Assembly (NCBI GenBank): GCA_963708025.1
Contig: CAVPSB010000022.1
Location: forward strand, 1-64,000
Direction of reading: 5' to 3'
Origin: an uncultured Candidatus Rokubacteria bacterium
GTDB lineage: Bacteria; Methylomirabilota; Methylomirabilia; Rokubacteriales; DASRDR01
Length of the DNA stretch: 64,000 nucleotides
The translations under genes were made by a program, and so were the position numbers. This document shows, in pieces, positions 1-64,000 of the stretch (positions are counted from its first letter, which is position 1; every line of letters begins with the position of its first letter). Under the pieces are notes generated by a model that did not search any database, was not told the origin of the DNA, and saw only the letters and a list, made by a program, of their open reading frames with translations.

Positions 1-3
1 CGA

Positions 4-1920
4 TCACGAAAGAAGCCCCGGCAGCCCCGCATCTTTCGGCCGGTCGGGCACGGGGATGACGGGACGCGCGGTGGTCAGGGGCAGCTCAACGGTGAACGTC
101 GTGCCCCCGCGCGGCCCCACCCGGAGTCCGACGGTCCCGCCATGATCCTCAACGACCTTGTGGACGATCGCCAGCCCGAGTCCGGTCCCGCTGGGTTTGG
201 TTGTGAAAAACGGGTTGAACACCTGGGCCGCCTGGGCGGGTGGGATGCCGGGACCGGTGTCCTGGATCTCGATGCGGACGCGGGGCGTGCCGCGCCGCCG
301 GCCCGGGGCGTCGAGTGCCTCGTCGGGCTCCCCAGACACTGCACGGAGGGTCAGCGTCCCGCCGTCCGGCGTGGCGTCGATCGCGTTCGAGACGAGGTTG
401 ACCATCGCCTGGTAGAGCTGTTCGCGGTCGGCTTCGATGGTCGGGAGTACCGGAGCGTACTCGCGCACCACGATGAGGTGTCGGGCGTCGATCGGGTCGC
501 CGTAGAGCTCGAGCACCTGGTCGAGGAGTTCGGGGACGCGGACGGTCGAGGTCGCCAGGCGTGCCGGCCGAGACAGCCGGAGTACGCTGTCCACGATCCC
601 ATTGATTCGCTCCAGCTCGCGCGGCACGACGTTCTGGAAGCGTTGGCGGAAGCGCTCGTCCCCGAACCGCCGGGACAGATGGCGAGTGAATGTCAGTAGG
701 GAGGTGAGCGGGTTCTTGATCTCGTGGGCCAGTCCGGCGGCGAGCGTGCCCAGTGCGGCGAGCCGGTCGGAGCGGCGGAGCTGCTCCTCGAGCTGGCGCA
801 CCGCGGTGAGATCCCGCAGGACGGCGACGACGCCCAGGTCTCGCCCATCGGCCCCGCGAAGGGGCGCCGCCGTCAACTCGACCTGGGCCGGGGCTGCGCC
901 GGGACGCGCTAGCGTGATGAAGGAAACGGCCCCGGGCGGGCGCGGCCCCCGCATGTAGTCGAGGAGGTCGGCCAGGTCGGGCAGGACGGCGAAGGCCTCA
1001 CGGCATGGGCGGCCCCGAACTTCAGCAAGCCGGCATCCGGTGAGGGCCTCAGCCGCCGGGTTCAGCGTGACCACGCAGCCGTCGAGGTCCAGGGTCACGA
1101 TGCCGCTAGTGAGTGATCCCAAGATGTGGTCGGTGTAGCTCTTGAGGTCCGACAGCTCGGCGAACCGGACGTCGAGCTCGGTCCGCTGCTGCACGAGCTG
1201 GCTCGCCATGTGGTTGAACGCGCGGGCGAGCTGGCCGATTTCGTTGGCGGTCTGGACCTCGATGCGCTGGGCGAGGTCGCCCCGGGAGATGGCGGCCGCG
1301 CCGGCGGCCAGCGCGCGGATCGGCCCCACGATCCGGCGCGCGACGAGGGCGGCCGCGCCGGCCCCGCCCAGAAGGAGCGCGAAGGCCAACAGAGCCAGAT
1401 CTCGCCGGGTCCCGGCGATCGCGGCTTCCATCCGCTCCTGCGACACCGCAACCCGCACCGTGCCCCACCGCTGCCCCTGCACCTCGACCGGCACCGCCAC
1501 CTCGTAGATGCGCTCGCCGGTTTTCGGCAGCGCCGTCTCCTGGAGCAGAAGGACCGAGGTCGCCGCGGCTCGGCGGCCGACCGGGTCGTCGGCTTCCGTT
1601 CCAACATGCCCAGGGTTCAGGCTGGAGGCCGCCACTCTCCCCTCGGCGTCGAGGACGATCGCGTAGGCGACGTCCGCCTCCTGGGCCGTCCGAGCCACGT
1701 TCTGCTCCAGGGCGGTGAAGTTGTAGAGCAGGAGCGGGCCCGTGGAGACCCCCGCCAGGCTCCGCGCGAGGACCATGCTCCGCTGCTGCACCTCGTCGAT
1801 GATCGCCACCCGCTGCTGGTGCTCGACAATCCCAATGAGGCCGGCCATCGTGAGGGTGATGACCAGGACGGCGCCCAGGATGAAGGTCGCCTGGAGCGAT
1901 ACGGCCGGCCGTCGTTTCAA
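4..1920 (-). CDS. Sensor histidine kinase (2 TM, HAMP, PAS, HisKA, HATPase; NtrB/AtoS-like)
   Basis: H-box LAHEIKNPL, N-box NLVSNAIDA, G-boxes DTGPGI and FFTTKPSGTGLGL. Probable TTG start at 1920 overlaps the upstream stop (TTGA). Confidence 0.93.
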   Translation of the reverse strand: MKRRPAVSLQATFILGAVLVITLTMAGLIGIVEHQQRVAIIDEVQQRSMVLARSLAGVSTGPLLLYNFTALEQNVARTAQEADVAYAIVLDAEGRVAASSLNPGHVGTEADDPVGRRAAATSVLLLQETALPKTGERIYEVAVPVEVQGQRWGTVRVAVSQERMEAAIAGTRRDLALLAFALLLGGAGAAALVARRIVGPIRALAAGAAAISRGDLAQRIEVQTANEIGQLARAFNHMASQLVQQRTELDVRFAELSDLKSYTDHILGSLTSGIVTLDLDGCVVTLNPAAEALTGCRLAEVRGRPCREAFAVLPDLADLLDYMRGPRPPGAVSFITLARPGAAPAQVELTAAPLRGADGRDLGVVAVLRDLTAVRQLEEQLRRSDRLAALGTLAAGLAHEIKNPLTSLLTFTRHLSRRFGDERFRQRFQNVVPRELERINGIVDSVLRLSRPARLATSTVRVPELLDQVLELYGDPIDARHLIVVREYAPVLPTIEADREQLYQAMVNLVSNAIDATPDGGTLTLRAVSGEPDEALDAPGRRRGTPRVRIEIQDTGPGIPPAQAAQVFNPFFTTKPSGTGLGLAIVHKVVEDHGGTVGLRVGPRGGTTFTVELPLTTARPVIPVPDRPKDAGLPGLLS

Positions 1921-3551
1921 CGGGCGCGCTCGAGCCACATCTTCCGCAGCGGGATGTACGGGTCGCCGAGGCCGTTGACCTCGATGCTCCGCACGTAGGG
2001 CTGGAAGAGTCGCTCGTAGGTCAGGTGCCAAATCGGGATCACGGGCGCGTCCTCGACAATCAGCTCCTCCGCCCGCTGGTACAGCGCCACCCGCCGCGTC
2101 GGGTCCGGCTCGGCGCGCGCCTTGTCAAGCAGCTCGTCGACGGTCGAGTTGGCATAGCCGAAGAAGTTGCGTGAACTCTGGGAGTGGAAGAGCTTGGATA
2201 GAAAGTTGTCGGGATCGGGGACGTCCGCATACCAGGCGTGAAGGAACACCGGGAACTTCCGCTCCGCCAGCCCCTTGCGGAAGGCGGGCCAGTCGGTGAG
2301 GTAGTGGAACTCGGCCCGGACCCCGACCGCCTCAAGGTCTTTTCGGATCCGCTCGTGTTCGCGCAGCGCGTCGTCGAATCGAACGCTCGACCAGATGGCG
2401 AGGGGCGGGAGCCCCTGCCCACCGGGATAGCCGGCCTGGGCCAGCAGCTCGCGTGCCCGGGTGGGGTCGAACGCGTAGCCCAGGAACTTCGGGTTGTACC
2501 CTGGGGTGCCGGGCGGCAGGATGCCGCGGGCGACGGTCTGGCGGCCGAGGAAGATCTCCGTGATGATCGCCTCGCGGTCGATGGCGTAGATGAGGGCTTG
2601 GCGGACGCGGCGGTCGTCGAGCGGCTTGGCTCGCACGTTGAAGCCGTAGTGCCGATGGTTGAACATGGGACGCTTGACGTACACGAACTGCTGGCTCGCG
2701 ACGACCTGCCGGTAGTCCCGCGTCGGCACGGGGGTGTCCTCGAGCTCGCCCCGCTGGAACTCCTCGTACATCCGGTCGGGCTGCTCGCCGGGGAAGATCC
2801 GGTACACGACGCGTGACAAGCGCGGGGGGCCGCCGAAGTAGTCAGGGTTGGCGGCCAGGACGATCTCCCGCCCCCGCTCCCAGCGGACGAACCGGAAGGG
2901 CCCGGTGCCGACCGGCTGGACGCCGAAGCGCTCACCATCCCGCTCGACCACGTCGCGCGGGACGATCTTCGCGTGGCCGACGGCAAGGACGGACACGAAA
3001 GGCACGGTCGCTTCGGTCAACGTCACCTGGACGGTATGCGAGTCGAGGGCCACAAGCCCGTTGATCCGTGGGACCCGTCCCTCGCGGAACTCCTGGGCGC
3101 CGCGGAGGGTGAGGAAGAGGTCCGCGCCGCCGGAGCTGGTCCGCGGGTCCACGATCCGCGTCAGCGAATAGACGACGTCGTCGGCCGTGACCTCCCGACC
3201 GTGATGAAACCGGACGCCCCGGCGCAGGGTGAAAGTCCACGTCAGCCCGTCACGGGAGGCCTTCCAGAACTGGGCGAGCCCCGGGACGACCGCGAGCGTG
3301 TGGTCGAACTCAACCAAGCCGTCGAAGATCTGCTGGGCGACAGCGAGGCTGTAGACGTCCCGAATCCGCGCCGGGTCCAGGGTGGCCGGGTCGTTCCCGA
3401 GCGGGCGCCGGTACGCACCGCTGTCGACACTCGGCCGGTTGGCGCCCCGCTCCTGCGCCGCCGGCGGCCAGGCGGCGGCCAGGATCGCCACGACCAGGCA
3501 GAACAAGACAAGAAGGGGGGCGCAAGCGCCCCCCTTCCCCCCGACGGACAT
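1917..3551 (-). CDS. Family 5 (peptide/nickel) extracellular solute-binding protein
   Basis: Signal peptide, DPATLDP, W(T)FTLRRGVRFHHG, GTGPF and DRRVRQAL motifs. No permease or ATPase genes are adjacent. Confidence 0.92.
   Translation of the reverse strand: MSVGGKGGACAPLLVLFCLVVAILAAAWPPAAQERGANRPSVDSGAYRRPLGNDPATLDPARIRDVYSLAVAQQIFDGLVEFDHTLAVVPGLAQFWKASRDGLTWTFTLRRGVRFHHGREVTADDVVYSLTRIVDPRTSSGGADLFLTLRGAQEFREGRVPRINGLVALDSHTVQVTLTEATVPFVSVLAVGHAKIVPRDVVERDGERFGVQPVGTGPFRFVRWERGREIVLAANPDYFGGPPRLSRVVYRIFPGEQPDRMYEEFQRGELEDTPVPTRDYRQVVASQQFVYVKRPMFNHRHYGFNVRAKPLDDRRVRQALIYAIDREAIITEIFLGRQTVARGILPPGTPGYNPKFLGYAFDPTRARELLAQAGYPGGQGLPPLAIWSSVRFDDALREHERIRKDLEAVGVRAEFHYLTDWPAFRKGLAERKFPVFLHAWYADVPDPDNFLSKLFHSQSSRNFFGYANSTVDELLDKARAEPDPTRRVALYQRAEELIVEDAPVIPIWHLTYERLFQPYVRSIEVNGLGDPYIPLRKMWLERAR
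3512..3537 (-). terminator. Intrinsic terminator-like hairpin downstream of the small peptide gene
   Basis: Perfect inverted repeat GAAGGGGGGCGC-TT-GCGCCCCCCTTC followed on the minus strand by TTGTCTTGTTCT. Confidence 0.6.
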
Positions 3552-3590
3552 GCGGGATGATCCCGCTCGACTAGACGGCAGCCAGGCCAG

Positions 3591-3722
3591 CTACCAGCCT
3601 CCGCTTTCCGCGTTGCCGATCGCGTGGAAGACGTGAACCGGGGCCTGCGTCCCGGACTCAATCACCGGGGCCACGAGCAGGAACGACGTGAGCACCACCA
3701 AGATCGCGACGAGCTTCACCAT
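3591..3722 (-). CDS. 43-aa secreted peptide MVKLVAILVVLTSFLLVAPVIESGTQAPVHVFHAIGNAESGGW (candidate signalling propeptide)
   Basis: Strong SD GAGGGAGG 7 nt before ATG, a hydrophobic signal-like N-terminus, an upstream sigma54 promoter and a downstream hairpin. Confidence 0.75.
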   Translation of the reverse strand: MVKLVAILVVLTSFLLVAPVIESGTQAPVHVFHAIGNAESGGW

Positions 3723-3819
3723 TGCACACCCTCCCTCAGTCGGCGTTGTGGATGGGTCCGTGGAATCCTCCACGAGAATTCCACGCACGAGAATCCCACG
3801 CGACTGCCCAGACGGCGAC

Positions 3820-3836
3820 AGCAAATCGTGGGCCAG
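3820..3836 (-). promoter_or_regulatory. Sigma54 (-24/-12) promoter
   Basis: CTGGCCCACGATTTGCT matches TGGC-N8-TTGCW with exact GG-N10-GC spacing, about 100 nt upstream of the peptide ATG. Confidence 0.75.
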
Positions 3837-4018
3837 CATCTGGAGCGGCCGAGCGTCAGGGGGCGCGGACGATGATTCCTTCGGTGGTTGGCCCCTGAGC
3901 CTGGCCGGGTCCTCGACCGCCCGCGCGCGAGGAGCGCCCCGGGGCTGTGCACTCGAGCGGGGGATTCCGGAGGAGGAGGTCGCCAGAACGCTCGAAACGA
4001 CGCCATGTTGGATCGCAC

Positions 4019-4036
4019 TGCACAGCGCACTGTGCA
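4019..4036. promoter_or_regulatory. Putative enhancer (bEBP binding) palindrome
   Basis: TGCACAG-CGCA-CTGTGCA within a run of GCACTG/GCACAG repeats, about 185 bp upstream of the sigma54 promoter. Resembles NtrC-type TGCAC...GTGCA. Confidence 0.5.
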
Positions 4037-4429
4037 CTGTGCCCAAGAAACGGTGCCCCCTGGGAGCTCGGGCCCGCCAGCGAGCTGGGTCGCGGCCACC
4101 CCGCAGATCGTCCGGGCTGACGACTCGCGTCGTGGCGATCGACGCGCTCAGTTCGGGGCCCGCCTTCCGCAGCAGATCCACCGCCTCCGGCCAGGCCGGA
4201 TCCCGCCCCGGCGCGACCTCCGCGGCGGGCCGGTCCCCCCGGAGCAGTCCGCCGGCGGGCCTCCTGGCAGTGAAGAGGCCTTCCGCGCCCTACGGGCCGC
4301 GGCAGGGTACTTCCGCGAGGCACCAGGATCCAGACCGGAGGAGATGCGCAGCTAACTTGGCGTCTCAACTGACAGAACGAACCTGGCCATCGGCTTGTTG
4401 AGTACTGTCCCGACCATCAGGCGGCTGCC

Positions 4430-5521
4430 GTCATCGAGACGCTCTCCGACCCGGCCCGCTCGACGTCGCCGGTCGAGGTCCGCCGGGCCTTCGCCCGGTA
4501 CGACCCGGCGGACGCCGCCGACGTCTACCGCCTCCTGGTGGCCCCGGTCGCGGACCTCCTGGCCGATCGGCGCATCGTCTACCTCGTCCCCGACGACGTC
4601 CTCTACCAGGTGCCGTTCGAGACGCTCCTGACCGCGCCGTTCTCCCCGCCGTCACCGGCGCCCGGGGCCATCGGCGCGGAGCTCGAGCAGGCCCCCTTCT
4701 GGGTCCGCCGCCACGACCTCGCCTACCTCCCCTCGGTGTCCGTCCTCCGGTCCGTCCGGACGGCCGGCCCGGGCGGGGGCGAGCGCACGTGGCCGCTGGT
4801 GGCGTTCGCCGATCCCGTCTTCGAGGATCGCGCCGACCCGCCGCCGGGTGCCGTTACGCGCGGCGCGCTGCTCCGCAACCTGCAGCGCGGGGGAGTGTAC
4901 CGGGCCACGCTCGCGCCGCTGCCGGACACGCGCGAGGAGGCGCTCCAGGCGGCCCGCGTCCTGGCCGGCCGACCCGACGACCTTTACCTGGGCCCTCAGG
5001 CCACCGAGAGCGCGGTCAAGCGCCTTCCCCTGCGCGAATACCGCGTGGTGCTGTTCGCGACCCACGGGCTGGTCTCCGGCGAGTTCGCCCCGGGGGTCCA
5101 GCCGGCGCTCGCGCTGAGCTTCGTCGGCGACGCCGACAACGACGGCTTGCTCGAGGTCGGCGAGATCCTGGGACTCGAGCTGAACGCGGACCTCGTCGTC
5201 CTCTCCGCGTGCAACACCGCGGGCGGCGTGGACGGGGAGGACCGCGGCGAGGGCTTCGCCGGCCTGACCCGGAGCTTCATGTACGCCGGCGCCCGATCGC
5301 TCCTGGTGACCCTCTGGAGCGTCGAGACCACGACCGCGCGGACGCTGACCGAGGCCACCTTCGGCCGGATGGCCGGCGCCGGCACCGCGGCAGCGCTCGC
5401 CCAGGCCAAGCGGGCGATGCTCTCGGGAGCTGCCGCCGTCCGCCTCGGCCCCAACCTCGCCGCCTCGATGGCGCACCCCTTCTTCTGGGCGCCCTTCGTG
5501 GTCGTCGGCGACGCCCGGTAG
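4430..5521 (+). pseudogene. CHAT-domain (caspase-like) protease, N-terminally truncated or stand-alone
   Basis: LVPDDVLYQVPFETL, FATHG, LVVLSACNT, TLWSV and HPFFWAPF motifs. Coding-like sequence extends upstream of the first GTG (4538) to an in-frame TGA at 4370 with no proper start. Confidence 0.7.
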
Positions 5522-5538
5522 CGCCGCCCAGCCCCACC

Positions 5539-6292
5539 CTACCGGGGCTGACGCTTGGCGCAGGCGGTGACGAAGGCGTCGAACAGCCGGCGGGAGGCCG
5601 GGTCGCCGCCGAGGGCCAGCTCCTCGGGGTGCCACTGGACGCCGACGAGGAAGGCCGAGGGCGCCGGGTCGCTGGCCTCGACGGCCTCGATCAGGCCGTC
5701 CGGGGCGGAGGCGACCGGGACGAGGCCGGGGGCGAGAGCCTTGATCCCCTGGTGGTGCATGCTGTTGACGCGGATCTCGCCCTCGCCCACCAGGTCCGCG
5801 AGGAACGAGCGCGGCCGCACGGTGACGAGCGTGGCTGGGCTGGACGCGGGGCACCGGCGGCTCGAGCCGCGCCTGGTCGTGGGCCACGTCGGCCCGGAAG
5901 TCGGTCGCCAGGTCCTGGTAGAGGCTGCCCCCGAGCGCGACGTTGAGGACCTGGATCCCGCGGCAGATCGCGAGGACCGGCAGCCCGTCGGCGAGCGCCC
6001 ACTCGAGCAGGCGGAACTCGACGGCGTCCCGCTCGGGCACGCTCTCGACGCTCGGGTGCGCCACCGGCTCACCGTAGCGCTCCGGCATCACGTCCTCGCC
6101 GCCGGTCAGGAGGAGCCCGTCCAGCAGCTCGTACAGCTCGCGGAGCGCGTCCCCCTGGTGGGCGGGCGCGGCCACGATCGGCAGCCCGCCGGCCTCGCGG
6201 ACACCGACCAGGTACGGCTCGTTGACGAACGTGCGCCGCGTCCCGATCCGGTGCGGGGCGACGGACCCGGTGACGCCGATTCGCGGGAGCAT
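5539..6292 (-). CDS. Gamma-glutamyl-gamma-aminobutyrate hydrolase family (peptidase C26, PuuD-like); frameshift near 5830
   Basis: GLLLTGGED, AICRGIQ, VNSMHHQ and GVQWHPE motifs split over two frames. Confidence 0.88.
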
Positions 6293-6299
6293 GGGGCTC

Positions 6300-6329
6300 A
6301 CCGTACCATCCCGCGACGAAGCGTGTCAA
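6300..6329 (-). promoter_or_regulatory. Sigma70-type promoter, probably leaderless transcript
   Basis: TTGACA-N18-TACGGT, 7 nt before ATG 6292. Confidence 0.55.
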
Positions 6330-6390
6330 AGTCGCGGCGCTCCACCTCAGACGTTGACCCCGGGCGTGGTCTCGTGATGGGATACAAGCC

Positions 6391-8154
6391 ATGACGGTGG
6401 ACTCCGCGCCGGAGCGAGTGAGCAGCGGGCCGGGCGGGCGCGCGTTCCGCCCCGAGGCCCTCGGGACCCGCTACGCCGTGGCGGCCGGCCACCCGCTGGC
6501 GGCGCTGGCCGCCTTCCGGATCCTGGAGGCGGGCGGCAACGCGGTGGATGCCGGCGTGGCGGGGGGGATCTGCCTCGGGGTGGTCCACCCCGACATCGTC
6601 AACTTCGCGGGCGTGGCGCCCATCATGATCTACGACGCCGGCCGCCGCGAGGTCGCGACGATCTCCGGGCTCGGCGTGTGGCCGCGCCGGGCGAGCGTCG
6701 AGTTCTTCGTCCGCGAGTGCGGGGGCGAGATCCCCGAGGGCATCCGGCGCACGGTGGTGCCGGCGGCGCCCGACGCCTGGATCACCGCGCTCGAGCGCTT
6801 CGGCACCCTGGGGTTCGCCGAGGTGGCGGCGCCCGCGATCGAGCTGGCGCGCGATGGCTTCCCGCTGGGCCCCTTCGTGGCCGGCATCATCCGCCAGAAT
6901 GCGGCGAAGTATCGCCGGTGGCCGACCTCCGCCCCGATCTACCTGCCCGGCGGCCAGCCGCCGGCGGCGGGGCAGCGGTTCGTCCAGGCCGACCTGGGCC
7001 GCACGCTCGCCTACCTGGCGGACGAGGACCGGGCCGCGCGCCGCCGCGGTCGCGTCGCCGGTCTCGCGGCCGCCCGCGACGCCTTCTACCGGGGCGACGT
7101 CGCGGCGACCATCGCGCGCTACCACGCGGAGGAGGGCGGCCTGCTCACCCGCGAGGACCTCGCGGAGTTCCGGGTGGGGATCGAGCCGGCGCTCCACACC
7201 GCGTTCCACGGCCACGAGGTCTGGAGCTGCGGCTTCTGGTGCCAGGGTCCGGTGTTCCTCCAGATGCTGAACATCCTGGCGGCGTTCGACCTCGGCGCGC
7301 TCGGCCACAACTCACCCGACTACATCCACGTCGTCACCGAGGCGATGAAGCTGGCCTTCGCCGACCGGGAGGCCTACTACGGCGATCCCCGCCACGTGAA
7401 GATCCCGGCCGACGGGCTGCTCGACCCGGCCTACGGGCTGGCGCGGCGCCGGCTCCTCGACGCGGCGCGGGCCTGGCCGGCGATGCCGCCCCCCGGCGAT
7501 CCGGTCGCCCGGCAGCCGATCGCACCCTCCTGGACGGGACCCACGGACCCGGGCGGCGGGGTCCCGTCCGCGCTGGGCACCTCGTACATCGCGGTCGTGG
7601 ACGGGGCCGGCAACGCGTTCTCGGCCACCCCGAGCGACGTCTCGACGGACACGCCGATCGTGCCCGGCACCGGTCTCGCGGTCTCCTCGCGCGGCTCCCA
7701 GTCCTGGCTCGATCCCGAGCATCCGAGCGCCGTCGCGCCCGGCCGGCGGCCGCGCCTGACCCCGAACCCGGCCATGCTCTTCCGCGAGGGCCGGCTCGTC
7801 ATGCCCTTCGGGACACCGGGCGGGGACGTGCAGACCCAGGCGATGCTCCAGGTCCTGCTCAACGTCGTGGTCTTCGGCCAGGCGCCGCAGGCCGCCGTCG
7901 AGGCCCCGCGCTTCGCCACCCAGTCCTTCCCCGACTCGTTCTGGCCGCACCGCTACTTCCCCGGCCGCCTGACCCTGGAGGGGCGCATCCCCGACCCGAC
8001 GGCCGCCGCGCTGGCCGACCGCGGCCACCGCGTCGAGCGCTGGCCGGACTGGGAGTGGCGGGCAGGGGCGGTCTGCCTGGTGCGGGTGGACGAGGCCGGC
8101 GTGCGGTGGGGCGCCGCCGATCCGCGGCGGGACTCCTACGCGGTGGCGTGGTAG
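6391..8154 (+). CDS. ggt: Gamma-glutamyltransferase family protein
   Basis: GGNAVDAG, AFADRE, catalytic Thr in GTSYIAVVD, GTPGG and C-terminal GAADPRR. Confidence 0.93.
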   Translation: MTVDSAPERVSSGPGGRAFRPEALGTRYAVAAGHPLAALAAFRILEAGGNAVDAGVAGGICLGVVHPDIVNFAGVAPIMIYDAGRREVATISGLGVWPRRASVEFFVRECGGEIPEGIRRTVVPAAPDAWITALERFGTLGFAEVAAPAIELARDGFPLGPFVAGIIRQNAAKYRRWPTSAPIYLPGGQPPAAGQRFVQADLGRTLAYLADEDRAARRRGRVAGLAAARDAFYRGDVAATIARYHAEEGGLLTREDLAEFRVGIEPALHTAFHGHEVWSCGFWCQGPVFLQMLNILAAFDLGALGHNSPDYIHVVTEAMKLAFADREAYYGDPRHVKIPADGLLDPAYGLARRRLLDAARAWPAMPPPGDPVARQPIAPSWTGPTDPGGGVPSALGTSYIAVVDGAGNAFSATPSDVSTDTPIVPGTGLAVSSRGSQSWLDPEHPSAVAPGRRPRLTPNPAMLFREGRLVMPFGTPGGDVQTQAMLQVLLNVVVFGQAPQAAVEAPRFATQSFPDSFWPHRYFPGRLTLEGRIPDPTAAALADRGHRVERWPDWEWRAGAVCLVRVDEAGVRWGAADPRRDSYAVAW

Positions 8155-8723
8155 GGCGGGCCCGCCCCCTCCTTCTGCTGCTGGCCCTGGCAGGCTGCGC
8201 GGTCGAGACGGGCCGGGTGCCGGCCCCGGTGAGCCTGACGCCCGGTGAGCCCACCCCGCCGCCCATCATCTCCGGGTTCGGCGACTGGCGCGGCGCCGGG
8301 GGCGCGTCCGGGCCGTGGCGGCACAACGGGATCGACATCCGGGTCCCTGTCGGGACACCGGTGCTGGCCGCGGCCGACGGGGAGGTGCTGCGGATCGGCG
8401 AGGGGCGCGCCGCGGGGAGGATGGTCGTCGTCGGCCACGCCGGCGGCCTGGCGACCGTCTACATGCACCTCTCGGAGATCGGGGTGCGCTCCGGTCAGGT
8501 CGTCCGGCGCGGTGAGCCGGTGGGACGCTCCGGGATGACGGGCAACGCCACCACCCCGCACCTCCACTTCGGCGTCTGTGGCCGTCCGGATGGCCAGTGC
8601 GGCTCCGGGATCGATGCCGGCTGGGACGATCCGGCGCGCCACTGGGTCGAGGGCAGGCCCTGCTACGGGCCGGGGCACCCGTATCCGCCCGGCCGCCTCA
8701 CATATCCCCTGCCCTGCGGCTGA
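8148..8723 (+). CDS. M23 family metallopeptidase lipoprotein
   Basis: Lipobox LAGC, HNGID, YMHL and PHLHF motifs. Confidence 0.88.
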   Translation: MVGRARPLLLLLALAGCAVETGRVPAPVSLTPGEPTPPPIISGFGDWRGAGGASGPWRHNGIDIRVPVGTPVLAAADGEVLRIGEGRAAGRMVVVGHAGGLATVYMHLSEIGVRSGQVVRRGEPVGRSGMTGNATTPHLHFGVCGRPDGQCGSGIDAGWDDPARHWVEGRPCYGPGHPYPPGRLTYPLPCG

Positions 8724-8727
8724 TCAT

Positions 8728-8802
8728 TCGGGACCTCCCGCCCACCCCCCCAGCCCCCCTCCCCCACCCACCGGGGGGGAGGGGGGAGCCGGAGGACCCG
8801 AT
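8728..8802. repeat. GC-rich palindromic REP-like element (copy A)
   Basis: CGGGACCTCCCGCCCACCC...CCCCCTCCCCCACCCACCGGGGGGGAGGGGGGAGCCGGAGGACCCGAT; related copies elsewhere in the window. Confidence 0.8.
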
Positions 8803-8843
8803 CGCCCATAGTGGAACTGGATGAGGATCCTTCCGAAGGGCGT

Positions 8844-9992
8844 TCAGCGGGCGCCGGCGTAGCTGATGCGGTAGAGGCGGCCGGCCTTGTCGTCGGCCAC
8901 GAGGAGCGCGCCGTCGGGCATGACGAGCACGTCCGCGGGACGCCCGGTCGAGACCCCGCCCTTCAGCCATCCCTCGGCGAATGGCTCGTAGGACGTCGCG
9001 CGCCCGCCCTCGATCTTCACGAACGTCACGCGATAGCCGATCGGGGTCGAGCGGTTCCAGGAGCCGTGCTCGGCGATGAAGATGCCGCCCCGGTACTTCT
9101 CGGGGAACATCCGGCCTGTGTAGAAGCGCATGCCGATCGCCGCGACGTGGGGACCGAGCGGACGGGCGGGTGGCGTGAAGCCCGCGCAGGGCCGCCCGCC
9201 ATTGTGGTCGGGATCACGGATGTCGCCGCCGTGGCAGTAGGGGAACCCGAAGTGCTCGCCGACGCGCGTCAGCCGGTTCAGCTCGTCGGGCGGCTGGTCG
9301 TCGCCGAGCATGTCCCGCCCGTTGTCCGTGAACCACAGCTCTCCCGTCTCGGGATGGAAGTCGAACCCGACGCTGTTCCGCACGCCGCGCGCCACCACTT
9401 CCGGCCGGGGATCGGCCAGGTCGAGGCGCGTGATGGTCGCGTGCAGGGGACCGGGCGGCTCGCACACGTTGCACGGCGCGCCGACGGGGACGTAGAGCCG
9501 GCCGTCGGGACCGAAGGCGATGAACTTCCAGCCGTGGTGCCGCTCGGAGGGGTAGGCGCTGGTGACGACCTCGGGCTTCGGCGGCCGCGCGAGGTCCCGC
9601 GCCACGTCGCGAAGCACCAGGATCCGGCGGACGTCGGCGACGTAGAGCGAGCCGTCCCGGAAGGCCACCCCGCTCGGATCATCCAGCCCGCTGGCCAGCA
9701 CGTGGACCTGGTCCGCCTGGTGGTCGCCGTCGCGGTCGACCACCGCGTAGACGCGACCGGCCGCGCGGGAGCCGACGAAGACGATGCCGGGAGGGCCCAG
9801 CGCCATCTGCCGCGCGTTCGGGACGTCGGCCGCGTACACGGCGATCCGGAAGCCCGGCGGCAGCGTGATGTCCCCGGTCTGGGCCGCCGCGCTCGGCAGG
9901 AAGCCGGCGAGGTAGCCGCGGCTGAGCCAGACGCCGGCGACCGCCGCCAGGACGACGGCCAGGGCGATCGCGGCGACTCGGAGCCGGCGCAT
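8844..9992 (-). CDS. PQQ-dependent sugar/sorbosone dehydrogenase family protein
   Basis: FGPDGRLY, GAPCNVC, GVRNSVG, TDNGRD and HGSWNR motifs; N-terminal TM/signal. Confidence 0.9.
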   Translation of the reverse strand: MRRLRVAAIALAVVLAAVAGVWLSRGYLAGFLPSAAAQTGDITLPPGFRIAVYAADVPNARQMALGPPGIVFVGSRAAGRVYAVVDRDGDHQADQVHVLASGLDDPSGVAFRDGSLYVADVRRILVLRDVARDLARPPKPEVVTSAYPSERHHGWKFIAFGPDGRLYVPVGAPCNVCEPPGPLHATITRLDLADPRPEVVARGVRNSVGFDFHPETGELWFTDNGRDMLGDDQPPDELNRLTRVGEHFGFPYCHGGDIRDPDHNGGRPCAGFTPPARPLGPHVAAIGMRFYTGRMFPEKYRGGIFIAEHGSWNRSTPIGYRVTFVKIEGGRATSYEPFAEGWLKGGVSTGRPADVLVMPDGALLVADDKAGRLYRISYAGAR

Positions 9993-10127
9993 GTCTCTGA
10001 TTATGCCTCGCCGCCCCACCGCTGGCGAGCCGGGACGATCGACCCGGATGCCGCGCTCACGGCTTCACGCGACGCTCTGGCTTCGGGCCTCGCGGCCAGG
10101 GTGTTCCACTTCGAGCCCCGGCTCCGC

Positions 10128-10179
10128 CGCGGCCTCCGAGGGGGGGAATCCGGAGGGTCTTCCGAGACCCCCCCGGAAA
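10128..10179. repeat. REP-like element, second subtype (copy G)
   Basis: CGCGGCCTCCGAGGGGGGGAATCCGGAGGGTCTTCCGAGACCCCCCCGGAA, nearly identical to 57394-57442. Confidence 0.75.
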
Positions 10180-10182
10180 GGC

Positions 10183-12789
<2,607 letters not shown>

Positions 12790-12861
12790 GATCGATTCCC
12801 CGCCTCCCCTGGCCTCAACTTGCGGATCCCACACCCTGCCCAGGCGCGGGATCCACTCACA

Positions 12862-12890
12862 AATCTAGCGGCCGGAGTGGGGGTTGTCAA
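12862..12890 (-). promoter_or_regulatory. Sigma70-type promoter of clpB
   Basis: TTGACA-N17-TAGATT. Confidence 0.7.
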
Positions 12891-13018
12891 AGTGTCGGGA
12901 TCCGAAACGGTCGGCGAGAGGAGACGGGGGAGAGGCGAGAATCGATCGGCTGGGTGTCAGGCCCCCAACGACCCGGACGCCAGCGCACGAGGCGTCCGGA
13001 GCCGGCAGGGCGAGAGGC

Positions 13019-14089
13019 TCAACCCCGCGGTGGCCGTGGTCGAAGCCGGCGCAGCTCTTCGAACAGCTCGCGCTCCCGCGGGGTCAGCTCGCTCGGCACC
13101 ACGATCCTGGTCCGGACGAGCTGGTCCCCCTGGCCGCCTCCCCGAAGCCGCGGGACCCCGTACCCGGGAAGCCGGAAGGTCTTGCCGCTCGAGGTCTCGG
13201 GGGGAATCTTCATCGTGACCTTCCCGCGGAGGGTCGGCACTTCCACGTCGGCCCCGAGGGCCGCCTCCCATACCGCGAGCGGCAGCTCGACGTGGAGATC
13301 GTCGTCGCGCCGCTCGAAGACCGGGTGCGGCGTCACGCGGACCTGGAGGTAGAGATCGCCCCGCGGGCCGCCCCCGGACCCGGCGCCGCCCTCCCCGGCC
13401 GCGCGCACGCGCGAGCCGTCGCGGACGCCGGCCGGAATCGTCACGTCCACGCGGTGAGCGCGCAGCACCTCACCGGTCCCGCCGCAGGTCGGACACGCCG
13501 CCTGGCCCTGCCGGCCCGTGCCGCCGCACGTCCCGCACGCCTCCGGCAGCTCCAGCTCCACCGTCCGCCGGGTGCCCTGGGCTGCCTCCTCGAGCGTGAT
13601 CTCCACCGTGGTCTGGACGTCATCGCCGCGCCGGACCGGGCGTCCTCCGCGGCGGGAGCGCCCGCCCCGGCCCTCCGCGCCGAACAGGTCCTCCACCGAC
13701 CCGCCGGGCCGGCCGCCGGCCCCGCCGCGCCCGAGGTCGCCGAACAGGGTGCGGAAGAACTCGGAGAAGTCGCCGAGGTCGGCCCCGGGCTCGACGTGGA
13801 CCCGGTAGCCCCCGAAGTCCGCGCCGCCCGGGCCGCCGCCCGGCCCGGCGTCGGCGTACCGCTGCCAGTCGGGGCCGAGGGTGTCGTAGCGACGGCGCTT
13901 GTCGGGATCCGAGAGGACCTCGTTGGCTTCGTTGATCTCCTTGAATCGCTCGGCGGCCGACTTGTTTCCCGGGTTCATGTCCGGGTGGTGCTTGCGGGCC
14001 AGCCGCCGGTAGGCCTGCTTGATGGCCTTGGCGTCGGCGTTCTTCTCGACGCCGAGGATCCGGTAGTAGTCCTTGTAGGCGACCGCCAT
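13019..14089 (-). CDS. DnaJ/CbpA-class co-chaperone
   Basis: J-domain with HPD, G/F-rich region, two CxxCxGxG repeats, DnaJ C-terminal domain. Confidence 0.93.
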
Positions 14090-14096
14090 CCAGCGA

Positions 14097-15572
14097 TCAT
14101 CCCTTCCCGAGAGTGAAGGCGACGAAGAGCGACGAGTCGCCGCGCTGGAGCAGCAGCATCACCCGCTCCCCGCCCTTCAGCCCGCGAGTGACTCGCTCGA
14201 AGTCGCTCACGCCCCGCACGCGCTGCCGGTTCACCTCGCGGATGACGTCTCCCGCCTGGATGCCGGCCGACTCCGCCGGGCTGCCGTCCTCGACGGCCGC
14301 CACCACGACGCCGTCGGAGCCGCGCACGCCGAGCTGGCGCGCCGCGTCGGGGGTGAGCGGCCGCACGTCGAGGCCGAGCATGCTCCTGGCCTTCCCGCCG
14401 GGAGCCGCGGCCGCGGCCTCGGCCTCGTCGGGGGCCTCGCCGATGCGGATCTCGACGGTCCGCTCCGCCTTGTCGCGCAGGATCCGGACCTTGGCGGTGC
14501 TCCCCGGGCCGGTGAGGCCGACCGCGCGCTGCAGGTCGCTGGGCGCCGTCACGCGCTTGCCATTGAAGTCGACGATGATGTCGCCGGACTTCAGCCCCCC
14601 CTTCTCGGCGGGACTGCCGTCCATCACGTCGGCGACCAGGACGCCCCCCTCGTCCCTCGCTCCGAAGCTCTGGGCCAGCTCGGCCGTGAGCGGCTGCACG
14701 CTCACGCCCAGCCAGCCCCGGGCGACCTTGCCGCGGGCGGTCAGCTCCGTGTAGATTTTCTTGGCCAGGTTGATCGGGATGGCGAACCCGATCCCCATCG
14801 ACCCGCCGGTCCGGCTCGCGATGGCGGTGTTGATGCCGATCACCTCGCCGGCCATGTTCACGAGCGGTCCGCCCGAGTTGCCCGGGTTGATGGCCGCGTC
14901 GGTCTGCAGGAAGTCGTCGAAGGGGCCCTGGCCCAGGACGCGGCCCTTTGCGCTGATGATGCCGGCCGTCACCGTCTGGGTGAAGCCGAACGGGCTGCCG
15001 ATGGCCAGCGCCCAGTCGCCCACCTGGACCTGGTCGGAGTCGCCGAGGAGGGCGGCTGGGAAGGCGCCGCCGTCCTGGAGCCGGATGACCGCCAGGTCGG
15101 ACTTGGCGTCGGCGCCCAGCACCTTCGCCTTGTGCTTCTTGCCCTCGGCGGTGACGATCTCGATCTCGGTGGCGCCCTCGATGACGTGGGCGTTGGTGAG
15201 CGCGATCCCGGAGGGATCGACGATCACGCCGGACCCCAGGCTCTTCTGCGTGAACTCGCGGGGGCCGCCGAAGAAGCGACGGAAGAACTCCTCGCCGAAG
15301 AACTCCTCCATGGGCGACCGCGGGCCGGTCGAGGGACCGCGGACCACCGTGACCGTGTTGATGTTGATGACCGCCGGCCCGACGGCGGCCGCGACCTGGC
15401 GGAAGGTGTTGGAGCTCTCGGGCGCCGCCACCCGCACGAGCGGGGCCGCCACGCCGGTCGCCGGGCCCGGGGGCTGGGCGAAGCTCGCGACGCCGTAGAC
15501 GCCGAGCCCGGCCCCCACCAGCGCCGTCACGAGCAGTAGGAGTCCCAGCGTGCGTCGTCTGAGCTGCACCAT
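14097..15572 (-). CDS. DegP/DegQ (Do family) serine endoprotease with 2 PDZ domains
   Basis: TNAHV, DLAVI and [12 protein letters not shown] motifs. Confidence 0.95.
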
Positions 15573-15593
15573 GCTCGATCCCCCCGGGACGTC

Positions 15594-17504
<1,911 letters not shown>

Positions 17505-17516
17505 GACGGCTTCAAT

Positions 17517-17563
17517 CGGGCCGGGGGGGAGCTGCGCGCTCCTCCCCCGGGCCCCCCCTCCGA
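17517..17563. repeat. GC-rich palindrome related to the REP-like family (copy J)
   Basis: CCGGGGGGGAGCTGCGCGCTCCTCCCCCGG hairpin followed by GCCCCCCCTCCGA. Confidence 0.45.
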
Positions 17564-17616
17564 GTTTCTCCTCGCGAACGCCTCCTGAGCAATGGCTTCA
17601 CGGCTTCTCGATGAAA

Positions 17617-17645
17617 ATGCTAGCCGAAGGGGGAGATCGTGTCAA
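17617..17645 (-). promoter_or_regulatory. Sigma70-type promoter of the ftsH cluster
   Basis: TTGACA-N17-TAGCAT. Confidence 0.7.
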
Positions 17646-17692
17646 ACTTCGCCCGATTTTTTCGGCTCTTAGACGACGCGCGCGGCGCTCCA

Positions 17693-17722
17693 TTGACACG
17701 GCCCGGGGCCTCGCCGTATCGT
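17693..17722 (+). promoter_or_regulatory. Sigma70-type promoter, leaderless
   Basis: TTGACA-N18-TATCGT, 6 nt before ATG 17729. Confidence 0.6.
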
Positions 17723-17728
17723 ACGGGT

Positions 17729-18088
17729 ATGCGGGTGCTCATCGTCCTCGCCTTAGCCGCGACCCTGGTGGTCCCGGCGGTCCCCCTGGGCGCCGCGCCG
17801 CCGAGTGGTCCGCCCGAAGTGGTGCCGGCCCCGGCGTCCAGCACGGACGCGCCCGCTCCCGGATCCCTCGACCTGTCGATTCGCGCTCGATCCCTGGGCC
17901 TCGTGCCCGGGGTGACAGGGGACACCACGCTGGGCCTGGGCACGATGCGTGCCCCGACCGGCGCCGGCACGACCCGCTGGCCGTCGGCCGAGCTCGCGCC
18001 GGGCGTGTACCTGCAGGTGGCGCCCGCGTGCCTGCCCGGCGAGGACCCGTTCTCCGCGCGCCGCCCCCCGCCGGCTCGCCGCCGGTAG
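17729..18088 (+). CDS. Hypothetical secreted protein
   Basis: Signal peptide MRVLIVLALAATLVVPA; promoter immediately upstream. Confidence 0.65.
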   Translation: MRVLIVLALAATLVVPAVPLGAAPPSGPPEVVPAPASSTDAPAPGSLDLSIRARSLGLVPGVTGDTTLGLGTMRAPTGAGTTRWPSAELAPGVYLQVAPACLPGEDPFSARRPPPARRR

Positions 18089-18176
18089 CTCATCCCGAAG
18101 GGGCCGCGCGCCCCGCGTCCGTCGCCCGCCTCAGTCGAGAGTCCGCCCGGTCGCCGTCGGCAACCGTGAGCCTTCG

Positions 18177-19277
18177 TCAGCGGGCCGAGCCCACTCGCGA
18201 CGGTACGGATCCCGGCACAGGCGACGGCCAGGGCTCGAAGAGGCGGGCCTCCCCGAGCTCCGGCACCGCCGCCCGGACCCGGGGTGGCAGCGCCAGGTAG
18301 CTCAGGAGCCACCCGCCGACGCCCGTGAACAGCACCGTGCCCAGCCAGAGGTGCACGGTCCACCAGAGGCCGGTGGTCAGGGCCAGCGACGCGAAGTAGA
18401 GCAGGTGGAGGACGACCGGCACCGCGAAGGCGAACCAGCGCGATGCGACCGGTCGCTCGACGCTCGGCCGCAGCACCGCCCACAGTACGTCACCGAGGAC
18501 GCCCGCGATGGCGAAGGCCGTCACCGGCGCCAGCGGGTAGGGGCCCCGGTCGTAGACGAAGCCCATCGCGACCGAGTTGAGGGTCACCATCACCGTGAGA
18601 CTGCCGGCGGGCGCTCCGCCCCGGCGCAGGAGCAGCAGCACGGTAGCGACCAGGACGAGGCTGGCCAGCAGGATGCCGGTGATCCCGGCTTCCTGGATCG
18701 CGTTGGCGAACCGCTCCGGCCGCGCGGCACCGCGCCCCCAGAGGTTGGCGATCGGATGGCCCATCTGGAGGAAGAACGTGATCTGGGAGAGCACGAACGT
18801 CAACGACAGGAGCATCGGGAGCCGGCGCGTCCAGCTCTGGCGCTCGAGATCCGGCCGGCCCCAGGCCGAGCGGAGCGGGCCGCTCAGCACGAGGGCGGCG
18901 CCGAGCACCAGGGCGAGATGGGCGGGGCTCATGAGCGCCTCGACGCTGACCTCGAACCCGAACACCTGGTGCCAGACCAGGTCGGCGGGGCCGGCCACCA
19001 GCCACGCCGCCCCCCCCAGCAGGGAGAGCCCGTACCCCGCCGGCAAGGCCTCGCGCCAGCCGCGACCCCGGGCCCGGCCCCGGGCCCAGGCACCGGCCAG
19101 GAAGGCCGTGCACGCGAGCCAGCCCCCGTAGAGCACGGCGTGCCACGGCGTGAAGAAGGTGTCGTCCACGAGGCCGTGGGTGTGCGCCCAGCCGTCCAGG
19201 TAGAGGCCGCCGAGAAAGACGGCGGCCAGGATGGTCATGGTCCAGTCGAAGCGGATGCTGGCCTGGAGCCGATTCAT
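18177..19277 (-). CDS. Polytopic membrane protein with two D-x3-H...PxH motifs
   Basis: About 10 TM helices; DGWAH...FTPWH and DLVWH...SPAH; ATGA-coupled to tetR. Confidence 0.85.
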   Translation of the reverse strand: MNRLQASIRFDWTMTILAAVFLGGLYLDGWAHTHGLVDDTFFTPWHAVLYGGWLACTAFLAGAWARGRARGRGWREALPAGYGLSLLGGAAWLVAGPADLVWHQVFGFEVSVEALMSPAHLALVLGAALVLSGPLRSAWGRPDLERQSWTRRLPMLLSLTFVLSQITFFLQMGHPIANLWGRGAARPERFANAIQEAGITGILLASLVLVATVLLLLRRGGAPAGSLTVMVTLNSVAMGFVYDRGPYPLAPVTAFAIAGVLGDVLWAVLRPSVERPVASRWFAFAVPVVLHLLYFASLALTTGLWWTVHLWLGTVLFTGVGGWLLSYLALPPRVRAAVPELGEARLFEPWPSPVPGSVPSRVGSAR

Positions 19278-20005
19278 TGGGAGACCTCCTTGCGCGTCCG
19301 CCGGACCCGGGCGCCGCCGGGCGCCAGCGCGTGCACGATCAGGTCGACGACCGCCTCACAGGCGGTGGTGTCGTCGAGCGGGCTCGGGTCCGGATCGCAG
19401 TGACGATGCATGGCGTACTCGGCGACGCATTCCAGGATCAGCCGCGCCGTCGCCTCGGGATGCGGCACGGCGCGCAGGCGGCGCTGGCGGATGCGCACGT
19501 GCAGGTAGCGCTCGATCCGGCGGAGCAGCCCGCGCCGCATCTCGACGTAGAAGACCTGGGCCAGCTCGGGCAGCTCCAGCGCCGAGCGCTCGAGCACGAC
19601 GATGCACGGCCAAGTCCGCTCGATCAGCGCGTAGAGCTCGCGCACGATCCCGCCGAGCTCGGCGCCGGCGTCGGCCACGCGGGCGCGCCCCAGCGCCGCC
19701 TCCAGGTGGGGCAGCGCGGCGTCGGCGCGGAGGCGCTCCCGCAACCGCTGGACGATGGCCCCGGGGGCCGGGGTCGGGATGGGCAGCTTGGGCGCCTCGC
19801 CGGCCGGCGTGGCCAGGAGCGCCCGGTCGATCATCAGGTAGAAGAGCGACTCCTTGCCCGTGACGTAGTTGTAGAGCGTGCCGGCCGACACGCCCATCTC
19901 GCGGGCGACGTCGGCCATCTGCGTCCGCCGGTACCCCTTCTCCGCGAAGACCCGGAGCCCCGCCGCGATGATCTGCTCGAGCCGGTCCGGCTGACGTCGC
20001 CGCAT
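19274..20005 (-). CDS. TetR/AcrR family regulator
   Basis: N-terminal HTH FAEKGYRRTQMADVAREMGVSAGTLYNY. Confidence 0.93.
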   Translation of the reverse strand: MRRRQPDRLEQIIAAGLRVFAEKGYRRTQMADVAREMGVSAGTLYNYVTGKESLFYLMIDRALLATPAGEAPKLPIPTPAPGAIVQRLRERLRADAALPHLEAALGRARVADAGAELGGIVRELYALIERTWPCIVVLERSALELPELAQVFYVEMRRGLLRRIERYLHVRIRQRRLRAVPHPEATARLILECVAEYAMHRHCDPDPSPLDDTTACEAVVDLIVHALAPGGARVRRTRKEVSQ

Positions 20006-20013
20006 GGCTAGCG

Positions 20014-20041
20014 ATTATAACTGAATGAATCATTCAGTCAA
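20014..20041 (-). promoter_or_regulatory. tetR promoter with overlapping operator
   Basis: TTGACT-N16-TATAAT 8 nt before ATG; perfect palindrome ACTGAATGA-A-TCATTCAGT at 20020-20038. Confidence 0.85.
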
Positions 20042-20156
20042 TAGCTTGCTCCCGAAGAACTTGGGCGGGTCTCCATGGGAGGCGGCCGCCCTGCCCCGAC
20101 ACGCCATCGCACCCCGTGCTCATCGTGCCGCGGAATGCCGTCGCCGCTCCTCGCTC

Positions 20157-20519
20157 TCACGGATCGAGCGGGGTGATGTCCTCGGCCGGACGGATCTCGA
20201 ACGGGCCCACCTTCACGCCGGGGTGCTTCGACATCAGCTCGATGGCGTGCTGCAGGTCCGTGGCCTCGAGGATCAGGATCCCCCCCAGCTGCTCCTTGGT
20301 CTCGGCATAGGGCCCGTCGGTGACGGACACCTTGCCGTTCCGGTATCTCAGCGTGGCAGCGCTCCGGGCGCTCTGGAGCGCCTCCCCGCCGACGAAGTGA
20401 CCGCCCTGGCGAAGCACGTCGTCGTAGGCGAAGCACGCGTCCATCAGGGCGTTGCGCTCGCTCTCGGACATGGCCTCCCACGTCTTCTCATCGAGGTATC
20501 CCAGACAGAAGTACTTCAC
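20157..20519 (-). CDS. YciI family (DGPF-type) protein
   Basis: [14 protein letters not shown] and EIRP motifs. Confidence 0.9.
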
Positions 20520-20728
20520 TGCTGCCTCCTTCTCGCTGGCCTCCCGGCCAGATCACGATCCTTGGGTGCCATACATTCTGCCGAGTCCACCGAATAGTCG
20601 TTCGGCGCAGCCCCAATCGACAACCGGCCTCCCCAGCGCCCTTGGATCGACGAAGGCGGTGAGGTCGGCTACTGTGAGGTTGCTACCTCGGCGCTGCTCC
20701 TCGGCCCGGGGAAGGAGGGTGGACTGCC

Positions 20729-21139
20729 ATGGCGTACTGGTTGCTGAAGTCCGAGCCCGACGATTGGTCCTGGATTGAGCAGGTCGCGAAGGGCCGCGAC
20801 GGCGCGGAGTGGACTGGCATCCGCAACTTCTCGGCCCGGAACCACCTGCGCGCCATGAAGAAGGGTGAGCAGGCCTTTTTCTACCACACGGGCAAGGAGC
20901 GCGCGATCGTCGGCATCGTCGAGGTGATCGCGGAAGCGCATCCGGATTCGACCGACCCCGCCTGGCACGCCATCGACGTCGCCGCGGTCGAGCCGCTGCC
21001 GACGCCGGTCGGCCTCGATCGGATCAAGGCCGACAAGCGCCTCGCCAGCATGGCCCTGGCCAGGCTGCCCCGCCTGTCGGTTCAGCCAGTGACCGACGCC
21101 GAGTGGCGGCTCGTTCGCCGAATGGGGGGCCTCGGCTAG
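20729..21139 (+). CDS. EVE domain protein
   Basis: YWLLKSEP, WTGIRN, FFYHTG and RLSVQPV motifs. Confidence 0.92.
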   Translation: MAYWLLKSEPDDWSWIEQVAKGRDGAEWTGIRNFSARNHLRAMKKGEQAFFYHTGKERAIVGIVEVIAEAHPDSTDPAWHAIDVAAVEPLPTPVGLDRIKADKRLASMALARLPRLSVQPVTDAEWRLVRRMGGLG

Positions 21140-21166
21140 GGCCGGCTGGGGCTTCGCTCGTCTCCG

Positions 21167-21424
21167 TCACAGCACCGGGAAGGCGTAGTTCAGGAACTCC
21201 CTCACTCGCGGGAAGAGGGTCTTCCTCCGCAGGCGCTCCTCGAAGGCGCGCTCCAGCACGCCGGGCGGTTGCTCGGCCGCTTCCGGGACGGTCCGGTCCT
21301 GGAGGATCGCTTCCTGAGCCCAGCCGAGCTGTCCCGCGCCGGCTCCCACGAGCCACGCCCCTGTGCACAGACCCGCGAGCCACCACCGAGATACGCCGCG
21401 CCGGGCGGTCGCCGTAGCCATCAC
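21167..21424 (-). pseudogene. Probable internally deleted outer-membrane porin remnant
   Basis: Signal peptide and short N-terminal segment joined directly to a beta-signal-like C-terminus LNYAFPVL. Confidence 0.5.
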
Positions 21425-21521
21425 CTCGGCCGGCCGCCCCGCCTCGATCGGCCGCGGCTCCGCCGCACGCCCCCTGCGTTCGGCACGGGCACAGGGTGTC
21501 GCGTGCTTGCGTGTCGGTCGC

Positions 21522-22301
21522 TCAGAAGCGGATGCTCAGCCCCACGATGGGACCGTGCATCGTCGTGTCCCACTGGAACCGCCGCGATCCCGAGCTGCTC
21601 GTGTAGTCCTGGCCGAGCGCCTTGTACCCCGCGAGCACGGCCCACTCGAGCCCCGCGCCGCGCCACCGGTACCCGAGGAGACCCAGCGCCGACCAGGCGA
21701 AGTCGGAGCCGGCGCCGAAGCCGCCGATGTCGCCACGGACGACGATGAAGAACCGCTCGGTCAAGCCGAAGATCGCCTGGCCACCGACGATGGGATCGAC
21801 CCAGCTCGCGCTCTGGTTGACGGACGGCGCGCCGCGGGTGTCGAGGTCGATCTGCAGGTCGGAGTAGCGGCCGCCGGCGTACGCGTCGAGGGCGATGCCG
21901 CGCCCCTCGGCGCCGGTCGTGTCGAGAAGGCGATATTGCAAGCCGAACTCCACCAGCCACATTCGATTCCGGATGTCGAGCCTGGTGCGGCCGGCGTCGT
22001 CCACCCCGAGCTTCATGTAGAAGACGTCCGCGAATCCGCCGAGGCGCCCTCGCGTGACCTCGAGGTGCCCCTGGAAGCCGATCAGGGAGTCCGAGGCCTC
22101 CTCGACGTCGAGGAAGCTGGCGTCGGGCACCGCGGTGACGCCCCGCACCGTGACGTCACCGGAGAGGCCGGCCGCCCAGAGGTACGGCGTGAAGGTGACC
22201 TGCCAGCCGGCAGGGTCGCCGTCGGCGGCCCACGCCGCCTCCCCCGCGGTCATGACGGCGAGACCCAGCATCAGTTGCAGCACGATCCGCGCCCTGCTCA
22301 T
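21522..22301 (-). CDS. Putative outer-membrane beta-barrel protein
   Basis: Signal peptide, amphipathic strands (WQVTFTPYLW, WVDPIVG), C-terminal LSIRF. Confidence 0.8.
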   Translation of the reverse strand: MSRARIVLQLMLGLAVMTAGEAAWAADGDPAGWQVTFTPYLWAAGLSGDVTVRGVTAVPDASFLDVEEASDSLIGFQGHLEVTRGRLGGFADVFYMKLGVDDAGRTRLDIRNRMWLVEFGLQYRLLDTTGAEGRGIALDAYAGGRYSDLQIDLDTRGAPSVNQSASWVDPIVGGQAIFGLTERFFIVVRGDIGGFGAGSDFAWSALGLLGYRWRGAGLEWAVLAGYKALGQDYTSSSGSRRFQWDTTMHGPIVGLSIRF

Positions 22302-22393
22302 CTCACGGTCTCCTGTTCACTGGCCACGGCGTGCGGCGACGGGAGCTCCAGCAGGTCACCCACACGCCGTGGTCAGGAGGCAGTCCGGCCAGC

Positions 22394-22816
22394 CTACCGC
22401 TTCCGGCGCAGCTCGACGCTGCTTTGCCCGACCATGCCGGTCACGGTTCCCTCACCCTTGAAGACCTCTTCAGCACCAGACCCGTAGAGAGTCCCGATCC
22501 CCCGCATCGTGGATCCTTGGTACGAGACCTTGCCGTCCACGATCTGCCACGTGCCCACTCCCGGCACTCCGCCCATGTTCGACGTGAACGTCCCGTCCTC
22601 CTTGACCACGACCGTAGCTGAGAGGCCCGGTCCCCCGTAGGCCCCTTGGCCCGGGGTGCCCTTCGCGGAGCCCTCCCACTCGCCGGCGAGACTCTTGAGG
22701 TCCCCGGCCTGGAGCATCCTCGCGGGAGGCAGGGGTACGGGCGTGGCGCACCCCGTCAGGAGCGCCAGCGTCACCAGCAGCACCAGAGACGACATTCGCG
22801 CGATGGCTCGACTCAT
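22394..22816 (-). CDS. Hypothetical lipoprotein
   Basis: SD AAGGAGG, lipobox LTGC. Confidence 0.75.
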   Translation of the reverse strand: MSRAIARMSSLVLLVTLALLTGCATPVPLPPARMLQAGDLKSLAGEWEGSAKGTPGQGAYGGPGLSATVVVKEDGTFTSNMGGVPGVGTWQIVDGKVSYQGSTMRGIGTLYGSGAEEVFKGEGTVTGMVGQSSVELRRKR

Positions 22817-22997
22817 GGTCTCCTCCTTGATCAGCAGGGATCGCCTTCCCCCTCGGGCCCGTGAGCGATGACGTCGCGAATCGGCGAGGGAACGCTTTCC
22901 GTTTGCTCGAGGGCCCGCACACTCACTCACCCGCACCAGCGCCACGAAGCCGGCGAAAAGCCAGCCCATGCTGTTCACCTCCGCCAGGATGGCCCCA

Positions 22998-24006
22998 TCA
23001 CGGCTCGGGCCGTCGGAGCGCTTCCCCGCCGGGCTCGAGCGCGGTCCGGGACCGGCGACGCAGAATCCGCAGATTGCCCCGGTCGTGGGCGAGGATCAGC
23101 GCCTTCGTGGAGAGTCCGCCCAGCAGGAACAGGATGACCATCGACAGCGCCAGATCGACCGCCGTCAGGAAGTGGAGATTGATCGGAACGAGAATGGCGC
23201 GAACGCCCCAGACGCCGAGGACGAGCGCGCCGGAGTTGACGATGAGATCCTCAAGCGGCCGGAGCAGCACCGAGTATGCCGCCGCGGCGGCGATCAGCAG
23301 CACGAGCAGGACGGCCAGCACGCGCAGGTAGCGCGGCCGCTCGAAGGAGACCGCGTACGCGGCCGCGTACTCCACGTGACCGCCGGAGGCCCGGAGGCGA
23401 CGCGGGTCGATGGCGACGGGGGACGACATCCGCTTCTGAGGAAGCCGCCCCTGGATCGTGAGGAGCAGATGGCGGGGGGTCAGGTCCGTCCCCACCGCCG
23501 CCACCCGGCCGTCGGGGTAGACGCGCTGGAGGGCGATGCCGAGATCCAGGTGGTAGCGATCGAACGGGTAGCGGATGGGAATCCCCCTGACGGGAAGCCG
23601 GATCGACTCGGACACCCCTTCGCTGGCCTGGGGCAGCAGGATACTCGCCGACGGCGGCAGGCCTTCCGCGTCACCATCGTCCGCGGGTGACCGCCACGAA
23701 GAGGAGCCGGTCCCGCCAGGGGCAGGCGGCCTCGCAGACGTGGTGACCCGAGACGCGGAGGGTCGCGAGGAGCTGGACCTCGTCGAGCTCGGTCACGGCC
23801 ACATGCAGCCGGCTGTGGTCGGCGGCGATCGCCGCCGGGGGGACCCTCAGGAGCGGGAGGACCCTCCCCGTCGCCGGGCCCACCACGTCGTCGACGACGC
23901 TGGCCAGCGAGAAAGGCAACGTCACGACGATCCCCAGCATCAGCATGGCGCTGCCGACAAACGCGACGCGGTATCGCCACTGCTGACCGGTGTCACGCTC
24001 CCCCAT
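22998..24006 (-). CDS. Membrane protein (DUF4436-like); frameshift near 23685
   Basis: N-terminal TM, YPFDRY motif and three C-terminal TMs across two frames. Confidence 0.6.
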
Positions 24007-24026
24007 CGTCCAGTCCGCCGGCGTGG

Positions 24027-24435
24027 CTACGGTCGCCAGGCCGCCTCGAGGGACGCCGCGACGTCGCGGCCGAGCGCCGCCACCAGCCGGCTCTGGGCCG
24101 AGACCAGCGCAGCGTAGCTCCTGCCGGCCGGGCTCGCTGTGGCTCGACTTCCCCGCGGTGGCCGACGCCGCTCCGCTTCGTCTGGAGATGGTCCAGGCCG
24201 CGACGAGCCAGCAGTCGCCACCGAGGGTTCCCTCGAACCGGATGACGTCCACGCCTACCTCGTAGTCGATCGGGGCGCCGCCGCCCAGGGAAAGATCGCC
24301 ACGCGCTCCGTCGGGATGAGCATCACGAGGTTCTCGGCCAGCACCCGCGTGAAGTTGTCGCCCAGGGGGGCCGCCCACTGGTCGAACTCGGCCAGGCGGA
24401 GCGCGTTCCCACCGACACGGGTCACGATTTGCGGT
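24027..24435 (-). pseudogene. PqiC-family lipoprotein 3' fragment
   Basis: PQIVTR...AEFDQWAAPL...RVLAENL...YAALVSAQSRLVAALGRDVA in three frames; 5' end missing. Confidence 0.75.
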
Positions 24436-25050
24436 TGAAGACCTCGCGGGCCCGCTGGCCGGCGTTCCCTTCCAGCGCGCCCCTGGTCACCTGCGCGAAC
24501 ATGGCTCGCAGCTCCGGGCTCATGTCGGGGAACCAGGTCGGGTCGGCGTACGTATAGGCATTGAGGTGATACAGACCGGCGTACTTCATCTCGTCGTAGC
24601 CCTGGGCGTTGGGCAGCGCGTAGTCCGCCTCACCCAGGTGCCACTTGCCGGTGAGGAAGGTCTGGTAGCCGCCCTGTCTTCAGCACCGACGCCAGGGTCC
24701 ACTCCGCCGCGGGCAGCCCGCCGCCCTGGCCCTGGAAGGCCACGGTCGTCATGCCACTGCCGGTTCGGGATCCGCCCGGTCTGCACCGCCGCCCGGCCGG
24801 GCGTGCAGCTCGGCTGGGCGTCGAACGAGAACAACGTCATGCCCTCGTCGCGAGGCGGTCGAGGCTGGGCGTGGGCATGCCGCGTCCCGGGCCGCCGCCG
24901 TAAGGGCCCGAGGTCGCCGTAGCCGAAGTCATCGGACAGGAGCAGGATGATGTTGGGCTTCTGCGGCTGGGCCTCGGCCGGTCCGCCCGCGCTGACCAGC
25001 AGGACCGATGCCACCAGCCCTCCGAGTCCGAGAGCACCTCTCCACCTCAT
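24436..25050 (-). pseudogene. Arylsulfatase 5' fragment (truncated, frameshifted)
   Basis: KPNIILLLSDDFGYGD, SCTPGR, GKWHLG and YHLNAY; ends abruptly at the PqiC fragment. Confidence 0.85.
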
Positions 25051-25094
25051 CGTCTGATCTCCTTCTCCGTTCGGGGTGAATGCTGGCTCCGCGC

Positions 25095-25940
25095 TCACTT
25101 CGGGAAGAGGAACTGGATCTGGAGACGGAGCTGCCAATCCGGGGCGTTGTCCGGCCTGACGACGTTGGCGAACGCCTGCACCTGGGCGTTCACCGGCAGC
25201 TTGCCCACCCTGAAGAGCCGGCCCACGCCCCCGCCCAGCGGGACGGTCCAGCGATCGTCGGCGTCGGCCTCCCAGTCCGCCGTGATGATGGGCGCGGTGA
25301 CCAGGTACCAGCCGCCGTGGAAGTTGTAGTTCACGAACGGCTGGATGAGCGTCAGGCTCACGTCCGGCCGGCTGTCCTGGCCGGCGAACGACCACTGGTG
25401 ATTGGCGAGCGCGCCGAGCACCCAGGGACCATGGATCGTCAGCGCCACGGCGGCCGGCCCCGCGCTCCACTTGCCGCTCCCGAGCTCGGAGCTGGTCGCC
25501 GTGGGCAGGGTGAACGTCGGGCCCAGGCCCCAGATCAGCTTGCCGGGCCTCGCCGGGGAGAGAAACAGCGTGGGATTGATGTCCCCCAGCCCGAAGGCGC
25601 TCTCGCTTCCGGGAAACAGCGACGGCTGGTTGACGATGGGGACGATGGTCCGCGTGATGACGTTCCAGTCCTCGGTGAGCTTGACCGGAATGACGGGCTG
25701 GACGTTCAGGACGTAGATCGTGGCGTCGTTGGGGCCCGCCCCGAAGTTCAGGTTGTTCTGGAAGGGCACGGTGATCAGGTCGGCCACCGGGTTCTGTGTC
25801 TTCTTCGCCAGCTCGGTAACGTCGTCCCCCCCGGCCGGGGCGGCGGCCTGCGCCGCGAGCGGGCGCGGGCCGAGCGCCGTGGTGACCAGCAGGAGCGAGA
25901 GACCTGCCAGGACCCGAAGCGACCCGGCGACGCGTCTCAC
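25095..25940 (-). CDS. Putative outer-membrane beta-barrel protein
   Basis: Signal peptide, ELAKKTQNPVADL, GLGDI, QPFVNYN, C-terminal QFLFPK. Confidence 0.8.
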   Translation of the reverse strand: MRRVAGSLRVLAGLSLLLVTTALGPRPLAAQAAAPAGGDDVTELAKKTQNPVADLITVPFQNNLNFGAGPNDATIYVLNVQPVIPVKLTEDWNVITRTIVPIVNQPSLFPGSESAFGLGDINPTLFLSPARPGKLIWGLGPTFTLPTATSSELGSGKWSAGPAAVALTIHGPWVLGALANHQWSFAGQDSRPDVSLTLIQPFVNYNFHGGWYLVTAPIITADWEADADDRWTVPLGGGVGRLFRVGKLPVNAQVQAFANVVRPDNAPDWQLRLQIQFLFPK

Positions 25941-27246
25941 CGGAGGCGTCCCGGGGCACCGGACGGCGAGACGACCTCGTGGAACGTCCAGCCCAGCGCC
26001 GCGAATCCGTGCTGGGCCGGGGCCGAGATCCGCCCCGTCAGCCAGAGTCCCCGCCGCGCCGCCTGGAGATCCGGCCGCTCGGCGAAGCGCCCGACCCGCT
26101 CCGTCCACGCGAGGTAGTCCACCGGCGCCGGGACCACGACGGCGCCACCGGGGGTGACGCCGACCACGGTGCTCCGTGCCGCCACCCAGTTGAGCGGCAT
26201 GCCGGTCACGTTGAGGTGGGCCAGCATGTGCACGGCCGCGGCCAGGAACCGGGCCTCTTCCTCCTTGCTGGCGGTCGCGGCCAGGGCGATCACGTCGTGA
26301 CGCCCCTGGACGCCGCCCAGGCGCTCGAGGTCGGTGACCAGCGCGGTCAGCACCGACAGCGAGAACCACCGGTTGGCGAGGAGAGCCTGGGCCTGCGCCT
26401 CGCTCGCGCCCATGGCCAGCACCTTCTGCTTGTTCATGACGATCAGGTCGGCCGCCGGCGTGTCGTAGACGAGGTCGTGGGTGAACGATGTGCCCGAGAT
26501 CGCGATCGAGCCCGGGACGAAGGCGCTCACGAGCAGGTTCACGCCCAGCCGACCCGAGAAGGAGACCCAGGCCATGTCGGTGAGCTTCCCGGCCAGCACC
26601 GCATTGGTGGTGTAGGGATCGACCCCCAGGCCCTTCGCGAGCTGCCGCCGGGCCTGCTCGAATCCCAGGGCCGTGATGGTGGCGCTTCCGATCCGCTGGG
26701 CGGTCTCCTGCGCCTTCGCCTGCTCGCTCTGGCTGGGGTCGGACGCCGCCTGGGCGATGCGCTCCGCGCCCAGCTCGACGCGGTCGAAGAACCGCGAGAT
26801 GCCCGCCGGGATGGCCTCCACCGTCTCCACGGGGTTCTGGATGATGTTCGCGGCCGCCTCGAGCGGCTTGGCGGCCGCGTTGGCCGCGGCGCTGAGGAAC
26901 ACGTCGGTCTGGCTCATCGACTCCAGGTGCTGGATGGCCGGCAGCTCCGCGATGCGGATCCGGAGCAGCTCACGCCCGGGCGCCACGAAGGTCCCGAGGC
27001 TCGAGCGCAGGGTGAAGTGGCCGAGAAGCCCGTCGGTCGGCACCCGGTCGTCCACCCGGAAGAGGGGGCCGGCGAGCATGTCCGGGGGCAGGAGCTCGCT
27101 CGCCCGGAAGACCGGCGGCGCCTGGAAGGCCGGCTGGGCCGCGGCCCCCGGACGGTGGCGCCCAGACACGCCCCGGACAGGGCGATCGCGGCGAACAGGG
27201 TCCAGTCCAGCCACGGGCGCGTTCGGACTGCGCTCATGCGTGCCAT
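25937..27246 (-). CDS. Hypothetical exported protein; frameshift near 27145
   Basis: SD AAGGAGG; signal peptide in one frame and the body (…LGVDPYTTN…) in another. Confidence 0.7.
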
Positions 27247-27270
27247 CGACGGCCTCCTTTCGGTCCGGAG

Positions 27271-28284
27271 CTACTTCGGTCCAATCGGGTAGATGACCTT
27301 CCAGTCCTTCTTCATGTCCACGACCGTCCAGCCCCGCGCCATCGCCTCGTCCAGTGCCTTGTCCAGCCGGCCGACGTGCGATTGGCGGTCGTAGGCCCAC
27401 TCGCGCTCGGCATCGGTGTGGCGCACGATCAGGGCGAAGCGGGCGCCGGATCCGGCGGTGGTCCACTGGAGCATCTCCAGGTCGCCGTCGGAGTTGCCGA
27501 AGGCGGCGATCGGGCGGCGGCCGATGTGCTGGTTGATGCCGACGGGCTTGCCGGCCTTGTCGTCGATGAAGTCGATCTGCGGCAGGCGCACGAGCACGGG
27601 CGTGCCGTCGCGCACCTGGAAGCGGGTCTTGATGCTCGACCCGACCACCTGCTCCGGCGGGATGCCGTAGCGCGCCTCGGAGAACACCCGGAGGAACTCG
27701 ATGCCGCCGCCCGACACGATGAAGGTCTTGAAGCCGTTGGCCCGGAGATAGGCCAGGACCTCGAGCATCGGTTGATAGACGAGCTCGTCGTAAGGGCGCT
27801 GGAAGCGCGGGTGCCTGGCCGTCGCCAGCCACTGCTTCACGATCTGCGCGAACTCGTCGGGGGTCATGCCGGCGTGCGTGGCCATGATCAGCTCGACGAG
27901 CCCCTTCTCCCCGGAGGCCACCAGCGCCTTCAGGTCGCCGTCGAGCGCGGCCTTGAAGGGCTGCTTCGTCTTCCATTCGGGGTGCTGGGCGCCAGCGCCC
28001 TGCACCCGGTCCAGGGCGAAGAGCAGCTGGAAGTACGCGGGCTGCTCGCTCCAGAGGGTGCCGTCGTTGTCGAAGGCGGCGACGCGCTCGGCGGGCGGGA
28101 CGTAGCTCGGCCCGCCCTCCTTGGTGACGTCCGCGACGAACTTGACGATGGCCTGCTTGGCCGGCCCGTCGTTCCAGGACGGGAGCGGATCGTTCTGGGC
28201 CGGGGCCAGCTCCGGACGGAGCAGGCACATCGCGAGCGCCAGGCTCGCCACCAGCAGACTCTTCGTGGTTCGTGGAATCATCAT
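27271..28284 (-). CDS. Exported HAD-family hydrolase (acid-phosphatase-like)
   Basis: FDNDGTLW, IVSGG and FGNSDGD motifs; signal peptide. Confidence 0.92.
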   Translation of the reverse strand: MMIPRTTKSLLVASLALAMCLLRPELAPAQNDPLPSWNDGPAKQAIVKFVADVTKEGGPSYVPPAERVAAFDNDGTLWSEQPAYFQLLFALDRVQGAGAQHPEWKTKQPFKAALDGDLKALVASGEKGLVELIMATHAGMTPDEFAQIVKQWLATARHPRFQRPYDELVYQPMLEVLAYLRANGFKTFIVSGGGIEFLRVFSEARYGIPPEQVVGSSIKTRFQVRDGTPVLVRLPQIDFIDDKAGKPVGINQHIGRRPIAAFGNSDGDLEMLQWTTAGSGARFALIVRHTDAEREWAYDRQSHVGRLDKALDEAMARGWTVVDMKKDWKVIYPIGPK

Positions 28285-28292
28285 CTCCGCCG

Positions 28293-30743
28293 CTACCGGC
28301 GCCCGAATCCGCCGCCGAAGCGCCCGCCCATCTCGCCGAAGCTCGAGCGGAAGGCGCCCATGCGCTCGCCGCCGTTGAAGCGCCCCGCCCAATCGTCGTC
28401 GAGCGAGCGGATGGAGCCGGAGTCCTGGACGCGGCCCCATCCGCCTTCCCCGCCCCAGCTGTGCTGCTGCCAGTCCCCGTTCGCGTCGTGCTGGTACACG
28501 TGGCCGTCGTGGCTCGCGTAGACGTCGTTGCCGGAGTGGCCGACGTCCCAGGTGGACGTCTGCCCGGTCTTGGGGTTGTAGACCTGGGCCCGGCTCGCCG
28601 AGGCCGACTGCCCCGTGTAAGCGTTCCCGACCGTGACCCGGCTCCCCGACGCCGTCGCCCCCGTCCGCGTGTTGACCGCCGCGCCACGGCTCCCGTAGGC
28701 GTAGTTGCCGGTGTAGACGTTGCCGACGGCCGCTCGCTGGCCGGCGGCCAGCGTGCCCGTCCGCGAGTTGTACGAGGCCCCGACGTGGTTGGCCCACTCG
28801 TTCCCCGTCCAGGCGTTGTAGCCCCCCGATGCGCGCGTGACGGCGGTCGTCGATCCCCAGTGGTGATACACGTTCCCGGTGGTGGCCGCCCACCCGCCCG
28901 CCCCCCACGCCGCGGCGCCGTAGGGCCCCCAGGCGGCGCCGTACATCGGTCCCCACCACGGATAGGCTCCCCACGCCCAGCCGGCCGTCGAGGCGCCCCA
29001 GGCCCAGCCGAAGCCGAAGCCCACGGCCCAGCCCGTCCAGGGGGTGTAGGTGAGCGCCGCCGCCGCGCCGTACGTCACGGGCGGTCCGTACCAGACCGTG
29101 CCGATCCAGGGCGTGTAGTAGTAGCCCGTCCCGTAGACGACGACCCCGTCCGGGTCGACGTAGGTGCCGTAGTAGCCGGGCGTGTAGCCGACGTACACCA
29201 CCTGGGCGGTCCAGTCGTAGACCCGCACGTAGGTGACGTAGTGCACCGGCGAGCTCGGCGGGATGGCATAGATCACCGCCGGCACCGACGTCGCCACGAC
29301 CCACGGGCCGGCGAGCGACGTTCCCACGAACCAGACGCCGTTCTGGAGGGCATAGTACGAGTGCGGGTCGACGATGATGATCGGCGTCGACGAGTTGGCG
29401 ACGTACTGCAGGGGCGTGCCCGGGATGGGCGTTGGCTTCGGCGCGCCGTCGATGACCGGCGGCGTCATCTTCGCCTCGCCGCGCTTGACCGTCGCCGTCT
29501 GGGGGATGCCGTTGGCGATGCGCGCTTCCCGGGCCTGGAGCGTCCCCGGCACCGAGGCCTTCACGTTCTCCTTGGGGCTGTCGTCCGGGATCCAGGCGAA
29601 ATCCACCGGGAGCTCCCGCCCCGGCACGTAGGCCCAGGGCCCGCGCATCGCCGCCGAGCGGAACCACCGGCCCGAGACGAGGACGTAGATCATCTGGTCC
29701 TGCAGGTCCTTGAAGGCGTTGCCGGTGGTGTTCTTGACGTAGAGGAGCTGGGTCCCGGGGATCGGGACGTAGTCCGGCTCCCCCTCCGTCACGATCAGCT
29801 CGGTGGGCGTGGTCGCCACGTGGATCGCGGGCACGGGGCCCTTGGCGAGCGAGGGTCGCGTCTTCGGGTCCTTGGGGTCGCCGCCCTCCAGGAGGTCCAC
29901 GCTCCGGCTCGCCGTGGCCGCCGCCATGGCCGTGGCCAGCTCCGGGGGCGTCGCGCGCGCGGCCGTCCAGGGGCCCTGGAGCGCCGGCGCCTCCATCCAG
30001 CCGTCGAAGACGTGCAGGTAGTGCGCGCCGGCCGGCGCCCGGAGGAGGAGCGGATGGGTATTGATGACCCGCTCGAGGCGCGTGCCCGACACCGGCCGGT
30101 AGGCGGGCGGTCCGTCGACCGAGACCAGCATGGCCGGCACCGCCGAGAAGACGATCACGGGTGGGCTGTTGCGCGGCGGCACCGCATCGCCCTTCCGCGC
30201 CTCCTCGTGGATAGCCAGGTCCGCCTCGAGGCGGTCGAGCCCGATCACCGTCTCGTGGAGCACCTTCGTCTCGATCATCTGCACGTAGGTGTCTTCCTTG
30301 CCGGGCGCCGAGGGGAAGTCGGCCCGCGTGACCAGGCCGTTCCGGAGCGTGACGAGCCGCGTGTCCCGGTCCACCTCGGTCCTCACCGAGACCCAGACGA
30401 CGCCGAACGTCGGCGGCGTCTTGGCGTCCCCGGTCTTCACCGCCACCGCGGCGTGGGCGCGGAGGAGGGACCCTTCCCACGCGTCGATCTGGGGCTGGTA
30501 CACGGTCACGTGGTCGCCGCCGCTCGAGACCTCGCGCGGCCAGTGGTCGTCGAGCACGGCCGGGGGCGCCTGGGGGGCCGCGCCGGCCGGGGGTGCGCCG
30601 GGGACGGATCCCCCCGCGCTCGAAGCCGAAGCGCTCGGACCGCTGGCTCCGGGGCCCGGGCCGGCCGTGCCGGCCCCGGAGGCACAGGAGGACACGAGCG
30701 TCGCCAGGAGAATGATCGCCACGGGACGGGCCAGTGTCTTCAT
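28293..30743 (-). CDS. Large lipoprotein with Tyr/Trp/Gly-rich C-terminal half
   Basis: Lipobox VSSC, repeated GxW(F)...GPW units, G-rich tail. Confidence 0.8.
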   Translation of the reverse strand: MKTLARPVAIILLATLVSSCASGAGTAGPGPGASGPSASASSAGGSVPGAPPAGAAPQAPPAVLDDHWPREVSSGGDHVTVYQPQIDAWEGSLLRAHAAVAVKTGDAKTPPTFGVVWVSVRTEVDRDTRLVTLRNGLVTRADFPSAPGKEDTYVQMIETKVLHETVIGLDRLEADLAIHEEARKGDAVPPRNSPPVIVFSAVPAMLVSVDGPPAYRPVSGTRLERVINTHPLLLRAPAGAHYLHVFDGWMEAPALQGPWTAARATPPELATAMAAATASRSVDLLEGGDPKDPKTRPSLAKGPVPAIHVATTPTELIVTEGEPDYVPIPGTQLLYVKNTTGNAFKDLQDQMIYVLVSGRWFRSAAMRGPWAYVPGRELPVDFAWIPDDSPKENVKASVPGTLQAREARIANGIPQTATVKRGEAKMTPPVIDGAPKPTPIPGTPLQYVANSSTPIIIVDPHSYYALQNGVWFVGTSLAGPWVVATSVPAVIYAIPPSSPVHYVTYVRVYDWTAQVVYVGYTPGYYGTYVDPDGVVVYGTGYYYTPWIGTVWYGPPVTYGAAAALTYTPWTGWAVGFGFGWAWGASTAGWAWGAYPWWGPMYGAAWGPYGAAAWGAGGWAATTGNVYHHWGSTTAVTRASGGYNAWTGNEWANHVGASYNSRTGTLAAGQRAAVGNVYTGNYAYGSRGAAVNTRTGATASGSRVTVGNAYTGQSASASRAQVYNPKTGQTSTWDVGHSGNDVYASHDGHVYQHDANGDWQQHSWGGEGGWGRVQDSGSIRSLDDDWAGRFNGGERMGAFRSSFGEMGGRFGGGFGRR

Positions 30744-30871
30744 GCTAGCCTCCAACACGCCGCCGCGCGCGGCAGCCGCAGCGTACTGGTGTCATCGGGC
30801 CTCATCGCGCAGGAGCGCGGGCAGCCCAGGGTGGACTGCCCGCGCTGAAGATCATCGAATGCCTTCCTTAC

Positions 30872-32473
<1,602 letters not shown>

Positions 32474-32534
32474 GACGTCCTCCGTTCTGCGTGTGGGTTC
32501 CAGCGTGACGCGGGCTGCTGAATCTGAGCATCGG

Positions 32535-32938
32535 TCAGACGGGCGGATCTCGGAGCCGTGGGGAGACGTATCGCTCGCCCCGGATGGCCCGCGGACCGCC
32601 GGCATCAGCTCGTCGGCGGCGGTGAGCTTCAACACGCAGGCGAGGGCACCGGCCGCGTACCCGCGCTCCGCCAGCCTGGCGTCGTCGTGCACGGTGACGA
32701 GCACGACCCGTGTGCCCGGCCACCGCGCCAGGAGCGCCACCGTCGCGCTGATCCCGTCGAGGCCGGGCATCACGATGTCCGTCACGATCACATCGGGCCG
32801 CACCTCGGCGGCCTCGGCCACGAGCGCCCTCCCATCGGCGACCGTGGCGACGACCTCCAGCTCCGGCTCGAGCAGCGTCCGCAGCTCCGCCGCCATCACC
32901 GGGTTGTCTTCGGCGAGGAGCACGCGCGGCCGCCCCAT
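32535..32938 (-). CDS. Single-domain response regulator receiver; frameshift near 32592
   Basis: LLAEDN, TDIVMPGLDG, LVTVH, VLK; the end (RAIRGERYVSP) lies in another frame. Confidence 0.8.
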
Positions 32939-33029
32939 TGCCCGACTCTAGGCGCCGGGCGGCCCTCGGCGCTATTCGGAGAACTCCGGGGAGACCCCCG
33001 TAGAAGTCCGGGGGTGGGAGGGCTAGAGG

Positions 33030-33671
33030 CTACCCACGCTCCGGCGGCGGGGCGAGGCCGTGCTCGATCGCGTACCGGATGAGCTCGGCCGTGGTCTCGA
33101 CCCCCAGCGCCTGCATCATCTGGTACTTGTGGCCCTCGACCGTGCGGGGCGACAGCCCCAGCGCCGCGGCGATCTCCTTCATGGTCCGCCCGGCCGCGAT
33201 GAGCCGCAGCACGTCGCGCTGCCGTGACGTGAGCCGGTCGCCGAGGGCTTCCCGCCTCGCCAGGTTCGCGAGGACATCCGGCGCGAGGCGCGGCGTCAGG
33301 TAGGTCCGGCCCTGGCGCACCTCGTGGATGGCGGCGATCAACTCCTTCCCGGCGGCCTCCTTCAGCACGAACCCGGCCGCCCCCGCGCGCAGCGCCTCGG
33401 CCGCCAGCCGGGTGTCCGCGTGCACGGTCAGGAAGATCACCTTGGCCGTCATGCCTTCTGCGCGGATCCGGCGCAGCGCGTCCAGCCCGGTCAGGCCCGG
33501 CATGGTGACGTCGGTCACGATCACGTCGGGTTGGAGCCGCCGCGCCGCCTCGAGCAGTCCGGCGCCGTCCGCCACGGTCCCGACGAGGCTGAACTCGTCT
33601 CGCAGGAGCGCGGCGAGCCCCGCGGCGACGACGGGATGGTCGTCAGCGAGCAGGACGGTCGCCCGGGGCAT
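33030..33671 (-). CDS. NarL/LuxR-family response regulator
   Basis: REC domain plus LTSRQRDVL...SPRTVEGHK HTH. Confidence 0.95.
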   Translation of the reverse strand: MPRATVLLADDHPVVAAGLAALLRDEFSLVGTVADGAGLLEAARRLQPDVIVTDVTMPGLTGLDALRRIRAEGMTAKVIFLTVHADTRLAAEALRAGAAGFVLKEAAGKELIAAIHEVRQGRTYLTPRLAPDVLANLARREALGDRLTSRQRDVLRLIAAGRTMKEIAAALGLSPRTVEGHKYQMMQALGVETTAELIRYAIEHGLAPPPERG

Positions 33672-36051
33672 CCGGTTCCTTGCGGAGCGGCACCACGATC
33701 CGAACCTCCGTACCGCGCTGCGGGCCGGTGTCGATCGCGATCCGCCCGTCGAACAGGCGGATCCGCTCTTCCAGGCTGACGAGACCCAGGCCGCGCCGGC
33801 GGCGCGGCTCCGTGAGGTCGAACCCGCATCCGTCGTCGGCGATGGCCAGCACCACGTCGCCCCCCTCGCGCGCCACGCTGACCCGGACGTGGCGGGCCTT
33901 CGCATGCTTGGCGACGTTCCCGAGCGCCTCCTGCGTGGCCCGGTACAGGCAGAGGGCGAGATCGACGGGCACCCCGTCCAGGTCCGGGTCCGCCCGGAAG
34001 GTCACGTCCATCCTCCCATGCGTATCCTCGAACTCACGGCAGTACCCCTCGAGAGCGGCCACCACCCCGACGTGCTGGAGCACGCCGGGGTGGAGCTCGT
34101 GCGAGAGCTGCCGGATGTCCTCCACGACGCTCGCGGTGCGCTCCTGCAAGCGGGCCAGCTCGCCCACCAGGTCGACCGGGCTCGCAGGAACCCGGCGCCC
34201 GAGGGTGGTCAGGGCGATCGAGAGCGCCGTGATCTTCTGGTTGACGCCGTCGTGCAGCTCTCGAGCGATCCGGCCGCGCTCCTCCTCCTGGGCGGTGATC
34301 AGCTGCCCGGCCAGGGTCTGGATCTGCGTGGTGCGCTCGTTCGCCGTGCGGTCGGCCCGCTGCCGGGCCAGCGCGTGGGCGAACACGTCGGCGAGCAGCC
34401 GGAGCCGTGTGACCAGCTCGTCGGGCCAGCGGCGTACCTCGCGGACAGCTCCGATCGACAGGCCGCCCATGACCGAGCTGCCCGCGAGAAGGGGGGCGAT
34501 GGCGGTCGACCGCACGCCCAACCGCGCGAGGGCCTGGGAGTCGACCAGGGGCTCGTCGAGCGGATCTCCGGGCGACGGCAGGCGAACGACGTGACCCTGG
34601 CGGAGCCGAGAGAAGAGCCCGGGCGCCTCGCTCTCTCGGATGACCGTCGGGAGGGGCGGAACGCCGGCCCGGGTCCACGAATGCGTGAGCCGGACCTCGT
34701 CCGACCCTTCTGGCAGCGCCCAGACCCTGGCCAGGTCCACCCCCAGGTCCTCCACGATCCGCCGCAGCCCGGCCTCGATCTGCTGACCGACCTGCTCGCC
34801 AGGGCAGGCCGCCAGCCTGGCCGAGAGGTCCGAGAGGAGCGTCTCGAACCGCAGCCGCTCGGCGAGGCTCCGCTGGGCGCGGCGACGGCGGAGATGCTGC
34901 ACCAGGAGGGCTCCGATGAGTCCGCTCTGGAGGAGAACCAGACTGATCGCGCCGACGACATACCCTCGATTGCGCTCCCACAGAGACGGCTCGTGGAACA
35001 GCACGACACTTCCCGGAGGCAGTCGCCGGCGATCGATCCGCCAGCGCTCGAGCACACGCGCGTCGAACACGTACGCATTGGTGCCCTCGCTCGTGGCGGC
35101 GGCCGGCCCCAGCCGCTCGCCCCGGAGGACCCGAAGCGCGAGCGCGGCCGCGCGCCTGGCCTGCTGCTCCCACCTCACGACGTAGCCCCCGACGATGCCC
35201 CGCCCGACATGGACGTCGAGGGGAGAGTAGACAGGAACCGATCCGGTCCGCGCGACGTGCTCCGCCACCTCGGCGTTGGTGAACGTGCGGCCGGCGCGGT
35301 CGCGCAGGAAGAGGCCGACGAGGATGACCGTGTGCTCGGGCAGAGCCGCAGCCTCCTTCAGCATCTCCTCGAATGTGCGATCGGTCAGCTCGATCGGCTC
35401 GAAGCGGTCCCGATAGCCCGCCGCCACCCGCTTGAACTCGACCGCCGTGGACGGCGTCGTACCCCCTCCCGAGACGAACGCGATGCGGCGCGTGTCCGGG
35501 TGGAGCAGCAGGATGAGCTCCACGTTGGCGCGCCAGTCGCGATCCAGCCATATCCCCGTGACGTCGGGCGGAAGCGGCACATCGGCGAGCGCGGCCTCAC
35601 GTCCGGCCACGAAGACCAGGGGAACGCCCGGAAAGATGGTGGCGCGATGGAGAAGGGCGAATCGAAGGGCGGGAGGCCCGACCGGAATGACCAGGGCCAG
35701 GTTGCGGCTGGCGTATTTCGCCCGCAGGAGGTCGAGCGTCGCACGCTCCACCTCCTTGTCCGGGAACCACGAGAGGTCGAGCGCCTCGGTGTAGAAGCGG
35801 ACCGGAGAGGCGGCATCGGCACCAAGAGCTGATCGCAACTCGCGGTCGACGATGGCGTTGGCCGGCAGGAGCATCGAGTCTGCGTAGAGTAGCAGGACAT
35901 CCTTCCGGGCTGGCTCCTCGGCGACTGCCGTTGCGGGCAACAGCACGGCGAGCGTGAGCAAGACGCCGACGACGCCGCCGCCGGCACCGGCTGCGAACAC
36001 TCTGGGCCGACGCGACAGTCCGTGACCGAGGGTCGATCGTGGAGGTCTCAC
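33643..36051 (-). CDS. Sensor histidine kinase (periplasmic binding-type sensor, GAF, HisKA_3)
   Basis: ERGRIARELHDG, QEALGNVAKH, DDGCGF and GLGL motifs. Confidence 0.93.
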   Translation of the reverse strand: MRPPRSTLGHGLSRRPRVFAAGAGGGVVGVLLTLAVLLPATAVAEEPARKDVLLLYADSMLLPANAIVDRELRSALGADAASPVRFYTEALDLSWFPDKEVERATLDLLRAKYASRNLALVIPVGPPALRFALLHRATIFPGVPLVFVAGREAALADVPLPPDVTGIWLDRDWRANVELILLLHPDTRRIAFVSGGGTTPSTAVEFKRVAAGYRDRFEPIELTDRTFEEMLKEAAALPEHTVILVGLFLRDRAGRTFTNAEVAEHVARTGSVPVYSPLDVHVGRGIVGGYVVRWEQQARRAAALALRVLRGERLGPAAATSEGTNAYVFDARVLERWRIDRRRLPPGSVVLFHEPSLWERNRGYVVGAISLVLLQSGLIGALLVQHLRRRRAQRSLAERLRFETLLSDLSARLAACPGEQVGQQIEAGLRRIVEDLGVDLARVWALPEGSDEVRLTHSWTRAGVPPLPTVIRESEAPGLFSRLRQGHVVRLPSPGDPLDEPLVDSQALARLGVRSTAIAPLLAGSSVMGGLSIGAVREVRRWPDELVTRLRLLADVFAHALARQRADRTANERTTQIQTLAGQLITAQEEERGRIARELHDGVNQKITALSIALTTLGRRVPASPVDLVGELARLQERTASVVEDIRQLSHELHPGVLQHVGVVAALEGYCREFEDTHGRMDVTFRADPDLDGVPVDLALCLYRATQEALGNVAKHAKARHVRVSVAREGGDVVLAIADDGCGFDLTEPRRRRGLGLVSLEERIRLFDGRIAIDTGPQRGTEVRIVVPLRKEPDAPGDRPAR

Positions 36052-36809
36052 GTGTCAGCCAGCCATGCCCCGGCGGCCCCCCGGGGCCGGGCCGCAGGTC
36101 ACCTCGCGCCATCCCGTCCCGTGGGTCACGCACCCTCCGCCGGCTGCCATCACGAGGGGCAGGGCCCAGGGGCAGGTCCGCATCGCCCGCTGGGACAGCA
36201 GCTCGTCTTCGAGCAGCCTGCCGGTCGCGGCCGTCGGCCGGTTTCCCGCCATCGAGCTGTTCGCCAGCGCGTCAGGGCGTTCCATCTGGGCATGCGCCCA
36301 TCCGTGTCCACCCGCCAAAGCAGCCTAGCAGTTTCCCCCGGATCGTGGTATTGGACCTTGGTCGTACGCCGTGACGCCAGGCGCCGGGCACTGGCCGGGC
36401 AGGCGCCGCCCGCCGTCAACAGGTGTGTGGGCAGTGGGGGGCTCGGCCGCCATTCCCGGGGCCGCGAGCGGCCGTCCCCGCGCGCGAGGCTCCGTCACCC
36501 CCCCGGGATCCGCCGTGCACCGCTACCGGCGCGCCGCGAGCCGGCGGTCTCCAGGGCCGCCACCATGCGCGGACACGATCCGGCGGCCGATTACCTTTCA
36601 GGTAATTGACCGGTTCGCGCGCCGTGTGGTCGATGCCCACGGGAGGCGGCCGTGAGAACGAGGCGCGCGATCGGGCCGACGAGATGATAGCCCCCACGGG
36701 GGGCCGAAGGAGGAGCCATGGAAGCCAGGCCGCCTCCAGGTGAGGGGTCGGAGGGGCCGCGGCGAGGGGCTTCAGGACGGCGCTGTCACCGTGTCACCGG
36801 ATGGGTCTC

Positions 36810-37268
36810 CTAGCCCAGGCTCACCTCGTCGCTCAGCTCGTTCCGGTCGTCGGGCGCCCGCGGGAAGTGCCGGGCGAGCGTCTCCCCCACTTCCCGGACG
36901 GCGGCGACGAGGCCGTCGCGCGGACGCCCTTCCCGGAAGTGGACGACCAGCGCCGCCCGGAGCCGGTCCCAGTACTCGGCGCCGACCCGCTGATGCACCC
37001 CGGCGTCCCCGATCACCGCGAGCTTCCGGTCCTCGATCGCCACGTAGAGCAGCACGCCGCTCCGGAGGGCGGTGCGCGTCATGCCCAGCCGCTCGAACAG
37101 CTCGACGGCGCGAGCCAGCGGGTCGCCGGGACAGCGGGCGTCGAGGTGCACCCGGATCTCTCCCGACGTCCGGCCCTCGGCCGCCCCCACCGCGCAGGCC
37201 ACCTCGTGGAGGTCGGCCGACGACAGAAACTTGCGAACCCAGCGCGGCGGCCGCCGTCGCATCACCAT
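36810..37268 (-). CDS. TPM domain protein
   Basis: AEGRTSGEIRVH, GVLLYV and NELSDE motifs. Confidence 0.88.
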   Translation of the reverse strand: MVMRRRPPRWVRKFLSSADLHEVACAVGAAEGRTSGEIRVHLDARCPGDPLARAVELFERLGMTRTALRSGVLLYVAIEDRKLAVIGDAGVHQRVGAEYWDRLRAALVVHFREGRPRDGLVAAVREVGETLARHFPRAPDDRNELSDEVSLG

Positions 37269-38044
37269 TCCCCGCTGGCCCCGCCGCCCCCGAAGGTCCC
37301 GCCGCCCCCGCCGAAGCTGTCCGACGAGGAGCCGGAGCCGCCCCACGAGGAACCGGAGCCGCCCCACGGTCCCGACGACCAGCCGGAGTGACCCCGCGAC
37401 GTCGTCCACCCGCCCGGTCCCCCCGTCAAGCCGTGGGACCGCCGACGGGCCTCGTTCAGCGCGACGAGCAGCAGGGGCACCCCGACCAGCAGCATGACCC
37501 CGAGGCCGATCAGCAGGAGCGGATCGGGCCGGCCGGCCCGCTTCCCGGCCGGCGCCGCGTACGTCCCCGCGATCGCGGCCGTGATGGCGTCGACGCCCGC
37601 CGCGATGCCGTCGGCCACCTTGCCCTCGCGAAAGCGCGGCGCCACCACGTCCCGGATGATCGAGCCGGCCTGCGCGTCGGTCAGCCGGTCCTCCAGGCCG
37701 TAGCCCACCTCGAGCCGCATCCGGCGGTCGTCCAGGAAGACGAGGAAGATGACGCCGTTGTCGAGGCCCTTCTGGCCGACGCGCCAGGCCTGGGCCAGCC
37801 GGACGGAGTAGTCCTCGAGGCTCTCGCCGCGAAGGGACCGGAAGATCCCGACGACGACCTGGTTACTGGTGCCGCGCTCCCGCTCGATCAGGGTTCGCTC
37901 GAGCCGGTCACGGTCGGCGGGGGGCAGCGCCTCCGCGTAGTCGTTGACGCGGCGGGTGGGCGGCGGGGGAATCGCGAGCTGGGCCCCGGCCGCGCTCGCG
38001 AGGACCAGCAGGGTGACCGCGGCGAGCCACGGTCGGAGCGGCGT
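37262..38044 (-). CDS. TPM domain (YgcG-like) membrane protein
   Basis: VNDYA, DNGVIFLV, EVGYGLE and C-terminal GGGGASGEW. No canonical start; ACG in a TAACG overlap. Confidence 0.85.
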   Translation of the reverse strand, partial: TPLRPWLAAVTLLVLASAAGAQLAIPPPPTRRVNDYAEALPPADRDRLERTLIERERGTSNQVVVGIFRSLRGESLEDYSVRLAQAWRVGQKGLDNGVIFLVFLDDRRMRLEVGYGLEDRLTDAQAGSIIRDVVAPRFREGKVADGIAAGVDAITAAIAGTYAAPAGKRAGRPDPLLLIGLGVMLLVGVPLLLVALNEARRRSHGLTGGPGGWTTSRGHSGWSSGPWGGSGSSWGGSGSSSDSFGGGGGTFGGGGASGEW

Positions 38045-38634
38045 TAGAAGCTCACCTTGGGCGGGGCCTGGCTGCCGGGCGCCGCCTCGAAGTACGCCTT
38101 CTCCGTGAAGCCGCGGAAGGACGCCACCATGCTGCCGGGGAACATCCGGATCCGGGTGTTGTAGTCGCGGACCGCCTCGTTGAAGCGCATCCGCTCGACC
38201 GCGATCCGGTTCTCGGTGCCCTCGAGCTGGGTCTGGAGAGCAAGGAAGTTCTGGTTCGACTTCAGCTCGGGGTAGCGCTCGACGGTGACCAGCAGCCGGC
38301 TGAGGGCGCCGCCGAGCTGGTTCTGGGCCTCCTGGAACTTCTTCATCGCCTGCGGGTCGTTCAGCATCTGCGGCGTGAGCTGGATCCCCGAGGCGCTGGC
38401 GCGCGCGCGTGTGACCTCCTCCAGGACGGTCCGCTCCTGGGTCGCGAAGCCCTTGACGGTCTCGACGAGGTTCGGGATGAGGTCGGCCCGGCGCTGGTAG
38501 ACGTTCTGGACCTGGGCCCACTTCTCGTTGACGCCCTGCTCGCTCCGCACCAGGTCGTTGCTGATGCCGACACCCCAGGCGACGACGCCCAGCACCACGA
38601 GCACGATCACGCCGAGAGCGACCAGGCCTTTCAT
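38044..38634 (-). CDS. lemA: LemA family protein
   Basis: YQRRADLIPNLV, ERYPELK and EGTENRI motifs. Confidence 0.95.
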   Translation of the reverse strand: MKGLVALGVIVLVVLGVVAWGVGISNDLVRSEQGVNEKWAQVQNVYQRRADLIPNLVETVKGFATQERTVLEEVTRARASASGIQLTPQMLNDPQAMKKFQEAQNQLGGALSRLLVTVERYPELKSNQNFLALQTQLEGTENRIAVERMRFNEAVRDYNTRIRMFPGSMVASFRGFTEKAYFEAAPGSQAPPKVSF

Positions 38635-38659
38635 GGCGAATCGAATTATACACTGACTC

Positions 38660-38772
38660 TTCGGGACCTCCCGCCCACCCGATCTTCGACGGCCTTCGGC
38701 CTGTGGCCCCCTCCCCCACCGTTGGACGGCCTTCGGCCTGTGGCCGGGGAGGGGGGGGTCGGAGGAACCGAA
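38660..38772. repeat. REP-like element (copy B) with two GACGGCCTTCGGCCT modules
   Basis: Direct sequence similarity to copies A, C, D and E. Confidence 0.85.
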
Positions 38773-38787
38773 CACACCCCGAAGCTC

Positions 38788-40017
38788 TCAGCGATGGCGG
38801 GCGAGGACGAGCGCGCCGGCGATCAGGACCAGCCCTCCCCCGCCCACGACCACCTGCTGTCCGGCGAGCTGGGCCAGGCCGCCGAGGAGGACGGGACCCA
38901 GGATCATGCCGGCGTCCAGCGAGATCCGGTACACGGCCAAGGGCGCGGGTGGCAGCGGGGTGCCGGCCCGATCGGACAGGACCATGGCCGGGATCATCCA
39001 CACCGCGAAGCCGCCCCCCACCAGGACGAGCCCGAGGACGAATGCGGTCGGGTGGCTGCCGGCGGCCAGGACGAGCCCCCCGAGGGCGACCGCGAGCGCC
39101 CCGCCCAGGAACAGCGGCTCACGCCGCACCCGGTCGATCACGACCCCGACCACGGACAGGCCGATCAGCTCGGCGACGTAGCCGGCGCCAAGCGCCCAGC
39201 CGATGGCCTGGCTCTCGAGGCCGTACCGGTCGTGACCGAGGAGCGGCGCCAGCGTCGCGAAGAGCCCGGACCAGGTCAGGCTCATGGTGAGGCACGCGGC
39301 GTAGATGGGCGCGAGCGCGCGCAGCTCGCCGCCCGGCACCCATCGCCCGGACGCCGCCTGGCCCGGAGGACGCCGACCGGCGTGCGGCCCGAGGGACGGC
39401 CAGGTCAGTCCGCAGAGGAGCATCACCCCGGCCGCGCCCAGGAAGACCGGGCGCCATCCCGCGTGCTGGGCGATGGTCGCGGCCAGCACGCCGCCCACCC
39501 CAAGGCTCAGGATCGCCATGCCCTCGAACGCGGTGGCCAGCCGCCCGCGCCAGGGCCCCGGCGCGGCCTCCAGCAGCTCGGCGAACACGGCGAGAAACGC
39601 GATCGACGACCCGAGTCCCATGACGAGCCGGCCGGCCAGGAACAGCGGGAAACCCAGGGCCACGCCACAGACCAGCGAGCCCGCCACGAGCCCGACCAGG
39701 CCCAGGAACACGGCCAGCCGGGTCCCCCAGCGGGCGCGGATCCGGCTCGCCGGGTAGCTGCCGGACAGCCGGCCGATCGCGTAGATCGTGTTGACGAGGC
39801 CGGCCTCGACCGTCGAGAGCCCCCAGTCGGCGGCGACGAGCGGCAGGATCGGCGGCAGCATCCCGACGGTGAACGCCGTCAGGACGTCGAGGACGAACAG
39901 CGGGACCAGCGGGCCGAGCACCGCGCGGGCGGAGGGGGCCGCCTCCGGTCCTCCGCGCCGGAAGACGTCCGGGGGGATGACCCCCGGACCCTTGCCGCGC
40001 GGCGACGTCGGCGTCAC
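38788..40017 (-). CDS. MFS transporter
   Basis: About 12 TM helices; GRLVMGLG and IDRVRR motifs. Confidence 0.88.
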   Translation of the reverse strand: MTPTSPRGKGPGVIPPDVFRRGGPEAAPSARAVLGPLVPLFVLDVLTAFTVGMLPPILPLVAADWGLSTVEAGLVNTIYAIGRLSGSYPASRIRARWGTRLAVFLGLVGLVAGSLVCGVALGFPLFLAGRLVMGLGSSIAFLAVFAELLEAAPGPWRGRLATAFEGMAILSLGVGGVLAATIAQHAGWRPVFLGAAGVMLLCGLTWPSLGPHAGRRPPGQAASGRWVPGGELRALAPIYAACLTMSLTWSGLFATLAPLLGHDRYGLESQAIGWALGAGYVAELIGLSVVGVVIDRVRREPLFLGGALAVALGGLVLAAGSHPTAFVLGLVLVGGGFAVWMIPAMVLSDRAGTPLPPAPLAVYRISLDAGMILGPVLLGGLAQLAGQQVVVGGGGLVLIAGALVLARHR

Positions 40018-42329
40018 CGGGCTCGGCCGGTCGTCTGCTCCTGCATGGCGCGCCAGAGCCGCTCCGGCGTGATCGGCAGGCGAGTCACCCGGACCCCGAC
40101 GGCGTCGAAGACCGCGTTGGCGATCGCCGGCGCGGTCGGCACCATCGCCGGCTCACCGATCCCGCGGGCGCCCCACGGGCCCATGCCCTCCCCGGACTCG
40201 AGGACGATCGAGGTGACGTCGGGGACGTCCAGCGCGGTCGGGATCAGGTACGTCATCAGGTTCGGCGTCACGGTGACACCGGCCGCCACCTTGTCCTCCT
40301 CGAGGAGGGCGTAGCCGATCCCCATGGCCGCTCCCCCCTCGATCTGCCCCTCGACGGAGTTCCGGTTGATCGCCTTGCCCACGTCGTAGCAGGCGGCGAG
40401 CCGCCGGACCTCGACCTCGCCGGTCGCCTCGTCGACCTCGACCTCCGCGGCCTGGGAGCCGAAGGTGAAGTCGGGGAAGACCTTGCCCTGGCCGGTCTCG
40501 AAGTCCATGACCTGGCCGGCCGGCGCCTGGTAGATGGCGAAGGCCGAGCGCGACCGGTGGGCCCGCGCGCAGGCGGCCGCCAGCTCCAGGAAGGAGACGG
40601 TCTTCGCTGGCGTGCCGTCGCCGCGTGCCCGGGCCAGCCCGTCGGCCAGCTCGATGGCCTCGGCCGGCACGTTGAGCAGCTCCGCCGACTGGGCCACGAG
40701 GGTCGCCCGCAGCTCGCCGGCCGCCTTGTAGACGGCCGAGCCCGACATGTAGAGCTGACGGGTCGCGGTGGTGGTGCCGGCCAGCGGCGTCAGGGCGGAG
40801 TCGCCGATGTGGATGGCGATCGCGTCGGTGGAGACGCCGAGCACCTCGGCCGCGATCTGGACCAGCGAGGCCGCCTGACCGCCGCCGATGTCCGGCACGC
40901 CCGTCCGGATGAGGACCGTGCCGTCCATCTGCAGCTCGACCCACGCGCTCGACCAGTCGTGGAGCCACACGATGCGGCCATAGGACGTCATGGCCGAGGC
41001 GAGGCCCCGCCCGACCCGCTTCCCCGGTCCCGACGGCGCGCCCCGCGGACCGAGCGCCTCCCAGGCGCGCCGCGCGGTCTCGGGCAGAAGCACCGCCGTC
41101 TCCAGCTCCTGACCCGAGGCGATGCGCTCTCCCTTGCGCAGGTAGTTCGTCTCGCGGAACGCGACCGGATCCAGCCCGAGCGTGTGGGCCAGGGCGTCCA
41201 TCTGGCTCTCGTAGGCGAAGGCCGGCTGGGCGGAGCCGAAGCCCCGGAAGGCCGAGGTCGGCGGGTTGTTGGTCAGCACCGAGACGCCGTCCACGGTGAC
41301 GTGAGGGATCCGGTACGGCCCGGCGGCGTGGACCATGGCGTAGAGCAGCGTCAGCGGCGAGAGGTAGGCGTAGCCGCCAGCATCCGAGATCAGCTCGACG
41401 GCGAGGGCGGTGAGGGTCCCGTCCTTCTTCGCCCCGTGCCGGTACTTCATGATGAACGGGTGCCGCTTGGTCGGCGAGAGGATCGACTCCTCCCGCGAGT
41501 AGCAGAGGCGGACGGGGCGGCGCGTCTTCGACACGAGGAGGCCCAGGAACACCTCGACGGTCACGTCCTCCTTGCCGCCGAAGCCGCCCCCGATGTAGGG
41601 CGCGATGATCCGGACCCGCGAGTGGGGGAGGCCGAGGACGTTGGCGACGTCCCGGAAGTGCTCGATCACCTGGGTGGCCACCCGGAGCGTGACCACGCCG
41701 TTCTCGTCGAGCCAGCCCACCCCGGCCTCCGGCTCGATGAAGGCGTGGTCGATGAAGCCGGTCCGGTAGGTGTGCTCGACGACGACGTCCGCGTCGCGGA
41801 AGCCGGCGCCGACGTCGCCCTTCCGGATCTTCCAGCGGGAGATGACGTTACCGGTCGGCTCGATCTGCGGGGCCCCGGGGCGCATCGCCGCCTCGGGGTC
41901 GAACACCCCGGGGAGGTCCTCGTACTCGACCGCGACCCGGCGCGCCGCGTCCTCGGCCGCCTCCTCGGTCTCGGCGGCGACCAGCGCCACCGCCTCGCCG
42001 AGGTAGCGTACGACCTCCTCGGCCAGCACCTGGGTCCGCGCCCGCAGGGGGCCGACGGCCGTCGTCTGGCCCGGCACGTCGCTGAACAGCACGTTGTGCG
42101 GGACGTCGCGGGCGGTGAGCACGCACTTCACGCCGGGCACCGCCTTGGCCGGGCCGGTGTCGATCTTCAGGATGCGAGCCGAGGGGCGGGTCGCCCGCAC
42201 GACGCGGGCGTGCAGCATGCCGGCGAGCGCCAAGTCGTCGGCGTAGCGGAGAAGGCCGTGGACCTTGTCGCGGGCGTCGAAGCGGGGGGCCCGCTCCCCG
42301 ACGGTGCGGAACCCCGGGGTCGCGCTCAT
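40014..42329 (-). CDS. Xanthine dehydrogenase family molybdopterin-binding subunit
   Basis: IGGGFGGK, AFRGFG, GQIEGG and GIGE motifs. Confidence 0.93.
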   Translation of the reverse strand: MSATPGFRTVGERAPRFDARDKVHGLLRYADDLALAGMLHARVVRATRPSARILKIDTGPAKAVPGVKCVLTARDVPHNVLFSDVPGQTTAVGPLRARTQVLAEEVVRYLGEAVALVAAETEEAAEDAARRVAVEYEDLPGVFDPEAAMRPGAPQIEPTGNVISRWKIRKGDVGAGFRDADVVVEHTYRTGFIDHAFIEPEAGVGWLDENGVVTLRVATQVIEHFRDVANVLGLPHSRVRIIAPYIGGGFGGKEDVTVEVFLGLLVSKTRRPVRLCYSREESILSPTKRHPFIMKYRHGAKKDGTLTALAVELISDAGGYAYLSPLTLLYAMVHAAGPYRIPHVTVDGVSVLTNNPPTSAFRGFGSAQPAFAYESQMDALAHTLGLDPVAFRETNYLRKGERIASGQELETAVLLPETARRAWEALGPRGAPSGPGKRVGRGLASAMTSYGRIVWLHDWSSAWVELQMDGTVLIRTGVPDIGGGQAASLVQIAAEVLGVSTDAIAIHIGDSALTPLAGTTTATRQLYMSGSAVYKAAGELRATLVAQSAELLNVPAEAIELADGLARARGDGTPAKTVSFLELAAACARAHRSRSAFAIYQAPAGQVMDFETGQGKVFPDFTFGSQAAEVEVDEATGEVEVRRLAACYDVGKAINRNSVEGQIEGGAAMGIGYALLEEDKVAAGVTVTPNLMTYLIPTALDVPDVTSIVLESGEGMGPWGARGIGEPAMVPTAPAIANAVFDAVGVRVTRLPITPERLWRAMQEQTTGRAR

Positions 42330-42802
42330 CGGTCGCCCACAATCATCCGGCGCGCGGCCGCCTCGGCGGCGTCGACGATCTTGTGGTAGCCGGTGCAGCG
42401 GCAGAGGTTGCCGCCGATCGCCTCGCGGATCTCCAGGCGGCTCGGGCGCGGACGCTCCTGGAGAAAGGCGTAGAGCGAGACGAGCATCCCGGGGATGCAG
42501 ATCCCGCACTGGGCGGCGCCCAGCTCGACGAAGGCCGCCTGGAGCGGATGGGGCGCCTCCGGGCCGCCCAGCCCGCGCACGGTCAGCACCGCCTTCCCCT
42601 CGGCCTGGACGGCCAAGGCCAGGCAGGAGTTGATCGCCTTGCCGTCCAGCACGACGGCGCAGGCGCCGCAGTCCCCGCGCTCGCAGCCCGACTTCACCTC
42701 GGTGGCGGCCAGGCGCTGGCGGAGGACCCAGAGCAGGGTCTCGTGGGGCTCGACCGGCACCCGGGTCCGCTCGCCATTGAGCGTCAGCTCGATCGTGAGG
42801 AT
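42326..42802 (-). CDS. (2Fe-2S)-binding subunit (CoxS/XdhC-like); start uncertain
   Basis: GCERGDCGAC, QCGICIPG and NLCRCTGY motifs. Confidence 0.9.
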   Translation of the reverse strand: MLTIELTLNGERTRVPVEPHETLLWVLRQRLAATEVKSGCERGDCGACAVVLDGKAINSCLALAVQAEGKAVLTVRGLGGPEAPHPLQAAFVELGAAQCGICIPGMLVSLYAFLQERPRPSRLEIREAIGGNLCRCTGYHKIVDAAEAAARRMIVGDR

Positions 42803-42804
42803 TT

Positions 42805-42922
42805 TTGGGAACCTCCCTCCTACCCGATCCTTCGACGGCCTTCGGCCTTTGGCCCCCCTCCCCACCCGTTGGACGGCCTTCGGCCTGTGGCGGGGGGGAG
42901 GGGGGAGCCGGAGGAACCCGAG
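42805..42922. repeat. REP-like element (copy C) read through by the FAD-subunit ORF
   Basis: Same modules as copy B. Confidence 0.85.
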
Positions 42923-42949
42923 TGCCGGCGCTCTCTCGAAGGCCGGTTT

Positions 42950-43787
42950 GTGTGAGCGCTCGGGCCACGAGGGCCCGGACCATCGCGCGCCGGTAGTCGT
43001 CGCCGCCCCGCACGTCGCTGATGGGCTGGGACGCGGCGGCCGCGGCCTCCGCCGCGCGCCCGACGCGCTCGGGCGTCAACGCCTCGCCCGCGAGCTGGGC
43101 CTCCGCCTCGCGGGCGCGAAACGGGCGGGGCGCCACCGCGCCGAGCGCCACGGCGGCGCTCACGCAGCGCCCGGCCCCGTCCAGCTCGACTCGCGTCGCG
43201 ACGCTCACGACCGCGATGGCGCCCCCGCGCTTGAGGCCGAGCTTGTAGAAGAGCTGCCGGCCCGCCGGGCGAGGCACCTCGACGGCCCGGATCAGCTCAC
43301 CGGGCCCCAGGGCCGTCCGCCGGGGTCCGAGCAGGAACGCGTCGAGGGTGATCACCCGCTCGCCCGCCGCCCCGGTCAGCACGAGGCGGGCGTCGAGGGC
43401 CAGGAGCGGCACCACCAGGTCGGCGCCCGGGCTCGCGTTGGCCAGGTTGCCGCCGAGCGTCGCCTTGTTGCGGGTCAGGAAGTCGGCGAAGTCGTGGGCT
43501 GCCCGGTGGAGCGCCGGGACCCACTCGGCGACGAGAGGGGAGGCCAGCAACTCGCCCACGGTCACCCCGCCACCGATGCGGAGGACGCCGTCGGTGGCCT
43601 CGATGCCGCGAAGATCGGCCAGCTCGGCGACGTCCACGAGCAGCGCGGGCGCCTGCCGCCGTTCCCGGAGGTCCACCAGGAGGTCCGTCCCCCCCGCCAG
43701 GGCCCGCGCGTCGGGGTGCTCCGCCAGGAGCGCCACGGCCTCGCGGAGCGCGGTGGCACGCCGGTACTCGAAGCGCGGCAGCAGCAT
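42950..43787 (-). CDS. FAD-binding subunit (CoxM/XdhB-like); 3' end unresolved
   Basis: LAGGTDL, RNKATLGGNL and PISDVRGGDDYRR motifs. No in-frame stop before the repeat. Confidence 0.88.
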
Positions 43788-43807
43788 GCGCGCCCGACGC
43801 CCCGGCG

Positions 43808-44377
43808 CTACTCGGGGATGACGATCAGGGGTGTCTCGATGTCGCCGTTGGAGAGGATCTGGATCTCTTGCCGCGATTCCGTCCTTCCCTGGGCGTTCTC
43901 CTGCTCGACGGTCACGTGCGTCTCCCGGCTGAAGGCCGGCACGCTGCCGAAGCCCCGCGAGGGCCGGGGGCTCGAGGCCCCGGCGCTACCCGGGAGCTGG
44001 TCCACCGTGATCCGGGTCGTGGGGGCCCCGCCGCTCACGTTGGGAGCCAGGCTGGCCGGCGCCCGGCCGCTGACGTTCGGAGGCGGGCTGGTCGTGGACC
44101 GGTTGATGATCCGGACTTCCTGGGTCACGGCCGGCACGCTGGCGCCGGCCGAGGGCGCGCCGGCCGAGGGCGCGGCGGCCCGGCCGCTGCCGGCGACGCT
44201 CGCGCCCGGCTGCACGACGATCCGCGTGTCCGTGACGGCACCGCCCGCCGCCGGGGCGCGGGGGTTGACGATGATCGGCACCACGACCCGGCCCTGCGCC
44301 AGTGCCTCGCCGGCCCCGGCGACGCCGAGGCCGACGCCGATCGCGAGTGAGACGAACACGGTCATTGCCCTCGTCAT
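43808..44377 (-). CDS. Hypothetical secreted low-complexity protein
   Basis: Signal peptide (ALA), short internal repeats PNVSG and APSAG. Confidence 0.7.
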   Translation of the reverse strand: MTRAMTVFVSLAIGVGLGVAGAGEALAQGRVVVPIIVNPRAPAAGGAVTDTRIVVQPGASVAGSGRAAAPSAGAPSAGASVPAVTQEVRIINRSTTSPPPNVSGRAPASLAPNVSGGAPTTRITVDQLPGSAGASSPRPSRGFGSVPAFSRETHVTVEQENAQGRTESRQEIQILSNGDIETPLIVIPE

Positions 44378-44616
44378 GGCGTATCTCCTCCCCCACCCTG
44401 GATGGCGGGAATGAATGTCACCTCGTCTCCGTCGCGCAGCACGGTGCCGTCGGGGGCGGAGGCGCCGTTGACGGCCGCGTGAACCTCGAGGCCGGACACC
44501 CCGAGCCGCTGCATCGCCTGGAACACGGTGGCGCCGCCGGGCAGCTCGAGCCGGATCTCGTCGCCGCCGTTGGGTCCGCAGGCGAGGCCGAAGACGTACT
44601 TCACGGTAACGAGCAT
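44374..44616 (-). CDS. MoaD/ThiS family ubiquitin-like protein
   Basis: AVNG...LRDGDEVTFIPAIQGG, followed by a short extension. Confidence 0.85.
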   Translation of the reverse strand: MLVTVKYVFGLACGPNGGDEIRLELPGGATVFQAMQRLGVSGLEVHAAVNGASAPDGTVLRDGDEVTFIPAIQGGGGDTP

Positions 44617-44629
44617 CGGCCCGGGCGCG

Positions 44630-45124
44630 CTATCGGCGGCGTCCCGCCCGTCGGGCCGGACGCCGGGCCGACTTGGTCGCCGGCCGGCGCACGGCGGGCC
44701 GGGCCGGTGCGGGCCGCCCGGGCTTCACCGCGATCGCCTCGACCTCGAGGAGCATCCCCGGGCGCGCCAGCGCCTGGACGACCACGCCCGTGTTCGGCGG
44801 GTAGACGCCGTCCGGGAACAGCCGGGCGTACTCGCTCTTCCGCCACTCGCCGAACGGCCCGAAGTCCTCGTGGCGGGTCAGGAACGTCGTGAATTTCACC
44901 ACGTCGCGCCAGCCGCAGCCGGCTTCCCGGAGGATCGCCTCGAGGTTCCGGTAGACCTGGGCGGCCTGGGCGGCGATGTCGCCCTCGCCCACCAGGCGGC
45001 CGGTCGCGTCCATCGCGACCTGCCCGGCCACGAAGACCAGCCGGCCGGCGTCCACGTCGAACCCGGCCGAGTACATCCCGATCGGCTTCCCGTCACCCTT
45101 CGGTGTGATCACCCGTCGCGCCAT
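44630..45124 (-). CDS. RidA/YjgF family protein
   Basis: YSAG, VFVAGQV, NLEAILREAG and LEVEAIA motifs. Confidence 0.9.
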   Translation of the reverse strand: MARRVITPKGDGKPIGMYSAGFDVDAGRLVFVAGQVAMDATGRLVGEGDIAAQAAQVYRNLEAILREAGCGWRDVVKFTTFLTRHEDFGPFGEWRKSEYARLFPDGVYPPNTGVVVQALARPGMLLEVEAIAVKPGRPAPARPAVRRPATKSARRPARRAGRRR

Positions 45125-45158
45125 GCTGAGCCTCCCCCGAGCTGGATGAACCACGACC

Positions 45159-45389
45159 TCAAGTATCGGGTGCGGCGCGCCCGGGAGCAAGGGGGCCGGA
45201 CGGGCGGCATCGCCCCCAGGCGAGGCCGGCATCCCGCAACGCGGCCTGGACGCGTAGCCGCCGGGTCACCGCCTCCGGCGACATGTCCACCTTGGCGGCC
45301 AGCCGGCGGGCGGCCGCCAGATCGCTCCGCTCGCTCATCTCGCGCAGACGGCGGGTGACGGCCTCCGGCGACATCCGATCCGGTCTCAT
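45159..45389 (-). CDS. Small protein with duplicated MSPEAVTRRLR motif
   Basis: ATGA overlap with the nucleotidyltransferase stop; internal repeat with synonymous differences. Confidence 0.7.
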   Translation of the reverse strand: MRPDRMSPEAVTRRLREMSERSDLAAARRLAAKVDMSPEAVTRRLRVQAALRDAGLAWGRCRPSGPLAPGRAAPDT

Positions 45390-45841
45390 CCATCGAGCTC
45401 CTGCAGCCGCCGGATGTCCGCCAGGTCCTGCTCGCGACCCGCCCAGGCCTTCATCTGGATGAGCCCCTCGCGGGACACCACCGAGAACTCGCCGCGCTCG
45501 GTGCGAACGCGCTGCCGGGAGTCCCACACCGGCTCGAGGTTCGGGTTGACCAGGAGCAGATCGAGCGTCACCATGTCGGCCCCGTCGGTCTTCACCACCC
45601 GACGGATCTCCAGGCCGTCGCTGAACGTCATCGGGAGCGCCTCGACGCCGAATCGCTGCGCGCGCGCCACCCCGAGCACCGCGTCGAGGTCCGGCCGGCG
45701 CACCAGCAGATCGATGTCGGTGGTGGCGCGGGTGACGCCGTGGATGGCGAGCGCGATGGCGCCCGCCACCGCGTAGGGGATCTGCCGACGCTCCAGCTCG
45801 CTCAGGAGCCCGGCGGTCTCCTCGAACAGGTCGAGTCCCAC
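45386..45841 (-). CDS. Nucleotidyltransferase (pol-beta fold, AbiEii-like)
   Basis: AVAGAIALAIHGVTRATTDIDLLV and LIQMK..AGREQDLAD motifs. Confidence 0.8.
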   Translation of the reverse strand: MGLDLFEETAGLLSELERRQIPYAVAGAIALAIHGVTRATTDIDLLVRRPDLDAVLGVARAQRFGVEALPMTFSDGLEIRRVVKTDGADMVTLDLLLVNPNLEPVWDSRQRVRTERGEFSVVSREGLIQMKAWAGREQDLADIRRLQELDG

Positions 45842-45858
45842 GGCGGCGTCCGTGAAAA

Positions 45859-46641
45859 TCAGACGTCCCAGCCGCCGTCCACCGTGAGGCACTGCCCGGT
45901 CATGTTGCGGGAGTCGTCCGTGCAGAGGAAGCAGACGGCGCCGGCCACGTCCTCGGCCGTCGTGACGCGGCGGAGCGCCATCTCCTGGACGTACTCGGCG
46001 TGGACCTGCTCCGGGGTCCAGCCGCGCTTCCGGGCCTTCTCGCGGCAGAGCCGGTCCATCCGCTCGCCGGCCACGATCCCGGGGGCGACGCAGTTCACGT
46101 TGATCCCGTGGGGCCCGACCTCCAGGGCGACCGTGCGGGTGAAGCCCCGGATCGCCCACTTCGACGACGAGTAGGCCGCCCGGAGCTTGTAGCCGCGGAG
46201 GCCCGAGGTCCCGGCGATGTTGACGATCTTGCCGCGCCGCTGGCGCAGCATCACCGGCACCACGTGCTTGGTCGGCAGGAACGTCCCGCGGAGGTTCACG
46301 GCCAGGACCTCGTCCCAGTCCTCGACCTCGATCTCGTGGACCGGCGTCTCGACCGGCCCGGTGGTCCCCGCGCAGTTCACCAGCACGTCGATCCGCCCGC
46401 CGAGGCCGTCGAGCGCGGCCTCGACCATGGCCCGCACCGAGGCCTCGTCCCGGACGTCGGCCGGCACCACGAGGGCCCGGCGGCCGCCGGCCCGCACCTC
46501 GGCCGCCACCGCCTCCAGCGGCGCCATTTCCCGGGCGGCCAGGACGCAGTCCGCGCCCTCGCCGGCCAGGCGCAGCACGACCGCCCGCCCCATGCCCTTG
46601 GCGGCGCCGGTCACGACCGCGACCTGGTCCCGGAGCTTCAT
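45859..46641 (-). CDS. SDR family oxidoreductase
   Basis: TGAAKGMG, VNCAG, YSSSK and VDGG motifs. Confidence 0.93.
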   Translation of the reverse strand: MKLRDQVAVVTGAAKGMGRAVVLRLAGEGADCVLAAREMAPLEAVAAEVRAGGRRALVVPADVRDEASVRAMVEAALDGLGGRIDVLVNCAGTTGPVETPVHEIEVEDWDEVLAVNLRGTFLPTKHVVPVMLRQRRGKIVNIAGTSGLRGYKLRAAYSSSKWAIRGFTRTVALEVGPHGINVNCVAPGIVAGERMDRLCREKARKRGWTPEQVHAEYVQEMALRRVTTAEDVAGAVCFLCTDDSRNMTGQCLTVDGGWDV

Positions 46642-48265
46642 GCCCCCTCTCCCACGTAGCCTTCCAGGCGGTCGCGCGCGGCCAGCTCGGCCGGCCGCTT
46701 CGCCGGATCGCCGTAGCCGCCGCCGCCCGAGGTCTCGATCAGCACCACGTCGCCGGGCTGGAGGGCCACCGTCTCCTTCCCCTTGACGTCGCGCCGGCTC
46801 CCGTCGCGCTCGAGCGTGATCCGGTAGGGCCGGCCGTCGGCCCCGCCGAAGGCGCCCCAGGGCGGGACGACACGGCGCTCCAGCATGGTGGTGAGCGTCG
46901 TCTCGGCCAGGACCCGGTAGGCGCGCGTGAGGCCGCAGCCGCCCCGATACGTCCCGCCGCCACCGCTCCCCGGCCGCAGCGCGTGGTGCAGGATCTCTAT
47001 CGGGTACTCGGTCTCGATCACCTCGGTCGGATGGTTCATGACGTTCGACATGTGGACCCGCATGGCGTGGCCGCCGTCCCGGTGGGCGCCGGCGCCCTCG
47101 CCGCCGCCGTGGACCTCGTAGAGGATGTGCCAGCGGCCCCCGTGCCGGGTGCCGAAGAGGAGAAGACCGGAGGTCGTCGGGCCGCCGGCCGTGATCCGCT
47201 CGGGGATCGCCTGGCCGAGCGCCTTGTAGCAGGCGTCCACCACGCGCTGGGAGGTCTCGTGGTTGCCGCCCACCACGGGCGCCCCGGGCGCCGGGCTCAG
47301 GATGGTGTCCGGCGGGACGGCGATGGCGATCGGACGGTAGCAGCCGTCGTTCCCCGGCACGTCGGGCGCCACCAGCGACTTCAGGCTGTAGTAGACGGCC
47401 GAGGCGGCGACGAACGGCGTCGTGTTGACCGGGCCCTTCACGGTCGCGCCGGTGCCGGCGAAGTCGAACCGCGCGCGTGTCGCCGCGCACCGTCACCGTC
47501 ACCCGGATGGGCACCGGCCGGTCCTCGTGGCCGTCGTCGTCCACCCAGTCCTCGCCCGAGTACACGCCGGACGGGATCGTGCGGATCGCCGCTCGCATCT
47601 GGGCCTCGCCGGCCGCGCGCACGCGGTCGAAGCAGCCGAGCACCGCCGGCGGGCCGTACCGCTCGAACAGCTCCTCGAGTCGCCGGGCTGCCACGTCGAC
47701 GGCCGCGAACTGGGCGTAGCAGTCGCCCTCGCGCTCCTCCCGCCCGCGCACGTTCGACATGATGAGGTCGAAGGCGGGGGTCGGGCCGCGGCGGTCGAAG
47801 ACCTTGATCGGCGCGATGCGGAGCCCCTCCTGAACCGCCTCGGTCGCCCAGGGGACGTAGGAGCCGGGGACGGCGCCGCCGATGTCGGCCCAGTGGGCCA
47901 GGCTGATGGCGAATGCCGCCAGGCGGCCGCCGGCGAAGACCGGGCGGATCGCCTTCACGTCGGGCAGGTGGTTGCCGCCGACCTCGGGCAGGTTCGGTAG
48001 TAGACGTCGCCGGCGCGCAGGTCCCGGCGGCGGATCCGCTGGAGGAACGCCTTGACGGTGAAGGCCATGACGCCGAGGTGGATCGGGATGTCCCGGCCCT
48101 GGGCGATGAGGCGGCCGCGGGAATCGGTCAGCGCGCTGGAGAGGTCGCCGGCCTCCTTGAGGAGCGGCGAGCGCGCCGAGCGCATGACGATCACGCTCAT
48201 CTCCTCGGCGATCGCCAGGACGGCGTGCCGGACGACCTCGAGCGGTGATCGGGCTGATGCTCATG
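46638..48265 (-). CDS. Hydantoinase B/oxoprolinase family; frameshifts near 48245, 47995 and 47475
   Basis: IPIHLG, GGNHLPD, AHWADIGG, EVIETEYP and SGGGGYGDP motifs. Confidence 0.88.
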
Positions 48266-48268
48266 CCC

Positions 48269-50268
48269 TCACGTCCGCATCTCGATGAGCAGGTTGCCGT
48301 AGCGGTCGAGGGTGCCGGTCTGCCCCGGATAGACGAGGGTCGTGGCCCAGGGATCCTCGACGAGGGCCGGCCCCTTGAGCGGATGCTCGGGCGCCAGGTC
48401 GGCCCGCCGGTACACGGGCAGCGCCACCTCGCCGATCTCGGCGAAGTAGGCGCGCTGCTCGCCCACGGCGGCGACGGGGCCGGTCGACCGGCCACTCGGG
48501 AAAGCGCGCCGCCGCGACGGGCACCGCGGCCCGGACGCGCAGGTTCACGCACTCCATCGCCTCGCCGGTGGCGTAGCCGTAGAGACGCTGGTGCAGGGCC
48601 TGGAAGTCCCGGCGCAGCCCGTCCAGGTCGCCCCGCCACGCGACCTCCAGCTCGTAGTTCTGCCCGAGGTAGCGGACGTCCACGCTCCGGTCGAGCTGGA
48701 TCGCCGGGCCGGCGTGCCCCTCGGCGAGCAGCGGCGCCGTCACCGCGGCGGCCAGCGGGGCGAGGCGGGCCTCCAGGTCGGCCGCCTGGAGCCGCTCGAG
48801 CGGGCAGCGGAAGGTCTGCACGTGGTCGTAGGCCACGTCGGTCACCGCGCAGCCGAGCGCCGAGAAGAGCCCGGCGTGGGCCGGGACGACGACCCGGGGT
48901 ATGCCCAGCTCCTGGGCCAGCCGCCCGCCGTGGAGCGGCCCGGCGCCGCCGTAGGCGATCAGCGTGAACTCCCGGAGGTCGAAGCCGCGCTGCACCGAGA
49001 TCAGCCGGATGGCGCGCCGCATCGCCGCGTTGGCCACCTCCAGCACGCCGGACGCCGCCTCCGCGAGGCCGAGCCCGAGCGCCCGCGCCACCGGGTCCAG
49101 CGCGGCCGCGGCCGGCTCGCGCGCGATGCGGATCGTCTCGCCGAGGAGGGCGTCCGCCCGCAAGGTGCCCGGCGACGACGTGGGCGTCGGTCACGGTCGC
49201 CGCGGTCCCGCCGGCGCCGTAGCAGGCCGGGCCGGGTCGGGCGCCGGCGCTGGCCGGGCCGACGCGAAGGAAGCCGGCGGCGTCCACCTGGGCCAGGGAG
49301 CCGCCGCCGGCCCCGATCGATTCCACCGCCACCGAGGGCAGCCGCATGGGCTGGCCGCCCAGCCGGCGCTGGGGCAGGGTCTGGGCCCGACCGTCGGCGA
49401 TCAGGCACACGTCGGTCGTGGTGCCGCCCATGTCGAAGGCGATCGCGTTGCGGAGGCCGAGGGCGCGCGCCAGGAACCGGGACGCGGCGACGCCGCCGGC
49501 GGGACCGGAGACGGCCATGGCCAGCGGGCGGCGCCGGGCGGCCGCCGTGGACATCATGCCGCCGTTCGACTGCAGGAGGTGCAGCGGGCCGGCGAGGCCG
49601 ATGCCGGCCAGCGAGGTCTCGAGGTCGGCCAGGTAGCGGTCGGCGACCGGCATGACGGCCGCGTTGAGCGCCGTGGTCGAGCTCCGCTCGTACTCGCGGA
49701 ACTCGGCGTTGATCTCGTGGGAGACCGAGACGTAGGGGAGGGCGCCTTCGAGCGCCGCCTTCAGGCGCGCCTCGTGGGCGGGATGGGCGTAGGCGTGGAG
49801 GAGGCAGACCGCCACCGCCTCGACGCCCGCCGCCCGGAGGGCGGCGACGAGCGCGGGCAGCTCGGCCTCGGCCACCGGCACCACGACGCGGCCGTCGCCG
49901 GCCACGCGCTCGGTGACCTCGAAGCTGAGGTGCCGGGGCACCAGCGGCGCCGGTCGCGGCGGGACGTCCAGCCGATAGAGGTCGTCGCGGCTCTGGCGGG
50001 CGATCTCCAGGACGTCGCGGAACCCGCGGGTCGTCACCAGGGCCGTCCGCGCCGTCTTGCCCTCGACGATGGCGTTGGTGACGATGGTCGTCCCGTGGGC
50101 GATCGCGCCCGGCGCCGGGCCCAGGGCCTGCAGCCCGTAGAGGACGGCGCGGGCCGGCGCGTCGGGCGTGGTGAGGACCTTGCGCGACCGGATCACGCCC
50201 GAGTCGGGCTCGATGGCGACGAGGTCGGTGAAGGTGCCCCCGACGTCGACCCCCACGCGGGCCGTCAT
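48269..50268 (-). CDS. Hydantoinase A/oxoprolinase family; frameshifts near 49168 and 48480
   Basis: DVGGTFTD, HGTT, SGPAGG, DMGGTTTD, GAGGGS and AYGGAG motifs. Confidence 0.9.
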
Positions 50269-50319
50269 GTGAGATCTCGACGAACGCCGCTCATCGGGGC
50301 CGGGCCCGGATCCCAGCCC

Positions 50320-50342
50320 CGGCCAAAGGCCGAAGGCCATCC
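50320..50342. repeat. Isolated CAAAGGCCGAAGGCC module of the repeat family (copy H)
   Basis: Reverse complement of the GGCCTTCGGCCTTTG module. Confidence 0.6.
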
Positions 50343-50532
50343 GATCGACGCAGGGAGGAGGCGGGCCGAGGCGTATGCCGCATACGTCCATCTGGTCGCG
50401 ACGCCTCGGGCCTGCGGCCCTCGGGACGTCGCTCCCTTCTGGGAGGCCCGCCGACGACCCCAGAGGCCGGGACGTCCGCGGCCCGGCCGAGATGAACGGA
50501 CGACCCGGGGCGAAGGGGACTGGCCCGGCCCC

Positions 50533-51802
50533 TCACTTGCGCTCGGACCACTTCGGGATCGGATAGACCACGTCGCGCGTGGCCATCTCGAACGGCCACA
50601 CGGTGTGGTACTTGCCGCCCTGGAGCTGCATGATGATCGCGCGGACACCGGTGTTCTGGCCGGTCTCGTCGAACTTGACGCCCGTCCACGGCACGATGAG
50701 GTCGGCCGGCTTGACGTCGGTGGCGGCCAGCGCCTTCCGGATCGCCTCGGGCTCGGTGGAGCCGGCCCGGTTGATCGCGTCCACCAGGGTCACGATTCCG
50801 GTGAAGGCCTGCGCCGGCAGGTCGTAGAGGTCCTTGCTCGAGCGCGCCTTGTACGGCCCGTTGAGCGCCTTCGCCACCGGGTTCTGGTCGATCCGATCGG
50901 AGGGAAAGGGCGACCGCGACATGTAGCCGTCCGAGTCCTTCCCGGTCTGCTCGACGAACTTCGGGTCGATGTGCCCCGCGTTCTGGGCCAGGATCATCTT
51001 GGGGTTCCAGTCCAGCTCCTTCGCCGTCCGGTTGAAGAGGACGGCGTCCGACTGGTACGAGATCGGAAGCCAGACGTCCGGGTTGGCCGCCTTCAGCTTC
51101 TGCACCTCGGCAGTCAGCGTGGTGCTGTTCGCCCGGTACGGGAAGTCGGCCACGACCTTGTAGCCGTACTTCGCGGCCAGCGTCCGCTGGACCTTGGCCG
51201 AATCGGTCCCGAACAGCGTGTCCTCGTTGGTGATCGCGATGCTCTCCAGCTTCACGCCCTTCTTCTTCTGGAAGTCGGCGATGAAGTCGAACATGGCCTG
51301 GCTGAAGTGCTCGTCGTGGGGCGAGGTGCGGAAGAACCACTTGAAGCCGCGGCGGGTGAGCCCCGGCGCGGCGGACTCGGCGGTCAGGAACGGGACGGCG
51401 AAGCGCTCGGCGACCTGACTGGTCGTTGCGGTCACGCTCGACTGCCAGGAGCCGATCAGGGCGTGGACCTTCTCCTGGGTGATCAGCCGCTCGGCCTCCG
51501 ACTGCCCGAGGTCCGGCTTGCCCTGGTGGTCAACGAAGATCAGCCGCAGCCGGGCGCCGCCCCCCACGCCCTTGAGCCCCTTGAGGCTCTGGTAGAAGGC
51601 GCCGGGCAGCATCGCCTCCTTGCCGTTCACCATGTCGGCGAACAGCTCGAAGACGTGCTTCGCGTCGATCCCGGCCGAGGCGGTCGGGCCCGCTCAGCGG
51701 GTAGAGAAGGCCGACCACGACCTCCTTCGGCTGAGCGGCGGCCGGGACGGCGGTCAGGGCGAGGACGGCGAGCGCCAGGGCGAGCGGCCGGGGCATGCGC
51801 AT
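50533..51802 (-). CDS. Branched-chain amino acid-type ABC substrate-binding protein; frameshift near 51687
   Basis: Signal peptide, GLLYPLSG, AERLITQEKV and WFFRTSP motifs. Confidence 0.88.
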
Positions 51803-51925
51803 GGCTCCTCCTCGCACAGTGTGACCTCCGCTCAAAGCGCCCTCGGACGCGGACATACTGACGATCGCCAGGACCGCCAGATCCTATGATGATCGCCATG
51901 GTCAATCGGACGGCTGGATGGTGCG

Positions 51926-51955
51926 AACCTATCAGTCGAAATGTACCGGGGTCAA
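51926..51955 (-). promoter_or_regulatory. Sigma70-type promoter of the SBP-hyuAB unit
   Basis: TTGACC-N18-TAGGTT with TGn extension. Confidence 0.5.
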
Positions 51956-52980
51956 GGGCCCCCGCACCGGACGGCGGGGATCACCCCGGCCGCGAAGGCG
52001 CGGACGGTGGGCCGCCAGTCTTCGAGGGACGGAGGCCGGATCGCGATCTCGTCGAACCCGAGGTCGCCGACGGCGCGGAGCCCGGCGACGACGTCGGCCG
52101 GGGTGCCGCCGAGCGCGAAGGCGTCCACGTAGTCGTCCGGCAGGAAGTCGGCGTCGCGCACAGCCTGGGCCCACTGGTCGGAATGGACGAGGTCGTAGCG
52201 GGCGTAGTCCGCCTGGAAGCGGCCGAGCACCTCCCGCAGCGACGGATCGAGCGGCAGCCCGGCCATCGAGCAGAGCCCGGGGAAGTGCTGGCAGAACCAC
52301 GAGACGCTGGGCTTGAGCCGCCGCCGGGCCGTCGCCCGATCGCCGGCGATGACGCAGAAGAAGAAGGCGACGACGGCCAGGTCCGAGGTCTTCCGGCCCG
52401 CCGCCCGCGCCCCGGCCTCGAGGCGCTCGCGCGCCGCCTCGAGCACGGCCGGGCGCGCCCCGACGTTCAGGACGACGCCGTCGGCCACGCGGCCGGCCAG
52501 CTCGGCGGCCTTGAGGCCGGTCGCGACCACGTACACGGGCGGCGGCGCCAAGCCGGCGAACCGGATGCCGAAGCGGCCGCCGGCGTAGTCGACGGCCCGG
52601 CCGGCGAGCAGCTCGCGCAGCTCCACGACGGCGCGCTCGAGGTCGGCGAGCCGCGCGGGGCTCGCGCCGACCCGGCGGACGGCGGAATCGCCGGTGGCGA
52701 TCCCGAGCCGCGCGCGGCCACCCGAGACCTCGTGCGTGGTCAGGATCGCGTTGGCGGTGACGGCCGGGTGGCGGGTCAGCGGGTTGGTGGCCAGCGTGCC
52801 GAGGTGGACCCGGCGCGTCTCGCGCGCGAGGAGCGCGAGCGTCGCGTAGGGGTCGCGGTAGAGCATCGGCGAGTCCGGCACCCACAGGGTGTCGAAGCCG
52901 CCCGCCTCCGCCTCGGCCCCGAGCCGCACCTGCTCCTCGACCGGGGCGTAGAGGGCGCCGAACGAGACGCCGAAGCGCAT
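51952..52980 (-). CDS. LLM-class flavin/F420-dependent oxidoreductase (Mer-like)
   Basis: AEAGGFDTLWVPDS, TNPLTRHP, SGGRARLGIATGD and AGRVADG motifs. Confidence 0.9.
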   Translation of the reverse strand: MRFGVSFGALYAPVEEQVRLGAEAEAGGFDTLWVPDSPMLYRDPYATLALLARETRRVHLGTLATNPLTRHPAVTANAILTTHEVSGGRARLGIATGDSAVRRVGASPARLADLERAVVELRELLAGRAVDYAGGRFGIRFAGLAPPPVYVVATGLKAAELAGRVADGVVLNVGARPAVLEAARERLEAGARAAGRKTSDLAVVAFFFCVIAGDRATARRRLKPSVSWFCQHFPGLCSMAGLPLDPSLREVLGRFQADYARYDLVHSDQWAQAVRDADFLPDDYVDAFALGGTPADVVAGLRAVGDLGFDEIAIRPPSLEDWRPTVRAFAAGVIPAVRCGGP

Positions 52981-52986
52981 GGACCT

Positions 52987-53023
52987 CCTCACCCTGACCC
53001 TCTCCCCCGGCGGGGGAGAGGGA
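52987..53023. repeat. REP-like hairpin (copy I)
   Basis: CCTCACCCTGA-CCCTCTCCCCCG-G-CGGGGGAGAGGG. Confidence 0.7.
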
Positions 53024-53050
53024 AAGGAAGGTCAGCCGTCACACCGGTCC

Positions 53051-53725
53051 TCAGCGGCCGGGGGCGAGCCAGTCCGCGAGCTCGGCGAGCGTCCGGAACT
53101 CGCGGTCGGGGCGCGCCTCGCCGGTCGGCCGCTCGCCTTTGCGGTTGATCCAGGCGACCGGGATACCGAGCGCGCGGGCCGGGACCACGTCGTGGAAGTA
53201 GCTCTGGGCGGCGTGGAGCCAGCGGCCTCCGCCCACGTGCTCGCGCCCGCGCTCGAAGTGCGGCGCCGCCGGCTTGTAGCTGCCGACCTCCTGGGCGGTC
53301 ACCCAGAAGTCGAAGGGCACCGCAAAGCGCCGCCGGCTGCCGGCGAGCAGGTCGTCGTCCACGTTGGAGAGGATCCCCAGCCGGTAGCCGGCGCCGCGGA
53401 GCCGCTGGAGGGCGGGGTTGGTGTCGGGGAACGGCGGCCAGTCGGGGACGCTGTCGGCCACGAGGGCCGCCCGTCGCTCGTCGAGCGCCCAGCCGAGCCG
53501 GGCCGCCGCCCGCCGGGCGGCCTCGCCGACCACCGCACGGTAGCGGCGGTAGGCCTCGCGCTCGACCACGGGCTCGATCTCGTGGTAGGCGGCGAGGACG
53601 GCGGGGTCGAGCGCGACCCCGTCTGCCCGCGCGGCCTGCTCGAAGGCCGTGCGGAGCCCGCCCTCCCAGTCGATCAGGGTGCCGTAGCAGTCGAAGGTGA
53701 TGACGTCGTAGGGGCGGCTCGCCAT
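53051..53725 (-). CDS. HAD-family hydrolase (haloacid dehalogenase type II-like)
   Basis: FDCYGTLIDW, LSNVD, SYKP and HAAQSYFHD motifs. Confidence 0.92.
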   Translation of the reverse strand: MASRPYDVITFDCYGTLIDWEGGLRTAFEQAARADGVALDPAVLAAYHEIEPVVEREAYRRYRAVVGEAARRAAARLGWALDERRAALVADSVPDWPPFPDTNPALQRLRGAGYRLGILSNVDDDLLAGSRRRFAVPFDFWVTAQEVGSYKPAAPHFERGREHVGGGRWLHAAQSYFHDVVPARALGIPVAWINRKGERPTGEARPDREFRTLAELADWLAPGR

Positions 53726-53728
53726 TAG

Positions 53729-53837
53729 TTCGGCACCTCCCGCCCACCCGATTCCTCGACGGCCTTCGGCCTTTGGCCCCCTCCCCCACCCACTGGGGGG
53801 AGGGGGGAGCCGGAGCACCGGATTCTTTCACGCGCGC
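53729..53837. repeat. REP-like element (copy D)
   Basis: One GGCCTTCGGCC module, C-run/G-run hairpin and GATTCTTTCACGCGCGC end. Confidence 0.85.
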
Positions 53838-54612
53838 TCAGGGGAGCCAATCGCGCAGCGGCTTCACCTGGATGCCGGCCCGGTCCAGCGCCTCCCGGAC
53901 CGCCCGGACGATGCGCTCGGCCCCCGGCGTGTCGCCGTGGCAGCAGATCGTCTGGACGCTGATGTCGATGTCCACGCCGTCGATCGTCCGGACCTTCCCC
54001 TCGGACGCCATCCGGACCGCCTGGGCGGCCGCCCGCTCGGGATCCGTGATGAGCGCCCCGGCCTTCTTCCGCGAGACGAGCGTGCCCGTCCACCTCGTAG
54101 GCGCGGTCCGCGAAGCCCTCGGAGGCCACGCGGGCGCCCATCTTCCGGCAGTGGGCGTCGAACTTCCCCGAGGCCAGCGTCATCAGGATGAGCCGCTCGC
54201 CCGACTCCCGCGACGCCTCGCCGATGGCCTGGGCGAGCGCCTCCTGCCCTTCGGCCATGGTGTAGAGGATGCCGTGGGGCTTGACGTGCTGCAGCTCGAC
54301 GCCGGCCGCCCGGCAGAACTCCCGGACCGCGCCCACCTGGTAGCAGACGTAGTCCTTCAGCTCGGCCGGCGTCACGTCCATCACCCGGCGTCCGAAGCCC
54401 ATGAGGTCGGGGAGCGAGGGATGGGCGCCGACCGCGACCCGGTGCCGCAACGCCAGGGCCACGGTCTTGCGGATCACGTGGGGGTCCCCGCCGTGGAACC
54501 CGCAGGCGACGTTGGCCGAGGAGATGTGGGGCATGACGGCCTCGTCGGCCCCGAGGGTCCAGCGCCCGTAGGACTCGCCCATGTCGCAGTTGAGGTCGAT
54601 CACCTTCGCCAT
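53838..54612 (-). CDS. pxpA: 5-oxoprolinase subunit A (LamB/YcsF); frameshift near 54086
   Basis: DLNCDMGES, ACGFHGGDP, HVKPHG, FADRAY and TICCHGD motifs. Confidence 0.9.
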
Positions 54613-54623
54613 GTCGCCGCTCC

Positions 54624-55572
54624 TCATCTCGCCGCCACCGCGGCGTCGAGCCGGGTCCGCTCCTCCCGCACCGCGGCGTGGGCCTCGTCGAGCGTCACCC
54701 GGCGGAAGCGCACGCGGTGCCCCGGCCGGCTCTGGCCGAGCCGGGCGATGTCCACGCTGATGACCGTCGCGATCTTCGTGTAGCCGCCGGTCGTCTGCCG
54801 GTCCACCAGCAGGACGATCGGCTGGCCCTCCCCGGGCACCTGGATGCCGCCCAGCGGGATGCCGTCCGAGATGATGTCGTGCCCGCGGGCGTGCGTGATC
54901 AGGGGCCCCTTCAGACGATACCCCATCCGGTCGGCCTGCGGCGTGACCTCGTAGGGGCCGGCCAGGAACGCCGCGATGCCCTCCGGCGTGAAGCGGTCGT
55001 CCTGGGGACCGAGGATGACGCGGCACTCGACCTCGCTGCCGTACGCCGGCCGCCGCGCCTCCGGCACCGTCCGGCCCTCCAGGCCCTCGAGCGGGCCAGC
55101 CGGCGGGCCGAGCGGGCAGCGCGTCCCCCTTCTGGAGGGCCCGGCCCTCCACCCCGCCCAGCCGGCCGCGGAGATACGTCGAGCGCGAGCCGAGGGCGGG
55201 GGGCAGCGCGAGCCCACCGGCCACCGCGAGGTAGGCGCGGCAGCCCGCCGTCACCATGCGGAAGCCGACGACGTCGCCGGGGCGCAGGCGGATCGCGGTC
55301 CACGCGGCCACGGCCTCGCCGTTCACGGCCAGGCCCATGTCGGCGCCCGTGACCGCCACCACGCACTCCCGGCGCACCTCGAGACGCGGGCCCCGGAGCG
55401 TGAGCTCGAGCCCGGCGGCGCCGTCCGGGTTGCCGACCAGCCGGTTGGCCAGGACGAAGGCGCCGCGGTCGAGCGGCCCCGACGGCGGGATGCCGACCCG
55501 CTGGTAGCCGGGCCGCCCGAGGTCCTGGACCGTGGTCAGGAGCCCGGGATCGAGGACGACGAGATCGCTCAT
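54624..55572 (-). CDS. pxpC: 5-oxoprolinase subunit C; frameshift near 55115
   Basis: TTVQDLGRPG, ANRLVGN, DRMGYRL and DRQTTGGY motifs. Confidence 0.88.
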
Positions 55573-56304
55573 GCGGAGCCGGCGATCGCGGGCCGATGCG
55601 TCCCGCCCGCCACCGCCTCGGCGATGGCGCGGAACTCGTCGGGGTCGATCGCCCGGAAGCGGACACGGTCGCCGGCGCGGAGGAGGATCGGGTCGGCCGC
55701 GCCCGGGTCGTAGAGGCGGAGCGGGGTGCGTCCCAGCAGCCAGAAGCCGCCCGGGCTCTCCACGGAGTAGATCGAGCACTGCGTCCCGCCGATCCCGACG
55801 CTTCCCGGCGGCGTCTTCGTCCGCGGGCGATCGAGCCGCGGGATCGTCAGCCGCTCCGGCATGCCCGGTCATGTAGGGCAGTCCCGGCGTGAACCCGATG
55901 AAGTAGACGAAGTGCTCGGTGCCGGAGTGGAGGCGCACCACCTCCGCCGGGTCGAGCCCGAGCCGCCGCGCCACCTCCTCGAGGTCGGGACCGTGCTCGC
56001 CCCCGTAGGCGCACGGCAGCTCCACGTGCCGGCCCGCCGGCGGCGCCATCATCGCCAGCTGAGGCGCGAGGGCCCGGACCCGGCTGATGAACTCCTCGGC
56101 GGCGAGCACCAGCGGGTCGTAGTAGACCAGGAGCGACCGGAAGGTCGGCACGGTCTCCACGATGCCGGGGACCCGCCGATCGGCCAGGAGCCGCTCGAGC
56201 GTCAGCACCCGCGCGTTCGCCTCGCGCGAGATCTCGTCGGCCAGCTCGACGGAGACGGCGAGGTCCCCGGCGGGCAGGACGCGGGGCTCGGCGTAGATGG
56301 TCAT
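55569..56304 (-). CDS. pxpB: 5-oxoprolinase subunit B; frameshift near 55865
   Basis: GPDLEEVA, GFTPG, GSVGIGG and SPGGFWLLGRT motifs. Confidence 0.88.
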
Positions 56305-56311
56305 GCCCCGG

Positions 56312-57274
56312 TCACGGCGTGAGGTCGGAGATCTCTCGATAGAGCGGCGGCAGCCGGTCGGCCAGCAGGTTGAGGCCGAAGAACCACTTGGTCCGCGCCT
56401 TGAGCACCTCGCCCTTGATGTCGAGCCCGTGGGCGATGGCCAGGCCCTCCTCCTTCCCGATCTCGACCAGCGGGACCCCGCTGGGGTGGATGATGCGGCT
56501 GTGACCGTAGAAGTCGAAGCAGCCCTTGGGGTCCACCCCCACGTGGTCCGAGGAGACGAACCAGACCTGGTTCTCCATGGCCCGGCACTTCTCGAAGACG
56601 TCGTAGGTGTAGCCGGAGTACTCCTCGGTCAGCACGCTTCCTCCCACCGTCAGCGGCCCGCTCTTGGGATACGCGGTCGGCATCACGAGCAGCTCGACGC
56701 CCTTGAGCGCGTAGACGCGCGACGGCTCCGGAAAGCACTTGTCGTAGCAGATCTGCATGCCGATCCGCCCGAGCGGCGTGTCGAACACGGGGAAACCGCC
56801 TCCCGCGCGGAAGACGTGATGCTCGCCGGCCGGGATGTGGACCTTCCGGTAAGTGCCGATGACTCCACCCGGGCCGAGGAGCACGGCGGTGTTGAACAGG
56901 CAGCCGGTCCCGCCGCCGTACCCCTCGACCCGCTCGGTCATGCCGAAGATCACGTGGAGGTCGTGCCGGCGGGCCACCTCGGTGAGGAGCTGTGTGGTCT
57001 CGCCCGGGACGGGCTCGGCGTTGGCGTACTGGTACTCGAGCTCCTCGGCCGGCAGGGTCCAGTCCGGCGTGAGCTGGTAGAGATAGCCCTGCAGGGACAG
57101 CTCGGGCAACACGACGAGGTCGGCGCCATGGGCGGCCGCCATCTCGATGAACTCGAGGTACTTGGCGCGGTTGGCGCTCTTGTCGTACACGGCGTGCATG
57201 TTGACGGTGGCGATGCTCACGCCCCCGCGGCCCCGCTCCCCCACCTCGACGACCTGATATGCCTGATGACTCAT
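56312..57274 (-). CDS. Carbon-nitrogen hydrolase (nitrilase superfamily)
   Basis: Catalytic triad motifs LPE, YRKVH and ICYD. Confidence 0.92.
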   Translation of the reverse strand: MSHQAYQVVEVGERGRGGVSIATVNMHAVYDKSANRAKYLEFIEMAAAHGADLVVLPELSLQGYLYQLTPDWTLPAEELEYQYANAEPVPGETTQLLTEVARRHDLHVIFGMTERVEGYGGGTGCLFNTAVLLGPGGVIGTYRKVHIPAGEHHVFRAGGGFPVFDTPLGRIGMQICYDKCFPEPSRVYALKGVELLVMPTAYPKSGPLTVGGSVLTEEYSGYTYDVFEKCRAMENQVWFVSSDHVGVDPKGCFDFYGHSRIIHPSGVPLVEIGKEEGLAIAHGLDIKGEVLKARTKWFFGLNLLADRLPPLYREISDLTP

Positions 57275-57363
57275 GGCGTCCCTCCGCTCACTTCCAACAG
57301 CCCATCGGCTTCTCCCGACCCTTCGGCTCAGGCCACGCCGTCATGGCGTTCCGCTTCGAGCCG

Positions 57364-57442
57364 CGGCCCAAAGGCCGAAGGCCGTCCAACAGTCGCGGCC
57401 TCCGCGGGGGGAATCGGGGGGGTCTTCCGAGACCCCCCCGAA
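57364..57442. repeat. Composite REP-like element (copy F)
   Basis: CAAAGGCCGAAGGCCGTCCAAC module joined to the subtype seen at 10128. Confidence 0.8.
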
Positions 57443-57444
57443 TG

Positions 57445-59100
57445 TCATCCCTCGATGTACGGCGTCGACAGCTGGAACCACTCCTCTGGCGGATTGACGA
57501 ACCCCTTGACCTTCGGGCTCAGCACGACCAGGTTCAGGTCGTTGCAGATCGGCAGGTACGCGGCATCTTCTTCCATGATGATGCGGTCGGCCTGCCGGTA
57601 CAGCCCGGCCCGCTTCGACTCGTTCTGCTCCTCACGCGCCTGGTCGAGCAGCTTGTCGACCTTCGGGTTGGCATACCAGCCGACGTTCACACCCTTGTTG
57701 GGCTGCCGCTCCGAGCGGGCGACGATGTCGATCCAGAAGTTCGTGGTCATGCCCCAGGAGAGCTGGTAGGCTCCGTGGCCCGGCCGCAGCCCCTGGAACA
57801 TCTTCGACAGGTAGGTGATCCAGTCGAACGTCTCGAGCTTCACGCGGATGCCGACCTTGGCCAGGTCCCGCTGGATCCACTCGGCCATCGGCACCGGGAT
57901 CATCTGGCCCGAGCCGGACGTTGAGGTCCAGAAGACCGTCTCGAACCCGTTCGGGTGGCCGGCCTCCTTGAGGAGCTGCTTCGCCTTGTCGGGGTTGTAC
58001 GAGTACGGCTTGTACTTGGGGTCGTAGGCGATGGTGGCCGGCGAGACCATGCTCCCGGCCGGCCGGGCCGTCCCCCGCAGCAGCTCCCTGCACATCCGGT
58101 CCTTGTCCACGGCCATCTGGACGGCCTTCCGGACCCGGACGTCCTTGAAGTACTCGTCCTTCATGTTCAGGTGCCAGTACCAGATGTGGGGCGCGTTGCT
58201 CTGCAGGATGGTGTACTTGTCCTTCCGCAGGGCCTCGACCTCGTCGGGTGGGGGCGCCAGGATGAAGTTAACCTCCCCGGTCCGCAGGGCGGCCACCCGC
58301 GCGGCCGGGTCGTCCAGCCGCCGGAAGACCAGCTTGTCGACGTTCGGGGCCGGCCCCCAGTAGTCCTTGAACCGCTCCAGCACGATCCGGTCGTTGGGGA
58401 CGTTCTCGACGAGCTTGAAGGGGCCGGTGCCGACCGGGCTGTCCGCGAACTTCTCGTTGCCGACCTTCTTGAGCTGGGCGGGACTGACCATCAGCGGCTC
58501 GCCCCAGCTCTGCAGCCCCATGCGCTCCCACTCCGCGTACGGCTTGCTGAAGGTCAGCTTCAGCGTGTAGTCGTTGACCGCCTCGGCCCCGGTGACGTAC
58601 TCGACGACGTAGGAGGTGTAGCTGTTGGCCCGGGCGTAGAAGTGGGGCGCGTCCTTCTTGTACATCCGCTCCCAGCTGAAGACGGCGGCGTGGGCGTCGA
58701 AGGGCGTCCCGTCGTGGAACTTGACGCCCTTCCGGAGCTTGAAGATCCGGGTCAGCCCGTCCTTCGACAGCGTCCAGGACTCGGCGAGCCGGGGCACCAC
58801 CGGCGGCACCACCACGTCGGCTCGGGTCAAATCCTCCGCGAGCAGCCCCTCGAACATCTGGTAGGTGACCCGGTAGGTCAGCCAGCAGCCGGTCGCCTGG
58901 GGATCCAGGATGTCCGACGGGCCTTCCATGCCGTAGACCAGCGTGCCGCCCTTCTTCGGCGCCGCCTTCGCCTGAGCCCGAGCCCCCGCCGGCATCGCCA
59001 GGGAGCCGGCCGCGCCCACCGCGGTGGTGCGGAGAAAGTCCCGGCGGCTCAGCCCGCTCTTCAGCATCCGGAGCATCCGACCAATCTTCTCGGCGTCCAT
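57445..59100 (-). CDS. Family 5 ABC substrate-binding protein, Tat-exported
   Basis: SRRDFLR twin-arginine signal, KFHDG and GTGPF motifs. Confidence 0.93.
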   Translation of the reverse strand: MDAEKIGRMLRMLKSGLSRRDFLRTTAVGAAGSLAMPAGARAQAKAAPKKGGTLVYGMEGPSDILDPQATGCWLTYRVTYQMFEGLLAEDLTRADVVVPPVVPRLAESWTLSKDGLTRIFKLRKGVKFHDGTPFDAHAAVFSWERMYKKDAPHFYARANSYTSYVVEYVTGAEAVNDYTLKLTFSKPYAEWERMGLQSWGEPLMVSPAQLKKVGNEKFADSPVGTGPFKLVENVPNDRIVLERFKDYWGPAPNVDKLVFRRLDDPAARVAALRTGEVNFILAPPPDEVEALRKDKYTILQSNAPHIWYWHLNMKDEYFKDVRVRKAVQMAVDKDRMCRELLRGTARPAGSMVSPATIAYDPKYKPYSYNPDKAKQLLKEAGHPNGFETVFWTSTSGSGQMIPVPMAEWIQRDLAKVGIRVKLETFDWITYLSKMFQGLRPGHGAYQLSWGMTTNFWIDIVARSERQPNKGVNVGWYANPKVDKLLDQAREEQNESKRAGLYRQADRIIMEEDAAYLPICNDLNLVVLSPKVKGFVNPPEEWFQLSTPYIEG

Positions 59101-59135
59101 CGGAGACCTCCCTCTTCTTGGTGATGGGTCACAGT

Positions 59136-59224
59136 TTCGGAACCCCCGCCCACCCCCCCAACCCCCCTCCCCCACCCGCTGGGGGGAGGGGGGAGCCGGA
59201 CAACCCGATTCCTTCAACGCGCGC
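59136..59224. repeat. REP-like element (copy E)
   Basis: Similar to copy A; ends GATTCCTTCAACGCGCGC next to a TGA stop. Confidence 0.85.
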
Positions 59225-60115
59225 TCAGCGCCGCGAGCGCGGATTCAGCGCCTCCCGCAGCCCCTCGCCGACGAAATTGAAGGCGAGGGCCACGGCCACG
59301 ATGATGACCCCGGGGATGGTGGCCACGTGGGCGGCCCGGTAGAGGACCAGCCGTCCGTTGCCGACCATCACGCCCCAGTCCGGTGTCGGCGGCTGCACCC
59401 CCAGTCCGAGGAAGGAGAGCCCGGCCGACGCGACGATCATCATTCCGATCAGGGTACTCGTGTAGACCAGGAGCGGGGGCAGGACGTTGGGCAGGACGTG
59501 GCGACCCAGGATCCGCGGGTTGGCCGCGCCGGCACCCCGCGCCGCCTCGACGAACTCGAGCTGCTTGACCGACAGGGTCGACGTCCGAACCACTCGCGTG
59601 CTGTACGGGATCAGGACGACCGTCAGGGCGAACATCTGGTTGCCCACCCCGGGCCCGATCACCCCGACGATCGCGATCGCCAGCAGCACCAGCGGGAAGG
59701 CGAAGAAGACGTCGAGCAGCCGCATGATCAGGTGATCGAGAAACCCCTCGTAGTAGCCGGCCACCATCCCCAGCGCGAGGGCGCAGGTCCCCGCCACCAG
59801 GGTCGGCAGCATGCCTACGAGCAGGGAGACCCGGCCGCCCCAGATGAGCCGGCTCAGGATGTCCCGTCCCTGCTCGTCGGTGCCCAGCCAGAACCCCGGG
59901 CTTCCCGGCGGCGCCAGCCGCATCGTCTCCGCCGCCAGCGGATCGTGGGGGCTGACGAGCGGCGCCGCGATCGCGGCGCCCGCCGCGATCAGGATGATCG
60001 CGCTCCCGGTCACCGCCTGCCGGTCGCGGCAGAACAGGCGCGCGAAGGCGGCCAGGGCGGACGACGACCAGGGCCGCGGCGGTCTCGCCCGCTCCAGGGT
60101 CAGCACGGTCGCCAT
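59225..60115 (-). CDS. Peptide ABC permease (DppC/OppC-like)
   Basis: LGTDEQGRD, EAARGAGA and HVLPN motifs. Confidence 0.93.
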   Translation of the reverse strand: MATVLTLERARPPRPWSSSALAAFARLFCRDRQAVTGSAIILIAAGAAIAAPLVSPHDPLAAETMRLAPPGSPGFWLGTDEQGRDILSRLIWGGRVSLLVGMLPTLVAGTCALALGMVAGYYEGFLDHLIMRLLDVFFAFPLVLLAIAIVGVIGPGVGNQMFALTVVLIPYSTRVVRTSTLSVKQLEFVEAARGAGAANPRILGRHVLPNVLPPLLVYTSTLIGMMIVASAGLSFLGLGVQPPTPDWGVMVGNGRLVLYRAAHVATIPGVIIVAVALAFNFVGEGLREALNPRSRR

Positions 60116-60129
60116 GGTCGTGACGGGGC

Positions 60130-61080
60130 TCAGGCGGGCTTGGTCCGGGGATCCAGGAAGAGGTTCAGGACGTTGACCGCGAGGTTCACGAGGACGAACG
60201 ACAGGGCGATGAACAGCGCCGCGCCTTGGACCACGAGGACGTCTCGGGCGATGACCGAGCTGACGAGCTGCCGGCCGAGGCCCGGCCAGCCGAACACCTC
60301 TTCGGTGAAGACCGCGCCCCCGAGCAGGTACCCGACCTGCAGCCCCGCGATGGTCACGATCGGGGGCCAGGCCACCCGGAGGGCGTGGGCGGACACCACC
60401 ACCCGCTCGGCAAGGCCCTTGGCGCGCGCGACCCGGATGTAGTCCTGCCCCAGGATCTCCAGGACCGAGGCGCGCGTCATGCGGGCGATGATCGCCGCCG
60501 GCGCGGCCGCCGTGGTCACGGCGGGCAGGATCAGGTGGAGCAGCAGGTCGGCGGCCCCGCCGTCGCCGCGCGAGGCGTACATCCCGAGGCTCGGCAGCCA
60601 CCGGAGGTTGATCGCGAAGAGGGAGATCAGCACGAGCCCGAGCCAGAAGGGCGGCATGTTGCCCACCACCAGGGACGCCCCCATGCTCGCCCGGTCCAGG
60701 GCGGTGCGCTGGCGGGCCGCCGCCAGCACGCCGATCCCGATGCCCAGCGCCGCCGAGAGCGCGAAGCTCGCGCCCGCCAGGATCGCCGTGTTCCCGAACT
60801 TCGGCAGGAGCAGATCGAGGACGGGCTTGTGCACGATGGGCGACAACCCGAGGTCGCCGTGGAGGACGCGCCACAGCCACTTCGCGTACTGGACGTGGAT
60901 CGGCTGGTCGAGCCCCAGGGCCCGCTGCAGCTGGGCCAGCGACGCGTCGGTCGCCATCGGGCCGAGGAGGGCTCGGGCGACGTCGCCCGGGATCAGCTTC
61001 ATCCCCAGGAAGATGATGACGGAGACGCCGAAGAGCACCGGCACCAGCCCCAGGAGGCGCCGGGCGACGTACCGGGTCAC
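60130..61080 (-). CDS. Peptide ABC permease (DppB/OppB-like)
   Basis: GDLGLS, ARAKGL and FGWPGLG motifs. Confidence 0.93.
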   Translation of the reverse strand: MTRYVARRLLGLVPVLFGVSVIIFLGMKLIPGDVARALLGPMATDASLAQLQRALGLDQPIHVQYAKWLWRVLHGDLGLSPIVHKPVLDLLLPKFGNTAILAGASFALSAALGIGIGVLAAARQRTALDRASMGASLVVGNMPPFWLGLVLISLFAINLRWLPSLGMYASRGDGGAADLLLHLILPAVTTAAAPAAIIARMTRASVLEILGQDYIRVARAKGLAERVVVSAHALRVAWPPIVTIAGLQVGYLLGGAVFTEEVFGWPGLGRQLVSSVIARDVLVVQGAALFIALSFVLVNLAVNVLNLFLDPRTKPA

Positions 61081-61592
61081 GCCGCGCCCCGTGGCTCGAG
61101 GAGGGCGGCGATGCGGCGCCGGTAGATCGCGGCGTCCTGCTCGAGCTTCTCGTGGAAGAGGTCGTCCACGAGCCGGGTCAGGATCGCGTCGGCGTCCGTC
61201 CGGATCGGCAGCGGGCTCCGGCTCCGGTACGCATCCACCGCCCGGCGCCGCACATCCTCGGCGACCCGACACTCGAGGGCCAGCTCCGCCCGGACCCCCG
61301 CGGCGCCGTTTTCGAGACGCCAGCGGCCCGACACCGACACCAGGGCGCCGGAGGCCGAGAACACGATGCAGGCGGACCCCGGCTCGGCCGGCGCCTCGTC
61401 GACCACCAGCACCACCGCCTGAGCCTGCCGGCCCAGGATGGGGAGGTCCACGTTGTGCTCGAACCACGCAGCCTCCGCGGTCGATGGACGGGAGAGGCCG
61501 GGGAAGCAGAGAAAGGAAGCAGGATCGGCGAGGAGGGCGCGCGCGGCGGCCAGCGAACCTGGAAGGTTCACCCGAGAGGTCAGGCTGGGCAC
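61077..61592 (-). CDS. Hypothetical protein (possibly SRPBCC/CoxG-like)
   Basis: SD GGGAGG before GTG; GTGA coupling to the permease. Fold assignment is a guess. Confidence 0.6.
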   Translation of the reverse strand: MPSLTSRVNLPGSLAAARALLADPASFLCFPGLSRPSTAEAAWFEHNVDLPILGRQAQAVVLVVDEAPAEPGSACIVFSASGALVSVSGRWRLENGAAGVRAELALECRVAEDVRRRAVDAYRSRSPLPIRTDADAILTRLVDDLFHEKLEQDAAIYRRRIAALLEPRGAA

Positions 61593-61639
61593 CGCGCCTC
61601 CCCAGGCGTCACCGACGATTGGCCGCTGGAGCGCCCCGT

Positions 61640-62425
61640 CTAGAGAACGGCCAGCGCGTGGTCGGGCAGATCGGTGATGAACATGTGCCCGGGCGCGTGG
61701 GTGATGACGAGCGGGGGCCGGGCCTCCAGCGCCACCGCCTGGGGGGTGACGCCGCACGCCCAGAAGACCGGTGCCTCGCCGGGGAGGATCGTCGCCGCCT
61801 CGCCCCAGTCGGGCTTGTGGACGTCGGCGACCCCGATCTGCGCCGGGTCCCCGATGTGGACCGGCGCCCCGTGAGCCATCGGGTAGCGCGCGGTCACCGT
61901 CACCGCCCGCGGAACGAGGGGCGCCGGGATCGGGCGCATGGAGACGACCATCGGGCCGCGGAAGATGCCGGCGGGGCGGCAGGCCAGGCTGGTCCGGAAC
62001 ATCGAGACGATGCGGTTCTCCTCGATGTGCCGGAGGGGGACCCCGGCCTGGAGCAAGGCCGACTCGAAGGTGAACGAGCAGCCGAGGAGAAAGGCGACGA
62101 AGTCCTCGCGCCACTCCTTCGTGATGTCGGTGACCTCGGCCTCCAGCCGGCCCTCCCGGTAGATGCGGTAGCGCGGGACGTCGGTGCGCAGGTCCGCGCC
62201 GGGGGCGGCGCCGACCGGCTCCGGGTTCCCCGGGTCCGTCACCTCGATGAGCGGACACGGCTTCGGGTTCCGCTGGCAGAAGACCAGGAAGTCGTAGGCC
62301 TGGGCCTGCGGCAGGATGACGAGGTTGGCCTGGACGTAGCCGGGCGCGAGGCCGGCCGTACCGCCGGTATAGCGGGCCTGCCGGATCGCCTGGCGGATCT
62401 CCTTCGGGGTCTGGCCGAGCTCCAT
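61640..62425 (-). CDS. Putative hydro-lyase (DUF1445, D-glutamate cyclase family)
   Basis: QANLV, RNPKPCP, DLRTDVPRY, GCSFTFE, FWACGVTPQ and THAPGHM motifs. Confidence 0.9.
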   Translation of the reverse strand: MELGQTPKEIRQAIRQARYTGGTAGLAPGYVQANLVILPQAQAYDFLVFCQRNPKPCPLIEVTDPGNPEPVGAAPGADLRTDVPRYRIYREGRLEAEVTDITKEWREDFVAFLLGCSFTFESALLQAGVPLRHIEENRIVSMFRTSLACRPAGIFRGPMVVSMRPIPAPLVPRAVTVTARYPMAHGAPVHIGDPAQIGVADVHKPDWGEAATILPGEAPVFWACGVTPQAVALEARPPLVITHAPGHMFITDLPDHALAVL

Positions 62426-62485
62426 GGCTGCGCCTCCTAGCGTCAACCCACTATAGTAGGGCGCCCGCCGCCGGGCAACCCACCG

Positions 62486-62881
62486 TCATCGGTTGGGCAT
62501 CACCGAGTACCGCGTGGAGTCCAGCAGCCGCTCATCGGCCGTGACCAAAGTCAGCTCGAAGACGGCGGCGGTCGCAGCAAGCAGGGCGTCGGCCGGATCT
62601 CGATGCGGCAAGCCCATCCGCCGGCTCTGGATTGCCACCTCGTGCGTGAGCGGTGCCTCGCGGAACGGAAGTGTCCGGAACGCGGTGCGAATCCACGCGA
62701 CCGGCTCGACGTTCAGCACGATCCGCCCCTTCTCGACGAGAAGAAGAGCCTCCCACGTCGTGATCGGTGAGAGCCAGAGCTCGTTCGACGGCTCTTCCAG
62801 CTCTCGAACGACGCGCTCGCCGAGTCGTGCCGGCTCGAGCAGACTCCAGAGCCAGATGTGAGTATCGAGCAGGAGCTTCAC
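62486..62881 (-). CDS. vapC: Type II toxin VapC (PIN domain)
   Basis: LLDTHIWLW, HRDPAD and LVTAD motifs. Confidence 0.92.
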   Translation of the reverse strand: MKLLLDTHIWLWSLLEPARLGERVVRELEEPSNELWLSPITTWEALLLVEKGRIVLNVEPVAWIRTAFRTLPFREAPLTHEVAIQSRRMGLPHRDPADALLAATAAVFELTLVTADERLLDSTRYSVMPNR

Positions 62882-63126
62882 GCGCGCGGTCCGAGCGACT
62901 CCCAGTCCGCCTCATCGGAGGCCGGCGCCACGATATCGCCGACGATCCGGCCGGTCGAGGCCAGGGATCCCAACCACCCTCGCTCGAGGGTCGGCGTCGA
63001 GGGCGGAACGACCTCGGCAATCGGCTCCCCCCGACGCGTGACGCGGATGGGCTGGCCGGTGCGCTTCACCTTCTCCAGCAGCGCTAGACACGTGGCTTTG
63101 AACTTCGAGATCGGCACCGTCTCCAT
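62878..63126 (-). CDS. Phd/YefM family antitoxin
   Basis: ISKFKATCL...VTRRGEPIAEV; GTGA overlap with the toxin. Confidence 0.9.
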   Translation of the reverse strand: METVPISKFKATCLALLEKVKRTGQPIRVTRRGEPIAEVVPPSTPTLERGWLGSLASTGRIVGDIVAPASDEADWESLGPRA

Positions 63127-63148
63127 GGCTAACACCTCAATGGCTCCT

Positions 63149-63177
63149 ACAGTACTATGGTCAACGACCATGGTCAA
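63149..63177 (-). promoter_or_regulatory. TA promoter with tandem operator repeats
   Basis: TTGACC-N17-TACTGT; GTTGACCAT repeated twice and palindrome GACCATGGTC. Confidence 0.7.
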
Positions 63178-63236
63178 CACGATCTCCGATCAACGGCTGA
63201 CCTCGCAAGCTCTTGTGTCAGCACGGAACGACGGGC

Positions 63237-64000
<764 letters not shown>

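Follow-up and report, generated by a model that had tools for sequence, protein, structure and literature searches.

A micro-peptide, orphan peptide-binding protein and sensor kinase cassette conserved in Candidatus Rokuibacteriota: a possible peptide signal or feedback factor of the cell's own making

In the Phr-Rap and PapR-PlcR systems of Bacillus, which work with Opp, pre-peptides of about 40 to 48 amino acids are exported by Sec, matured extracellularly and recognized by an OppA-type family-5 binding protein. In Agr, ComCDE and nisin-type systems, the peptide gene belongs to the sensing kinase's operon or adjoins it and is under positive feedback, and in lantibiotic operons a leaky terminator follows the precursor gene. 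In ZraP-ZraSR, CpxP-CpxAR and MgrB-PhoQP, the two-component system induces a small protein of the periplasm or membrane that feeds back on the kinase; in the case of ZraP, this partner is periplasmic and depends on sigma-54. As predicted for the cassette described here, the regulator of AioX-AioS-AioR is sigma-54 dependent. Binding proteins encoded beside kinases are commonly co-sensors, including those of the family-5 system CBP-ChiS and of the sCache-like kinase AioS (PMC8050422).

The window analysed here (64,000 nucleotides from the start of contig C22, whose end in this assembly is base 1) carries a micro-peptide gene followed by the genes of an orphan binding protein and a sensor kinase (Table 1). 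The original prediction had described a 43-aa ORF with a strong Shine-Dalgarno (SD) sequence behind a sigma-54 promoter, a family-5 binding protein lacking permease genes and, coupled to it, a HAMP-PAS kinase with a further GTG overlapping its stop at the window edge. All of these were found: the TTG start of the kinase overlaps the stop of the binding protein (TTGA, 1920..1917), the kinase stop overlaps the next start (GTGA, 7..4) and the genes of binding protein and kinase have no permease gene between them or next to them. The domain description had to be corrected, as the kinase also has a periplasmic sCache domain of its own.

Table 1 Features of the cassette in the window
Feature	Position	Strand	Basis or remark
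Next gene start, GTG 7..5, cut by contig end	1..7	minus	overlaps kinase stop
Sensor histidine kinase, AtoS-like: TM, sCache_3_2, TM, HAMP, PAS, HisKA, HATPase_c	4..1920	minus	profile matches
Orphan family-5 (DppA-like) periplasmic binding protein, 544 aa, own signal peptide	1917..3551	minus	profile match
Terminator- or attenuator-like hairpin	3510..3539	minus	13 pairs and T/C-rich tail; codons 5-14 of binding-protein ORF
Micro-peptide ORF, 43 aa	3591..3722	minus	translation MVKLVAILVVLTSFLLVAPVIESGTQAPVHVFHAIGNAESGGW
Shine-Dalgarno sequence GAGGGAGGG	3729..3737	minus	6 nt 5' of ATG; sequence reading
5' UTR stem-loop, 9 bp	3762..3782	minus	9 pairs, 6 with compensatory changes (12 sequences)
Predicted sigma-54 type -24/-12 promoter TGGCCC-N5-TTGCT, TGGCCCACGATTTGCT	3820..3835	minus	starts 113 nt before peptide ATG
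Proximal UAS position, left half-site TGCAC alone kept	3934..3951	minus	sequence and relatives
Perfect UAS palindrome TGCACAGTGCGCTGTGCA, NtrC-type, presumed regulator site	4019..4036	minus	exact match; homologous sites aligned
Degenerate distal UAS, GGCAC-N8-GGGCA, 2 mismatches to TGCAC-N8-GTGCA	4040..4057	minus	sequence reading

The pre-peptide consists of an n-region MVK, a 15-residue hydrophobic core, an ..APVIES / GT.. junction and a 20-aa tail (GTQAPVHVFHAIGNAESGGW). It matched no family among the Pfam and NCBIfam profiles, and profile searches against these two collections revealed no likeness to ZraP, CpxP or MgrB. Across the family, the block ..LLVAPVIESGT.. is invariant, the core reads F.A.G.A and the tail is rich in glycine; members are 39 to 48 aa long and are encoded in one to five tandem copies per locus. 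Tandem duplication takes in whole ORF units, and in the ortholog loci a strong SD sequence precedes every copy. The 13 codons of the invariant block showed 1735 synonymous versus 776 non-synonymous codon differences (378 pairs); by this measure the peptide is under protein-level selection. In a database of 1.84 billion proteins it is represented by 62 representative clusters, all of one type. The genome studied here has a single peptide locus, and a search of relatives gave matches at cassette positions only. The original prediction had asked for a conserved or co-varying C-terminus; the tail is kept across families and does not vary from strain to strain.

By eye, P-V-I-E-S forms a candidate signal peptidase I site in which I-E-S fits the -3/-1 rule and Pro occupies position -5, and the c-region is a near-ideal predicted site for this enzyme. 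The host carries LpxC and Omp85; it is, by its gene content, a diderm, with a predicted periplasmic location for peptide and binding protein alike. In the cassette neighbourhoods, no outer-membrane export gene was found, nor were export, modification or immunity genes next to the peptide.

The predicted sigma-54 promoter shows GG-N10-GC elements at a conserved distance from the peptide start (74-113 nt across loci), and rpoN was found in the genome. The motif TGGC-N7-TTGCW occurs twice in the window, against 0.23 expected matches; 1 of 100 shuffles reached 2. The element is kept in 25/26 loci, in all 19 aligned loci and in 40/40 further loci. It is preceded by NtrC-type palindromes that are conserved in relatives and partly degenerate in the genome studied here. 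The distal UAS starts 21 bp before the perfect palindrome, a tandem spacing shared by relatives, and the proximal position lies 85 nt past it (about 82 nt in relatives). In genome G004 the cassette's own tandem palindrome is the only one found, while in G011 and G016 cassette-type palindromes also precede genes for secreted hydrolases (patatin-like, Tle1-like and S8 subtilase). The terminator-like hairpin of the original prediction exists but is not intergenic: it lies within the first codons of the binding-protein gene, starting 12 nt past the ATG (3551). The block that follows the last peptide copy contains, in 20 of 28 loci, a hairpin ranking in the lowest 10 % among the blocks of its locus.

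The binding protein matched Pfam SBP_bac_5 (PF00496) with 312.6 bits against a cut-off of 32.4 (E 4.8e-93). Its score for the DppA equivalog NF043070 of NCBIfam was 222.9 bits, the cut-off being 1005, and the protein is thus DppA-like rather than DppA. Residue D443, nearly invariant in 29 orthologs, aligns with Asp408 of DppA, which we take to hold the free alpha-amino group of the ligand. For the carboxylate-binding Arg355 of DppA, the alignment is shifted by one residue (V390/R391), and R391 falls outside the set of positions conserved in at least 90 %. Neither the window nor any of the 68 loci examined has a permease or ATPase gene beside the binding protein; a distant permease could still be used. 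The kinase and the regulator resemble ZraS/ZraR and AtoS/AtoC in profile searches. Their scores for the NCBIfam AtoS (319 bits) and AtoC (485 bits) equivalogs stayed below the cut-offs of 646 and 714 bits, respectively.

Conservation was followed in 28 ortholog loci and 40 further loci. The peptide lies directly 5' of the orthologous binding protein in 27/28 and 40/40 of these, which makes 67 of 68; upstream DNA is missing from the 68th. The kinase follows the binding protein in 25/26 and 33/33 loci where DNA was available. An AtoC-like enhancer-binding regulator is encoded upstream of the peptide in 23/25 and 40/40 loci. A regulator of the REC-AAA-HTH type had been expected beyond base 1; it is a neighbour in relatives, but on the other side of the cassette. 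By synteny, the gene cut at the contig end probably encodes a receiver or hybrid kinase and not the enhancer-binding regulator: in relatives, the gene 3' of the kinase specifies a lone receiver or a HisKA-HATPase-REC hybrid. The regulator ortholog of the genome studied here lies outside the window, on contig C15, where regulator and kinase sensor are kept while peptide and binding protein are both missing; this locus lost the latter two together. REC, Sigma54_activat and HTH_8 domains are present in the regulators of relatives and in the C15 ortholog. The GAFTGA loop is found in 53 of 56 regulators of relatives and reads GAFTNA in that of C15.

Of 34 relatives covered by both searches, 26 have the peptide together with the binding-protein ortholog and seven have neither; in the remaining one the peptide lies at a contig end. 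The peptide was never seen without an adjoining binding protein in the genomes examined. Of 201 genomes sampled from the phylum, 94 carry the cassette, in an almost invariant gene order; it is conserved across an order of Candidatus Rokuibacteriota, a name that rests on one NCBI label.

The observed parts, in their fixed order, could form a single circuit. An AtoC/NtrC-type regulator, encoded just upstream in relatives and on C15 in the genome studied here, would bind the three TGCAC-N8-GTGCA palindromes and open the sigma-54 promoter. The transcript would comprise one to five pre-peptide genes, the hairpin, which probably lowers expression downstream, and the genes for the binding protein, the sCache-HAMP-PAS kinase and the receiver protein. 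We infer that Sec exports the pre-peptide and that cleavage after ..IES frees a periplasmic peptide of 18-24 aa with the form GT-x5-(V/F)FQA(V/I)G(N/T)A(E/D/C)-Gly(n)-(W/D/E). The dedicated ligand of the binding protein would be the whole of this peptide or a shorter part; once loaded, the binding protein would dock on the sCache domain of the kinase. The kinase would then phosphorylate the regulator, presumably the protein that recognizes the palindromes, and the peptide promoter would be re-activated in a positive feedback. In some genomes, the regulator may also activate other sigma-54 promoters with cassette-type palindromes ahead of secreted hydrolases. We put at roughly 40 % the probability that a peptide of about 20 aa, exported by Sec, serves as dedicated ligand or as its precursor in such a circuit from binding protein through kinase and regulator back to the peptide promoter.

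Support for a dedicated ligand comes from the synteny, the co-occurrence of peptide and binding protein and their joint loss at C15, and also from the selection on the peptide, the -3/-1 fit, D443 and the conserved promoter with its palindromes. Amplification to as many as five tandem copies, with a hairpin following the last of them, would suit a product that has to outnumber its sensor. The common role of binding proteins beside kinases as co-sensors (PMC8050422) argues in the same direction. On the sequence evidence, several features count against it: the tail is conserved across families, unlike that of most peptide pheromones; the LLVAPVIESGT block at the end of the hydrophobic segment fits a retained membrane anchor or a specific partner as well as a signal-peptide c-region; Arg355 is out of register and R391 lies outside the set conserved in at least 90 %; the peptide is the sole visible output of the loop in G004; and the palindromes are partly degenerate and the regulator loop reads GAFTNA in the genome studied here.

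The position of the invariant block at the boundary of membrane and periplasm also suits a somewhat doubtful alternative, in which the small protein is retained in the inner membrane or periplasm and tunes the kinase directly, in the manner of MgrB on PhoQ or of ZraP and CpxP on their kinases, with the binding protein sensing external di- or oligopeptides. A peptide conserved without diversification, its presumed control by the cassette's own regulator and the resemblance of kinase and regulator to ZraS/ZraR and AtoS/AtoC would agree with such a feedback modulator. The amplification and the attenuator-like hairpin, however, point to a large excess over the kinase, the c-region looks made for cleavage, and at C15 the kinase sensor stayed when peptide and binding protein were lost together. 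Unlikely as well is an effector role: binding protein, kinase and regulator would respond to peptides from the environment, and the micro-peptide would be what they chiefly produce, a bioactive or surface-active peptide for secretion instead of their own ligand. Being the first and most amplified gene behind a regulated promoter would suit such a product, as would the sole tandem palindrome of G004 and the palindromes before hydrolase genes in G011 and G016, the peptide then being a further exported product alongside the hydrolases. Against this stand its confinement to a place beside the binding protein, the lack of accompanying export, modification or immunity genes and genome G012, which has no kinase and regulator and in which three of five peptide copies are out of frame. 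That the ORF arose by chance in a GC-rich leader, the real element being only the promoter and 5' UTR of the binding-protein operon, has next to no likelihood: at 72 % GC, ORFs of such length turn up frequently in each of the six frames, but the uniform database clusters, the invariant residues with freely varying synonymous codons, the SD sequence on every copy, the duplication of whole units and the retention of the peptide in 27/28 and 40/40 loci refute it.

The proposal of a dedicated ligand had originally been framed as a Gram-positive-style quorum loop, and this is its weakest part, because the C-terminus is conserved and both partners are periplasmic in a diderm; for the same reasons, a private feedback loop is likelier than true quorum sensing. 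It is quite improbable that the ribosomally made, Sec-exported peptide, or a short piece of it crossing the outer membrane, acts as a cell-to-cell signal read in the periplasm by the binding protein and the Cache kinase, switching on secreted lipases and proteases through the sigma-54 regulator. The original prediction as a whole is partly supported. The grounds that it had named for its own rejection turned out in its favour, since homologous loci carry the small ORF, the sigma-54 site and a neighbouring REC-AAA-HTH regulator, and no permease gene adjoins binding protein and kinase.

We know of no diderm that encodes its own small exported peptide beside an orphan peptide-binding protein and a kinase, and a full-text literature search for this combination in diderms gave no case; binding-protein-assisted kinases and peptide autoinduction loops are each already known separately. 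Its presence in 94 of 201 genomes and its near-invariant order suggest that the cassette has an important function in a widespread uncultured soil lineage. Made up of a single 20-aa peptide, a soluble protein, a kinase and a promoter, it is a small testable system in which to ask whether gene-encoded peptide ligands act in the periplasm. If its link to the palindrome-bearing promoters is borne out, it would also reveal how secreted lipases and proteases are regulated in this lineage; a true cell-to-cell signal would represent a peptide quorum-sensing architecture not known from two-membrane bacteria.

As in LuxPQ, TorTS, AioXS and CBP-ChiS, the binding-protein gene adjoins that of a kinase with a periplasmic sensor domain. 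AioX-AioS-AioR likewise has a periplasmic binding protein encoded beside a kinase with an sCache-like sensor (PMC8050422), but its ligand is arsenite, its binding protein belongs to the phosphonate-binding family and no ligand is gene-encoded. In CBP-ChiS of Vibrio and DppA-Tap of E. coli, as proposed for the cassette, an SBP_bac_5 protein signals to a membrane receptor (PMC8050422). Their ligands are external chitin oligosaccharides or free dipeptides, their binding proteins also serve transporters, and they have neither a dedicated peptide gene nor a sigma-54 loop. ZraP, CpxP and MgrB differ in being single-copy and in having no accompanying binding protein. Agr, ComCDE and nisin-type systems share with the cassette a peptide gene in the kinase operon or next to it, and the leaky terminator of lantibiotic operons has a counterpart in the hairpin of the cassette, the feedback of the cassette being a proposal; in these systems the kinase binds the peptide directly and dedicated processing and export genes are found, whereas the cassette has neither kind of gene and interposes a binding protein. 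In Phr-Rap and PapR-PlcR the binding protein feeds an importer and the receptor is cytoplasmic, whereas the cassette, in a diderm host, has no permease and adjoins a membrane kinase; what they have in common with it is the combination of small pre-peptides exported by Sec, as predicted for the cassette, and a family-5 binding protein.

All elements of the cassette in the window lie on the minus strand (see the table below). The 43-aa ORF with its Shine-Dalgarno (SD) sequence, the sigma-54 element, the binding-protein gene and the overlapping kinase gene are present where the original prediction had placed them. The hairpin also exists, but it is located inside the binding-protein ORF and not in the intergenic region. 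A copy of the palindrome with two mismatches begins 21 bp before the perfect one, and a half-site follows 85 nt after it. Six of the nine pairs of the stem-loop in the 5' UTR of the peptide gene show compensatory changes among 12 sequences, namely the window and the 5' UTRs of the related loci L040, L041, L054, L055, L057, L060-L064, and L066. At the same position, loci of genus g5 carry another hairpin, GUCCCG...CGGGAC. The structure may serve mRNA stability or act as a binding site.

Coordinates of the cassette, its surroundings, and related loci (C, contig; L, locus; G, genome)
Feature	Location	Strand	Remarks
43-aa peptide ORF MVKLVAILVVLTSFLLVAPVIESGTQAPVHVFHAIGNAESGGW	3722..3591	-	SD GAGGGAGGG 6 nt before
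SBP_bac_5 binding protein, 544 aa	ATG at 3551	-	E 4.8e-93
Kinase, 638 aa (sCache_3_2, HAMP, PAS, HisKA, HATPase_c)	TTG start overlaps binding-protein TGA	-	
GTG of next gene, overlapping kinase TGA	three bases from contig end	-	
Sigma-54 element TGGCCCACGATTTGCT	3835..3820	-	pattern matches in window: 2 vs 0.23 expected
Terminator-like hairpin	3539..3510	-	within first codons of binding-protein ORF
Perfect palindrome TGCACAGTGCGCTGTGCA	4036..4019	-	upstream of sigma-54 promoter
9-bp stem-loop, conserved loop CAUGG(G/U)	3762-3782	-	between sigma-54 promoter and SD of peptide gene
CHAT-domain ORF, 327 aa	4538-5521	+	begins at profile position 13
Peptidase C26 gene	5539-6301	-	split over two frames (profile positions 3-142 / 146-219)
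Second exact TGGC-N7-TTGCW match TGGCGTACTGGTTGCT	20730-20745	+	at start of 136-aa ORF
Regulator, palindromes, sigma-54 promoter, 1352-aa fused kinase	C15:224431-230372 (L009 6432-12373)		own genome
Third palindrome cluster, perfect TGGCCCTGCTTTTGCT promoter	C16:280572-280712 (L072 3572-3713)		own genome; after long ORF
Decaying locus L058	G012:C18:326326-335855		relative

The assembly comprises 8.17 Mb in 49 contigs; the window makes up the opening 64 kb of contig C22 and has a G+C content of 72%. The genome contains rpoN as well as the genes for LpxC and Omp85, and the organism is therefore a diderm with sigma-54. Farther upstream of the cassette are a CHAT-domain ORF of short length and genes for a peptidase C26 and a gamma-glutamyltranspeptidase, all unrelated to it. 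The splitting of the peptidase gene is a consequence of a frameshift or a sequencing error. The CHAT-domain ORF, separated from the peptide gene by approximately 815 nt of non-coding DNA, may be a gene truncated at a rearrangement point. RNA contigs from two soil libraries in Logan (X18 and X19, apparently a single data set filed twice) cover 184-366 in the kinase gene and 2032-2307 in the binding-protein gene. As such contigs give no level, ends, or absence, the lack of a peptide-gene contig in these libraries is uninformative.

The peptide belongs to a family that is almost always found with the same neighbors. A binding-protein search of 40 relatives yielded orthologs at 28 loci in 27 genomes, at 59-75% identity, and all 28 were retrieved (set 1). 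Directly 5' of the binding-protein gene, 27 of these loci have a peptide of this type; at the remaining one (L067), the contig extends only 228 nt upstream. Set 2 consists of 40 loci with a few kb of flanking contig. They were chosen among the genomes that carry the peptide, 94 of the 201 sampled in the phylum, two genomes marked as unpublished being excluded. Here, the peptide abuts the upstream side of the binding-protein gene in all cases bar one, where the contig stops at the peptide. One to five tandem copies occur per locus. The presence of a small ORF upstream of homologous binding-protein/kinase loci was thus borne out in both sets.

In the peptide alignment, M1, L16-V17-A18-P19-V20, E22-S23, F32, G36, and A38 are invariant, and S13-F14-L15, I21, and G24-T25 are nearly so. 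The latter pair is followed by a few variable residues, the motif (V/F)F(Q/H/V)A(V/I)G(N/T/D)A, and a Gly-rich tail. Of 82 copies, 24 end in W, 20 in D, 10 each in G and E, and 18 in another residue. In the invariant block of 13 codons, 1735 synonymous versus 776 non-synonymous codon differences were counted over 378 pairs; synonymous codons vary freely, and the sequence is therefore selected as a protein. The family had no match in Pfam or NCBIfam, and the ESM Atlas returned unnamed clusters only. When 1.84 billion representatives were searched with a profile, 62 clusters emerged, all of them this peptide type or mis-called extensions of it. 'Candidatus Rokuibacteriota' was the one source name encountered. 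Likenesses to Flp pilins (G/XXXXEY), double-glycine leaders, and PEP-CTERM proteins were rejected, as the motif and the hydrophobic segment do not follow each other in the required order. Peptide-positive genomes in the phylum sample number 15/16 in family f1, 74/125 in f2, 0/18 in f7, and 0/15 in f8 (the tallies count the unpublished G080 and G119, and the unpublished G038 is among the negatives). Its distribution within f2 is patchy, from 10/10 in genus g23 to 0/13 in g16. The same neighbors accompany divergent peptides, such as MKKLMVLVLVVLGLLAVMPAMEIDSSTQVFSRVGMAEGGGGD, from two further families of the class.

The conserved order in relatives is regulator (REC-AAA-HTH), palindromes with sigma-54 promoter, peptide(s), binding protein, kinase, and a receiver or hybrid kinase. 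Among loci with DNA available, the kinase gene follows that of the binding protein in 25/26 (set 1) and 33/33 (set 2). Upstream of the promoter lie two TGCAC-N8-GTGCA palindromes 21 bp apart, followed by a third at a distance of about 82 bp. The predicted sigma-54 site recurs in homologous cassettes, starting 74-113 nt ahead of the ATG of the first peptide in 25/26 loci of set 1 and, by the strict pattern, in 40/40 of set 2; the TGG and TTGC columns are invariant in an alignment of 19 loci. Later tandem copies do not have a promoter of their own. In 20/28 loci, the hairpin after the last copy ranks among the lowest 10% of same-sized blocks of its own locus; in several loci, including that of the window, it overlaps the first codons of the binding-protein gene. 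In two loci (L065, G024:C53, and L049, G022:C423), a second binding-protein gene or fragment, 45-49% identical, lies between the first one and the kinase gene.

An enhancer-binding regulator had been expected just beyond base 1. The window begins at the contig end, leaving no readable DNA there, and in relatives the gene overlapping the kinase stop (GTGA or ATGA) encodes a lone receiver of about 165 aa or a HisKA-HATPase-REC hybrid; in the nearest relative it opens with GTGATC, as in the window. The regulator gene is instead located upstream of the peptide, in 23/25 loci of set 1 (one of them split by an inversion) and 40/40 of set 2, so that a regulator near the cassette was confirmed for relatives but its position was not. 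The split gene, with one part inverted, belongs to L057 (G022:C164), the second cassette copy of its genome. No regulator match was found in the approximately 1.8 kb upstream in L059 (G031), nor is there a regulator gene upstream of the cassette in the window. The contig ends of the assembly show no enhancer-binding gene starting at an edge, and the start of C22, the contig of the window, has no overlap with any other contig.

A regulator ortholog, sharing 62-83% identity with cassette regulators from relatives, is encoded on contig C15 of the same genome, together with a kinase in which the cassette sensor is fused to GAF-HisKA-HATPase-REC. The N-terminal 520 aa of this kinase match the sensor of the cassette kinase (65% to the window, 69-70% to relatives), and the C-terminal portion corresponds to the hybrid kinase downstream of the L041 cassette. 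As in L041, an Fe-alcohol dehydrogenase gene follows. Synteny with L041 holds across the locus except for the missing peptide and binding-protein genes, and both were therefore lost together there. The window holds a second copy, with peptide, binding protein, and kinase and without regulator. The C15 regulator has the loop GAFTNA; GAFTGA is present in 53/56 relatives. L058 has no regulator, kinase, or receiver gene, and its binding-protein ORF is still open; three of five peptide units are out of frame, possibly an assembly error in repeats, and the -12 element is weakened to ATGC. In the peptide-lacking genomes G029, G030, and G037-G039, no kinase or binding-protein gene lies within 1.5 kb of the closest regulators (59-68% identity); one of these regulators sits 73 nt from a contig end, and the comparison is uninformative.

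Tandem palindromes occur outside the cassette as well. A genome scan allowing up to 2 mismatches (reversed control, 0-1 per genome) gave 13 in G010, 11 in G013, 8 in G011, 6 in G016, 4 in G018, 3 in G009, 2 in G012, 1 in G004, which is that of the cassette itself, and none in G015 and G019. In the latter two (68-70% complete), no binding-protein ortholog was found, and G015 also gave no peptide in the phylum sample, of which G019 is not part. Most of ten palindrome regions taken from G011 and G016 (L074-L083) have a GG-N10-GC element within about 200 nt past the proximal palindrome. The genes downstream encode two patatin-like phospholipases, a protein with a Tle1-like phospholipase domain, metalloprotease-like proteins, a REC-less enhancer-binding protein, and unknown exported proteins; an operon for an S8 subtilase and a metallo-beta-lactamase-fold protein is present in two orthologous copies. 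We infer that the cassette regulator binds these sites. The palindrome clusters on C11 and C16 of the window's own genome each have a sigma-54-like promoter beside them and no clear downstream gene. Near the C11 cluster, a ferredoxin gene lies about 400 nt downstream with an integrase gene close by; the C16 cluster is followed by approximately 740 nt without a convincing ORF and then, as judged by eye, a likely FabF-type gene.

The closest solved relatives of the binding protein are the peptide-binding protein 8upi (7.7e-77) and DppA (1dpp, 2.9e-64), and it scores below the DppA equivalog cut-off. Its D443 and W440 align with D408 and W405 of DppA, W440 being invariant and D443 nearly so among 29 aligned orthologs. 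In DppA, D408 holds the free alpha-amino group of the ligand. At the carboxylate-binding Arg355 of DppA, the alignment is one residue out of register. The best-scoring models are AtoS for the kinase and AtoC for the regulator, both below their cut-offs.

We tentatively propose, with a probability of roughly 0.4, that the peptide acts on the sensor, most likely as a ligand of the binding protein. The pre-peptide would be exported by Sec, cleaved, and then bound by the binding protein. This proposal draws on the near-constant partnership of the peptide with the sensor, its selection as a protein, its amplification, and its place as the first gene behind the regulated promoter, and also on the hairpin that separates it from the sensor genes. 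The joint loss with the binding protein at C15 and the decay in L058, where kinase and regulator are absent, point the same way. A role as a membrane-anchored or periplasmic modulator of the kinase is a less likely alternative, and that of a pure effector is somewhat less probable still. As regards action on the sensor, a private feedback loop is favored over density sensing: the peptide is conserved, both partners are periplasmic, and no export gene is present. True quorum sensing, as originally predicted, is an improbable form of such action and would require a peptide fragment of a size that porins admit.

Full-text literature searches outside subscription journals and supplements yielded no account of a cassette of this kind. 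Binding proteins that stimulate kinases are usually encoded next to them, according to passages of a review (PMC8050422). None of those treated there has a gene-encoded ligand, as is proposed here. They include CBP, a family-5 binding protein that stimulates the kinase ChiS, and AioX, which works with the sCache-like kinase AioS (PMC8050422).
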